Program-made: the position numbers and the translations under genes
The notes under the pieces: model-generated
The model's database searches: none
Seen by the model: only the letters and a program-made list of their open reading frames with translations
Told to the model about the DNA's origin: nothing
Part shown: positions 1 to 64,000 of the stretch, piece after piece
Layout: each line of letters begins with the position of its first letter
How positions within the stretch are numbered: position 1 is the first letter of the stretch
Assembly: GCA_965235115.1 (NCBI GenBank)
Contig: OZ249436.1
Location: 27,406,001 to 27,470,000 of the forward strand
Source of the DNA: Laetmonice hystrix
Taxonomy: Eukaryota
Length of the DNA stretch: 64,000 nucleotides
Reading direction: 5' to 3'

Positions 1-3000
1 GCCATACACAGACAGTGGCCGCCCCGCCGTGTACGCCGCGAGCCCCTTTAAGTGGAGTGTCGGCGGCCGGGACTGTGCAGCTGCAGGCGGAGCACGAACT
101 GGCCGCCTTCCAACACGCCGTATACATTGCGTGTACATACATATATGTGGTTGTAATTTAACCGCCACTCCACGCGCTTCACAAACTATATATTACCACG
201 GGCAGAACAGGAGGACAAAGAGGAAGGGATTATATGTACTCGCATGCAATAAGTCCCATGGAAATTACTCCTTCTAAAATAGCCATGGCGGCGGTATTTT
301 ATGATTGCGATGGCTGGGTACTCCGTCTGAAGTGGGCCCGAGGTGTTGGTAATGGCACTGAAGGGTCGTCATTACCTGGTGTCATATTTACAAAGCGAAC
401 CACTTACCTTCTTTTTATGAGGTCATATTGAAGTGGTATTGCATAAAAGAAAGTGATGGTATAGCTCCTTTTTTACCGAATACCTTGTTTGGTATACAAT
501 GGAGTATACCATGGAGTATACATTAGTTGATAAAGCGGTAGTATAAATTATGTAAGTGAGAGGTATTTTTATTGCAAATGCTGTCGGTATTAAGTCACCA
601 GAAACCACGCAGAGAGCAGATTAAAGAAAATATTTTTTTCTTTAGCCAGCGAGTAGGTCAGGGCATGTCTTGGAGTTAAGTCTTTGAAACTTAACCAGTA
701 ATAGCAACGGTTGCTACATAGCCTCATGTAGTTTTGGAGACTGTGAGGAAATGTGTATATCATAAAAAAGAATGAGGACCTTTCACACAAATATATTCAC
801 ATTGAAACCTTATAATATTACAGAAGTATTAAATTACATTCAGACCCGGACCGACATTGGGCACATCTTCTCTTCAGTGTTAAACAAATTTGAAATGTCA
901 GGGTGCATTGTAAAGACTAGGAAAACCTATTGGTAATACAAAAATGAATGTTACTCATTGTTCACAAAGACCATCTGCAGATGGGGCTCTGTGCTATAGC
1001 ATATTATTTGAAGGCCGTTGAGAGTTCCACTCCAGTGTGAGGAGTTAAGAAATGTTGACGTTGACACATTCCACACCACCTGACACCATCCACACTGAAA
1101 ACACTGCATCCCGTCTACGTTATATTTTATACTCGCATTTCTTCTATATGAGTTCGAGTTCGGGGGGAGGGGGGATCCTAAGAAAATGAACAATGAAATC
1201 TGCAATTCCGATTTTAATCCATTTCCACATTGTATGTGTCCCTCGGAGATTACGCAGAAATCAGATTTCATACCCCAGAGTGCATCCCTGTCATAATTTA
1301 CTTCAATTTAAGTCGTCAATTAAGTTGTACATTCCACGGTATAAACTACATAGCTACAACAGCTGCAAGAAGTCCCGTTGCGTACAGATGTAAGCCATCG
1401 TACTTGGAGAAGGAATCGTTGGCAACAATGCATGATAAGGTAGCCGATACGGTATTAGCATTCAACAGATAGACGGCTATCTTATTCCGTTTGTGTTTAG
1501 AATTCCCTACAGTAATGTTTACATAAGACAGCTATGGTTCTACTGCCAGCCACGTTTTCTTTCCTCCGTAAACCGTTGCCAAGTATTTTCTTTTTCAGGT
1601 TCCCACTTGTCATTATGGACCGAGAAATGAGTAGCTCAGCTGGTTTAATAGTATTCCAACCAATCTACATTGCATCCATAATTCAAGTCGGTAGTTGGAA
1701 GTGGTTCCTATATGTAAATTGTACTGGAAGGATGTTTCAAGTGAAACAGCCAAGAGGTAATTTCTATCATTGCATCTGGAAGTATTTGCTTGGCACGAAC
1801 TGTCTCGGGCTGTAACTGACAATGAGGTCACTGCTGTGGATTTTGCATCATTTTGTAAACTTGAACATTTCCATGTTGAAAGGGAATTAAGCGTGGCGCT
1901 CCGTGGCAGGCTGTTGTGCTGCGACCAGGGTTCGACCTTAAAACCAGTGACACGATGGTGATCATACATTGTCCTTGGGTGTGTATGTGTGTGTAGGCAA
2001 TGGAGAAGTCAGGGTCAGTTTCGGTCAGTGCGACACGCGCACACATTCACAACACTGTGTAAGGAATGATGGCCAGATAAAGTATTTTGGAAGAGTATTT
2101 TAGGTCAAGGTATAAATAGACAATAAAGGTGGTGACATGGATTTTTTAAAAAGTACCCGGTACGTTAATTATATATACCCAGCTGTGGCAGGCACACATG
2201 GTGTTGCAGAGAGTCTGCAGTCATTGTAATGTAATAATAACCTTTTCTTTAAACATCCATGTAAGTTTGCTAACCTAAAAAAATGGTGTAACCCTCTGTC
2301 TTGATGTTATATATTTGTAAGTTAATGAGTGAATAACTATACGTGTAGAACGTTTTGATATGCACCTACTAAAAGTGGCAAAATTTGTAATTGATGTAAT
2401 TTGGTGGAGGTGAATGCATTGTCTGTGTGGTGTGAATTAATATATTCAGGTTCAAAGAGTCAAGTTGGAATGCGATAAATTCATTGTGTTCTCTAACTCA
2501 TTTAATTATTTATAGACCCAGCCGAGCATGGTTTGGGGTGTTTCTTTCACTTGTTGTGTACTCTAAATCTGAAAGGATACCGTTTTAAACGAACAGGGTA
2601 GTAACAATTCACCAGACCTGGCCGCTGTTACTGATAAAAATAGGTTCTTACAATTGTAGCGATGAAGTAAATTATAAACAAATCATAAATGTAGCGGTGA
2701 AATAGGTTTATAAACTAATCAAATAAATGGAGCGGTATATGCAAGATAAAAGGCAAGATTATAGTAAGTATGTTACTGCTGCGGCATAAAATGTCATGTT
2801 CCAGGGAATTGGGAAAAAAAACCCAGCATGTCAAATGTAGGGAAGGAATTTAATCAAGTTGGCATTTCATTTTCATATATATAAAAAAGCGGATACACAC
2901 ACCCATGAGACATTTTCTGGAAGTCAGTATGAAGCTTGCTCTTAGTAGGAAAGTCAACCGTAATTGCTCGGACAAATTATGGTGCGAACTTACAGGCAGA

Positions 3001-4938
3001 TGGTTTGACATTGGAAATATAGCAAATGATCAAATGACAGCTATAAATGTGTCAATGGGAAACGCCTGAGATGTACGCCATGCACGCCATATACCCCGGT
3101 AAGAGTGTGCATACCATGGCAGGTTTTGGCCATCAATATATAAAGTAGGCGCATGAACCAATATCAGCGATTCCCACAGGATTGTGGTGAGTGGTTGTAA
3201 TAGTATTGTTTATTCTGGCCTAACGACATGACTCAGTGGATACGACAACGATAAAGAGGTGCTGCGCTCATTGATTGTTTGATCAATTGCCCTCTTTCGT
3301 TTCCCACATCGAATACCTCGCTAGGAATGTTGTAACTGCGTTATGAAAAAGAACATCAGTTGGAGGAACGGATTCAGTGTGTGGAAGTTTTGACTCACAT
3401 GCTGTGAGCTTACTTAGTACTTTCTGCTTTCATCCATCTTGTGGTCAGACCCAACGGGACAGTAACAGGAATTTACTTCCTGGGGTCGACTCGCCTTCAC
3501 TGCATCAAGTAAATCTTGTGGTTGGTTGGGTGGCGTTCATCTCTGACACAACAATTAGAATGAAACAGTGGCGTTCTAAAATGTGTCGGAGGAACAATAA
3601 GTACATGTATTAACCTTTGCCCCGTTTTCTTTGGTTTGACCAACAGTTTCGCCAGAACCACACACCCGAATCATTCCTAGAAACCTCTCTGACAGTCAGA
3701 CAGGCGTTGTATTTATTTACAGTTGTTTAACTTGCCAATAACACGAGAACTACACACCTGAGAGTAATCCAGATGCTGTCAGTGAGTTTCCGGTCAAACT
3801 GTGAGCAGTAGAATTTAAGTCTGTTCGGAACTTATAGCTCAAACAGGATGGGGTTGGAAGATGTTTTTCACATTTCTATCTGCAGCACAATCTTGTTGTA
3901 AAAGATTTGTATTTTGCGTTTGAACATATATCTCTATTTAATCTCCGTCCTGTACGGTCAATGAGTACACAAGTATGTCGATATCCTACTCAGACATAGC
4001 CCTAAGATCAGTGACAACAGCCCTCAGTTTCTGGTGCATTGATTTAAGGCCTCAGTAAATGTATCCCACGAAATGAGCTGGCACGAGTAAGATTATAAGG
4101 TTTAGGGTGAGGGATAGTGATTTATTTGTCATCTCTTTGGACAAAGTTTCATGGCGTTATTACAATGGAGGTGGGAGGTGTGTGTGGGTGTGTAGGGGGG
4201 GGGGGTAGCCGAACTTGGAAGGAACGTTTCACCGCGGGATCCGCAGTTCTGAACACAACCATGTGGGACTGGGTCATTACGGCAGGGCTCGTTCAATGGC
4301 CATGAGACGCAGACAGAAACCAGCTGGGGGAAACTGACCAGGTTGGGCTGCCACCCCGGCCCTGCCACACACCAGGCAAACAGGACGAACGGTAGCTCCT
4401 GATTTCACATGGCGAGCACATTTCATTCACATTGCCTGGCAGACCGAGCCCTCCCAATATATATGTACACGCCCAGTGACTGAATGTATAAAAAGAGAAA
4501 GCGCTGTGGGGATTGAATGATCAGAGCTCTGTAAATGTTGCCAGCTGGCCTGTAATGTTTGCAGAGTGTGTTCTCTGGGCCGTAGAGAACCCCCTAGTAG
4601 GAGCTCCCACTCCCCCTTCACAAGCAGTCACTACCGCAAATTGAACATCACAATTTTTTGTATACTTTTTTTTTTGGGGGGGGGGGACCCTCTGCCCCCA
4701 GCTTCCTACACCACTGACTTCGATTAGAATCTATTGATTTCAACCAACGGGGGCACCCAAAGTGTATTTTTAAGAAGTGTTCAGACTGTTGAAAGGTGCC
4801 TGGGTTGCTTGATCAATTCCAACGCTTTTGGGACGACGCTTTTTGAGTCGTCCAAGCTCAACTTCCGGTTCGTAAGTTTTATCAATTACCTGCCGTATCG
4901 GCGGTTGTTTTTTGCGGGTACTCCGGTTTCCTACAGAC

Positions 4939-5351
4939 GTCAAAGTTACTGTCTCGATATGTTGCTGAATGTTGCTGAGGTCAAAGTGACTGTCTCGATA
5001 TGTTGCTGAATGTTGCTGAGGTCAAAGTAACTGTCTCGATATGTTGCTGAATGTTGCTGAGGTCAAAGTGACTGTCTCGATATGTTGCTGAATGTTGCTG
5101 AGGTCAAAGTGACTGTCTCGATATGTTGCTGAATGTTGCTGAGGTCAAAGTGACTGTCTCGATATGTTGCTGAATGTTGCTGAGGTCAAAGTGACTGTCT
5201 CGATATGTTGCTGAATGTTGCTGAGGTCAAAGTGACTGTCTCGATATGTTGCTGAATGTTGCTGAGGTCAAAGTGACTGTCTCGATATGTTGCTGAATGT
5301 TGCTGAGGTCAAAGTGACTGTCTCGATATGTTGCTGAATGTTGCTGAGGTC
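4939..5351. repeat. Minisatellite, 41-bp unit x ~10
   Basis: Unit gtcaaagtgactgtctcgatatgttgctgaatgttgctgag. Copies are near-identical and the unit has an internal 10-bp duplication (atgttgctga). Confidence 0.97.
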
Positions 5352-5406
5352 CACACTCCAGGTCCGGATAACTTGATCTTACAACTATAGTATAGAGGTT
5401 ATGCAG

Positions 5407-5485
5407 TGACGTCATTTGGAGGGAAACATTTGGCGGAGTCGGGTCACGGTTCATTGGCTGCTATTGTCCAGGGCCTATTTATAAA
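5407..5485 (+). promoter_or_regulatory. Possible Pol II promoter (CRE, inverted CCAAT, TATA/MEF2-like box)
   Basis: TGACGTCA at 5407-5414, ATTGG at 5453-5457 and CTATTTATAAA at 5475-5485, in promoter-like order. Motif evidence only. Confidence 0.3.
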
Positions 5486-7417
5486 TGTACTTCGGTTTGT
5501 CGTCCCTCCAAAATACGTCACCTGCATAACCACAATACTCTCTGCTCCCACGGATGGCCAAATAGACTGAGTTTATGATACCGGGTCGGTTTCGTAAATA
5601 TGTATGTTACTGCGGAAAGTATGTGAACGGTCCGCCAGAATCTGATTGCTGTTATTATCGTGGTTAATTATGTATGTATGTTGACAGTGACTAATGAACC
5701 CGATGATCTATTACTAGAACTGTTGTTCGGATCGCACTGACACTTCTATATCATTTCTCATTCCATTTTTTCGGATAAACTCTCAATTGAGAGATTCCGC
5801 CGAAGTTATTGGAAGATTATAGATACATTCACTGTGTGGTTTCCATGAGGTGTACACCTGTCCGTGGAGTTAAACACCGAGGGATGATTTATGGCGGATA
5901 TTGTGTGTATCCTCGGAGCATGGTATTCTGCTCGTGTTTGAGAGAGAGATAAGTTGCCGCTACTATAATTGTATGGAAGTGTCGACAGTGGCGCAATATA
6001 GCACGGCTATCTCACCATCCATTTTATTGCTTGCCGTCACCTGTGTTACCACATCAAGGTCGGGGGCCAGATTAAAGGTATACAATGAACACAAAGACAC
6101 GCCACAAGCCCATCTGTGGCCTGGGAACTGACCTCTTCCATCCGTAACTTCCCTAAAGGTTCTGTCTACCGTCTGCGCCATTATATGGCACCATAGATTG
6201 CCGTAATTATTGTGAAGGGTCAAAAAGTGCCCGACAATACTGTATTTATTCAATACGTGGTTATAGGCTCAACTTTATACGTGCTTTATATAATCTCTCA
6301 GAAAATCAAGAGTTGTTTGTATCGGTACGTCCAAGTCTCAATGTCATACGGTTCTACTTGCATGAGTTGGTTCTCAGGAGAAAGTTGGCAGAAGTTGTTT
6401 TGTACTGTATTGGCATGACTTGTGTGCCGACTTATTTGCTGCTTCGCATTCCTCCGTATTTCAAATTACCCACACATACCTCAACAACTAACAACTCAAT
6501 TCTTTCTTCAGGTAAGGAAACACCCCCAGGTGATACCCAGGACATATTTTTCACTTAAGCAACCAGTGTAAGCATTTCTGACTTTTACCTGGTTCTTAAA
6601 AACAGTTTTCTGACACTTCCATAAAAAGAAATCACACATCAATATAGAACATGTTTTTTTACGAAGATAAAAGAGCACCAAAAAAGGTTGTGTATGTTGG
6701 TGTTATAGAAGGCCGGGTTTGTGTGGTCTGAGAGCAGTTGACGGTTGACAGGTGAGTAGTGGTAGGGGTGGCAATGCCAGCGTCATGGTAACCCTTCATC
6801 ACACAGTGAAGTGTTGTGAGCGCTGACAGATCTATTGGGTGGTGGGGGCCCTAGGAGAACCTGCTCCTCACTAAGTTAGGGCCGCCCGCCACTCGAGGCC
6901 GGTCTCCCGGGAGAGGGCCACCACCACCTGCCCCCTGCACCGCCACAGAACCGAGGGGGGCAAGAGGACAGTGCACCCCCCTGTAATGCTTGAAGAAGTG
7001 TCATTTTTGACCAGCTGGTGCCATTTGAAATTGATTTAAATATGCCCGTTCTAACCAGTTTTTGCTATACCCGAACTGTGTTTAGCTAGGGTAAGGCAGG
7101 CTTCACCACCTGAAATATGGGACAAGTACAGTCACACGGTTAAATCTGCGATGGGGGGGGGGGGGGTTGTATATTTTCACGAACGAGCCAACAAACTTCT
7201 TTATTACCTGTGTATAGCTCTAAGAAATCTTGTGCAACTGTTGTCGAAACGTGTTTTCACTTTGATTATTACCGAGACGTCACTATCAAATGGAATATGA
7301 ACCAAATGAGGCCGAACATAATTTGTAACCATAAACTAGGTGAAGTCAATTTTAACCAGATGTTGCTAGTTTGAAACCAGATGGTCGGCCGCAGTGTTGT
7401 TTCTAGGCCGAGTAAAA

Positions 7418-9947
7418 ATGAAGAGATGACACGAGGAGTCCAGTTCTACAGAGGAGGGTCGTGGGAGGAGTACAGGATGAAGAGATCAGACGAGGAGTCC
7501 AGTTCTACAGACGAGGGTCGTGGGAGGAGTACAGGATGAAGAGATGACACGAGGAGTCCAGTTCTACAGACGAGGGTCGTGGGAGGAGTACAGGATGAAG
7601 AGATGGCACGAGGAGTCCAGTTCTACAGACGAGGGTCGTGGGAGGAGTACAGGATGAAGAGATGGCACGAGGAGTCCAGTTCTACAGACGAGGGTCGTGG
7701 GAGGAGTACAGGATGAAGAGATGACACGAGGAGTCCAGTTCTACAGACGAGGGTCGTGGGAGGAGTACAGGATGAAGAGATCAGACGAGGAGTCCAGTTC
7801 TACAGACGAGGGTCGTGGGAGGAGTACAGGATGAAGAGATCAGACGAGGAGTCCAGTTCTACAGACGAGGGTCGTGGGAGGAGTACAGGATGAAGAGATC
7901 AGACGAGGAGTCCAGTTCTACAGAGGAGGGTCGTGGGAGGAGTACAGGATGAAGAGATCAGACGAGGAGTCCAGTTCTACAGAGGAGGGTCGTGGGAGGA
8001 GTACAGGATGAAGAGATGACACGAGGAGTCCAGTTCTACAGACGAGGGTCGTGGGAGGAGTACAGGATGAAGAGATGACACGAGGAGTCCAGTTCTACAG
8101 ACGAGGGTCGTGGGAGGAGAACAGGATGAAGAGATGACACGAGGAGTCTAGTTCTACAGACGAGGGTCGTGGGAGGAGAACAGGATGAAGAGATGACACG
8201 AGGAGTCCAGTTCTACAGACGAGGGTCGTGGGAGGAGTACAGTATGAAGAGATGACACGAGGAGTCCAGTTCTACAGACGAGGGTCGTGGGAGGAGTACA
8301 GGATGAAGAGATCAGACGAGGAGTCCAGTTCTACAGACGAGGGTCGTGGGAGGAGTACAGGATGAAGAGATGACACGAGGAGTCCAGTTCTACAGACGAG
8401 GGTCGTGGGAGGAGTACAGGATGAAGAGATGACACGAGGAGTCCAGTTCTACAGACGAGGGTCGTGGGAGAAGTACAGATTGAAGGGATGACACGAGGAG
8501 TCCAGTTCTACAGACGAGGGTCGTGGGAGGAGTACAGGATGAAGAGATGACACGAGGAGTCCAGTTCTACAGACGAGGGTCGTGGGAGGAGTACAGGATG
8601 AAGAGATGACACGAGGAGTCCAGTTCTACAGACGAGGGTCGTGGGAGGAGTACAGGATGAAGAGATGACACGAGGAGTTCAGTTCTACAGACGAGGGTCG
8701 TGGGAGGAGTACAGGATGAAGAGATGACACGAGGAGTCCAGTTCTACAGACGAGGGTCGTGGGAGGAGTACAGTATGAAGAGATCAGACGAGGAGTCCAG
8801 TTCTACAGACGAGGGTCGTGGGAGGAGGATGAAGAGATGACACGAGGAGTCCAGTTCTACAGACGAGGGTCGTGGGAGGAGAACAGGATGAAGAGATGAC
8901 ACGAGGAGTCCAGTTCTACAGACGAGGGTCGTGGGAGGAGTACAGTATGAAGAGATGACACGAGGAGTCCAGTTCTACAGACGAGGGTCGTGGGAGGAGT
9001 ACAGGATGAAGAGATCAGACGAGGAGTCCAGTTCTACAGAGGAGGGTCGTGGGAGGAGTACAGGATGAAGAGATGACACGAGGAGTCCAGTTCTACAGAC
9101 GAGAGTCGTGGGAGGAGTACAGGATGAAGAGATGACACGAGGAGTCCAGTTCTACAGACGAGGGTCGTGGGAGGAGTACAGGATGAAGAGATGACACGAG
9201 GAGTTCAGTTCTACAGACGAGGGTCGTGGGAGGAGGATGAAGAGATGACACGAGGAGTCCAGTTCTACAGACGAGGGTCGTGGGAGGAGTACAGGATGGA
9301 GAGATGACACGAGGAGTCCAGTTCTACAGACGAGGGTCGTGGGAGGAGTACAGGATGGAGAGATGACACGAGGAGTCCAGTTCTACAGACGAGGGTCGTG
9401 GAAGGAGTACAGGATGGAGAGATGACACGAGGAGTCCAGTTCTACAGACGAGGGTCGTGGGAGGAGTACAGGATGAAGAGATCAGACGAGGAGTCCAGTT
9501 CTACAGACGAGGGTCGTGGGAGGAGTACAGGATGAAGAGATGACACGAGGAGTCCAGTTCTACAGACGAGGGTCGTGGGAGGAGAACAGGATGAAGAGAT
9601 CAGACGAGGAGTCCAGTTCTACAGACGAGGGTCGTGGGAGGAGTACAGGATGAAGAGATGACACGAGGAGTCCAGTTCTACAGACGAGGGTCGTGGGAGG
9701 AGTACAGGATGAAGAGATGACACGAGGAGTCCAGTTCTACAGACGAGGGTCGTGGGAGGAGTACAGGATGAAGAGATGACACGAGGAGTCCAGTTCTACA
9801 GACGAGGGTCGTGGGAGGAGTACAGGATGAAGAGATGACACGAGGAGTCCAGTTCTACAGACGAGGGTCGTGGGAGGAGTACAGGATGAAGAGATCAGAC
9901 GAGGAGTCCAGTTCTACAGACGAGGGTCGTGGGAGGAGTACAGGATG
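7418..9947. repeat. Minisatellite, 59-bp purine-rich unit x ~43
   Basis: Unit atgaagagatgacacgaggagtccagttctacagacgagggtcgtgggaggagtacagg, with interspersed gacacg/cagacg/ggcacg variants and two 7-bp deletion variants. Confidence 0.97.
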
Positions 9948-10558
9948 CACAGCACGCCTGCCAGATGGTAATCTTTACGTGTGCTTCAATCAAAGTCAGT
10001 AAGATACCAGTTGTATCTGAGGGAGAGTGACCTGGGCTACAATTACCATGAGACTCGCAAGATAGGAGCAACATAATGTAGGTTAACCACAGCCTTGTAC
10101 ATGTGCACGGTTGAAAGGCAGTGGCAATGAATGGCTGACTGCAGCCTTTTTTCGGAGAATGATTATTTGTACCGGTGTGCCTTGTTTAGGGTGGTCTCCA
10201 GAAGTTCGGAGAGGGAAGTGTTAATTGAGCCAGGGACAACTTGTTCAGTTGTAATGAGAGTGATGGTGGAGGGTTTTATCTTCTCTTACCTCCTGGATCA
10301 AATAAACCCCGCCCCCCTCGTGTGAAAGGGGCGAGCGAGGGGGTACTCCTCTAATGTCTGGAGCAAAGGTATGTCTGAGGAACTTGTTATGCCAACTCTG
10401 GCCTATAATTCTTCATCCTCTGACTCCCGTACCGTAGCACTGACCAATGAGAAACAGTGAAATCTTGAAGAAATTTCCCCTTTTTGTCGGCGCTGGAGTA
10501 TTAGTGAGGTAACGATGTAAATACGTCGTGCCGCTTAGCAAGCACTGAGAAGCACTGA

Positions 10559-10870
10559 TTTTATGCTTTACTAAACGTCTCCACAGAGTTAACGTAAGCG
10601 TTCTCTGGTTTTTATGATTTACTAAACGTCTGCACAGAGTTAACGTAAGCGTTCTCTTGTTTTTATGATTTACTAAACGTCTGCACAGAGTTAACGTAAG
10701 CGTTCTCTTGTTTTTATGATTTACTAAACGTCTCCACAGAGTTAACGTAAGCGTTCTCTTGTTTTTATGATTTACTAAACGTCTGCACAGAGTTAACGTA
10801 AGCGTTCTCTTGTTTTTATGATTTACTAAACGTCTGCACAGAGTTAACGTAAGCGTTCTCTGGTTTTTAT
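10559..10870. repeat. Minisatellite, 51-bp unit x ~6
   Basis: Unit tttatgatttactaaacgtctgcacagagttaacgtaagcgttctcttgtt. It accounts for the 17-aa repeat ORF 10413..10883. Confidence 0.96.
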
Positions 10871-12931
10871 CCGTATCACACAAGAAGAGTTTCCTTGAAA
10901 CGTTTTCTGTGTTATATGTCTGTGTAGTTTCTCAAGTACAGTTCCAGTCACAGCCTTCTAGTAATGTGCGTGTCCCGTTTGCTCACATTGATATTTGCCG
11001 TTCATATGGTCGCGCTTCGCTCTCTTTCTGTCTGATAAGAATTGACATGTATTTTGTTTATTAACCAGGCCCACATGTCATCATGGAAAAAAGGTTGAAC
11101 AAAACGGGGGGGGGAGGAAAAAAGGGTGCATGCCTCACAGGTTTCGGCCTAAGAATTTGAACAAATCGGGCTGCTGTGGCCTCTTGCGCTCTTTTTCCCC
11201 CTTCAGATTTCTTCTCTTCGGTTTAAAAAAAATTAATGTTACTGATGACTTGAGAAGTGAAACAGGTTTTTTTCCTGGCTGCCTTTCGCAAGGTTTTCTA
11301 CCACTTTTCAGTGAACTAAAGATGTGTATTGCACAGCTTGTAGACACTTGTCATAACACATCAACGGAGGCATTTGTTTAAGAGGAGACAAGTACTTGTC
11401 GGCGAGCTAACAGAGACCCGATGAAAGGGGTCCGTAATGGCACCGTATGGCCCGTCATTGGGACCACGTTTGATGTTCGTCCTGTCTCATTTGTCATGAA
11501 ATGTGTGTGTGTGGGGGGGGGGGGGCACACGCATTCCTTGGCTGGGACAATCGGAGACAGTCTCGTGGAGTGGGTGGATTGTGGCAGACAGTGGCCGGGA
11601 GCATCAGTGGGACGCTGGGAGCACCACCGCCGGATTCCGGGAGCACCACAGAGGTGGCTGACTGCCTGGCGCTGTTTTTTGTTGCTATAAGCAGCATGAA
11701 CTGTTGGTTCATTACCTGTAGTCGTTGGTATGTGTCAACTGTCCCTGTCACCTTGTTATGAGCGTCTGTAAACATTTCAAGTGTTATATGAGGTAGGACT
11801 TGTTCTATGTGGTCTAACGACTTAAACGTTATCACACACATTAAGATTGCCTGTCCAGTGGCCTATTTAGATCATATGTACCGGGAGCATGACACGATAT
11901 GAAGGTCTGCATTGGCATAAAACCACATACGTGACGTGAATTAATTAATTAATTAATTAATGAAGCTTTATTGAACTCAATTTGTCGTAGTGTCAGAGTA
12001 AATTGGTTTACAATTTTACATGTTGGTAAACCAAATGGTTGCAGCCCAGTGGATCCTCTGCCCTAAATACGCCAGTGGAACTGTCCTCTATGTTGGCAAC
12101 GAGTAGAGTTCGTCAGGTGGCCAGTCCTCGACATTTGTCAGGTCTCGTCGATAGTCACTATGGTATTGGTCAGGTCATTTCGTCATACTCACTCGATCGC
12201 CCTTGGAGCATACAAAGGGCAGTAGGGCAACGTACTAAAAACAAAGATATTTTGGTCCTTCTTAGATTTCAAGGAAAGATCAAGCTGGCGTCATGTAAAT
12301 TGTCAGTGCAGCAGGGTCGAAGAAAACAATGCATCACCATGCAGAAAATCAATCCTCGGAAAGACTGCCAAGAGTGAAGTAAAGGTGATCTTGTTTTGAA
12401 AATACGGAAGGGGTAAGTGAAAATATAACGCCAGCCATAATACCACCCGGCTGCTGCTGCCTGTGCTGCTGGTATGGCCTCGTTTAAAGGTCAGCGCGGG
12501 CTGTGAGTGAGGAGGGTGCCGTACAAGTCTGGTCAGCTGGCCTATCACTGCCTGACTGGGTGGCTAGACTACCCAGGCCCGACTGAAGGAGGGGGGTGGG
12601 GGGGTCCGGGGGCACGAGATGGGGGTGGTTGGCGGGGGGTTAGGGGTAGCCGTCATACTACACCTGATTACCCCCAGTCACCAGTCAGGGAAATGGTGCA
12701 GAATTCGGCCTACCCTCGACTGGCATCTACTCTCACGTAACAAACACTGTCGTGGCTTCTGGTGCAGGAGTTCAGGGCGTACGTGTGCTATATGAAGTCA
12801 TGCAAAATATTGCATAACGATAAGAAGGTGCATGGTGGTTTTAATAAAATCACTTATTCATGTAAAGGATTTTATTTATTTTAGGTTAGATAGAGGGAAT
12901 CGTTCTCGACTGCACGGGTATCATGCTACAC

Positions 12932-13375
12932 CCAGTTCACCTTGAGAATGTTCCGAGGCCCGGCCACCAGATTACTGCGGCCAGTTCACCTTGAGAATGT
13001 TCCGAGGCCCGGCCACCAGATTACTGCGGCCAGTTCACCTTGAGAATGTTCCGAGGCCCGGTCACAAGATTACTGCGGCCAGTTCACCTTGAGAATGTTC
13101 CGAGGCCCGGCCACCAGATTACTGCGGCCAGTTCACCTTGAGAATGTTCCGAGGCCCGGCCACCAGATTACTGCGGCCAGTTCACCTTGAGAATGTTCCG
13201 AGGCCCGGCCACCAGATTACTGCGGCCAGTTCACCTTGAGAATGTTCCGAGGCCCGGCCACCAGATTACTGCGGCCAGTTCACCTTGAGAATGTTCTGAG
13301 GCCCGGTCACCAGATTACTGCGGCCAGTTCACCTTGAGAATGTTCCGAGGCCCGGTCACCAGATTACTGCGGCCA
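12932..13375. repeat. Minisatellite, 49-bp unit x 9
   Basis: Unit ccagttcaccttgagaatgttccgaggcccggccaccagattactgcgg. Confidence 0.96.
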
Positions 13376-16300
13376 TTAGCATAGCATTAGGTATCACGCC
13401 CAACGCCACCCCCACCCCCCTGTTGTATGGTAAAGCATGACAACAGATTCTACCCACGTCTTCTGAAAGAAAACGCAATCCATACTGTATGTGGTGTTGT
13501 ATACAGGGATGTTGTTGGAAGGAGACCAAGTAAAGCCAACCCCAGTCACGGACCACGGGACGAGCCACAAGTTTGGATTGGTGTCAGTTTGGAAGTCATA
13601 GTTCTGGACTACTAGGACAACCGGGGTTGGATCAGAAACCCGAACTTTACAGTACCCTGTACCTGTTCCATGACAGAAAGTTACTCTGAGCATTGACAAC
13701 ATGCCAAGACTTGCATCGACTCATCCATTGCCGCCAACCGGCCAATACCACCACCCGACCGGCCATCTCTCTCACCTGTTAATGCCTACAACCCTACCAC
13801 CATACAGCCCCTTGATCTGTGAGCACCGGCTGAATGCCCCAGGCTGGTGTCTCCACCGCCAGGCTAGGTGGTTGACATGAATGGGACACACTAGAACGGC
13901 TTGACGTCCTCAGTCGGCCTCAGTCTTTAACAACGAATCACCAAAGGGGGGACAGGTAAGGAGGTGAGGGAGGAGGGGGTCGTGTATCACGTACCTATGT
14001 ACCATCTCCTCCCTTCTTACCATTCCCACACGCATGCTCACCAGAAGGATCAGGTACAGAGAGAAAAAATCACATGCCTCTGTCTCTCAGTGTTCTCTAC
14101 GATATACGTTACACAGGAAAATATCTCTATGGGATTGAGAAACTATTAAAGCTTTGTGACGTCGACCCGATGGGGGAATGGATCGTTTCATCGTAGGCGC
14201 CGATCGGTTGGCTTGTAATTGGAACTCGCCCATCGTGAAGTGTGTTCCCCTCCCCCGGTCCTTAGCTTTGTCGGTCTTGGCGTACTGTATGATTGCCCAG
14301 AGGGAGTCGTGGCGGCTATAAAATCTCCACATTAAAGTCAGGCGTCAGGTTGTGGGGGAGTAAAATATAAACCAGGTTATCAGCTTCACTGAGGTAACGT
14401 CGCCAGCAGCCTCCTGACGGCCACTGATGACGCTGTGAAGTGGAACATGCATTTAGAGGGTGTTAGTTGTCCGTGTGAAATTTAACACTGCAGGGGGTGG
14501 GGTGGAGAGGATGGTGGCACCTGGGTGGAGCGGAGGGGGTGGCTGGGCAAGGGGCTGGGAGGGGGGGGTCGGCTTTTTGACCACTGTGAGCTTGTAGTCA
14601 ACGGTTAGTCCTCAAAACTACCATGGCTGATATTAGATTTTGTAGAACCGAGTTGTTCCATGATAGGTATGGCTAGCAACGTGACGTCAATGTTCCCGTG
14701 ATAACAAATTCGTATGCAACCTTTAAAAATACTCTCTTTCTCTCTCATTACTGGTAGGAATTCGTGCCACATGCTCTGGTATTCGACCGAACCTCAGACA
14801 GACAACACGGTGCAGACACGCTTGACCTGAAATCTTACGTTCAGTTTTTCCTATATACATATGTATGTATATAGTAGTCGTTTCGATCACAAAAGAGAAA
14901 TCTGTTCATGCATTTTGTCACGATACTTTCAGCCTCAATTTTCCTGACGGCCTGTGATCCCTGTGGAACTAAAAAGAAGAAAAACCGACGTCTTTAAAGA
15001 GGCATGTGTAATTTCAGTGCATGTTTTCCATTGATTGCCTTTGGCAGATGCTGATATCGTCTTTCTTGAGCCGAGAAGTGAGGAGAAATGATTGATTTCC
15101 CGAGTGACTTGAGTAGAATTGGAGTTTTCAGTTATCGTGCTGACAATAAACCATTGCATGTAGTGGTGCACATAACTGTCTCCACTTGCCACATGCCGCG
15201 GTTTGTGCACGTGGTACGCAGTTTCACCCTACACATTCAGGACAAAGAGCTTCCCCTCAATAATATAATTTACACACCAGGGGGTTTGAGAGCCGGCCAG
15301 GACTGGTGGTCCCTCAGGTCCAGTGCCGGAATGGGCGGACCTTAAACTAATATGTGTAAGTCCAGGGCCAAACCCCTTTTATATTGTCGGGTTCCATTTG
15401 AGGGCGGATGGATGTCCTTTCACTAGATATGAGGCCATGTCCCACTTTGGTATGCTGTGTGAGTTGTCTTAGTTCACAGTGGCCTTCAACCCCTTCATGG
15501 GTTAGGTAGGATTTACCCGTCGATCTTCACACAGTATTTATTACATAGGAAATGAAATTTCTGGTAAAGTAGAAAGCCCAGATGAAAGCGGTTCCTTGTG
15601 GTATTGTAGTTTGTGCTGCATGTGGATAAATTATGATAATGAAACTGCAAAATTCGCAATGCCTACCGAGGCATGTTATTGGACACGTGGTGCTCCACTA
15701 ATGTTGCTATATGGTATTTCTTTCTTTTTCTTTTCTTTTGGGGGTGGGGGTGTGAGGGTGTTTCTCAGAACATATTTAATGATGTACTTTGTAGCACACG
15801 TACTCCAAAGTATCTTGGTAGGATAAGGCCACCAAGAAATGAAGAACGGTAATCTTTTCTGCAGGAAGAAGAATTATGGTGTAAACTATGTGAAAATAGC
15901 TATGCTTTAAGAAGGTGGAATAGATATATTTGTACTTCACCAACAGAGAAAAACTGCATACGGAATCTTGGAGAAGTTCCGATGGTTTCGGCCGCTAATG
16001 GATAGGGTGTGAATGAATGAACTTAGATGGCCCGTATTTACTGGTAAACCTGGCCTCTGGTATTAGCCGGGTTTGATTTGGTCGCTGTAGGTCTACTTAT
16101 AGAAACTTGTATAAAGTCATTAAGTCCGCCCCCGGCCTGCCTGGAGTTGGCCGTCGTGTAGCACCATGATGTATACATGAGTGGGTGCGATGTTCCGATG
16201 CTCGGTGTTGATAAGCCGCTCCCCGCCGGCCAGCCATTGACCAGAGCTGTTGTGTCTGCACCCCACTCGCTTTCCATTTTAAAGTGCCGTGTATTAAAAT

Positions 16301-19300
16301 GTAGCGGCTGGAAATAACATCAGACACCGTCCAGTGCACCCGACAAGATGTGCTATCAGGGTAATGGATAGAATGGCGGGGAGCCTGGCGGGGGGTACGG
16401 GGGGGAGTCTAGGAGGGGGGAGCGGGGAGTCTATTAAAGGTGGGACACCGACGGGTAGAGAGGGGTCGGATACCAACGACAGGCCGTCAGCGGGGAAGGA
16501 AGAACCGATGACGGGTCAGTGAGTGCCTTCAGCCGGGGTGATAGAGGAAAGACACCCACCAGTTCACTCTACTACCCCCGGTCCACTCAGTACCCTGGGG
16601 CTGACTGACGGACCCCTGCGGGGTGCCGTCCCCCTGGCAGTCTATAGCGTAGGAATAACAATTCCGCGACCAGCGCAAGTTTCTTCCACACCGGCCGGTC
16701 GGCTACCATTGTGCCTGGGATAGGGAGGGGGGCTGCAAACCCGACTCCACACTGACTGGTTACCATCGAGTGTTTGGTACCGAGTTCATTGACCATTGAG
16801 GCTGGAGCAGTTGGTTGCCAGGGACAACCAGAGTGGAAGATCTATGTTGACATCAGTGTCGAATCCCGGTGGTTGTGAATATCCCGAGAGAAGATGAGAT
16901 ACTCGGCGAATAGTCGCTCCTGTCTGTCGTACTAACAGACTACGCCAGTTTGAAAGCGAGTAGGCGGTATGCCTCATCAGTTCCATTCAGTTGTTTTTTT
17001 TTAAACTCACGTGGGGGCTTGCGCCGCGGGGCTAGATTTACATTTGATTTGGTCATTGCATAAGTGATCTTTTCATCAATTCACTGCGTCTGTTTTCTGC
17101 ACCAGGATACAGACACGATGTCGTTTATCCTCGAGTGCGTCCTCTGGTTCAGTGGGCTGTGTGGACACTAGAAAATGTTTGCCCTGAATGACAATAGCCG
17201 ACTTGGCGCAGATCTTGGCGGAGGTGAATACAGTGTGCCTGGTGGTCTGTGCGCTCGGCCGGCCCGGGGGTAAAGTGATATATGGAGCATGGATAGCATT
17301 GCACCGTTTTGTTTGTATGTTGACATATACATTCCCTAACACAAAACACTATGTATGTATAAACAGGGCTGCGGTTACAAGGCCAACATTGTTATGGGTG
17401 ACAAGTGGCAGCCAGTAAGAACCAGTCGACCTTCATATACATACCCGCAACACCTCCCTAACCCTCCCCTCCCTTCATCCCCCCGCCATTCCCAAACTCA
17501 TCCCCTCTCCACCTTATCGTCCCATTGCAGTCCTCTCTAAAGGTGTGAATTGTGAAGGAGCCTCTCACGGCCAACTGGGCATGTGGTATACCCCCCACCC
17601 CAATCCCACCGGGTGAACTCATTAGTTTAGGGGCGGTACCTAACTCATTCATGTCCGTACCACCCCACCACCCTCTCCTCCCTTCACAGTGTCAGTACCC
17701 GGGATCCCGACCCCACCACCCAGCTATGCCTTCAGACAAACCAACCTAACGCCATAACGTACTCAACCCATGTGTTCGCACACCTTGACACAGCGCACAG
17801 CCTTCACTAGGTATTTCACTCAGCATTTCAAACCCCACTAATTGCCTGGAAGGTAGAAATTTATTACCTGACATTTAAAATGATGCACTTAGGGTTGGAA
17901 AGGAAGGGGGAAAAAGGGAGGTTTCACAACACCTGGCATAGGCCGCACCCTGTATTAGGTGAGGTAGCTTGTATTACCTGTTCTTTGTACCTGTAGTGGA
18001 GAAAGAGCAGCTGAGTAAATCGTTTAGAGTTGAGAAACCACAAGAATTTGGTTTACCGGTTATTTCACAAAGGTGAGTAACACAAAACACAACTATTTGC
18101 CTTTTATAACCGGTTTCCTATATTTTGTTTCGGCGAAGCAATACCTCATTCGGTTCGTGTAATCTTGAGGCGATGCATAAAAAATTCACTACTTAATTTG
18201 TTGCCAGAGAAGTGCAATAATTGTAACTGCAGTCAGACGCCATTAAGCTTTTTCTTATGGTAATTCTGATTTTTTCCTCAGGACATTTGTATTAGGAAAT
18301 CTTTTGCAAATAATTTACCTAAGTCAAAATGACGAACAGCTTAAACACCTCAGGAAATCGTCGTACCTGATTTTATTTTGCATACTTTTCATTTCTTATA
18401 ACTGCGGCCCTGTTCAGTGTATAGGTTACGGTTGGTCGCCCGACTCCAAGCCAGCTGAAAGCACAAAGCGAAAATCAACGGCCAAATTTTGACGTTGTAT
18501 TTAAGTTTTATGATTAGCCGTAGTAGGCAAAGAGTGGAATATACATGTATTATGTTATTCTTTCGTTGTGTTATGTTATCGTGCAGAGAATTTAGAGACC
18601 GCTTTGATGTTATAATGTCAACCAGGAGCCAACCCTAACCCGTACATATTGAAAATCAACAAGGCGGTCGGTCCAGGGGGCATGAAACAACTGATCGTAT
18701 AGCGGTCACATCATAAATTCTATACGCCAGGAAGCGGGCAGGTGAGCGGTCTGCGGGGGGTCTGACGTCATTTCTGACGGTCGGTGATTGCTTCAGGTGT
18801 CAGAGCAGGTGTAACCGAGTCTCGGTAAGGTTACACGGGGGTGGGGGTGTAACAGTTTAATTATAGGGCAGAGGGTGTCAATTGATACGGATGATATGAG
18901 GTGGTAATTTTGATGCAGGTACACTATTGGGATCTGTCATCAGTACGGGTAGTTACTGCAATACTTGATGGGTATAAAGATATTAAAATGACGTTAGAAA
19001 TGTTTAGACGTTTAAAAAGGAAAGAGGTGTTTGCAAGATAGAAGAAAGAACTGATATAAGTTGGACTGTAACTTCAGGAGGTGTGTAGTTAGATATAAGG
19101 CAGGGCTGTTGAGTGGTTGTCGGAGGTCAACAGTCATCATCCCGTGCATTCGTTGTGTGTGTGTCGTATCCCTTAATAATATAAGTCACGCTATAGTCAT
19201 GATGAACCAGACATAGGTCCGGAGAACATTGAGTACATGGTGGCCCGGTATATGCGTCAGTAGGGAATCATTGGACGGGGTGGGGGTGGGGGGTTGGTAC

Positions 19301-19540
19301 CCCCCTCCCCGGCCCCTGTCTGCTGACAGGATGGTCAGGAGATAGCAGAGACCAGGTAGGATGACACCGAGTAGATGTTCTCTTATTACCTCGATTCCCC
19401 TCTCTCATCGACCACTACACCTGCCACCTTCCATCTAATCACCATCCCCTCGACCACCGCTGTCCGACCACGGACATACCGAGTGAAAAACGAGACCAAA
19501 ATACCAACTCATCCCCTCGGAGACTTCTAGACGGAGCTTG

Positions 19541-19945
19541 ATTGGTCCGCCTCCCATTGCCTTCATTGGTCTGGTGGTTAGGCCGTCTCCAGTTTGTCTG
19601 GAGGGCAGACGTGGGGCTGGCACTGACTAAACAAGTCCGTCCAGCCCTCACCCCCCACCCCACCACCGTCCAACCTTCAAATGGACATAGCCGGCCGGGC
19701 CACCGTCCCCATAGACTACTCATTGGCTGGGATTAGTATGCGAGTCTGGGGCCTGACCCGATGCTGAAACCACCGCGCGCAAATTGGCACCAGAGAGAGG
19801 GCGCAGGGTGGCGCACACTGGATTGCATCAGTATCTGAAACTGCCAGGTTGCTGTCTTATTCCAATTACCGGGCCAATACCCCGGGTTAGATGGGGGACT
19901 CGGGCAAAGGGGGCGGGGTGATGGGGCGGAAACGGGGCGGGGCAG
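19541..19945. promoter_or_regulatory. Possible CCAAT/GC-box promoter or enhancer cluster
   Basis: Six CCAAT/ATTGG (19541, 19565, 19722, 19783, 19862, 19874) and three GGGCGG (~19910-19942) in ~400 bp. Motif evidence only. Confidence 0.3.
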
Positions 19946-22900
19946 CAGACACTGGCCAGGCAGGTGTTCGACGGTGAATTACACAGAAGATGCATTCATG
20001 CCACTGGTAGCCAGCAAAAAAATGTAGCTCTTGACGGGCAAGTTGTATGATTAGAAAGGTCAGCTCAATAAAGGGAAAGGATGCAGTCACTTTGCCTACA
20101 GCCCCCATGATTGAATGTGTCAGACTGTTTTCTATGTATGCTTGCCAGTGGTATTGATTGCTAGTCCACTATTCAACATTCCACGTGCTCCTCAAAGACG
20201 GATTGCCATTTCTTGTCATCGAAGATGGATTTTTTGTTAAATGAAAAAAACGGTTATTTTCCTTTTGAATAAAATATCTTGGGTGTGAATGTAATTAAGA
20301 TGAGAGGAAGGGTGATTCATGTAAAGTGATTGGCCTGCTGGCGGACTCGTTTAACACAATGAGGAGCCGTAGTTTGGACTGGTGTTTATCAGTGTAGAGA
20401 TTAGGGTCGGGGTAATCTCCACAGTGTACTTGGCCGTCTGACCAGAATCAAAAACCAATATTTGACTGTCACATTGCGTTGCCGGCCTCCGTCACTTTGA
20501 GCAGTTGTGAGCAAGGCCGGGTAGATGTTCGTTGGAGAGAGGAGGCGGCCAAAAGATAGGAGATGCTTCGGAAATTAGATTGGGAGAGGAAGGCTCGTCT
20601 GGCTACACCGGAAGATGGCTGCGTTTGTTGAGTGTCAGGGGCGGGTAGACTGTCATTGGAAGGGAGACGGCAGGGACACGGCCGCAGGTGGGAGGTAAAA
20701 ATGTCGCTTCTTCGTATGAGAAAATCACTCGGGGGAAAAATGTCGCCATCTACACAACGGAGACAAAAACACTGATTTCATACTGCTTGCTGCAAAACAC
20801 AGAGTGTCTTACGGTAATATTTGGGATGTGAACAGTCGGCTATAGGCGGCATAAACGTAGCAATTTCCGTTTCCAATGAAAGGGCTCAATGACACTACAT
20901 GTACACGTATAACTAGGAGTTGTCACCTGTTGTTTTAACCTAAATCCAGGCAGATAATTGAATAAAATGTGATCCTTACAGTCAAAGCGAAAAGAAGAAA
21001 AATAATAATAAAATGCCAACGGGGCACGAGACGGAAATTCTAATTTCTACCTGGAAATGTGGGTCTAGCCATGGCGTGATTACAAGGCAGTGCCCGTAAA
21101 AGGTTTCCGACACGGCTGCCAGGCACTGTCTGCGGCAGTATGATTAATGCGATGGCAAGCCTCGAGATGATATAAGTTCTTGGAAGCAATCCATGCCAGT
21201 CGTATATTACAGGCGCTTGTAGTCAGTTGGCCATGCAGACAAAAATAAACCCTGAGTGACGCAGCCAGACTGATTTTAGCGGACGATGGTATAAGGGAAC
21301 ATTTCTGGGCCGGATTATTGCTGCAGTGGCAGGAAGACAGCTATAGGAAGCGGCGAGCGATCAATATCTTTGAAGTATCTTCATTTGATGCGCTCTAAGC
21401 TGAGGCTGATGCGGCCGGTATAGAGCTACTTGCCAGATGATGACGACCATCAAGTCGATTGATTGCTGACCACGGGGACGACCCAGCATATATTCGCTCG
21501 GTCACTGAGCGGTGTCCGGTGGGGGTGGAGTGGGGGGTGGGGTGGGGGTAGTCCGGGAGGGGGAGGGGCGGGGGGAGCGGCCAGCCACGGCCACTGGCAG
21601 CCATTGGTGACACCTCGGCCGACCACAGATACCAGCCGACAACACGAGGATATGTCGCGCCACCATTAACGGAATATCCGCTCTTTGATGACACGTGTCT
21701 GACGACCGACACCAGCTTTGTCTCGGCTCACAGGGTAGTTAGCTCATCGATCAATAATATCCGGCGTTCTTTTCAAAGCCTTCTCTGACCCTCGGCCTCT
21801 CAGGTAACATATTCAGGTGACATCATTATTATAAAAAGAAAAAATTACTAGATTGCTTTCTCTTCTTATTTGTGTGGTTTGTTCCGTTTTTCTCAATACC
21901 AGTAGTATGGATGCATGTCCATCTATACTACTTATACCTGTAGTATAACTTATACCTGTAGTATACCTGGATTATAATATAGAAAAAAACAATCCTGATC
22001 TAATATATCTGGCGCTATAATCCGTCTGATGTTAGAGATGAGGGCCACTGTGTAGGCCCACGGACTGTATTATGTAAGCGGGCAACAAGAGGGGTTTCTT
22101 ACAGCCTGTTTATTTTACTTCCCCCATTCTCATTTCCTGGGACGGGCGGAACAACAATTGGGTCAAAGGGGCCAGATTTTTAGATTCCCCTTCTTACTCG
22201 CTCGAGTGAAGATGCTGAAAAGTAACTGATTTTAAGAAACGCTGGTATGATTGCCACACTTTAAGGAAATCCCTCTCAAAATTCTGGGTGATAGAAGTGG
22301 TTCACTTCTGTATGGATCACAAAATGTTGCTATGTGAAGTTGAGCAGCCACCTCTCTCTGCATTATCGCTTTACTTCATCAACAACGAAACAGGTGCATA
22401 TATATGATGAGTATTCTGTTACTCGCCTAATCCTTTGTGCTCCCATCGACCGTCAAGATGAGTGTAACGTATCGTGGTACACAGAAAAAGGGGGCTAGAG
22501 GCGTGCTAGGTTGGGAATCATCGCAAGATAAAGAGCTAGCTCCTACAAATTTATAGCAGGCACGAAGCAGCACTTTAATGCGGGGCCGTGTGAGATGGAT
22601 TACCTCTGAATGATGAGGGTCACGTTTCCTGAAACTAATCACCACACACACGTTTCATGAAAGCAATCATCACCGCCTTGCAAGCCGCACCTTTCCGCCT
22701 GTGATTTATTTATCTATACTAACTGAACTCGCGCTGGGATATATGGGTCGAGGTGCTGGTATCAACAGTCAAGGTGGGCTCAGTCTGTCATCGCACGCAC
22801 ACGTGTGCAGGTGAGGTTGATCAGAAAGAGATGTGGCATTGCCCCCCCCCTCCCTTCCTTCATCTTGATGCTGATGCTGGTGGTAGGTCGGTACTGTGAT

Positions 22901-23216
22901 CTGTGCAAGATGACGACCCCCAGGCGTGGCCTTGCGGCCCTAGGGCACCTGCTGAGATCTGGCAACACTTTCAGATTAAGCCACCTCCGCTGCTGCTGTA
23001 ACCCATCTGGGGAGCACTGCCCCGCACCCGATGGCCCCACTGGCCGCAGGTCGCCCTCCTACCCCCAACCCAGACTACGACCCGCCCTGCCCTGCCCTTC
23101 GATCTCTCCCATCTTCCGGCCTGCACCCGCGTACGTTAGGCTCTCCAGGCTTTGGGATTGATATGCTCCCCACGCCTGGTCGAGGTTGGCACAGAATCCA
23201 TCGATTTACTGCCTTA

Positions 23217-24035
23217 CTGCCCCTAGCCAGGCTGACTAGATCTACACCACGGGACCGTACTGAATGTACCCCCCCCCCGTCCTGCCCCTAGCCAGGCTGA
23301 CTAGATCTACACCACGGGACCGTACTGAATGTACCCACCCGTCCTGCCCCTAGCCAGGCTGACTAGATCTACACCACGGGACCGTACTGAATGTACCCAC
23401 CCGTCCTGCCCCAAGCCAGGCTGACTAGATCTACACCACGGGACCGTACTGAATGTACCCACCCGTCCTGCCCCTAGCCAGGCTAACTAGATCTACACCA
23501 CGGGACCGTACTGAATGTACCCCCCCCCCCCCCGTCCTGCCCCTAGCCAGACTAACTAGATCTACACCACGGGACCGTACTGAATGTACCCACCCGTCCT
23601 GCCCCTAGCCAGGCTGACTAGATCTACACCACGGGACCGTACTGAATGTACCCACCCGTCCTGCCCCTAGCCAGGCTGACTAGATCTACACCACGGGACC
23701 GTATTGAATGTACCCACCCGTCCTGCCCCTAGCCAGGCTGACTAGATCTACACCACGGGACCGTACTGAATGTACCCACCCGTCCTGCCCCTAGCCAGGC
23801 TGACTAGATCTACACCACGGGACCGTACTGAATGTACCCACCCGTCCTGCCCCTAGCCAGGCTGACTAGATCTACACCACGGGACCGTACTGAATGTACC
23901 CACCCGTCCTGCCCCTAGCCAGGCTGACTAGATCTACACCACGGGACCGTACTGAATGTACCCACCCGTCCTGCCCCTAGCCAGGCTGACTAGATCTACA
24001 CCACGGGACCGTACTGAATGTACCCACCCGTCCTG
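23217..24035. repeat. Minisatellite, ~62-bp unit x ~13
   Basis: Unit gcccctagccaggctgactagatctacaccacgggaccgtactgaatgtacccacccgtcct. In some copies cccaccc is replaced by a longer poly-C. Confidence 0.96.
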
Positions 24036-26389
24036 TCCATACCCAGCCGCTGGGAGGGCAACACGAGACGGGGCTCAGAGAGGTACAGACAGTTGGGTTT
24101 CGTGCAGTTAGATGTTTAAATTTGATTTCAACTGTTGACACCAGGCAGCAGAACGGGAATGGGGTATGGGTGTGGGTGTGAGTGAGTGGCTGGGGATGAA
24201 TACAAAGGCTGAGTGTGTTCAGTGGGAGACCAGTTTGTTCTACAGTCGGGCTCCTCAAAGCCTAACATCCCTTGGCTTAGGCTGCCTGTGTAATGCAGTG
24301 TGTAGGGGGTCTGTGGGGGGCAAGATACAGTCTTGATCTCCTGCTGCCCACCAACCTCCCTGATAGCAGCAGCAGCAGCAGCAGCAGCCCGGCGGTGATG
24401 GATCTCGTTGACCGTAAGCTGACACGGGCAGAGGTCGGAGAAACGCTCCGCCAGGGCCAGTGCCAAAAAACGCCCGAAATTAACAGCACTTTCTGATTGC
24501 GATTTCATGTCGGCTGCAATTTTAATGGCCGCCAGTGTTGTTTGGGATGCGGACAAGCATGGGATCGATGTGTCAAGATGTGGCGGCGTGAGGGTCTGGT
24601 GATGAGGCCTAATCAGGCAGGCAGGCGGCGGGGTGGGGGTGGGGGGACCGGGGTAATGACTGCCACATACAGGCAGCAGCAGCTGCTGGTCTTGCACGGA
24701 GCGGAAAGCAAACCTTTAAGCCCTAAGGGCAAACAAGCAGTCACACATCGCCGAGTATTCTTCACAGAAGTTGTCATTTAAACCAGCAATACATTTCTTT
24801 GAGGGGCCAGGGGGAGGTCTGTCGGTGGACTCTAGCCGTGTATAACATCAGACACCTTTTATCCTTGCCATTCCAAACGTCCTCATCCAATACATTTATT
24901 TATTAATGCATTTCTTTCGTTATTTATTCATTCTCTCATTTCCACAACAATATAATTACTGCCCGTGCTCTTCAGCGTTATTTCTAATCAATTACGTTTT
25001 GTTCTGAGTGTATTCTAATTGGAACAGAGGATAAAAGGCATCGTTCATGTAGGCCGTAAAAAAGGCAGCACAGCCTGATAAGATTCGGAGATCGATCTTT
25101 TGGGGCGGGTCTAAATGAAGCCATAAAAGATTGCACAGCAAGGGTTGATTGCAGCAGTTTCCTGTCGACAATGGGAAGTGCGCCAGGCACATAGCATCCT
25201 TCACCGGCGTATAAATTGCCGGTGGAGTTACCGACAACGGTATATTGTAGTGGCGGTGATAGAGTAACATGACAAGGGTAGTATTCTTTACCTCATACTG
25301 AATGAGAACTGAAACGTTTCATCTTCATCGTTTTGATCAGGCCGCTGTGTGAGAGGGAGGAGGAGGGCTGGCACTGACAGCGGCAGGGACAGGCAAGTGT
25401 AGGTTCTTGTCGCAATGTGAACGCTGCCAACCTCAGCCATTAGTCGTCATGCCATATCAGAGGACGCTATCGATCGTCGGGAGGGGGGCGGCTGGGTGGT
25501 GGTGGTGGTGGTGGCGGTGGGGGGGGGGGGTTGTAAAGTAAACAATTGCCAGGAAAGCTGTTTAATGTGGACCATTAGCCAGCAGTGGAATAAGAGGCGG
25601 ATGGAGCGGGGAAATGGCTCAGCCACTTCCATCAGCGATACTTTGCCACTCGGTACAGCTGATGCTCCTCTGACGAACAGCTGCTTGGCCACTCCCTACG
25701 TTAGGGTATACAAGCGGCACGACCCGCTCAAATAAAGTCATATGGCTTTTTGTACCATTTCATGTCTCTCCAGAGGTTGTCAGCCGAGGCATGGCCTTTC
25801 GGATAGAATCCAAACTTACATTTTCAGTAATTTTATTTATTCTGATGGTGTCTACATAGAGGCTTATGTTCTGTAGGATTATATACGCAGCTTTTCAAAG
25901 CAGCTTTTCAAAGCCAATCATGAAAATTCCGAAGATTATGAAATGTTCTTAAGACGTTAATCTCCAAAGTCCTGGCTGATGGAATGGTATTAAATGGGTT
26001 ATGGAAAACGAAACCATGGGCTTTAACTACAATTAAACATGTCATTTCCCACAAAATACGATATTGCCTGGATTGACATTTCGCCGTATGAGTAGACACA
26101 GTAGAAATTTGTCGCGTCAATGTTGAAGACGTTTCTAACACTCCTGTCTCCATAGTCTATGTTTGTTTAAGAGGAGAGTGACAAAGAACCTCTCCATATT
26201 CTGTGTGTGTTAAGCAAAGAGTGTGGAAGAAAATATAGCGGCGAATCGTGCCGATATTCACGTTTTAAGGAGGTCTATATAGTTTACATGGGGCGGTGTG
26301 CTGTGAAGCCTCCTGACCTTACTGTGGCAAGGAAAGCTGATCATACCGTATTTATAGGATTACCTTGCATCTTGGTGGTGGTGGGCAGG

Positions 26390-26390
<1 letters not shown>

Positions 26391-26428
<38 letters not shown>
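26391..26428. repeat. (CAG)n microsatellite, ~12 units
   Basis: cagcagcag… run. A shorter run lies at ~24365-24388. Confidence 0.9.
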
Positions 26429-26430
<2 letters not shown>

Positions 26431-28154
26431 CAGGTGGTTTATGATGGACCTATTATTAGCTATCCACGTATCCACCGCCAAGACCGGCCGAGACCATTAC
26501 GTGCGCGATAGGTCCTAATTGCGTGTTCAGTCTAACATAATGGTTTCTATTAAAGCCCCTTCCATCGTTCTTGATCAGAAAACCTGATGTTAATTTATGG
26601 ACGGCGTGTGTGGTGACGGAAATACAGGTGCGCTGTCGGGTGAGCTCTAGTGCAGTCTCGCGTTTCCCAGATTCACACATTGTTTGAGAAGGAGAAAAAA
26701 GGAAATACGCTGTTAAGGAAAAGAACACGTTTCTTTAAGAAATAAAAAGATGGAATTATGACAGCGGTTTTTGTCAGACAAGAGGATGCGTGTTTTGTAT
26801 CTTTATAGAGAAAAAGAAACTTCAGTTCGCATTCTCTTTCTTAGACATTACCCTGAGTGACAATGCGAATTAAGATTGAGACCTAATAATATGTACACGT
26901 GTACAGTCACTGCGCCAATGGCATTATGGAAGTAGTTTTTTAAGGATGGCCAGGGTTGTGAAAATGTCAGATTTATTCACATTCTGATGTGAATCTAGAA
27001 TACGTTATCCGGACATGCAAGTAATGATAATGTGCTGGTAATGATGAGCCTTCGCCATCTGACGCAATCGACAACCTCATCTTGACAACATTACTAATAC
27101 GGACACGATAATCTTTCACGCTGTAATTAGTTTTTTTTTACGTTCCTTCCACACCTAGTCGGCCCGATTGTCTGCTAGCAGTCGGTCTATCCGAATATTG
27201 AGCTTCATGCAGCACAGATCTTTTTATATTAAAAAAAAAGATTTTGTTCTATGACGTAAGATTCGTGTTCTCACTGTCTCTGTCTCTATCTGTTTGTCTG
27301 TCTGTCTCTTTGTCTCGCTCTCTGTCTCTGTCCATCATTTTTTGAATTTATGTTTTTCTGTCTCATGTTATGGAATGTTTTTTATTGACTAACGTCGTCG
27401 GTCCGTGCCATGTACATGTGCAGTCAATACATTAGGAAGTACAAGTAAAACGGATGTAGAATTATTCTGTAGGACGGTTCGGGTTAAAAGTGCATTTCAC
27501 ACACAAAAAAAACATGACATTATTTGGTATAAAGAAGAGATGACCTCACATTATAGCGTCCTGTGAACTATTCCCATTCTGCGCGGAGTAAAACAATCAG
27601 TCACCCTAAAGGTTGTTCTAGTTTGATACACACAATCGTGAATGTACATTAAATTTACACTCAAGTGGGCATGGCCTATGGAAGGCAGAGCCTCCAAAGC
27701 ATATTTTTGTTAAATTCAAATTGCTCATACAATATGATTATTCGATTCTACGCTCGCCATTTAAAATTTTGATGAAGTATGTTAGCATGAGAGTGGGAGA
27801 TGTAATTAGACGTACGTATCTTTGACATTTTCGCACGAAATGTAAAAGTATCACAGATGTGCAGCATGTTACTTGCTCGGTTACAATCGTCACCACATAA
27901 TACCATTACCACGGGCCGAGGGTGGGGTGAATTACCCTGACTGGGGGTTGCCTGTACACCCGCCGCACTCGACAACCCTGCCTACATCATCACCCTCTCT
28001 CATCAACCCCTCCCTGACCGTGGTGATCTAAATCTTTGAACTTTTGAATCATTCTTTGCGTGGGCCAGCCGCTGCCAAGCTGTGGATGGTGGTGATGATG
28101 GAAGTGATGGGGACAGCCGGCTAGCCTCGCCATCTTCTGTCTGCTTCCATGCTT

Positions 28155-29461
<1,307 letters not shown>

Positions 29462-32400
29462 CAAGATCACACCTCCCCTTCATCATCCAATTGAGAGACT
29501 GACTCGTGTCTGTTAGCCCCAGTCAGTGTCAGTTTCACCTATTTAGTGTGAACACCCAGCCACCTCTTCCCCCCACCCCACCTCATCCCTCCATCCACCA
29601 TCTCAGCTGTCTTTTTAAATCATTAAATCAATAGTATTTCCCTGAGGGCTAGTGATGCTGACAGATTGGAACAACGACGAGGCTTTAATTGCATCATTGG
29701 AGGAGCAGGTCGTTGAGGTGAGGGTATGGAGAAGTTAGGGGGTTTGGGGGTTTGTCTGTGTTGTACTGGTGGGGGGGTTGGTTGGGGGTGGAGGGGTTGT
29801 GACAGAGCCGGTTGACAGTTTATGTCCATCCATGTCCTGTTATTGATCCCCGTTACAGTGAGACCTAAACCAATCTCCTGTTGGTACCCACCACGCAACC
29901 ATTACATACACTCCATAGCGTTTTAATGCCAAATCTTGGCTTATGTTGCCGCCGCCTCGCCAGCTCCTCTTTGTACAGTCTCCAGTCTAGTAAATACGTA
30001 ATGAGACTAGGAGTTGTGGAATGAGGGTCAGGCAGTACGGAGGCATCCCTCATTCCGTGCCAGGCGTCCAGGGATAAACATTCAAGATAAGTGCGATGAA
30101 AATTGGGAGGCTCGCTTTTCACGGAGAGAAAAAGATATTTCATGAGCATAATCATGTACATTCATCCTAGAAAAGAACTGTTAACCTGAACCTCTCCAGC
30201 GTGTCGTATCCGGTTCTCGTCTGTCAAGAGTTCGGGGTCCCTCATGGACTTATGATTGGTACGGATCTGGGTGAAGGGGGGGGGGGGATAATAGGCCTGC
30301 CCTTGAGATCAAGTATCCGTTCTCACGGACATACGTACAGATGTAGCCTGGATGAAGGGGGAGAAAAATGACTGACAACATTGTGTGCCAATCGTATGTT
30401 GTTTTTTTACCCCGGTCGGAGTTGTTCTGGTTTATGGGTGGAGGTAGTAGGAGGGGTGGGGGTCGGGGAATGTTGGCTGGAGATAAGAATGTGGGACGTT
30501 ATGCGGTATACACCCAGCTTGCTCTCATCTGATAAAAACCCTCCACATAGAAGTACTGCAAGCATTCCCACACTACAACTATTCATTAAGCGTGTGCATG
30601 TCTTTTTTTATTACTTATCCGGTTTCTGTACAGACACCTTAAAGGAATCTGTAAGGCTTCTTTAAAAAAAAAAGATTGGCCGCGAAGATTTGCTGTCATT
30701 GTTCATTTTAACACGCGCATTAGGAATCACGGAGGGAAGTTATTGATTTGCGGGATGTTGGATTGCTGGATTTTCCATCGTTTCTTGATACATTTGCCGA
30801 GTATTTGTTTGGCGTGTGCCAGTCTTGTCAGCCCAAACAAAGGCACTACAGAATTCATCACCAGGTCCCGTACCGCCAGGCGAGCTTTATATATTTTCTT
30901 ACAGCCTCCTCCTGTCGGATGCACGCAACCAGCGGCAAGGGAGTGTTATTGAAATGGAGGCAATCTCTCCCCATCTCCCCCCCCCCCTCCCCCGCCACCC
31001 AACCATTGCCATGTACCCAGCAGCCAGCAGCACTGTGTCAGCAGCTGCGATCCGCCCGTCCTCTGTGACAGGCGTTCCCAGGCCTGTAAGCTGTGATCAA
31101 GTTTCACAAAACGCAGTCACACAAGTCGTACATGTCAGGCAGACAACAGAGCCAACACGCCGACTTACAATCTGCTCTGCTTAGGTATAAAGATTGCTCG
31201 GCGCGGTTAGAAGGCAACCATGAAATATTCAATGGTGCCGACAGTTGTAGGCAGGTGTTAGCGACAGCAGAGCGACGGTCATCAAGCCAACCCGTGGAGG
31301 CCTTCCCAGGCTCCGGGAGCTGATGGTGGTGGTGGTGTGCCCTGAGGTGGTGCTGTGGTGCCTGGTGGTGCTGAGGAGGCACCACACTTCCATCCATCAA
31401 CCCCTCTCCTCTCCGACTCCTACTTCAGCCGGTTGAAATATAAGAAGGAATTCGCAATATGCCGAGTATCTTAACCCGAACTTGAGAGGCTCTGATTGCA
31501 GAAGCATTTCTTGGAGTTTGATTTTTTCCCCACCTTTTACCCCGCCCCCTTTTCTTTCTTTTCTAAATTGAAAATCAGTAATCAATTTCCGACATGCCTG
31601 TTTGATAACGGCGCGCTCCTTGTATCTGAACTTATGTACTAGTGTTTGTAATTCAACGATGATAATTTCAGTTATTGCGAAAAGAAAAACTACATTCAGT
31701 AGAATTACATTTACTCCAGAATGCACACTAATGAATAACTGAACAAGAATAGTAGGCCATGCGAGAGCTGATAGAAACACAGTGTTGCTTTCTGTCTATA
31801 TTAAATCTTAATTTTAAAAATTATTTTAATGAACCCAAGTAGTATACTCTGCAGTATATACTACTAACCCACCTGTCTCCTTATCTAGATTTGCCAAATT
31901 TATATTTCTACAAAATTTCAAAAAGAAACATAATTCGACTCCAAGCTGGCTGAAAGAAACGAAGAGAGAAAAAGGCAATTGGCACTGTTGATTTCTAACT
32001 CTGAGATATCGTTGATGAATCCGTCAGGCAAAGCATGTTGCTATTGATTTTAAAATGGGATATTCTTCCTTCATTACCACAACTCCGGCCATATCCATTT
32101 GTTCCTGGAATATATCCATATTTGATTGTTATTTCTTAGGGTTTTTTCTCTCGCTCCGCAGCCAATATAACCGTATTACAATGGAATCACATGGTAGCGG
32201 CGTTGCATTCTGATTACCACAGCCCGGTAGAGGCGGGCCTATTATCAATGCCTCAGGAGAGGCGACGTCAGTTGTAAAGGTCTGTTTTATCGTGGGCCTC
32301 TCAAAGGCAGAGGCATTATTCACATTAGTTCTAATATGATTTAGAAGCGGCGAGCCTCTGGAGCTGTCAGAGAAGCAGGGCAATGGATGGGTGGTTTCAT

Positions 32401-33420
32401 CAGCGATGAGCAGGCAACCCAGAGCCAATTTGAGAGAGTATGTCAGACAAAACATCGCCGGCCTTTTCTATAGAAATTAATGCAGTTACCCTTGAACAAT
32501 GCACTTGGTGCACATGACAGCACGATGGTGGCGGATTGAAGGAATACGACAAAAACTGTCCCGATGGCTGTGCGCGTGTGTGTATTGTAGGCGTGTGTGC
32601 GGTGGGTGGGTGACGCTGTGGGTGGGTGTATTGTCTGAAGTCTGCCGTGGTCCTGAGGCTGGCGGGCAGAGAAATGATGAGGCGGTAGTTGATGATGCAG
32701 ACTTAATCAGGCCTGCCAGCAGCCCGGTATGAGGACAAATGTTGTCTGATATTGCTGTCAGAAGATAGATCGACTTTATTGGAGTGTTCGGAGCCCCGTG
32801 GCAGCCAGCGGTAATGCTTTGTTATGGGCGCGGCCTCGCCCGACCTGCCACAGTGGCCGGTGGCCGGTGGCAGGTCAGCGACGGCCGCCACCAGCTGACC
32901 TGCATCATTCATGAGCCGGTCATTGCAGCTCAAGTGATGCTGAAGGGGGATGAATACCGGCTAGCAATCGCTGCTATAAGAGCATGAAAACAACCACGTC
33001 TCAGACAAGGAAATTGAGTTACGAGCCAAGGCCCAAAGACTGGGGGAGGGCGAATAGAAAGAAAAATAGATCACCAATATCAGTAAGGGAATGTACACGC
33101 ACACGCATCTAGCCAGAAGATGTGGCCTGCCAGCATGCAAACCATGAAATGGAGTGTCGCATCTATATTTCATGTGCAAATTAGAATGGCTACATAGACT
33201 ATAGTTTGAGGTCTCGTGGGGAGAAAAAACGCGTGGAAAGCGGGGGCTTATAAATAAGGCCCTCCATTACTGTTAGCGTGTAATGGAGGTGTGAGCAGGC
33301 TCTAACGGCTCACTATAGAGACTTGAGTATGTCATAGAGAGACATTGGTGGACCTGGACAGCTTACCATTGATATCAGTGCTATCGTATAGCAGGCCGCG
33401 ACGGCTTACCTTAGGGATAT

Positions 33421-33638
33421 CAACGTCTCAGCCTGTTCAACCCACCCATATCGTAACTGTAGCCTGTTCTTGCTTCCCATGACGACAGCTTTGGCATATA
33501 AATTGCTTAACATACATTGGTATTTATTTACAACGTCTCAGCCTGTTCAACCCACCCATATCGTAACTGTAGCCTGTTCTTGCTTCCCATGGCGACAGCA
33601 TTGGCATATAAATTGCTTAACATACATTGGTATTTATT
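33421..33638. repeat. Direct tandem duplication of a 110-bp segment (2 copies)
   Basis: caacgtctcagcctgttcaacc…catacattggtatttatt starts at 33421 and again at 33531, with few mismatches. Confidence 0.93.
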
Positions 33639-34998
33639 ACTGTTATTAGATGCTCTAACTTGCGTGGGTTTATTTTTGTTTTGTAGATTTCAATTTAAGA
33701 AAAGAAAAATATTAAACCGGTTTTCGGTGGAGCAAGTTGGTTCAATATCTTATAGTAGTTTTTAGGAGTTGTTTTCAGAGAACAAGTTGATCTTGTAAAG
33801 AGGGAGGCCTACCACAGCTTCCCCCACACCGTGCCACCCACACATACACATACCTCTGTACAACTATTCCTGTTCATATAAACAGCCATAATAAGTTACC
33901 ATAGGGGCACCTATTATATGTCGGACATATTGAGCCGGTCAGGCCTCCAAGTAATAAAAGCATATCACATAGCTTGTTTATTGCGTACCGTATTCCTCTT
34001 CCAAACCGCACGCAGATGTGGCGCATATTGTATGAGTCGAGTTTGGGTAGTGTAACCACAGTCCATGCTTCTCTCTGCCAATTCCATGTAGTTTTTTTAA
34101 ATAATATTTTTTGGGGTGTTTTTCTTTTTTTTCAATTAAGCAAAAGACGAGTCAGCCCCGATAAACATATATGCAATATTACAATAGTGCAATGCTAATG
34201 AGGATGAAGGCGGTAACAATCGGGTGGTTAACGGAATATCGACTTAAGATTAAGGTATGTGCTTTATCAACATTGACTCTAGTATTTGAAAGTATGATGG
34301 CCATACAAACAAACCCTTTCAGTGAAAACTAAACCTGGCCAGGCCGCGTCCTCAGCCTGCTCAACGAGTACATTGTATATTATTCTATACTCGTTGGCCT
34401 GCTGAATAAACACGTTGATATTCCAACTCGTCTATAAGTGGTGGTAATGATAATAGTGACCGCTCTCTGACGCGAGGACACATGACACCCTGTTTCCTGT
34501 CTCAAATTGTAGAAAAAGGGGTATATTGACAATGGAAAGTAATTGCCGTGAACGAGAAAAGTACAAATAATCAATATCAAAAGAGTGTTCGCCATAAATT
34601 TCATCATCATAATGACATAGTGACGTTTATTGTCCATGTTGTAAGTATAAAAAAAATGTAGGAAAATTAATAGATTTTATGTGCAACGAATAATGCAGGG
34701 AAAGTTGGGTTTCAAAGAAAACTGAGAGTCATTGTTGGAAACTGTCGAGTAATGTACCGGAGATTTGATATCAGGTCGGAATTGTAGCCAATATAATCAT
34801 TACAAAACTATTATAACCGGCCTTAAAATAACTGGTATTATATTGGTTAGCGAAGGGACTTGATACTGAAAGCTATTCAACAAGCTATCAGCAATATTCA
34901 GTATTCATGTGAAGAAATTATCCTAATCTAAGATTTCTTTCTGAAAGGATGGAATGTAACAATCTTCAGTGTAATAATCTCCGGTGACAGACTGACGT

Positions 34999-36481
34999 TG
35001 ATGGTGCAGACTGGTTACCCTTGCCCACAGGTCAACCGCACCCTGGTGATGGTGCACACTGGTTACCCTTGCCCATACAGGTCAACTGCACCCCGGTGAT
35101 GGTGCAGACTGGTTACCCTTGCCCACAGGTCAACCGCACCCCGGTGATGGTGCAGACTGGTTACCCTTGCCCACAGGTCAACCTCACCCCGGTGATGGTG
35201 CAGACTGGTTACCCTTGCCCACAGGTCAACCTCACCCCGGTGATGGTGCAGATTGGTTACCCTTGCCCACAGGTCAACCTCACCCCGGTGATGGTGCAGA
35301 CTGCATGGTTACCCTTGCCCACAGGTCAACCTCACCCCGGTGATGGTGCAGACTGGTTACCCTTGCCCACAGGTCAACCTCACCCCGGTGATGGTGCAGA
35401 CTGGTTACCCTTGCCCACAGGTCAACCTCACCCCGGTGATGGTGCACACTGGTTACCCTTGCCCACAGGTCAACCACACCCCGGTGATGGTGCAGACTGG
35501 TTACCCTTGCCCACAGGTCAACCTCACCCCGGTGATGGTGCAGACTGGTTACCCTTGCCCATACAGGTCAACCGCACCCCGGTGATGGTGCAGACTGCAT
35601 GGTTACCCTTGCCCACAGGTCAACCTCACCCCGGTGATGGTGCAGACTGGTTACCCTTGCCCACAGGTCAACCGGTGATGGTGCAGACTGGTTACCCTTG
35701 CCCACAGGTCAACCGCACCCCGGTGATGGTGCAGACTGGTTACCCTTGCCCACAGGTCAACCGCACCCTGGTGATGGTACAGACTGGTTACCCTTGCCCA
35801 CAGGTCAACCGCACCCTGGTGATGGTGCAGACTGGTTACCCTTGCCCATACAGGTCAACCTCACCCCGGTGATGGTGCAGACTGGTTACCCTTGCCCACA
35901 GGTCAACCGCACCCCGGTGATGGTGCAGACTGGTTACCCTTGCCCACAGGTCAACCGCACCCTGGTGATGGTGCAGACTGGTTACCCTTGCCCATACAGG
36001 TCAACTGCACCCCGGTGATGGTACAGACTGCCTGGTTACCCTTGCCCATACAGGTCAACCGCACCCCGGTGATGGTGCAGACTGGTTACCCTTGCCCACA
36101 GGTCAACCGCACCCCGGTGATGGTGCAGACTGGTTACCCTTGCCCACAGGTCAACCGCACCCCGGTGATGGTGCAGACTGGTTACCCTTGCCCATACAGG
36201 TCAACTGCACCCCGGTGATGGTACAGACTGCATGGTTACCCTTGCCCATACAGGTCAACCGCACCCCGGTGATGGTGCAGACTGCATGGTTACCCTTGCC
36301 CATACAGGTCAACCTCACCCCGGTGATGGTACAGACTGGTTACCCTTGCCCATACAGGTCAACTGCACCCCGGTGATGGTACAGACTGCATGGTTACCCT
36401 TGCCCATACAGGTCAACCGCACCCCGGTGATGGTGCAGACTGCATGGTTACCCTTGCCCACAGGTCAACCGCACCCCGGTG
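34999..36481. repeat. Minisatellite, 48-53-bp unit x ~30
   Basis: Unit gatggtgcagactggttacccttgcccacaggtcaaccgcaccccggt, with +2 (ccatac) and +3 (ctgcatgg) insertion variants. Confidence 0.97.
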
Positions 36482-37403
36482 CACCCACCCTTACCCTCCG
36501 CCGTACAAATTCGCCTCTTTACGTTAGCGCACAAAGTTTGCGATCAATGGCAGCTAATTCACTTAGGGCACCTGACCGAGAGGGGAAGGTTGGAGTGGTG
36601 GTAGTCGAGGGGGGGGGGGCATCCGGATCGAAGGCCGGCGAGTGGCAGCTGCACCACTAATTCCCGAATCACTCGCCCCAATCCCGGAAAGCCTTTCTCC
36701 TTGCAGCTCCCCCACCCCTATTTTTTTGTCCCTCGCCTTGCCACCGCCCATCAGACTGGATGGTACCCTGCCCGTAAACATTGCTCATTACGTGGTTAAT
36801 GGCGAAATACAGCGATACAGTGGAGCGGATAGTGAGGAACACCCAGACGTCCATGCCACAAGCTGGGAGGGGGGGGGGGGGTGGCACAGGGCCAGTCGGT
36901 CACACGAGAGCATGCACACATGCAAGCCTGTCATCTATAAACAACGCTGCCCATCTCAATCCGACCTTAGCAATATCGGCCTGATGTTACTGCTGGCAGC
37001 TGGTGAATCAACGGCTTTTATTGTTATTAGTTATTTTTCATGCATGCATATATTGACTATACAATGCATAATGTGGATTCCCATTATGCATATGATAGTT
37101 CATGTATAATCATTGTTCACTCTTAACGTGTGTCTGGCGGGTTGTTGACGGGATGAAAGGGAATGTAACACGACCATAGGACCATAGTTAGACGCCATCC
37201 TGGGAGTGATAGAGACATGAATCATAACATAACCAACCGTTGGTCGTCCTCAGTGACATGTCACTGTCATCCTACCACCAGTGGGTCTTTCTTGTCTTTC
37301 TTGTCTTCACGCTTTCTTTCCCCTATTTTTGAGCTATATTTGACATTACGAGCCAGGATTTGCGGCGACATGCGGTCGGATTATGAGGGGATCATCTAGT
37401 CGA

Positions 37404-37628
37404 GGTTGTGATGGCATCATACGGCCGGGTTGTGAGGGCATTATCATGTCGGGTTGTGAGGGCATCATCCGGCCGGGTTGTGAGGGCATTATCATGTCGG
37501 GTTGTGATGGCATCATACGGCCGGGTTGTGAGGGCATCATCCGGCCGGGTTGTGAGGGCATCATACGGCCGGGTTGTGAGGGCATCATACGGCCGGGTTG
37601 TGAGGGCATTATCATGTCGGGTTGTGAG
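37404..37628. repeat. Minisatellite, 24/27-bp units x ~9
   Basis: gggttgtgagggcatcatacggcc mixed with gggttgtgagggcattatcatgtc-type units. Confidence 0.9.
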
Positions 37629-37736
37629 AAGATTATTTCACGGGTTCTCCACCATAGGAAGCGTGCTTGGAGAAATGACTGTGGGCAAGGTTATAGCAGT
37701 GACCATTATGCTGACATCATAAACATAGACACACTT

Positions 37737-37978
37737 AGCAATCTCCTCCTTGCTCCTGTTGTGGCAAGCAATCTCCTCCTTGCTCCTGTTGTGGCAAGCA
37801 ATCTCCCCCTTGCTCCTGTTGTGGCAAGCAATCTCCTCCTTGCTCCTGTTGTGGCAAGCAATCTCCTCCTTGCTCCTGTTGTGGCAAGCAATCTCCTCCT
37901 TGCTCCTGTTGTGGCAAGCAATCTCCTCCTTGCTCCTGTTGTGGCAAGCAATCTCCTCCTTGCTCCTGTTGTGGCAAG
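37737..37978. repeat. Minisatellite, 30-bp unit x 8
   Basis: Unit agcaatctcctccttgctcctgttgtggca. Confidence 0.96.
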
Positions 37979-38393
37979 GGGAACTCTCTACCCTAAAGAA
38001 TCACAAATTTTAGCTGTCGATGCGGGGTGCCGTAGTTTCCATGAGGAAAGCTGTTATTATGGGTTCCAGTAGTTTCTAGCTAGTTTTTCTTTCGGAAATC
38101 TTCCGTTTTGTTTCTCTCCTTACTTTTTTTCAATCCTTTTTTTCAGTCACTCCAATGTCGTACTTTCCATACGTGGCTTTGACAGTGTAATCCTGCTGTT
38201 TATGGTCTGCCAGCCTGCCAGCCTGCCTGTCAGTAATCCTCAGGATTAGTCCCAGGTTAATCTGCCGCCGGGTGTGCTGGCTCTCAGAAAACCTACCGAC
38301 ATCATTTCGTCCTCAATCTTTCCGTTACTCAACACGAATCCACCCAGTTAATCTTCTGATTTAGACAACAACATGCAAGATTAAAGGCCTGTC

Positions 38394-38529
38394 ATGTTGT
38401 TTTCTGTCAGATGATGATGTTTTCTGTCAGATGTTGTTTTCTGTCAGATGATGTTGTTTTCTGTCAGATGATATTTTCTGTCAGATGTTGTTTTCTGCCA
38501 GATGATGTGTCAGATGATGTTGTTTTCAG
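38394..38529. repeat. Short degenerate tandem repeat (~18-21 bp)
   Basis: Recurrent tgttttctgtcagatga(tga). Confidence 0.85.
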
Positions 38530-38898
38530 TCGGTGGTAGCTGATTGTTTTACCTGGCCAGGTGAGGTGAGTGCGACCTGCCAGGGCCGTGGGCGGGATGG
38601 TCCATCATAGTGGGGGAGATTAATTAATTTCGCCACCTGTTTTGACCCCGGCGGTGCACACCTACTGTGACGAGATTTTAATTGTGATGTCTGCCGCAGC
38701 TGAGGGTAAATCATTGAGCTGTAGGCATCCACCGAGTGACCAAACAGTCTGTGGAGTGTGACCGTATACTAGGTGTTTGGTGGGACCGCGTTTGGTGGGA
38801 CCGTACTAGATGTTTAGTACTAGGCGTCTAGGCAGTGTTACGGGACCTCCTGTGTGATCGTATGGGGATATAGGACCTCCAGTGGGATTGGAATTGAC

Positions 38899-39617
38899 GT
38901 CCAGTGTGACCGTCCAGTTTGATTCCATGGGGAGTCCAGTGTGACCGTTAGCGTCCAGTTGGATTCTATGGGGAGTCCAGTGTGACCGTTAGCGATCCAG
39001 TTTGATTCTATGGGGAGCCCAGTGTGACCGTTAGCGATCCAGTTTGATTATATGGGGAGTTCAGTGTGACCGTTAGCGTCCAGTTTGATTCTATGGGGAG
39101 TCCAGTGTGACCGTTAGCGATCCAGTTTGATTATATGGGGAGTTCAGTGTGACCGTTAGCGATCCGGTTTGACTATATGGGGAGTCCAGTGTGACCGTTA
39201 GCGATCCAGTTTGATTATATGGGGAGTCCAGTGTGACCGTTAGCGTCCAGTTTGATTCTATAGGGAGTCCAGTGTGACCGTTAGCGTCCAGTTTGACTAT
39301 ATGGGGAGTCCAGTGTGACCATTAGTGTCCAGTTTGATTCTATGGGGAGTCCAGTGTGACCGTTAGCGATCCAGTTTGATTCTATAGGGAGTCCAGTGTG
39401 ACCGTTAGCGTCCAGTTTGACTATATGGGGAGTCCAGTGTGACCGTTAGCGTCCAGTTTGATTACATGTATATGGGGAGTCCAGTGTGACCGTTAGCGAT
39501 CCGGTTTGATTCTATGGGAAGTCCAGTGTGACCGTTAGCGTCCAGTTTGACTATATGGGGAGTCCAGTGTGACCATTAGTGTCCAGTTTGATTCTATGGG
39601 GAGTCCAGTGTGACCGT
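38899..39617. repeat. Minisatellite, 41-42-bp unit x ~17
   Basis: Unit ggggagtccagtgtgaccgttagcg(a)tccagtttgattctat. Confidence 0.96.
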
Positions 39618-41299
39618 ATTGTCACACGTCTCAGGCAGATTTCCGATGTGAAAATAGACTGTGCCATGACTGACTTTGTCTCAGCAGTCCACTGATCTGG
39701 CAAGCCGGAGGTTGCCCCGGGCAGGTCGTTTTGACGTTCGCCATTTCGCTCTGATGACTCATCACGATCATATTTCAACAACAAGAAAGAGATATTCATT
39801 AGATTAAAGTGATTGCGAAATTTATTGAGTTTGATTTGCCCCCCGTCCCGCCCCCTGGTGAATAATGCGTGTTGTGATGAAGTAGGAGGTTGGAGCATCC
39901 ACCACGAACCGTCGGTGTCTGACTCACAGGGTGAGCAGGGAACGGTGTGATCAGCTCGACTAGGGTGAGAGCCGTAAACCGGGCTCTGTAATCAAGAGAC
40001 GGTACAGAACGGCTAATTGTTTCTCAAAACAATAACTGCCCGTCTTTAACCCCAAGGACAGCACACAAAACGACTTCGGTTTCTATCAGTCGTTCCCATC
40101 CCGATCCTTTCAAATATTGATGCCAAGTGCTCAATTAAGCAATTATATGCATTGCTAATTTGCCAAGTGACTATTATCTGCGGCGAGTTGGCGGTGACGC
40201 GCGAGGCTTGGCATGCATAATGGAGGGCCTGTCTGAGACGGGAGCCCGTCACGCCGCCCGCCGGGAGGGGAGCGGGCGGGTCGGGCGGGCGGGGAGGACA
40301 GGCCGGTCGGACGGCCCGCCGCCCGGGCCAGTGTTACCTCTATCGGCCCCCGGAGACCGGAGTCAGGCCGATATTGTTCCCGCTCGTCGGCCCCACCACC
40401 ACCTCCACCACCACCCGCCGGAGGATTTTGTTGTCCACGTTCTGCCCTGTCCAGGCTTCCTTCTCCTCCATTCTGTCTCGGCCACTTACGTAGTTTTCGC
40501 CACGGAATGAGATTCCTTTGTCATATTGGTTCTTTTTTTCCCCTACCTGAACGGACTGTTACTGTCCGTGGTAAAGACAGGGTTTGACTGACTACAGTAC
40601 AGGCCAGTCAGACGCTCGCTACTATTGATGCTGTGGGGCAATCCACCGGTAGCACATCCTTCTGTTTCAAGCTAGTACCGTACGAGGTGGTGTAAAAACC
40701 TGGACTCACATACTAGTAGAATCTGGTACGTTTCCACCCATGGTAACCGAGTATTTTGTACATGTATATCGAGATGGCGGCCTTTGATATAACATACCTC
40801 AGAAAATGATTGTGGAGTGATGTTGTGTGTAGATCCCGGTGTGTAGATCCCGGTTGGTTATTTAGAGTCATTAAAGTTGGATGTGCGATGGGTTGAGCGG
40901 ATTAGTGACAGTGTGGCCGAGTCCTCAGCCGGTCACACTGTGGGGATTTGTCTCCGTGGAGTCAGCGAGGGTCTCTCTATAGTCCCTCCCCCCCTACAAT
41001 AATGGTTGTTTAGGCCTAACACTAGCATGGACATCACTGGGACCAGTAACGTAGGATTCAAGATGATGGGCGTATATACTATAGATGGACAATGACGTTG
41101 ACAGAAAGAGTTGTTAGATTAATGTCTATTATTAGATTATTGTCTATATTCTTTAGATTATTGTCTATAAACGGGTTGGAGAGGAGGGAGGGGTAGTTGG
41201 TTCAAGAGTGTCAGTGTCAGAGCGTCTGCATATAGCAGTGGATTAGTATGAAAATGGATAGAATTCAGGCCATTAGTGGAGCGGTAGATTATATACAAC

Positions 41300-41378
41300 C
41301 TACCACCACCCCACACCACCACCACCACCCCACACCACCACCACCACCCCACACCACCACCACCACCACCACCACCAA
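41300..41378. repeat. (ACC)n imperfect microsatellite
   Basis: accaccacc runs interrupted by cccc-ac. Confidence 0.85.
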
Positions 41379-42643
41379 TAATAGCATTACCATCACTGTC
41401 AATACAGTATCGTCTGATGTAGAATCGTATACACACTGTAAGAAAACGTAGAACAGGAACCTCGGCATGCAATCTTAAAGTTCTTGATTTGTTTTTTTTT
41501 CACAATCTTTCATTTTTTGAATATGTGGATGAATGACAAGTGAATGGTTATGGCATGGTATCATCTAGACATCCAGACTGGTTTTTATCTCGCTGATAAC
41601 GATCGAGTTTCAGCGGATCCTAAATAAGGATGTTCTATGATGTAGGGAAGTAACCACTGGTAAAGAAACACTTTAGATATAAAATGATAATGGATTTCAA
41701 CAGTTTTTTCTCCATAAACTGCCTTACAAGTAGCTTCGCCTGTGGAAACATCTCATATATATACCTGGTCTTTTTTTCATTGATGTAGTCATGGGGATAT
41801 AAATGTAGAATATTTACCCACGATTCATTTTTAATATAAATGTATGTGTATGTCCAATGCCTTTTTTTCACTCAGGCGTATGGAAAGGCCTTTACAATAA
41901 TTAAAATATTTCTCAAAATATAATCTGCAGAATTGAAAATAAACCAACCAGACTTTCAGTGTGTGAATACGAATCAGGAGAGCGACAAGTACACGGTAAT
42001 TGTGAGAGTAAGTTTAAGAGATTATGTATAACCTTACAAATGTAACGTTGATTGGACTTCAGGTTTATGCCTTCATCATCGCACGAATATTGAATTAATT
42101 TATGGAAGATTAAAAATCAGAGAGAAAGAAAAAGAGAAGAGATGGTTTGATGTTTTAACCCTGTGCGTAATATTTAAATAAAGTCCCCAATTTTTTTTTA
42201 ACTCCGTATGAAATAAATTATAAATGCGTTTCATCGAGAAAGTACCCAAGCATATAACTTTAAAAAATACTATAGTTAGAACGTCGACTTTATATTGACG
42301 GCCCAACACATGTGAAATGCATATTAAAGACTTTGATGGGTTTGTGCCGGTTTTTTTTTTCTCTCCCGATCGGTTTCGCATGGGGCATCAAACAGAAGCG
42401 AACGACATACAATCACAAACACAGTCTGTCCCAGAACAGCTGAGTCCACGTAATACATAAAAATTGGACCTGTTCCAATCTATGGATTCCCGGCTGGGTT
42501 TTTTTTTGTCTCCCCCGTCTGGCTCGATATCTGTAGCCTTGTACCGGTAGTTGGATTCCCGATGATTACACTGCACTTTGTGAATAGCTAACGATGTTAA
42601 TATTATGTCATTTAAAATCTCTACAAGCATTTGTATTTACATT

Positions 42644-45603
42644 GTGATCTGAGAACATGAAGGTTTTATGTGGGATGAGGTGGGGTGGGGTGAGTATGTG
42701 TGTGCCCGCTCAATAAGTGATCTGAGAACATGAAGGTTTTATGTGGGATGAGGTGGGGGGGGAGTATGTGTGTGCCCGCTCAATAAGTGATCTGAGAACA
42801 TGAAGGTTTTATGTGGGATGAGGTGGGGGGGGGGGGGGGGGTGAGTAGGTGGGTGCTCGCTCAATAAGTGATCTGAGAACATGAAGGTTTTATGTGGGAT
42901 GAGGTGGGGTGGGGTGAGTACGTGGGTGCCCGCTCAATAAGTGATCTGAGAACATGAAGGTTTTATGTGGGATGAGGTGGGGTTGTGTGAGTACGTGGGT
43001 GCCCGCTCAATAAGTGATCTGAGAACATGAAGGTTTTATGTGGGATGAGGTGGGGGGGGGGGGGGGGGGTGAGTAGGTGGGTGCCCGCTCAATAAGTGAT
43101 CTGAGAACATGAAGGTTTTATGTGGGATGAGGTGGGGTGGTGTGAGTACGTGGGTGCCCGCTCAATAAGTGATCTGAGAACATGAAGGTTTTATGTGGGA
43201 TGAGGTGGGGTGGGGTGAGTACGTGGGTGCCCGCTCAATAAGTGATCTGAGAACATGAAGGTTTTATGTGGGATGAGGTGGGGGGGGGGGGTGAGTACGT
43301 GGGTGCCCGCTCAATAAGTGATCTGAGAACATGAAGGTTTTATGTGGGATGAGGTGGGGTGGTGTGAGTACGTGGGTGCCCGCTCAATAAGTGATCTGAG
43401 AACATGAAGGTTTTATGTGGGATGAGGTGGGGGGGGGGGGTGAGTATGTGTGTGCCCGCTCAATAAGTGATCTGAGAACATGAAGGTTTTATGTGGGATG
43501 AGGTGGGGTGGGGTGAGTACGTGGGTGCCCGCTCAATAAGTGATCTGAGAACATGAAGGTTTTATGTGGGATGAGGTGGGGTGGGGTGAGTACGTGGGTG
43601 CCCGCTCAATAAGTGATCTGAGAACATGAAGGTTTTATGTGGGATGAGGTGGGGTGGGGTGAGTAGGTGAGTGCCCGCTCAATAAGTGATCTGAGAACAT
43701 GAAGGTTTTATGTGGGATGAGGTGGGGTGGTGTGAGTACGTGGGTGCCCGCTCAATAAGTGATCTGAGAACATGAAGGTTTTATGTGGGATGAGGTGGGG
43801 TGGTGTGAGTACGTGGGTGCCCGCTCAATAAGTGATCTGAGAACATGAAGGTTTTATGTGGGATGAGGTGGGGTGGTGTGAGTACGTGGGTGCCCGCTCA
43901 ATAAGTGATCTGAGAACATGAAGGTTTTATGTGGGATGAGGTGGGGTGGTGTGAGTACGTGGGTGCCCGCTCAATAAGTGATCTGAGAACATGAAGGTTT
44001 TATGTGGGATGAGGTGGGGGGGGGGGGGGGTGAGTATGTGTGTGCCCGCTCAATAAGTGATCTGAGAACATGAAGGTTTTATGTGGGATGAGGTGGGGTG
44101 GGGTGAGTACGTGGGTGCCCGCTCAATAAGTGATCTGAGAACAGGAAGGTTTTATGTGGGATGAGGTGGGGTGGGGTGAGTACGTGGGTGCCCGCTCAAT
44201 AAGTGATCTGAGAACATGAAGGTTTTATGTGGGATGAGGTGGGGTGGGGTGAGTAGGTGAGTGCCCGCTCAATAAGTGATCTGAGAACATGAAGGTTTTA
44301 TGTGGGATGAGGTGGGGTGGTGTGAGTACGTGGGTGCCCGCTCAATAAGTGATCTGAGAACATGAAGGTTTTATGTGGGATGAGGTGGGGTGGTGTGAGT
44401 ACGTGGGTGCCCGCTCAATAAGTGATCTGAGAACATGAAGGTTTTATGTGGGATGAGGTGGGGTGGTGTGAGTACGTGGGTGCCCGCTCAATAAGTGATC
44501 TGAGAACATGAAGGTTTTATGTGGGATGAGGTGGGGGGGGGGGGGGTGAGTATGTGTGTGCCCGCTCAATAAGTGATCTGAGAACATGAAGGTTTTATGT
44601 GGGATGAGGTGGGGTGGGGTGAGTACGTGGGTGCCCGCTCAATAAGTGATCTGAGAACATGAAGGTTTTATGTGGGATGAGGTGGGGTGGGGTGAGTACG
44701 TGGGTGCCCGCTCAATAAGTGATCTGAGAACATGAAGGTTTTATGTGGGATGAGGTGGGGTGGGGTGAGTAGGTGAGTGCCCGCTCAATAAGTGATCTGA
44801 GAACATGAAGGTTTTATGTGGGATGAGGTGGGGGGAGGGGGGTGAGTAGGTGGGTGCCCGCTCAATAAGTGATCTGAGAACATGAAGGTTTTATGTGGGA
44901 TGAGGTGGGGTGGGGTGAGTAGGTGGGTGCCCGCTCAATAAGTGATCTGAGAACATGAAGGTTTTATGTGGGATGAGGTGGGGTGGGGTGAGTAGGTGGG
45001 TGCCCGCTCAATAAGTGATCTGAGAACATGAAGGTTTTATGTGGGATGAGGTGGGGTGGGGTGAGTAGGTGGGTGCCCGCTCAATAAGTGATCTGAGAAC
45101 ATGAAGGTTTTATGTGGTATGAGGTGGGGTGGGGTGAGTAGGTGGGTGCCCGCTCAATAAGTGATCTGAGAACATGAAGGTTTTATGTGGGATGAGGTGG
45201 GGTGGTGTGAGTACGTGGGTGCCCGCTCAATAAGTGATCTGAGAACATGAAGGTTTTATGTGGGATGAGGTGGGGTGGGGATGAGTACGTGGGTGCCCGC
45301 TCAATAAGTGATCTGAGAACATGAAGGTTTTATGTGGGATGAGGCGGGGTGGGGTGAGTACGTGGGTGCCCGCTCAATAAGTGATCTGAGAACATGAAGG
45401 TTTTATGTGGGATGAGGTGGGGGGTGAGTACGTGGGTGCCCGCTCAATAAGTGATCTGAGAACATGAAGGTTTTATGTGGGATGAGGTGGGGTGGGGATG
45501 AGTACGTGAGTGCCCGCTCAATAAGTGATCTGAGAACATGAAGGTTTTATGTGGGATGAGGTGGGGTGGGGGCAGTACGTGGGTGCCCGCCCGCTCAATA
45601 AGT
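42644..45603. repeat. G-rich minisatellite, ~73-bp unit x ~40, with higher-order structure
   Basis: Unit gtgatctgagaacatgaaggttttatgtgggatgaggtggggtggggtgagtacgtgggtgcccgctcaataa. The G-tract is variable. Confidence 0.98.
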
Positions 45604-47174
45604 AAACCTCCGCCTTCTATGACAAGGTACATGTACGGCGAGGGTGTACACAATTTAGTTCTCAGTTTGACATTAGAAATGAGCTGAAGGAGAAACATGG
45701 CCCAGGAAAATGTTACCCCCCACCCCTGCCCTCACCCCCGCGCCCACCCCCAACCCGATCTATGTTTGTCTGTATCTTCACCTTTCAAACACCTGTATAT
45801 GCCGAGAGAGTGGGTATGTATGTCAGCAGTTACCAGGTGCTACATGAGTCTATTGTCAGTAAAGTAACGGCTTGCTGTGACACCTGAGCGAATTGTTTAC
45901 GATCTTTGCTACATGACAACGACACCCGTTTGGTGAGAGGTCACATGTGGTAAGGAACCTGACTTTTAGCCACTGCTGCTACCTCCAATATCTCTTTATA
46001 TTAGTAGGAGTATAAAGGTACGAGTTGAATAATGAAGAAATCATGTATATTCCGTATGCAGGCGCCAGTATTATCTACCAGTGAAAGGGTTGAATAGCAG
46101 CTGTACCCTCGGTACATTCTATTGCCTTTACAATATGATATAGGGGCAGCTTTTCAGGTTTACGGAGACGTCGACTCAGCATCCAGTATACCCGTAAAGG
46201 ACGAGGCTGCGTAGACCAGGAATTAGTTGTAAAATCTCAGCATTTATATCAAAAGCTGCAGAGAGGCTATAAATGTATAAAACATGCATGTGGAACACCA
46301 GTTTTAAAACCTTCGAATCTTCCTTACTCAAAGTCTGCGTGAAGAGAGTCCCTCTCGTTTGAATGCAATCTATTGAGAGAGTACTAAATTGCGCTGTGTG
46401 TAAGCGGCTGCTGCTGCCAATAGAATGATGGCCCGACTTCATCCTTTTGTCCAGGCAGTAGGGCCGTGCTGGAGGAAACGTCGAGGTTGTCATCAGTAGC
46501 TGGGAGAATGTCAATAATGGAGTCGCTTTATTGTTGTCAAGATACATGACAGTAATATAAAATTGTGGGTGTTGTCATAATAAACCGATCTTTCAGGGTG
46601 GGTGGTCAATCCTCTCCGATACCGCCATGTTGGTCAGTTCTAAGGTGAACCAGCTAACCCCCCTGTAGGGGACATAGAAGATTTAAATAAGCCGTCTTCC
46701 ATTACTTTTATCCATCAGATTATATCGATTGCATTCTCAGCTCTTGTGACGCAGAGTGAAAAACTTCCTTGTTTGAATGGTTGACAGTCTTCTTTTGTTG
46801 AAGTAGAAATTGTCATTCACAGCTATCTCTATAGCTATATGTATTTTTTTTAATTTCATGATTATACACTGGGTTATATCAGTCTTAGACAGGACAATTA
46901 ACAGTGTTGGTCCATTATATTACTTTGATTAAATTGTCGATCAGGCGATTGCCAAGAAGCTACTTAATTGATGATAGGCTTGTAACGGCTGCGTGATCTA
47001 GCTACAGTTTGTGTGTGTAGTTTTTTTTTATTAATTTATTTTTTCAGTGTGAATGAATGACGTGCATGCGGGCATATCTGACTGACTCTCAGCGAAATGT
47101 AGGACAGTTGATGTGAAGAAAAACTCAAATAATTAACAACCGCATACCTCCTGGCGGTAATGGGTTGGAATCGT

Positions 47175-48441
47175 GATAACTACCCTAATGTAGATCAACC
47201 AGAACCCCCCCACCCCTTTCCGATAACTACCCTAATATAGATCAACCAGAACCCCCCCCCCGTCCGATAACTACCCTAATATAGATCAACCAGAACCCCC
47301 CCTTTCCGATAACAACCCTACTATAGGTCAACCAGAACCCCCCCCCCCTTTCCGATAACAACCCTACTATAGGTCAACCAGAACCCCCCCCCCCGTCCGA
47401 TAACTACCCTAATATAGATCAACCAGAACCCCCCCCCCCCTTTCCGATAACAACCCTACTATAGGTCAACCAGAACCCCCCCCCCCTTTCCGATAACAAC
47501 CCTACTATAGGTCAACCAGAACCCCCCCTTTCCGATAACAACCCTACTATAGGTCAACCAGAACCCCCCCCCCCTTTCCGATAACAACCCTACTATAGGT
47601 CAACCAGAACCCCCCCCTTTCCGATAACAACCCTACTATAGGTCAACCAGAACCCCCCCCCTTTCCGATAACAACCCTACTATAGGTCAACCAGAACCCC
47701 CCCCCTTTCCGATAACAACCCTACTATAGGTCAACCAGAACCCCCCCCCGTCCGATACCAACCCTACTATAGGTCAACCAGACCCCCCCCTTCCGATAGC
47801 AACCCTACTATAGGTCAACCAGAACCCCCCCCCCTTCCGATAACAACCCTACTATAGGTCAACCAGAACCCCCCCCCTCCGATAACTACCCTAATATAGA
47901 TCAACCAGAACCCCCCCACCCCTTTCCGATAACTACCCTAATATAGATCAACCAGAACCCCCCCCCCCTTCCGATAACAACCCTACTATAGGTCAACCAG
48001 AACCCCCCCCTTTCCGATAACAACCCTACTATAGGTCAACCAGAACCCCCCCCCCCTTCCGATAACAACCCTACTATAGGTCAACCAGAACCCCCCCCCC
48101 CCTTTCCGATAACAACCCTACTATAGGTCAACCAGAACACCCCCCCCCCCTTCCGATAACAACCCTACTATAGGTCAACCAGAACCCCCCTTCCGATAAC
48201 AACCCTACTATAGGTCAACCAGAACCCCCCCTTCCGATAACAACCCTACTATAGGTCAACCAGAACCCCCCCCCCCCGTCCGATAACAACCCTACTATAG
48301 GTCAACCAGAACCCCCCCCCCCCCCCGTCCGATAACAACCCTACTATAGGTCAACCAGAACCCCCCCCCCCCCCCTTCCGATAACAACCCTACTATAGGT
48401 CAACCAGACCCCCCCCTTCCGATAACAACCCTACTATAGGT
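47175..48441. repeat. Poly-C minisatellite (~44-52-bp unit, ~27 copies), left part of the array interrupted by the LINE
   Basis: Constant ccgataacaaccctactataggtcaaccagaa followed by a variable Cn and tt(t)/gt. A minor variant reads gataactaccctaatatagatcaacc. Confidence 0.97.
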
Positions 48442-48513
48442 TTTTTTTTACATCTTTTATTTATCCTGGATAAATACAGAATCGGCTGACAGCCGTTTTT
48501 CGCTGCACTCCAG
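48441..48513 (-). other. LINE 3' end: predicted stem-loop, AATAAA signal and 8-9 nt poly(A)
   Basis: The minus strand reads CTGGA-GTGCAG-cgaaaaa-CGGCT-gtc-AGCCG-att-CTGTAT-tta-TCCAG-gataAATAAAagatgt-A9. This gives three nested pairings, the middle one with G:U pairs. Confidence 0.7.
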
Positions 48514-48780
48514 TTAACACAATAAACAATCATCCTTTCTGGTTTTCGTGAAGTGAAAGACTAAACAAATAAGGTGTGGGTTTAAGTACAGCTTAAGTAA
48601 AGGTTAGTAACAGCGATACGAAAAAGATAGTATATTTAATAAATGATATGTCGTATGATTCTCGTAAGCTCAGTGAATGGATATATTCCGTATAACAGGA
48701 TTACCTTGTATATATGTATATATGCTACAGAAGAAATAGAAATCCAACATATCCAATACATAGGGATGTTTAAAGAAGTA

Positions 48781-49812
48781 TTAACCCCTATCGGTCACTA
48801 TTGTTGATTTCAACCACCTTTTCTGTAAGCATTTAAAGTGATCTAGCGATTCTAAATTTCTTAAATATGGCTCCAGGCTATTCCACTCTCTGGCACCTTT
48901 CCATGCAATGCTTCTCTCTACACTAGAAAAGTTTGCTCTAAATGTGCTCATAGTAATTCCATCATATAGTCGTGTTCTCCCGGGCATATTAACTAGATAT
49001 CTCTGTTCTCTGCTACGCTTAAACATAAAATTCCTAAGATGCACTGTTCTTCTGTATTTAAGTAAGGGTAGTTGGGATCGTTGAATAAGTTCTGCTCGAG
49101 GTGTCCTATATGTAGTCCCAAGGCAAACTCTGAGTGCACGATATTGTAGCTTATCCAACTTATCCAAAACCTCATTTGTTGAACTCATGTAGAAAATATC
49201 TCCATAATCAATGTATGGTAGAATTTTGGTTTTATAAATGCAAAACGCCACCTTATCTGTAATGTAAGAGCGAATCTTTTGAAGGACATAGATCTTGTGG
49301 GAGGCTAGTTTAAATATATTTTTAGCGTGAAGACTAAAATTCAGTTTATTATCCAAGATTACTCCCAAATATTTAAATTTCTCAACAAAATGGATTAAGT
49401 CCCCGTTTAAAGTTACCTTAGGTAGCTCTGGTGTATTTAGAAATTTTTTACTGCCAAATAACATACATTTAGTTTTTGAAGTGTTAATCGTGAGTTGATT
49501 TTTCTTACACCAAACATTGACAATATTTAAGTCATGCTGGAGTTTTCTATGGGCCTCGTTAATTGAATCTGCACTAGTACATAATGCCCCGTCATCAGCA
49601 AACAAACGAATGTTGCAGTAGGTAAGTCTGTTTCCTATATCGTTTATGTATATCAAAAAGAAAAGTGGTCCTAGAATTGACCCCTGGGGTACACCACAGA
49701 CTATGGGAAGCTTATTTGACACTGCGCCATTGGCCACAACATATTGCTTTCTATTGGTAAGACAGCTTTTAATCCACATTAGTGTTATACCTGAAAGCCC
49801 TACTTTCTCCAT
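48781..49812 (-). pseudogene. LINE ORF2, 3' part: reverse transcriptase core and C-terminal region, in a different frame from the 5' part
   Basis: WIKSCLTNRKQYV, GVPQGSILGPLFFLIYIND, catalytic FADD, WCKKNQLTINTSKTK, FKYLGVILDNKLNF, ILPYIDYG and LQYRALR are typical of CR1/L2-type RT and its C-terminus. Confidence 0.92.
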
Positions 49813-51628
49813 TTCTCCAAGCCTTTTTTAGGTCCACGAATGCCGCCATTGTACAACACGATTCATTCCACTTCATAAAGATTTCATCTGTTAATTTGGC
49901 TACCGCATTGAGTGTGGAACGCCCTGCTCTGAAACCATCCTGATTATCGTTGAGTATATTGTGTATATCAAAAAAGGCCACGATTCTTGACTGAACGATC
50001 TTCTCTAAAAGTTTGCCAGGAAGTGGCAGTAAAGAAATCGGTCTATAGTTACCCACATCAGTATTCTCCCCACCTTTAAAAAGTGGAACAATTTTAGCAA
50101 TTTTCCATGAGTCTGGGAAGATACCTTTAGAGAGTGAGATATTCATCAATCTCGTAATTACTGATGGTATTGCCAAAAAGGCATCCTTGAGGATGCGGGA
50201 AGACAGGTAATCGATAGAAGAAGCTTTGTAAATATTGATATCTTTACATAATTTCATAATCTCGTCTGCATTGGTTTGTATATCCATAATTTTCGATTCT
50301 ACTTCCTCACCGTCAAAGTCCCAATCCTCATTGAACTGCCTTGCTAACACAGGCCCTATGGCAGTAAAATATTCGTTAATAAAATTAGCCGTTTTAGATT
50401 GGTCAATCATATCTCCCGTTTCCTTATTCACTAGATTTATTATACCCTTAGTATTCGTTTTCGGTAGTAGTGTATTTATACAGTCCCAGAATTTCTTAGC
50501 ATCCCCTTCTTTTTCATTTAGCTTTTCTTTAACAAAGTCAGATTTGGCTTTTTTCAAAGCATTCCTTGTGTGGTTTTTCAGTATTCTCGCTCGGTTCCAA
50601 TCTTCCACAGTGTTTGACCGCTTAGCTTTTTTTCTAGCATTTTCTTTGTCATGTATCAGTTCAATGAGTTCTTTTGTCATCCAAGCATCCCCACGGTCTT
50701 TAATTACCATCTTTTTTAGTGGACACATTGAATTGATGCAATCATAGATATTTGTGAGGATCTTATCCCAGTATGCATCAACATTTTCTTCGTTATCGAG
50801 CTCAGCCCAGTTGTACTGTCTTAGTCTCTGTTGAAAAGTTTCATTGTCATAATTAATGTAAGATCTGCCAAAAGTCGTAATTTTGATGAACGTTTCTTTA
50901 CCCTTCTTTCTGGTAACAAAAATAGCTTCATGATCGCTTACTGCTATATTCAGAGTTCGAGAAGTCTTTATGTAGTCTGAGTTCGTAAGGATTAAATCTA
51001 TGCAGCTATTATTTTTAGAGTATCTTGTAACTGCGTTAATTAATTGCTTGAGACCCGTTAGCGCTTCGAGATCCTTCAAGTATTTTCTATTTAAACATTT
51101 CACATCAGAGTAGTCTATATTATAATCTCCAATTATAAATATATCACTTCGGCTTGCATTCGGTAAGCTGTTGATTTTATCAGTTAAAATCTCACAGAAA
51201 GATTTGGCATTTGATTGGGGCGGGCGATACAATACTCCAACAATAATTTTCCTCATATTAGGTATTTTAACCATTAACCACATAAGCTCAATAGCGTCAT
51301 TGCTTACATTTAAATTTTCCAGTTCAGTGGATGAATAGATTAGTTTGTTACTGATATAGGCAGCAACACCTCCCCCTTTTTTCTTGATCCCTGTTCCACT
51401 TACAGTCCAGTTGCGATCAAGTCTAATAATATCGTATCCTTCTAAATTTAATAACTGGTCTGAATGATTAGATGTTAGCCAAGTCTCTGAGAGGGAGAAA
51501 ATATCAAATTTTGAGTCCTTAACATAATACTTAACTAAGTCGAGCTTATTTGATATACTTTGGCAGTTCACATGACAAATATGAAACCCCCTATGTGATG
51601 TTGGATAGCGACAATCTTCATCCTGCAT
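49769..51628 (-). pseudogene. LINE ORF2, 5' part: apurinic-like endonuclease, linker and start of the reverse transcriptase; leaves frame after VDLKKA
   Basis: APE motifs HVNCQS, SETWL, LYRPP, GDYN, IDLIL, SDH. Pre-RT and RT motifs WKIAKIVPLFKG, NYRPISLLPLPGKLLEKIV, QDGFRAGRST, AFVDLKKA. Homology is lost straight after LKKA (~49820). Confidence 0.92.
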
Positions 51629-51966
51629 TATCTAAGTTATACAACTCTATCATAACCAGTCTGAGTTTTGAGACAATAATTATAGTAACGTAATTAGCGA
51701 CTACTTTCGTATCCAAATAACTTATATACAAGGTGCATTCCCCCGTTATCCATAGGTGTATGTGCAGAGACTGCATCCTATGGATTGAATAATTAAATAG
51801 GAGAAGAAAAAGATTTGCTGTGAGGGTTCAGCGGCATACAGTTAGCAAACTACTGTCCGGTATATTCAGGCTAGTAACCAGTCCACTCTGCCTGTTTAAA
51901 GATTAAAGTTACAAATAGTGACTGAAAAGATCCAATCTCACAGTTTCGGTGAACAGCAGACAGTTC

Positions 51967-53226
51967 CTAGCTAGTGCCATCACGTAGCGCTGAAAGTAGT
52001 TTCCCCAAGGTATTTGTTCCTTTGTAGCTACTAGTCTTGAGCAGAGGAGAGGTAATGGAGCACCCAGCTCCCCAATAGGAGTCCGCGGTGGCCTCAACAA
52101 GGTCAAATCCAGCTGTTGCAAGCAGAGCCTCTCGCAGGGCGGGATGCGAGTTGAACTTTGCCATGAGTGCAGTTTGCATTGTGGGTTCCCGGCGATTAAT
52201 CCATGAGGAGCCCTGCTTTATCTTCACTTTATCCCCGAGTTTTTTTATCCTGGCTGGATCGGTGGATTTCATAATGGCGTCTGCGATTTCATCATTACCT
52301 TCATTTAGTGCTTTCAAGTGCTGAAAGGCTTGCTCAACACATAGGTAGGAGTTTCCATTGACAACAATTTCACCCGGGTAAAAGTTGGATAGAGGAGAAT
52401 AGCGCGATGCAAAAGCGATTTCTTTATCATTAACCTTCAGAGTCTTTGCAGAACTGAGTGACAACCTTTCTGGGAGATGATGAAGAGAATTGTAGGAGTA
52501 GCGCTTGCCGTCCACCGTGCAGTGATCAGATTGAGCCTTGGCCTCGATTCCCTTGCTTTTGGCAAAGTTCACCACTGACCTGATCGCTCCCCTCCTTTCC
52601 TTGATTTGGCTCGGTAGATCCTCGTTTATCCAGATCGTGGGGAGACGTCCCTTAAGTTTTGTCCGGGCCATGAACACAGCGTCGCGATCCAGATGGCGGG
52701 GAAAACGAACGAGTATAGAGCGATGGAGTCCTTTGTGAGGTTTGCCTATTCTATGTATTTTGTCTAGGTCTTTGTCGCCTAGGCCAATTCCCAGTTCTTT
52801 GTTAATTAGGTTAAGGATTATGTTGCGCACGTTTTCAGTTTCAGTTTCAGGAACATTGTCAATAAGGAGGTTATGACGACGGCTGTACAACTCCAGTTGA
52901 GTAAAGTCTTCTCTCAACAATGCCAATTCAGCTTCAAAACATGCTGATTTCCTTTTTTCCTTTTCCAGCTCGGTTTTCAAGGAGGTTATATCTTCAACTG
53001 TAGAGCTGTAGCTGGAGTTTAATTTATCAAGTTTATCCGTGACAGATTTAAGTTCATGTTTAACTTCGAGAGAAGAGCTAAGGAGGATGTCAATTTTCTC
53101 TTCCAGAGATGTTGATGCGCCAGTAGGGTTAGTGTTCAGCAGTACCTGTGTATCATTATCGCTGATCACAGAAGAGTTGGTGGATGGAGTGGTTCTCGTA
53201 GACATTCTTCCTCTGCTGTATGCCAT
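51967..53226 (-). CDS. LINE ORF1 protein (419 aa): coiled coil + L1-type RRM + CTD fused to a C-terminal NADAR (YbiA/DUF1768) domain
   Basis: aa ~40-113 are a heptad-rich coil (LEEKIDILL…LKTELEKEKRK…LALLREDFTQLE). aa ~113-205 carry ORF1p RRM hallmarks (YSRRHNLLIDNVPE, IHRIG, RSILVRF, IWINEDL). aa ~205-250 are CTD-like (CTVDGKRY). aa 270-416 carry NADAR motifs in order: LSNFY, VEQAFQHLKA, IKKLG, W…M…AKF, LREALLAT, LVE…DSYWG, GTNTLGKLLSALR. The frame is uninterrupted. Confidence 0.92.
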   Translation of the reverse strand: MAYSRGRMSTRTTPSTNSSVISDNDTQVLLNTNPTGASTSLEEKIDILLSSSLEVKHELKSVTDKLDKLNSSYSSTVEDITSLKTELEKEKRKSACFEAELALLREDFTQLELYSRRHNLLIDNVPETETENVRNIILNLINKELGIGLGDKDLDKIHRIGKPHKGLHRSILVRFPRHLDRDAVFMARTKLKGRLPTIWINEDLPSQIKERRGAIRSVVNFAKSKGIEAKAQSDHCTVDGKRYSYNSLHHLPERLSLSSAKTLKVNDKEIAFASRYSPLSNFYPGEIVVNGNSYLCVEQAFQHLKALNEGNDEIADAIMKSTDPARIKKLGDKVKIKQGSSWINRREPTMQTALMAKFNSHPALREALLATAGFDLVEATADSYWGAGCSITSPLLKTSSYKGTNTLGKLLSALRDGTS

Positions 53227-53397
53227 GCTTACAAGTGTATCACCAGTTGACGTGTGTATCTTGGGGTGCTATAAATACACATGAAACCTCCGCTGCCGGT
53301 GTGACCCATTCAATCAAGTGTGACTGGTTCAGGTATGGTGTGTTGCCCCATGGCCGCCCAGATCCAAGTCAAGGTAATAGCACCTACCAAAAAGTAA

Positions 53398-53705
53398 CAA
53401 CCAGAACCCCCCCCCCCTCCCTTCCGATAACAACCCTACTATAGGTCAACCAGAACCCCCCTTCCGATAACAACCCTACTATAGGTCAACCAGAACCCCC
53501 CCCCCTTCCGATAACAACCCTACTATAGGTCAACCAGAACCCCCCCCCCCCTTCCGATAACAACCCTACTATAGGTCAACCAGAACCCCCCCCCCCCTTC
53601 CGATAACAACCCTACTATAGGTCAACCAGAACCCAACCCCCCCTCCCTTCCGATAACAACCCTACAATATATTAGGTCAACGAGACCCCCCCCCCCCCCA
53701 TTCCG
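53398..53705. repeat. Same poly-C minisatellite, right part (~6 copies)
   Basis: Resumes at caaccagaacccc, exactly where the left part stopped (…ctataggt). Confidence 0.96.
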
Positions 53706-55457
53706 AAGTTAATCACCTGGTAATGTTGTGTTATTTGTGGAGAATGCTAGAAATCCGACCGTTTTTCTAAACCTGGACTTTGGATCGTTCTGGCGGATGA
53801 GTTGCTATAGTCCCTAAGGTAAGACTGCAAGCGGTCAATATTAGCAGTTATATCCGGTCCTTCTATAAACTAGCTCGTGTGAATCCCTCTATATGTGCTT
53901 ACTTTCATATGTAACAGCACACACGTATCCACACCCTCCTCAGTCACACAAAGGAGTGGAAAGGCTATATAGACCGGTTGCTTTTTACAATGAGGAAACA
54001 TTATCTAACATTCTCAGTTGTGGGTGGTATAGCCTGACATGGCAGGTTGTATCTCACGCCCCCCCCCCCTCCACCCCACCCCTAGAGAAACCTCAGTGGT
54101 GGATGTTATGGGTTCGGTCCCACACACTCTGAGGGAGGGGGGGTTGAACCCCATTGATCACAATTTCACAACAACACACTATTTAGATGCACTCCGCCGC
54201 AAATGACACGTCAGTGAATGACAGATGAGCTGCTAGGGTGTTAGGAAGGAGGAGGATTGGTGGCAGTTTAGTTGGAATTGAGAATGTTGGGAGGGGTGGA
54301 TTAAGGAAGGGTAGCCATTGTGTGTGGGTGTGTGGGGGAGGCGGCCTCCGTTCCCATGGCGAACATTGCGGCAGGCTGAAGCAGGCTTTACCACCGACAG
54401 AATACATATCACCATCTGCAGCAGAAGCAGCCATCTTGAAAGCCGTCGACACTGGCTGAGCAGATTACCCGCTGATTCCTCATTAGCTGCCTCCCACTTC
54501 CTACCTCTCTCCCCCCAACCCTCCCCACCCGTCTATCTGACCAGGGGCTGATAACTCCAGCTGTCACCGCGCCAGGGCACCATGGATTACCACCAAAATG
54601 CACTAGATAATCTAAATCCGTTCTAACCCGCTTGCCAGCCGGCAAGCAGTCACAGAACACGCACGTATTCTCGTAACCAGCTTTCCTATGTTGATAACAT
54701 GACTGGTAACATTAGATTGCTACCGTTTTATTCTTAAAGTGTCTGCCATTATTCTGCCTCATTAAAATGCATCCCTTCAGATTTTACTTGTGGCCTTTTC
54801 AACCTTTATTATTGATATCAGCATTGATTTCATTTCCCCCCGTTTTTTTCCTATAATGGTTTGATTGATGTTCATGGAATGGATTTAGATTTTGAAATGA
54901 TGCAAAATTGGTTGAAACACCAACCAAACGTGATCGCCGATAAGACTGGGACGCTCAAATTGTCCCGATAAAAATACGCCTTGTTGAATTTTTCATTTTG
55001 TCTGTGGCAACCACTCGATTATCTTGATTTGGAACCACAAGCCTACACGTATGTGCTTTTAATTATTAGTTGGAGGGAAGCTATTTTCTATCTTATCTTT
55101 AGTTTTATTGCGTCCGTCGAATGTCTCTACTCTTGTGTGTGTGCACTTTGTAATGGAAACCTTATGTAGTTGGTTGTGTGGGTGAGGATATGGCGTGGTT
55201 GATTTCATTGATTACATCTGCAACCCTCCACAGCGCCCAGCAGGGGGCCGTATTTAGGTCAGTGCTAATTGACATATCAGTTTGCGAGTAATTCAAGTTA
55301 GATGTAAGGTGGCGGCACCGGATTTGAATTGCAGTCACCGGAATTAAGACTGATGATGGTATAATGGCATATATTAAACCGTCGTAAGTCAGCTGGTCAA
55401 TAGGACAGCTTTGGGATGGTGTACGATTAGTGGATCATCCTCAATAATGTGTATATT

Positions 55458-55562
55458 CAGGGCATTGCATTAACACTGGCCCGATAGCCCGGGGCAAGTT
55501 AATAACCGATTCGGGCAAGTGAAATAAAAACAGACTTGCCCGAACGGGCAAGTGGTTCGGTC
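55458..55562. mobile_element. Probable truncated end of a non-autonomous DNA transposon
   Basis: Starts cagggcattgcattaac and has four copies of gggcaagt/acttgccc, including the 11-bp inverted repeat ttcgggcaagt (55510-55520) / acttgcccgaa (55534-55544). This resembles subterminal repeats. No matching second end was seen. Confidence 0.4.
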
Positions 55563-55858
55563 AAGATTACCCAACCGTGGTCCCCACCGTTTCAACTCTC
55601 TTCCAAAATCCATATGGCAACACGCAACACACACACGAGAGCCTACCCCAACACATCATCGTCCGTGTGTGAGAGAGGCGTTTCTGTCATGAAAAGTTCC
55701 TGCAAGATCCTTCACTGGAAATGTATGAGGGCGCGCGAGACGGCTCCAGTTTACAACAACTCCAGACACTGCAGACCCAGAGGATGAGGAAGAGTCTGAC
55801 CTCTTGAACTTGTTTCTACCTAATCAGTCAGGTAATCTGTTTGACATATCGCATATGT

Positions 55859-56826
55859 CAGAATACAGCGGGCACATAAAGACGATTGTGAATATCTAAC
55901 ATGTGAATTGTATGGTAATCCTATCTACTGTAGATATCAAAATACAGTGGGCACATGAAGACGAGTGTGGATATCTAACATGTGAATTGTATGATATCTA
56001 CTGTAGATATCATAATACAGTGGGCACATAAAGACGATGGTAATCCTATCTACTGTAGATATCAAAATACAGTGGGCACATGAAGACGAGTGTGGATATC
56101 TAACATGTGAATTGTATGATATCTACTGTAGATATCATAATACAGTGGGCACATAAAGACGAGTGTGGATATCTAACATGGAATTGTATGGTAATCCTAT
56201 CTACTGTAGATATCAAAATACAGTGGGCACATGAAGGCAAGTGTGGATATCTAACATGTGAATTGTATGGTAATCCTATCTACTGTAGATCTCAAAATAC
56301 AGTGGGCACATGAAGATGAGTATGGATATCTAACATTTGAATTGTATGGTAATCCTATCTACTGTAGGTATCAGAATACAGTGGGCACATGAAGACAAGT
56401 GTGGATATCTAACATGTCAATTGTATAATCCTATCTACTGTAGATATCATAATACAGTGGGCACATGAATACGAGTGTGGATATCTAACATGTCAATTGT
56501 ATAATCCTATCTACTGTAGATATTATAATACAGTGGGCACATGAAGACGAGTGTGGATATCTAACATGTCAATTGTATAATCCTATCTACTGTAGATATC
56601 ATAATACAGTGGGCACATGAATACGAGTGTGGATATCTAACATGTCAATTGTATAATCCTATCTACTGTAGATATCATAATACAGTGGGCACATGAATAC
56701 GAGTGTGGATATCTAACATGTCAATTGTATAATCCTATCTACTGTAGATATCTTAATACAGTGGGCACATGAAGACGAGTGTGGATATCTAACATGTCAA
56801 TTGTATAATCCTATCTACTGTAGATA
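55859..56826. repeat. Minisatellite, ~72-80-bp unit x ~13
   Basis: Unit aatacagtgggcacatgaagacgagtgtggatatctaacatgtgaattgtatggtaatcctatctactgtagatatca. Each unit contains the palindrome tatctac-t-gtagata. Confidence 0.95.
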
Positions 56827-58434
56827 GGTTAATGGATAGGCTGAGAGTTTGTAAGACATGAACAGCTGTCTGATGTGTGTGTGTGGAATGTTCTCCATAC
56901 AGAGAGACTGTTGATCCCCCTGGCTCTTCCCCTCAAACTTGCTATTAAAACCGCCTGATATGAAATGTAAAATCATCACACAGGTTTCCGGTTGAAAAGC
57001 TCCCATGTTTGCAAGACTGCGGCCCGCTTAAACACACACCAAAATAGAAGTCAAAGGAGATAATTGAAAGAAAAAGAAAAAAAAGAAATGGGCGCTGTGG
57101 GATGAATAAGAGAAGAAGCGTTTGAAATCCTCAAGCAGCGCTTTAGAGGAGGAACCTTTTTCTTGAATGATGAGCGGAGTGGCAAATGTTGAATGGTTAG
57201 GCACTGAATAGAAGGGACGTCCTCATCCAGGCAACGAACCACTTTGGTTGTCAGACATCGTGGGAAACGACGGCCACGCTGTGTGGGTGTGTGTGTAGAC
57301 AGTGCAGGCAGCGGCAGCTGCGGCTCACATTCGGATTTATTTTAACTACTCCATCATATTGCAAATTCATCCGACGAGTCGGCCTAGAGAGCCGATTGAA
57401 ATGCCATCAGAAGAAAAAACCAAGTGCTGTAATGTCACTAATAATCTAAGTGCATCACAAATGTCTGCCGTGTTTCATACGGAGATTATTTAATTAATGT
57501 TTAAATGGAAGTAATGAAAGAGAGGGTTTTTGTCGGTCGTTGAAACGGACTGTCTTTGCATTTCAAATGAAAGAGTGGGATAGTGTATACATATATGCAT
57601 GAGGTACGAAATCTTCGGGGGCGAATTTTATTCTTTTTTCTTTTTTGTAGTTATCTTAATTGCAAGTAGGTCACGAGTGTTGAACACCGTTCCTTTGGTG
57701 TCTCGACGCAACACTGGGGGCATGGCCTCCAGGGCATTCAGTCAGTGCAGCATCATTCCCTCCACGACCGTTAGCTGTAGGAGCAGGAAGAGCACAAGGA
57801 TCGTCCTCACAAACGATGCGAGTTATTCCAGGCCGTAATTGTGTGGATAAATGAGGGGACAAATCTGGGATGGCCCACATTTACCAGCGGCAAAATTACA
57901 TCTCCCCCCCCCCTCCACATCCTCCTTCTGTTCGTCGCCTTCCTCTTTTTCCTCTCCTCCTCCGCCTGCAAAAGGCGAATGAGACTATGCTTCTGGGAAA
58001 TGAGGGTAATTTGCATGAATAACACATGACCAAATTTAATGGTACTTTCGTTAAATTGGAGCAGCAGAAAATGAAAGTCGGCTTTCAAGGGTTGCATCTG
58101 CTTGACAAAATATTGTTCTGGCATCTGACCTCGCAATTGCGGACAAATAGGCTTCCGTGAGTCACGTTATTCAGCTTTGGGATTGATGACACCGACAGCA
58201 AGCTATGAGTAGAGTATAATTAGTGTTGAGATAATAGCGTTACGCCACTCACACTGAGGTTCCATTGTGTTAGGCTGGTCACAGATTACTCCGTCGTAAT
58301 TCCCTGATGTGGACCGTCAGGCCCACCCAGGCTGATCACAAGTATTTCTCACGTCAGGCTCAGATCTTGGTGACTTGCTACATTATACATGGCACTGTGC
58401 ATCGAGATACAAACCACCAAGGCAATGAACCCGT

Positions 58435-59530
58435 CCTTCTGTACCAAACACCATGGCAAGTTGTCCCCCTTCTGTAGCAAACACCATGGCAAGGTGTCCC
58501 CCTTCTGTACCAAACACCATGGCAAGGTGTCCCCCTTCTGTAGCAAACACCATGGCAAGGTGCCCCCCTTCTGTACCAAATACCATGGCAAGCTGTCCCC
58601 CTTCTGTAGCAAACATCATGGCAAGGTGTCCCCCCTTCTGTACCAAACACCATGGCAAGGTGTTCCCCTTCTGTACCAAACACCATGGCAAGGTGTCCCC
58701 TTCTGTACCAAACACCATGGCAAGGTGTTCCCCTTCTGTACCAAACACCATGGCAAGGTGTCCCCTTCTGTACCAAACACCATGGCAAGGTGTCCCCCTT
58801 CTGTACCAGATACCATGGCAAGGTGTCCCTTTCTGTACCAAACACCATGGCAAGGTGTCCCCCTTCTGTACCAGATACCATGGCAAGGTGTCCCTTTCTG
58901 TATCAAACACCATGGCAAGGTGTCCCCCCTTCTGTACCAAACACCATGGCAAGGTGCCCCCCTTGTACCAAACACCATGGCAAGCTGTTCCCCTTCTGTA
59001 TCAAACACCATGGCAATGTGTCCCCTTCTGTACCAAACACCATGCAAGGTGTCCCCCTTCTGTAACAAACACCATGGCAAGGTGTTCCCCTTCTCTACCA
59101 AACACAAAGGAAAGGTGGTCCCCTTTTCTACCAAACACCATGGCAAGGTGTTCCCCTTCTGTACCAGATACCATGGCAAGGTGTCCCCCCTTCTGTACCA
59201 AACACCATGGCAAGGTGTCCCCCTTCTGTACCAAACCCCATGGCAAGCTGTTCCCCTTCTCTACCAAACACAAAGGCAAGGTGGTCCCCTTTTACACCGA
59301 ACACCAAGGCAAGCTGCCCCGTTCTGAAGGCAAGGTGTCCCCCGTCAGGGCCAGATCCAGGATTCACACTGTGGTTATTTGAGGACGTACATTTGACAAC
59401 TTTTGTTTCTTCTTTCCTTTTTGGGGGCTATTTCTAAGGGGGGTTGCAACCCCTAGACGTCCCCCCTCGGATCCGGCTTTGTCCCTTCTGTACCAAACAC
59501 CATTGCAAGGCGCTCTCCTTTTCTACCGTG
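58435..59530. repeat. Minisatellite, ~33-bp unit x ~27, the last unit(s) separated by a short insertion
   Basis: Unit ccttctgtaccaaacaccatggcaaggtgtccc. It accounts for all ORFs 58349-59437. Confidence 0.96.
59346..59481. mobile_element. Small MITE-like insertion with imperfect terminal inverted repeats
   Basis: Ends cagggccagatcc and ggatccggctttg are reverse complements at 10 of 13 positions. Internal ggggttgcaacccc palindrome. It interrupts the 33-bp minisatellite. Confidence 0.55.
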
Positions 59531-60539
59531 CGCAGCTTGACTCGGGTGAAACGCTATACCCCAATAATATAACGTCGCGTTTGAATGATTCTTTGTGCTC
59601 TCGAATCTAACTTATAATACACTGGCGGTATCTTACAGTTACAGTCATGTTACATCAGACCATTTAGACTGATGTGACAAGAAAATTGAGATATTTGTTG
59701 TGCTAGCAGATTGCAGACGACTGACAATGATTATATTTATGACTTATTACTCGTCAGTGTTTGTGACAACTTGACAGTCTCCTCAATCCAATCCTGTCAG
59801 CAAGACTATTATTTTATGCGGGATGCAATCTTTGCAGTGCAGATTCAGATTTGTTGTCACGAACACGTTGTGTAAGATCATGCCATTGAATATAATGTAT
59901 AATCACATGGTTATCTCTGTAGTAAAGGGATAAGATAATTTGATATGGTATGAATGGTGTAGAAGTACACAATAAGTAGATTTTCTACCTGATGGGATGT
60001 TAATGTCGCCTCCCAGAGAGATGTGCTATCTCATTCATTATTCACCCACTCTCAACTATCACATGTCATAACCAATGATTCCTACTTCCGTCATTTGACG
60101 AGGATATTGAATATTTGACTCGGTCGTCCCCTGCAAGGCGAGGTAATGTGCAAATGTCAGAATGGGAAATTTGAGTGCAATATGAGACGTCGGTGGGGTC
60201 GCAGATTGACAGGTAGCAGTCGGTAGGGTGGGATCTCTGGGAGATTATGTGTAATGTGACTAATTAGATTGTCGTTAATTGATTCTATTGATGGGTTCAC
60301 GAAATGTCTTGTTAATGTGGGGTCCATTGAGGCGGTCGGGGGTGGAGAATAGGTTGACTTTGGGTTAATCGGAATGTTAAAGTCAAGATATCCCACTCAG
60401 TGTGAATTAGAACCACTTAGATACCTTTTAGATATACTTAAGTATTATGATTATTAGTCCAACTCTAGGACTGACTCATATTAAGTCAGTCTGTCATATA
60501 AATTCGCCAGTCAATAGAACCGAATCATCCTATGTTAGT

Positions 60540-60934
60540 CTATCGCCACAAACTCTCACATACAGTCTGACCATACTCTATGGTCTGACTGACTCATGAT
60601 GAGCCTATCGCCACAAACTCTCACATACAGTCTGACTGACTCATGATGAGCCTATCGCCACAAACTCTCACATACAGTCTGACTGACTCATGATGAGCCT
60701 ATCGCCACAAACTCTCACATACAGTCTGACTGACTCATGATGAGCCTATCGCCACAAACTCTCACATACAGTCTGACTGACTCATGATGAGCCTATCGCC
60801 ACAAACTCTCACATACAGTCTGACTGACTCATGATGAGCCTATCGCCACAAACTCTCACATACAGTCTGACTGACTCATGATGAGCCTATCGCCACAAAC
60901 TCTCACATACAGTCTGACTGACTCATGATGAGCC
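60540..60934. repeat. Minisatellite, 47-bp unit x ~8
   Basis: Unit ctatcgccacaaactctcacatacagtctgactgactcatgatgagc. The first copy is 18 bp longer. Confidence 0.96.
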
Positions 60935-62909
60935 CTAGATTGACTCAAGTATTTGTGGATCGTTGATTTATTCATTGCTACTTGCATGTCACGAACTGGA
61001 TGAAATGGCGCGGGGGGGGGGGAGTTGAGGGAACTATCCTGTATTCATTCCAGTCACCCATAAACCGGACAAAGGCCAGTCCGATGGTCGAGGGGGGGGG
61101 GCACAGTCAGCGTTTTTTGTTCCAGCGAATACACAAGTGTGCCCCAGACATTCGATATGCGCTGTTATTGCGTGCGGCTGCATGGGCCGTCAATATTTCT
61201 GTCAGAGCGTCAATATTTCCTGTCAGCACCTGCCCATGACGTGTGGTCAGGAACTGTGGACCGGTGGACCACCTATAGGGTCATCTTCTCTTACATCAAT
61301 ACAACCTGTGCAGACAACGCTCTATCACCACCATCATTGACTTTTAATTATTATTGACTTTGGTTGGCCATGACGTTCTTACAGACACAGTCAGCACGCA
61401 CCGAGCTAGGTAAATACAATGTAATATAGCGCTGGGAGTTTTCGTCGTCTTGTAGAATAAATATAAACTGCATAAATGTATATGTATATTTATTTACTTG
61501 TTTCATAATAAGAGTTCTCTGTTGTATCAGGACATTTTTTCTAACATTTTCAGAGATAATAAAACCAAGACGTATGAAATATCTAAGGTCGGTATAAGGA
61601 GGCCTAGTTTAAATAACCAGGTCATGATGATTACCAACATTAAATCTATAATTGGTTTGTTAGTGTATTTATGGTTATTTTATTATGGCGATGCATTCTT
61701 TGAAAAACTCCATGTCCATTAGGTAGAAGTTCGCAGTTAGCAAACAAAGATCACGCTGAGTTTTAGCGCCTCACTCACTCCGTGGTTCTAAGTTGACGCT
61801 GATCGGAGCGTGACATATTCGGCACGGCATCTAGTGGTGGAAAGAAAATATGATGTCAACTTTGAACTTGTCGCCATGGAAGTGGCCGTACGTTGTTTTA
61901 CTTGCCATGACTGGTGACAGGCCTGAAACCAGCAGATTCGCCCATATCCCAGTTGACGTGAGTAGCCCCAGAAACCAATAGTATCAGTCATTGATTTCAA
62001 TCGTGCCAAGTTGTTGACTGATGCTACCAGTCCTCGATCCTCAGGAATAATGCAGCAGGAGAGATGACAAATGAGTTTCTACGTCCTCCTCCTCCTCCTC
62101 CCACCATTCTCCTCCTCCACCACCATCGTCCTCCTCCACCGTTCTCCTCACGGTGCTGATGCTGAAGCAGACTCGCCCGCCCAGCGCTGCATAGATTGGA
62201 TGCTTTCAGCCGTGTTGACTCACCAGGGATTGCTCCACTGAGTGGAGCTGATCCACTTGGTCAGCCCATGGTCATCTCATGGTCACCACTTGAGTATGCA
62301 ATGTGAATTATGGAGACCTTTTACCGTGGCATCCATTACGGCTGCATCTGGATGGAGATTGCCTCATAGAGCGTTGCGCTGCTGATGGATGGCTGGCAGG
62401 GCTGGCAGGCCGGGCGGCTGGCCGACCGACCAGGCTGTCAGCAGAGATTCTGATATTACACCCCGACTTGACACGTATGGCTTTCACGTAGGCGCTGCTC
62501 CGTTGGCTGGAGAGATGTTTGCTCTGTGGTAGTATTGTTGAAAGGTGGGGTGGGAGGGGAGTGTACGTGAGGAGAGAAAAAATGGAGTAAAGGGTGAAGG
62601 AAGGGGAGGAGATAGCGAATGGTTGGTTGGCTGTATGCCGCCCACCCCACCGGCCGGACGCGGCTGGCTGGCCCGCCCTCAAGTAGTCAATCCTAATCCT
62701 ATCTGTCATTGACCAGCCGACCCTGCGGCTCTGGTAGAGGCCTGATCTGGCTACCACCTGCCCCCTCCCACCCCGTCCCCCACACACCGTGCCCTCCACT
62801 GACCAGGCCGCCACAAGGCCAGGCGCCACACTCGGCATGTAATATGCCATAATTCCTGATCAAACAGGCCAGTCAGATGTCAAGCCTCGCTCTAATTCCT
62901 CATCCCCTC

Positions 62910-63736
62910 CCCACCCCACCCACCGGCCTCCCCTCCCCAGCCGTGCACCACCCCACCCACCGGCCTCCCCGCCCCAGCCGTGCACCACCCCACCCACCGG
63001 CCTCTCCTCCCCAGCCGTGCACCACCCCACCCACCGGCCTCCCCGCCCCAGCCGTGCACCACCCCACCCACCGGCCTCCCCGCCCCAGCCGTGCACCACC
63101 CCACCCACCGGCCTCCCGTCCCCAGCCGTGCACCACCCCACCCACCGGCCTCCCTTCCCCAGCCGTGCACCACCCACCCACCGGCCTCCCCTCCCCAGCC
63201 GTGCACCACCCCACCCACCGGCCTCCCCTCCCCAGCCGTGCACCACCCACCCACCGGCCTCTCCTCCCCAGCCGTGCACCACCCCATCCACCGGCCTCTC
63301 CTCCCCAGCCGTGCACCACCCCACCCACCGGCCTCCCTTCCCCAGCCGTGCACCACCCACCCACCGGCCTCCCCTCCCCAGCCGTGCACCACCCACCCAC
63401 CGGCCTCCCCTCCCCAGCCGTGCACCACCCCACCCACCGGCCTCCCCTCCCCAGCCGTGCACCACCCACCCACCGGCCTCCCCTCCCCAGCCGTGCACCA
63501 CCCCATCCACCGGCCTCCCGTCCCCAGCCGTGCACCACCCCACCCACCGGCCTCCCCTCCCCAGCCGTGCACCACCCCACCCACCGGCCTCCCCTCCCCA
63601 GCCGTGCACCACCCCACCCACCGGCCTCCCCTCCCCAGCCGTGCACCACCCCACCCACCGGCCTCCCCTCCCCAGCCGTGCACCACCCCACCCACCGGCC
63701 TCCCCTCCCCAGCCGTGCACCACCCCACCCACCGGC
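62910..63736. repeat. C-rich minisatellite, 36-37-bp unit x ~22
   Basis: Unit ccgtgcaccaccccacccaccggcctcccctccccag. It accounts for all ORFs 62860-63919. Confidence 0.97.
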
Positions 63737-64000
63737 GTCCACCGCCAATCTCATACCAGCTTAATCTTCGCTGGGAAATCACAACCTAGCAGTTCACGGG
63801 GTGGGGTGGGGGTCGTACCCCACAACATCGATATAATATATAATTATAACATATCTAATGTCCTTTTTATCGGACACAATATTTACAGTGGACAGAAATA
63901 CGTTGCACGGGAAAAATGACCACTGGTTTGATTTGACCGTGGTGTTGGCTGGTGTGCAGTGTCCAGGGGGCATGGGAGGAGGGAGGGTGGCTGGTGGCCG

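Follow-up and report, generated by a model that had tools for sequence, protein, structure and literature searches.

A NADAR domain joined to the predicted L1-type ORF1 protein of CR1-type LINEs in Laetmonice hystrix

Does a LINE in the genome of Laetmonice hystrix encode an RNA-binding protein that also carries an enzyme, and if it does, what keeps the enzyme there? The question arises from a 64,000-nt stretch of contig OZ249436.1 (GenBank assembly GCA_965235115.1, positions 27,406,001 to 27,470,000 of the forward strand), referred to below as the window; unless stated otherwise, coordinates are those of the window. An initial annotation, made from the sequence alone, had described a single 419-aa frame at the ORF1 position of a LINE, with an L1-type ORF1p layout in aa 1–250 and a complete NADAR domain in aa 270–416. 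The frame was found at 53226–51967 on the minus strand with all the motifs quoted in that annotation. Its parts are as follows.

51967..53226, minus strand: ORF1, 419 aa, consisting of a disordered N-terminus, coiled coil, RRM, CTD and NADAR (basis: frame, Pfam, AlphaFold2, Foldseek and structure alignment)
52882..53106, minus strand: coiled-coil helix, aa 41–115, unbroken in the AlphaFold2 model and aligned to the L1ORF1p trimer from aa 72
52615..52881, minus strand: L1-type RRM, aa 116–204 (2W7A, Z 10.9 on model residues 116–203)
52447..52614, minus strand: L1-type CTD, aa 205–260 (the 2YKO alignment reaches aa 263, that of 2LDY aa 256)
51979..52425, minus strand: NADAR domain of the YbiA family, aa 268–416 (PF08719, E 9.9e-29; 8BAU, Z 19.7)

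In the Pfam profile search of ORF1, the PF08719 (NADAR) match covered aa 275–416 and scored 101.1 bits against the gathering cut-off of 35.1. The nearest PDB sequences were 8BAU (E 8.6e-13) and YbiA, 2B3W (E 9.5e-11). A model of the protein was built with AlphaFold2 from a 14-row alignment (mean pLDDT 87.5, pTM 0.69). It places a disordered segment (aa 1–38) before the long helix (41–115), which is followed by the RRM, the CTD and NADAR. When the model was submitted to Foldseek, 8BAU and 2B3W occupied ranks 1–2, and the human L1ORF1p trimer occupied ranks 3–10 (E 3e-8). Structure alignment with VIA-align matched model residues 258–419 to 8BAU (rmsd 2.3, 159 residues aligned) and the same fold to Escherichia coli YbiA 2B3W (Z 16.5), and model residues 72–263 to L1ORF1p 2YKO (Z 10.7, rmsd 3.3, 185 residues aligned); in the model, aa 41–260 form the region that folds like L1ORF1p. 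Transposase_22 (PF02994) was not reported by the Pfam search of ORF1, and hence the L1-type assignment rests on the fold. Both halves of the proposed layout were thus recovered, the first by fold and the second by the profile and structure searches which the annotation had suggested. The Pfam NADAR match and the model matches to 8BAU and L1ORF1p indicate that the protein, as modelled, is a Type II (L1-type) ORF1p with a complete NADAR domain directly after the CTD. Such a protein would be expected to form a homotrimer and to bind RNA.

ORF1 belongs to a LINE copy that is complete in length, inserted in a minisatellite.

48441..53398, minus strand: full-length LINE copy of about 4.96 kb, CR1-group type, sharing its 5’ end with the copy L002 and its 3’ end and poly-A with the copy L031
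53227..53398, minus strand: 5’ UTR of about 170 nt, matching the L002 5’ end at 98% identity up to 53398
49769..51631, minus strand: first frame of ORF2, with the APE endonuclease and the start of the RT (frames and Pfam)
48781..49827, minus strand: second frame of ORF2, with the remaining RT and a C-terminus without a CCHC knuckle (frames and Pfam)
49810..49818, minus strand: position of the 29-bp deletion behind the ORF2 frameshift of the window copy (alignment with L031)
48441..48780, minus strand: 3’ UTR, terminated by AATAAA and a short poly-A tail (sequence and comparison with L031)
47175..48441, no strand: 46-bp minisatellite, 3’ flank of the insertion (repeat analysis)
53398..53698, no strand: the same 46-bp minisatellite, 5’ flank of the LINE (repeat analysis)

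The spacer between ORF1 and ORF2 is about 340 nt. The insertion splits one unit of the minisatellite, and no target-site duplication is evident around it. Since the 29-bp deletion relative to L031 frameshifts ORF2, the window copy is dead; the longer form of ORF2, without the deletion, is present in sequencing contigs of all four runs, which come from one sample. One contig from these runs (52210–53395) bridges the CTD–NADAR junction, and in the same four runs contig depth climbs toward the 3’ end of the LINE. The close family of the element, with copies 93–99% identical and mostly 5’-truncated, appears to be young and small. The features of an APE-type LINE are present, namely APE and RT downstream of ORF1, a 3’ tail and 5’-truncated copies. 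L002 (G000:C1:1065711-1069901) is a sister copy 98–99% identical to the window LINE; its ORF1 is interrupted toward the 5’ end by roughly 800 bp of inserted sequence, and its similarity to the window LINE stops just past ORF1. Minisatellites with units of 24–76 bp are numerous in the window (4939–63740), and the long frames at 58374–59437, which a 33-bp repeat gives rise to, are unlikely to be genes.

The type of the LINE was judged from ORF2. The best similarity of the window-family ORF2 to human L1 ORF2p had an E-value of 2e-17, compared with 2.5e-106 for an L1/Tx1-type control from the same genome (L044), and the C-terminal CCHC knuckle of the control is missing from the window ORF2. The window RT is 41–44% identical to five other non-L1 RTs and 27% identical to that of the L1/Tx1-type element. 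Weak similarity to L1 ORF2p and the missing CCHC rule out the L1/Tx1 group. RT motifs place the window LINE provisionally in the CR1 group (CR1, L2, Crack, Daphne, Kiri), and we leave its clade at the group level. The original description of a CR1/L2-like LINE agrees with this.

Whether the fusion is a single accident was examined in the whole genome (627 Mb, 35 contigs). The ORF1 search yielded 916 candidates, and in 96 of the best 100 scored the RNA-binding part and NADAR lay within one match, so the one-off chimera which the annotation had named as a possible refutation does not describe this fusion. No stop was found in 83 of 101 rows of scored ORF1 matches, a share that is biased upward because only the best-scoring candidates were scored. 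A Pfam NADAR search of the genome gave 741 candidates, and all 150 that were scored exceeded the cut-off. APE starts at most 1.5 kb downstream of ORF1-NADAR in 25 of 30 fetched loci, the window’s own included. The ORF1-NADAR loci form 14 families with 33–65% identity; ORF2 of five other families was open in one frame (980–1017 aa) in three and split by a frameshift in two. Complete or almost complete readings of ORF2 cover the window and seven further loci.

The reverse search, with RRM-CTD, left about 30 of 150 matches without an adjacent NADAR row (matched by eye). Nine apparently NADAR-less ORF1s were inspected: seven have a frameshifted or broken NADAR, one (L053) is a deletion or chimera, and one (L038) has no NADAR match in a decayed ORF1. 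No intact NADAR-less ORF1 was found among these nine of the roughly 30 candidates. L053 (G000:C8:8807000-8811000) is an internal deletion or chimera in which the coil-RRM-CTD part of ORF1 is joined straight to an L1/Tx1-type RT in one 1049-aa frame, without NADAR and APE.

The same layout is frequent in public sequences. In a protein library clustered at 50% identity, RRM/CTD-NADAR was found in 141 of the best 150 matches; the remaining nine comprise one protein of this layout with a split RRM match and eight multi-NADAR proteins. Mean identity across the 141 public fusions is about 35%. Atlas clusters with a match have 64, 53 and 124 members, the last two with annelid records (1 and 3 annotated members). 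The fusion is therefore old, common and family-wide. The eight multi-NADAR proteins (P0046, P0047, P0049, P0050, P0068, P0079, P0118 and P0176) reach 4240 aa in length and carry 2–7 NADAR domains in tandem, beside which Pfam shows nothing convincing.

Selection on the domain was estimated from 91 between-family pairs of the 14 families. Between families, pS of NADAR equals 0.78 versus pN of 0.40, and amino-acid identity in NADAR, RRM, CTD and coil is 44.5%, 43.7%, 41.9% and 24.6%, respectively (91 pairs). In two of the six pairs shown, omega of NADAR was 0.11 and 0.16; most between-family pairs are saturated at synonymous sites. With this saturation, NADAR is held by purifying selection and is as conserved as the RRM, and the neutral evolution named in the annotation as the other way to refute it does not agree with these values. 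Within families, pN/pS was 0.60 for NADAR and 0.79 for the RRM, computed from few and non-independent differences; the value of 0.60 fits copies decaying after insertion, as expected.

NADAR and the RNA-binding part have also been inherited together. The spacing between Y243 and N281 across the CTD–NADAR junction is 37–38 residues in 125 of 141 public fusions. Distances in NADAR and in RRM-CTD are correlated among 70 fusion proteins (Mantel rho 0.55, a value that none of 999 permutations reached). Of 13 strong splits in the NADAR tree, 11 are also present in the tree of RRM-CTD, and the two trees show no strong disagreement. The agreement of trees and distances is evidence of co-descent only, not of co-adaptation, because kinship alone yields such agreement. 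A quick NADAR tree of 93 rows lacks resolution at depth, is compatible with single as well as multiple capture and singles out no donor. Short stand-alone NADAR relatives were represented by one match among 45 candidates.

In order to compare the active site with a characterised one, residues of 8BAU were mapped onto ORF1 by sequence and structure alignment with a two-residue numbering offset, and their roles were taken from PMC11543638. The equivalents are E43=E298, K50=K305, K75=K328, G78=G331, W89=W342, R93=R346, E125=E378, D130=D382 and W133=W385. Three of them matter for mechanism.

52333..52335, minus strand: E298, equivalent to E43 of 8BAU (distal ribose), in 14/14 families and 141/141 public fusions
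52312..52314, minus strand: K305, equivalent to K50 of 8BAU (phosphate coordination), K in 13/14 families and R in one; among 141 public fusions, K in 117 and R in 16
52093..52095, minus strand: E378, equivalent to E125 of 8BAU, the catalytic glutamate of the YbiA family, in 14/14 families and 139/141 public fusions

The annotation had regarded the acidic residues E378 and D382 as an intact catalytic pair. This stands for E378; D382 corresponds to D130, which makes a water-mediated phosphate contact in 8BAU and is not a catalytic residue (PMC11543638), and the other mechanistic positions are E298 and K305. By alignment, the catalytic equivalents E298, K305 and E378 are intact in the window NADAR. 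Six residues, E298, K328, W342, E378, D382 and W385, are invariant in 14/14 families; among public fusions W342 is kept in 140/141 and W385 in 135/141, and the combination of E298, K305, E378, D382 and W385 is complete in only 96/141. The catalytic position in the last strand is Glu in the YbiA family, Asp in DarG1 and His in phage forms, as reported for NADARs. Identification of the domain as a DarTG1 antitoxin (BC4488 family) was rejected, given Glu rather than Asp at 378 and LINE ORF2 rather than darT as the neighbour.

The fold and the nine equivalents listed above are common to the window NADAR, 8BAU (from Phytophthora) and YbiA 2B3W, and the ADP-ribose contacts K75, G78, W89, R93, D130 and W133 of 8BAU are kept. 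The window domain differs from 8BAU in being fused to an RNA chaperone and in three altered ligand contacts, R79 to D332, Y84 to K337 and D86 to G339. The first of these positions is D in 13/14 families. The R93 position is variable among public fusions (A in 59/141). Given the altered contacts and this variation, the substrate may not be ADP-ribose in the way it is bound in 8BAU. A family-wide substrate switch by the change of R79 to D332 was considered and rejected, as the position is variable among public relatives (D in 36, K in 34, N in 17, S in 11 and R in 9 of 141). With the site preserved to this extent, we consider it probable that the domain is an active N-glycosidase.

NADAR is used by several kinds of retroelements in this genome: CR1-type LINEs, an L1/Tx1-type LINE, a Gypsy Pol and a frame of CCHC type. 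The L1/Tx1-type LINE (L043:4204-5625 and L044:705-4475, both on the minus strand, at G000:C18:19.81 Mb) has the same ORF1-NADAR layout and an open ORF2 of 1257 aa with a C-terminal CCHC, the control used above; it accounts for several near-identical NADAR rows of the genome-wide Pfam search. The Gypsy Pol (L037:815-5794, plus strand, G000:C1:23018500-23024500) is a 1660-aa frame with NADAR lying between the protease and the RT; where the window protein has E378, it has His, a feature it shares with phage NADARs. Another NADAR-bearing frame, of 1649 aa, lies at C8:28856722. The CCHC-type frame (L041:2944-5406, minus strand) is 821 aa long and combines zinc-knuckle-like motifs, NADAR and a long low-complexity tail; it resembles the public protein P0014, and no long ORF was found within 5 kb downstream of it. 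RTs paired with the ORF1-NADAR cassette are only 18–27% identical. That one cassette is common to L1/Tx1 and CR1-type ORF2 lineages suggests exchange of ORF1 or a very old origin. In another locus (L042:1980-2675, plus strand) an extra 232-aa frame separates ORF1-NADAR (573 aa) from a CR1-type ORF2; the extra frame has no Pfam match and, judging by its motifs, is presumably SGNH/esterase-like.

NADAR has been described in a LINE ORF1 before, and the present case is not the first, although the annotation had implied novelty. It has been reported in ORF1 of several Tx1 LINE families of Crassostrea gigas from Repbase, with an unclear role (PMC12477816), which was the only paper in our literature search that pairs a NADAR domain with ORF1. 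The oyster ORF1s, compared here by description only, and the window ORF1 both place a YbiA-family NADAR inside ORF1 of a marine-invertebrate LINE. The L1/Tx1-type element L043/L044 is like the oyster elements in type, whereas the window element differs from them by its CR1-group-type ORF2. The account of the oyster elements in PMC12477816 amounts to two sentences and an alignment figure and, in the part available to us, gives no architecture, selection or catalytic analysis of NADAR. The same paper reports NADAR in Pol of lineage IV Gypsy elements of Ectocarpus; these share NADAR in Gypsy Pol with L037 and differ from the window LINE in being LTR elements with the domain in Pol rather than in ORF1p.

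Type II ORF1p (L1-type, Transposase_22), with the coiled coil, RRM and CTD seen in the window ORF1, is known from the CR1 and L2 subgroups, where add-on domains are common (PMC4120745). The add-ons listed there are PHD, CCHC and esterase, whereas the window ORF1 has NADAR; the main text of that paper contains no mention of NADAR, YbiA or DUF1768, and the main text of a 2026 survey of the vertebrate CR1 group (PMC13343379) contains none of NADAR or YbiA. Among the matches listed in the literature search, which lay outside Repbase, Dfam and subscription journals, no paper described NADAR in a CR1-group ORF1. New in the present data are the CR1-group context of the fusion, its scale and the evidence of selection, and NADAR can be added as a domain type in the classification of CR1-group ORF1s. 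Additional sources are PMC13036486 and bioRxiv 10.64898/2026.03.31.715305.

What would a LINE gain from this domain? By analogy with the fold of L1ORF1p, ORF1p would bind the RNA of its own element via the RRM and CTD and oligomerise via the coiled coil, so that each subunit would deliver one NADAR to the RNP, placing it at a constant distance from the surface that binds RNA. All tested NADAR classes remove ADP-ribose from guanine in RNA (PMC11833690); two of them, NADAR and YbiA, act on ADP-ribosylated cytidine as well, and a sponge NADAR is active (PMC12945103). The reading that we favour, tentatively and at somewhat less than even chances, is that the domain is an RNP-borne hydrolase erasing ADP-ribose from guanine N2 or cytidine of the element RNA or nascent cDNA. 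Adducts of this kind could block translation or reverse transcription, and the domain would then act as an anti-defence eraser against a base-modifying host ADP-ribosyltransferase, as the NADARs carried by phages and by RNA viruses of annelids and bivalves may do. Annelid and bivalve RNA viruses carry NADAR largely to the exclusion of Macro (PMC9503650). Viral NADARs (the anti-DarT1 form of T4-like phages; those of picornaviruses and nidoviruses of annelids and bivalves) resemble that of the window in that a selfish element carries them, with ADP-ribosylation by the host as the plausible target. In phage NADARs the catalytic position is occupied by His and the writer, DarT1, is known; the window NADAR has Glu, and its candidate writer is hypothetical.

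Four other roles were weighed against the RNP-borne eraser. NADAR could be a binding or RNA-processing module that recognises ADP-ribose, an RNP factor of the host or a cap-like end and aids RNP assembly or localisation, its catalysis being secondary or absent. The three NADAR domains of SNA-3 of Caenorhabditis elegans, which work in trans-splicing (PMC11125620), the processing of RNA intermediates proposed in PMC12477816 and the altered contacts at R79, Y84 and D86 are consistent with such a module; near-invariance of E298 and E378 in 141 proteins as diverged as these fits catalysis better than scaffolding, and we regard the module as unlikely. Somewhat less likely again is an N-glycosidase acting on a small molecule, either a soluble immune signal derived from ADP-ribose or another ribosyl-N-glycoside, which would damp host signalling rather than repair RNA. 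It has precedents in the riboflavin intermediates that are substrates of YbiA and in the soluble ADPr derivatives proposed as substrates of viral NADARs (PMC9503650), but the short and constant spacing between NADAR and the RNA-binding CTD suggests a bound nucleic acid and would be needless for a diffusible substrate.

A role on proteins, in which NADAR would strip ADP-ribose from ORF1p, ORF2p or host factors in the manner of viral macrodomains, would agree with the largely exclusive distribution of Macro and NADAR in animal RNA viruses (PMC9503650) and with the PARP genes of the host; as the NADAR activities tested in the literature searched are base-specific, with none reported there on protein, we consider it improbable. 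Protection of the element or its host from guanine- or cytidine-modifying toxins of environmental or symbiotic bacteria, rather than from host defence, has been proposed for metazoan NADARs in relation to ScARP-like toxins of actinomycetes (PMC12945103). It appears just as improbable for the window domain, for it poorly explains why virtually every family in several retroelement lineages, which are presumably active in the germ line, has kept the domain. Finally, a one-off chimera, an assembly artefact or a neutral passenger, with nothing in its favour except the dead ORF2 of the window copy, is refuted to the point of being negligible by the 96 of the best 100 genome places, the contig bridging the junction, the residues kept at saturated dS and the 141 of the best 150 public matches.

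An RNP-borne eraser implies a writer. The selected fusion hints at a chemical host defence against transposons that has so far escaped description, and an eraser kept by many transposon families with an intact active site would be indirect evidence for such a system. In its broad form the idea is speculative, and we would sooner bet against it: marine invertebrates would ADP-ribosylate the RNA or cDNA of retroelements at guanine N2 or cytidine, two LINE groups, Gypsy and RNA viruses of the same hosts would have converged on a NADAR eraser, and in this genome an entire radiation of LINE families would depend on it. The literature searched, in the parts available, describes no endogenous enzyme of animals that would write ADP-ribose onto guanine N2 or cytidine of transposons; it has been suggested that such base modification exists undiscovered in eukaryotes (PMC12945103). 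The obvious animal writers do not fit, because the adducts of human PARP10 and PARP15 (G-N1 and U-N3) resist the NADARs tested. NADAR itself offers a practical handle, a domain of 150 residues for assay and a catalytic mutant for substrate trapping.

Candidate writers were sought in the genome with Pfam profiles. The Scabin-like and DarT profiles had no genome match; both controls were also silent and introns split genes, so that this does not imply absence. The Macro profile gave five matches of nine candidates and the PARP profile 14 exon matches of 29 candidates, the latter a lower bound, with no obvious expansion of either. One PARP catalytic-domain match (G000:C30:6804555-6804986, minus strand) lies in a single unbroken frame of 222 aa, the other PARP matches being split into exons.

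Follow-up and report, generated by a model that had tools for sequence, protein, structure and literature searches.

A NADAR domain on the ORF1 protein of a CR1-group LINE in Laetmonice hystrix, a candidate eraser of base-linked ADP-ribose

The window analysed here, 64,000 nucleotides of contig OZ249436.1 in the Laetmonice hystrix assembly GCA_965235115.1, holds a LINE whose ORF1 protein (ORF1p) ends in a NADAR domain, and the question raised by this locus is what such a domain does for a retrotransposon. The first-pass annotation had proposed a transposon-encoded eraser of nucleic-acid ADP-ribosylation that serves counter-defence. NADARs are widespread in invertebrates. Their fusion to retrotransposons is not new in kind, as YbiA-family NADARs are in print for ORF1 of several Crassostrea gigas Tx1 LINEs and for the Pol of Ectocarpus Gypsy elements, with RNA processing as the suggested but experimentally unsupported role (PMC12477816). 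The present analysis adds that the fusion also occurs on CR1-group elements, that LINE groups have exchanged it, and that a Gypsy NADAR is found in the same genome, together with data on residues and selection. The best explanation, given a probability of roughly 40%, is that the domain strips base-linked ADP-ribose from element RNA or cDNA.

The element and its ORF1 protein

The element is a full-length CR1-group LINE of ~4.96 kb on the minus strand (48441..53396), with its 5' end in common with one sibling copy (L137) and its 3' end in common with three others (L136, L138, and L139). The 5' UTR (53227..53396) lies upstream of the ORF1 ATG and is 98.5% identical to that of L137. ORF1 (51967..53226) is open and encodes 419 aa, a type II (L1-like) ORF1p with the NADAR at its C-terminus. 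ORF2 occupies two frames, the 5' one (49769..51628) with the APE endonuclease (PF03372, E 5.1e-10) and the start of the reverse transcriptase (RT; RVT_1 positions 6-79), and the 3' one (48781..49827) with the remaining RT (RVT_1 positions 90-205). The frame breaks near 49815-49819, where the window copy was ~29 nt shorter by blastn than L136, L138, and L139, and because ORF2 is split in this way the copy cannot be autonomous. The 3' UTR (48441..48780) carries an AATAAA and a short A-tail. All of these features are on the minus strand. In a DNA search in which 40 of 73 candidates were scored, the family was small and young, with mostly partial copies at 93-100% identity. A look-up of expression listed no RNA source, which speaks neither for nor against transcription.

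The LINE splits a 46-bp satellite, found in the tandem-repeat listing and given without strand, into a left part (47175..48441) and a right part (53398..53698), and a target-site duplication is absent at the junction. The satellite was considered as an insertion target and ruled out, as the 3' flanks of three siblings and one 5' flank differ. The tandem-repeat listing has 49 rows across the whole window; one of these repeats, of 33 bp at 58435-59326, gives rise to open frames of up to 317 aa on either strand, which are likely not genes.

The CR1-group label is based on a short ORF2 (~1000 aa in the group), the lack of zf-RVT, and an RT tree that included no named reference RT, in which the window element stood with the short-ORF2 elements on the 33-row side of a 100/100 split, opposite seven zf-RVT-bearing L1/Tx1-type rows; within the group, the clade may be CR1, L2, Crack, or Daphne. 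Without zf-RVT and outside the L1/Tx1 group, the element is not of the oyster type, which has an L1/Tx1-group ORF2.

ORF1p was modelled with AlphaFold2 over aa 33-419 from a 40-row alignment (pLDDT 95). It consists of a coiled coil (aa ~36-116; 52879..53121), modelled as a single 81-residue helix with hydrophobic residues at 16 of the 23 a/d heptad positions, followed by an RRM and CTD (aa ~119-260; 52447..52872) with fold matches to human L1 ORF1p 2YKP (E 1.4e-7), 2LDY, and 2W7A, and by a YbiA-type NADAR domain of 158 residues (aa 262-419; 51970..52443), all encoded on the minus strand. Coiled coil, RRM, and CTD with an APE-RT ORF2 downstream are the arrangement of type II LINE ORF1ps. Fold matches of the model to the human L1 ORF1p trimer structures 2YKP, 2YKO, and 2YKQ (E 1.4e-7 to 6.5e-6), together with the heptad pattern and knowledge of the family, suggest that the protein would form homotrimers and coat the element RNA. 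The same coiled coil-RRM-CTD core is found in the type II (transposase 22) ORF1ps of CR1 and L2 elements, for which exchange of whole ORF1s between lineages is established; the accessory domains listed for them are PHD, esterase, and zinc knuckles, and the words "macro" and "ADP" are absent from the main text (PMC4120745). NADAR is likewise absent from the main text of a 2026 survey of vertebrate CR1-group elements (PMC13343379).

The NADAR domain and its active site

The first-pass annotation had placed the NADAR at 51979..52419 (minus strand), which corresponds to aa 270-416 of ORF1p, and this call was confirmed, as were its residue numbers E378 and D382. The Pfam model PF08719 matched aa 275-416 with 101 bits (cut-off 35.1; E 9.9e-29), and NCBIfam TIGR02464 scored 115 bits against a cut-off of 73.7. 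Sequence matches in the PDB were the Phytophthora NADAR 8BAU (E 1.5e-13) and E. coli YbiA 2B3W (E 1.4e-11), and both were also matched in fold by the pLDDT-95 model using Foldseek (E 1.3e-9 and 7.2e-9, respectively). TIGR02464 is named for riboflavin-intermediate N-glycosidases, and the passing of its cut-off would fit a domain that is a passenger, or such a glycosidase with no role in mobility. To our knowledge, animals do not make riboflavin. That reading is very improbable given the purifying selection in many families and the retention of the domain through module swaps, both described below.

Aligned with 8BAU, ORF1p has E298, K305, K328, G331, W342, R346, E378, D382, and W385 at the positions of E43, K50, K75, G78, W89, R93, E125, D130, and W133; these residues and the fold are shared with 8BAU and 2B3W. 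Those two are stand-alone proteins, whereas the ORF1p NADAR is fused, its activity is predicted, and it has Asp in place of R79 and Gly in place of D86. Residues were surveyed in 81 non-redundant LINE NADARs, 46 from the same genome and 35 from databases, the latter being about 1 in 4 of the LINE matches there. E298 (52333..52335), equivalent to the distal-ribose ligand E43, was found in 81/81. At K305 (52312..52314), equivalent to the phosphate ligand K50, Lys was found in 72 and Arg in 6 (K/R in 78/81); the equivalent Lys is essential in the E. coli C7 NADAR (PMC11543638). E378 (52093..52095) corresponds to E125, the catalytic Glu that defines the YbiA subfamily, and this position was Glu in 76, His in 4, and Lys in 1. 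D382 and W385 (52072..52083), equivalent to the phosphate ligands D130 and W133, were kept in 76/81 and 77/81, and W89 in 80/81. All six of E43, K/R50, W89, E125, D130, and W133 occurred together in 64 of the 81. With a Glu in the last strand (E378) beside E298 and K305, ORF1p carries the YbiA-subfamily signature.

The four LINE NADARs with His at the catalytic position are L064, L066, L067, and L072; His is typical of phage gp30.3 NADARs. L066 stood apart from the other three in trees, and the change from Glu to His may have arisen twice.

The pyrophosphate set of 8BAU (K50, R79, W89, R93, D130, and W133) is present in five of its six members, the exception being R79, the pyrophosphate shield, which the alignment pairs with D332 (52231..52233). 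This site is R/K in 23 and D/N in 43 of the 81 LINE NADARs, as opposed to R/K in 9/9 bacterial and phage NADARs, and loss of R79 may weaken or alter pyrophosphate binding. LINE NADARs are also net basic, with a mean charge of +3.5 versus +1.0 in bacteria and phages.

The basic charge and the frequent loss of R79 would suit a domain that is mainly a non-catalytic nucleotide- or RNA-binding module for RNP assembly, localisation, or partners, comparable to the PHD or esterase on other ORF1s. Accessory domains are indeed frequent on CR1/L2 ORF1s (PMC4120745), and SNA-3, a C. elegans protein with three NADARs, works in trans-splicing (PMC11125620). Such a role is nevertheless unlikely, as the catalytic Glu is kept in 76/81 and four of the five exceptions are the His seen in phage NADARs, and E43, W89, D130, and W133 are near-invariant despite a mean identity of ~39%. 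The domain looks catalytically intact, and from its fold, its residues, and the activity of the family it is probably an active N-glycosidase.

Distribution, selection, and exchange of the fusion

With ORF1 as the query, 916 candidates were obtained from the same genome; 100 were scored and 100/100 matched, with identities of 31-45% outside the element's own family. The Pfam NADAR model gave 741 candidates, of which 150 were scored and 150/150 were above the cut-off. In 60 NADAR loci picked for variety from these 150, the ORF1 core adjoined the NADAR in 58 and an RT lay downstream on the same strand in 48, the two exceptions being a Gypsy-type Pol (L085) and a rearranged LINE (L063). A search with the ORF1 core only (150 of 517 candidates scored) was used to pick 23 loci that had no listed NADAR and were in none of the earlier lists; on inspection, 19 had a NADAR or broken pieces of one, the core abutted the RT in 2, and neither was the case in 2. 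A nematode NADAR used as the query for stand-alone host NADARs gave a best identity of 40%, and an ORF1 core was present at 20/20 loci examined (150 of 632 candidates scored); a stand-alone host gene may nonetheless exist. Outside the genome, the core lay directly upstream of a NADAR in 92 of the 150 best matches, counted as 50%-identity representatives.

In L126 (2650-5796, minus strand) and L123, the core abuts the RT and both NADAR and APE are gone, probably through internal deletions; core and RT of L126 share one open frame of 1049 aa. In the database protein P0014 (471 aa) the NADAR is central, and the N-terminal part by eye resembles a different LINE ORF1 type, a putative label.

The 62 distinct ORF1s fell into 43 families at <90% NADAR identity, which puts the number of families with the fusion in this genome at 43 or more. 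Mean identity across these families was 0.39 for the NADAR, 0.34 for the CTD, 0.33 for the RRM, and 0.19 for the coiled coil, and no part of ORF1 was better conserved than the NADAR. Across 11 non-overlapping sister pairs, synonymous sites were saturated (pS 0.71-0.92) and NADAR pN was 0.17-0.27. In dozens of families, the NADAR thus evolves under purifying selection. The pairs considered for positive selection were either near-identical or saturated. Purifying selection and repeated capture are not specific to a defence role.

Across 34 elements, NADAR distances correlated better with distances in the ORF1 core (Mantel rho 0.60) than with those in the RT (0.34). L037 (CR1-group) and L039 (L1/Tx1-type) are 61-62% identical in their ORF1 parts and 22% in their RTs, and conversely L041 and L053 have 97% identical RTs and 33-42% identical ORF1 parts. 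Second copies confirmed the L037 and L053 combinations across >5 kb, and further exchanges of ORF1 modules between distant ORF2s were found in L079/L082 and L070/L088. A single clade of the six L1/Tx1-type ORF1s was rejected by the AU test (p 3e-54; 34 rows, LG+G4, group set by the RT tree), and starred branches require at least three changes. The zf-RVT-like matches of L038 and L039 were slightly below the cut-off. The NADAR moves with the rest of ORF1 as one module between CR1-group and L1/Tx1-group LINEs.

The Gypsy-type Pol (L085:3648-8627; G000:C1, ~23.02 Mb) is 1660 aa long and has protease, NADAR, RT, RNase H, and integrase in that order, with His at the catalytic position of the NADAR; a second copy (L141) is 98% identical. 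Counting this Pol, the domain occurs in three groups of retroelements within one genome. As in the oyster Tx1 and Ectocarpus Gypsy cases, a YbiA-family NADAR is thus found on LINE ORF1 and on Gypsy Pol. The differences, compared by description rather than by sequence, are the CR1-group host element here, the ORF1-NADAR module common to the CR1 and L1/Tx1 groups, and the position of the Gypsy NADAR between protease and RT.

A phylogeny suggested by the first-pass annotation for finding the NADAR donor did not recover a donor or a single origin, with 25 of 126 branches starred in a tree of 129 rows (46 LINE NADARs from the same genome, 35 from databases, 34 multi-NADAR, 7 phage, 2 bacterial, and 5 other). 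This tree covers about 1 in 4 of the database LINE matches, and 11/13 bacterial loci were without a full domain by the filter used.

Proposed role, its rivals, and the search for a host writer

Every NADAR assayed in the literature passages cited, whether of YbiA type or other, hydrolysed guanine-N2-ADP-ribose in vitro (PMC11125620, PMC11543638), among them a YbiA from a myxobacterium and each of the four E. coli subtypes (PMC11125620). A sponge NADAR and YbiA types removed guanine- and cytosine-linked ADP-ribose from both DNA and RNA (PMC12945103). The guanine activity in vitro is family-wide and does not identify a physiological substrate (PMC11543638). In the role that we infer, which extends to the in vivo substrate and the part in conflict, the RNA chaperone of the LINE would carry an active N-glycosidase at its C-terminus, and as ORF1p coats the element RNA, many NADAR copies would ride along on the RNP. 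These would hydrolyse ADP-ribose on exocyclic amines (guanine N2, cytosine N4) of element RNA or single-stranded cDNA, where such adducts would stall the ribosome or the reverse transcriptase. Some ADP-ribosyltransferase on the host side would act as the writer, whether dedicated to defence or of general function. The genome has NADAR candidates in the hundreds; nearly all of those examined sit on retrotransposons, which belong to three groups, and evolve under purifying selection, and this points to a host ADP-ribose pathway relevant to mobility.

The same active glycosidase could instead clear a small molecule or RNA-processing by-product near the RNP, such as ADP-ribose-1''-phosphate left by RNA repair, or an immune signal derived from NAD, cADPR-like or otherwise, which would make a base writer unnecessary. 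RNA processing has been suggested for retrotransposon NADARs (PMC12477816), and NADARs have been tied to RNA repair and to low-molecular-weight ADP-ribose derivatives (PMC9503650). RNA-repair genes (tRNA nucleotidyltransferase and an RtcB-like ligase) were close to two of the seven phage NADAR loci (L109 and L110), and the altered R79 site could mean another substrate. A diffusible substrate, however, would hardly explain why the domain is permanently joined to a protein that coats RNA, and no such NADAR activity is described in the available parts of the papers cited; a small-molecule substrate is thus a serious alternative that we still consider on the unlikely side.

Removal of ADP-ribose from proteins (ORF1p, ORF2p, or host factors) or from PARP-modified nucleic-acid ends, in the manner of a macrodomain, is quite unlikely. 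It would fit the PARP exons of the host, the largely mutually exclusive occurrence of Macro and NADAR in animal RNA viruses, read by the authors as a sign of similar targets (PMC9503650), and the result of a macrodomain search of only five short matches (nine candidates) as opposed to 741 NADAR candidates. The NADARs assayed were, however, specific for base N-glycosidic links, with none active on thymidine-ADP-ribose (PMC11125620), and no activity is listed for phosphate-linked ADP-ribose in Table 1 of PMC12945103. Macrodomain-bearing LINEs, considered as a parallel, were rejected on the same five short matches among nine candidates.

Base-linked removal calls for a writer, and the first-pass annotation had proposed a search of the host genome for pierisin-like transferases. 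An exon-by-exon profile search gave no Scabin/pierisin-like candidates in the host, the same model having matched 4/401 bacterial genomes; DarT gave no match from one candidate and ARTC gave no candidates. These negatives are weak because each exon of an intron-split gene was scored by itself, and because the controls for DarT and ARTC matched nowhere. PARP-type exons were the only ART matches found in the host (14 matches of 29 candidates). ZAP reportedly restricts L1. NADAR leaves the guanine-N1-ADP-ribose made by PARP15 intact (bioRxiv 10.64898/2026.03.31.715305), and a writer of the PARP10/15 type therefore fits poorly. PARP1-made cytidine-ADP-ribose in vitro is cited in PMC12945103, so that a PARP writer stays possible; according to the same paper, endogenous G/C ADP-ribosylation may exist undiscovered in eukaryotes. 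The known animal guanine-N2 writers are patchy, with activity in six clams from a screen in which insects, fish, and mammals were also assayed (PMC11209040). E. coli YbiA and the T4 NADAR are active in vitro and gave no DarT1 rescue (PMC11125620), which makes rescue of DarT1 toxicity a poor test for a YbiA-type NADAR.

What stands of the eraser proposed in the first-pass annotation is the intact-looking catalytic site, the purifying selection, and the family activity on guanine-N2-ADP-ribose; its host restriction system is unsupported by the data here, and counter-defence by the NADAR is plausible. The full scenario, that some invertebrates restrict retrotransposons through base ADP-ribosylation of RNA or cDNA by an unrecognised transferase and that a NADAR, spread between LINE clades as an ORF1 module, serves the CR1-group LINEs, L1/Tx1-group LINEs, and Gypsy elements of one genome as the counter-measure, appears doubtful at present. 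If it were true, it would be an enzymatic, transposon-encoded, animal mirror of the bacteria-phage DarT-NADAR conflict. An eraser role by itself, if true, would uncover a previously unrecognised way in which animals control transposons, and if false would still leave a recurrent, unexplained enzyme need of retroelements.

In DarTG1, too, a NADAR erases guanine-N2 ADP-ribose in conflict with mobile DNA. DarG1 is of the BC4488 type, with a catalytic Asp and an N-terminal extension, and is encoded beside its writer, whereas the ORF1p NADAR is of the YbiA type with Glu at 378, its neighbouring gene is ORF2, and no DarT match was found in the genome (control silent). Invertebrate positive-strand RNA viruses likewise have an ADP-ribose-processing domain on a parasite with an RNA stage, and their NADARs are largely exclusive of macrodomains; both domains sit in replicase polyproteins there, in contrast to the RNA chaperone of the LINE. 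The viral NADARs were proposed to oppose host ADP-ribosylation, which is itself a proposal, and retrotransposons are not mentioned in the available text (PMC9503650). In a literature search that covered mainly open-access papers, with neither Repbase reports nor de Souza and Aravind 2012 among them, no proposal of a transposon-encoded eraser against host nucleic-acid ADP-ribosylation was found, and PMC12477816 was the sole link found between NADAR and retrotransposons. A search for viral contigs gave 17 pattern matches, none confirmed, and fold matches to invertebrate RNA-virus NADARs were found in the fold search. Among the multi-NADAR database proteins (P0044, P0069, P0041, and P0015), some are joined to an ADP-ribosylglycohydrolase, microbial PARG, or DNA methylase domain, and one multi-NADAR database protein carries seven NADARs.
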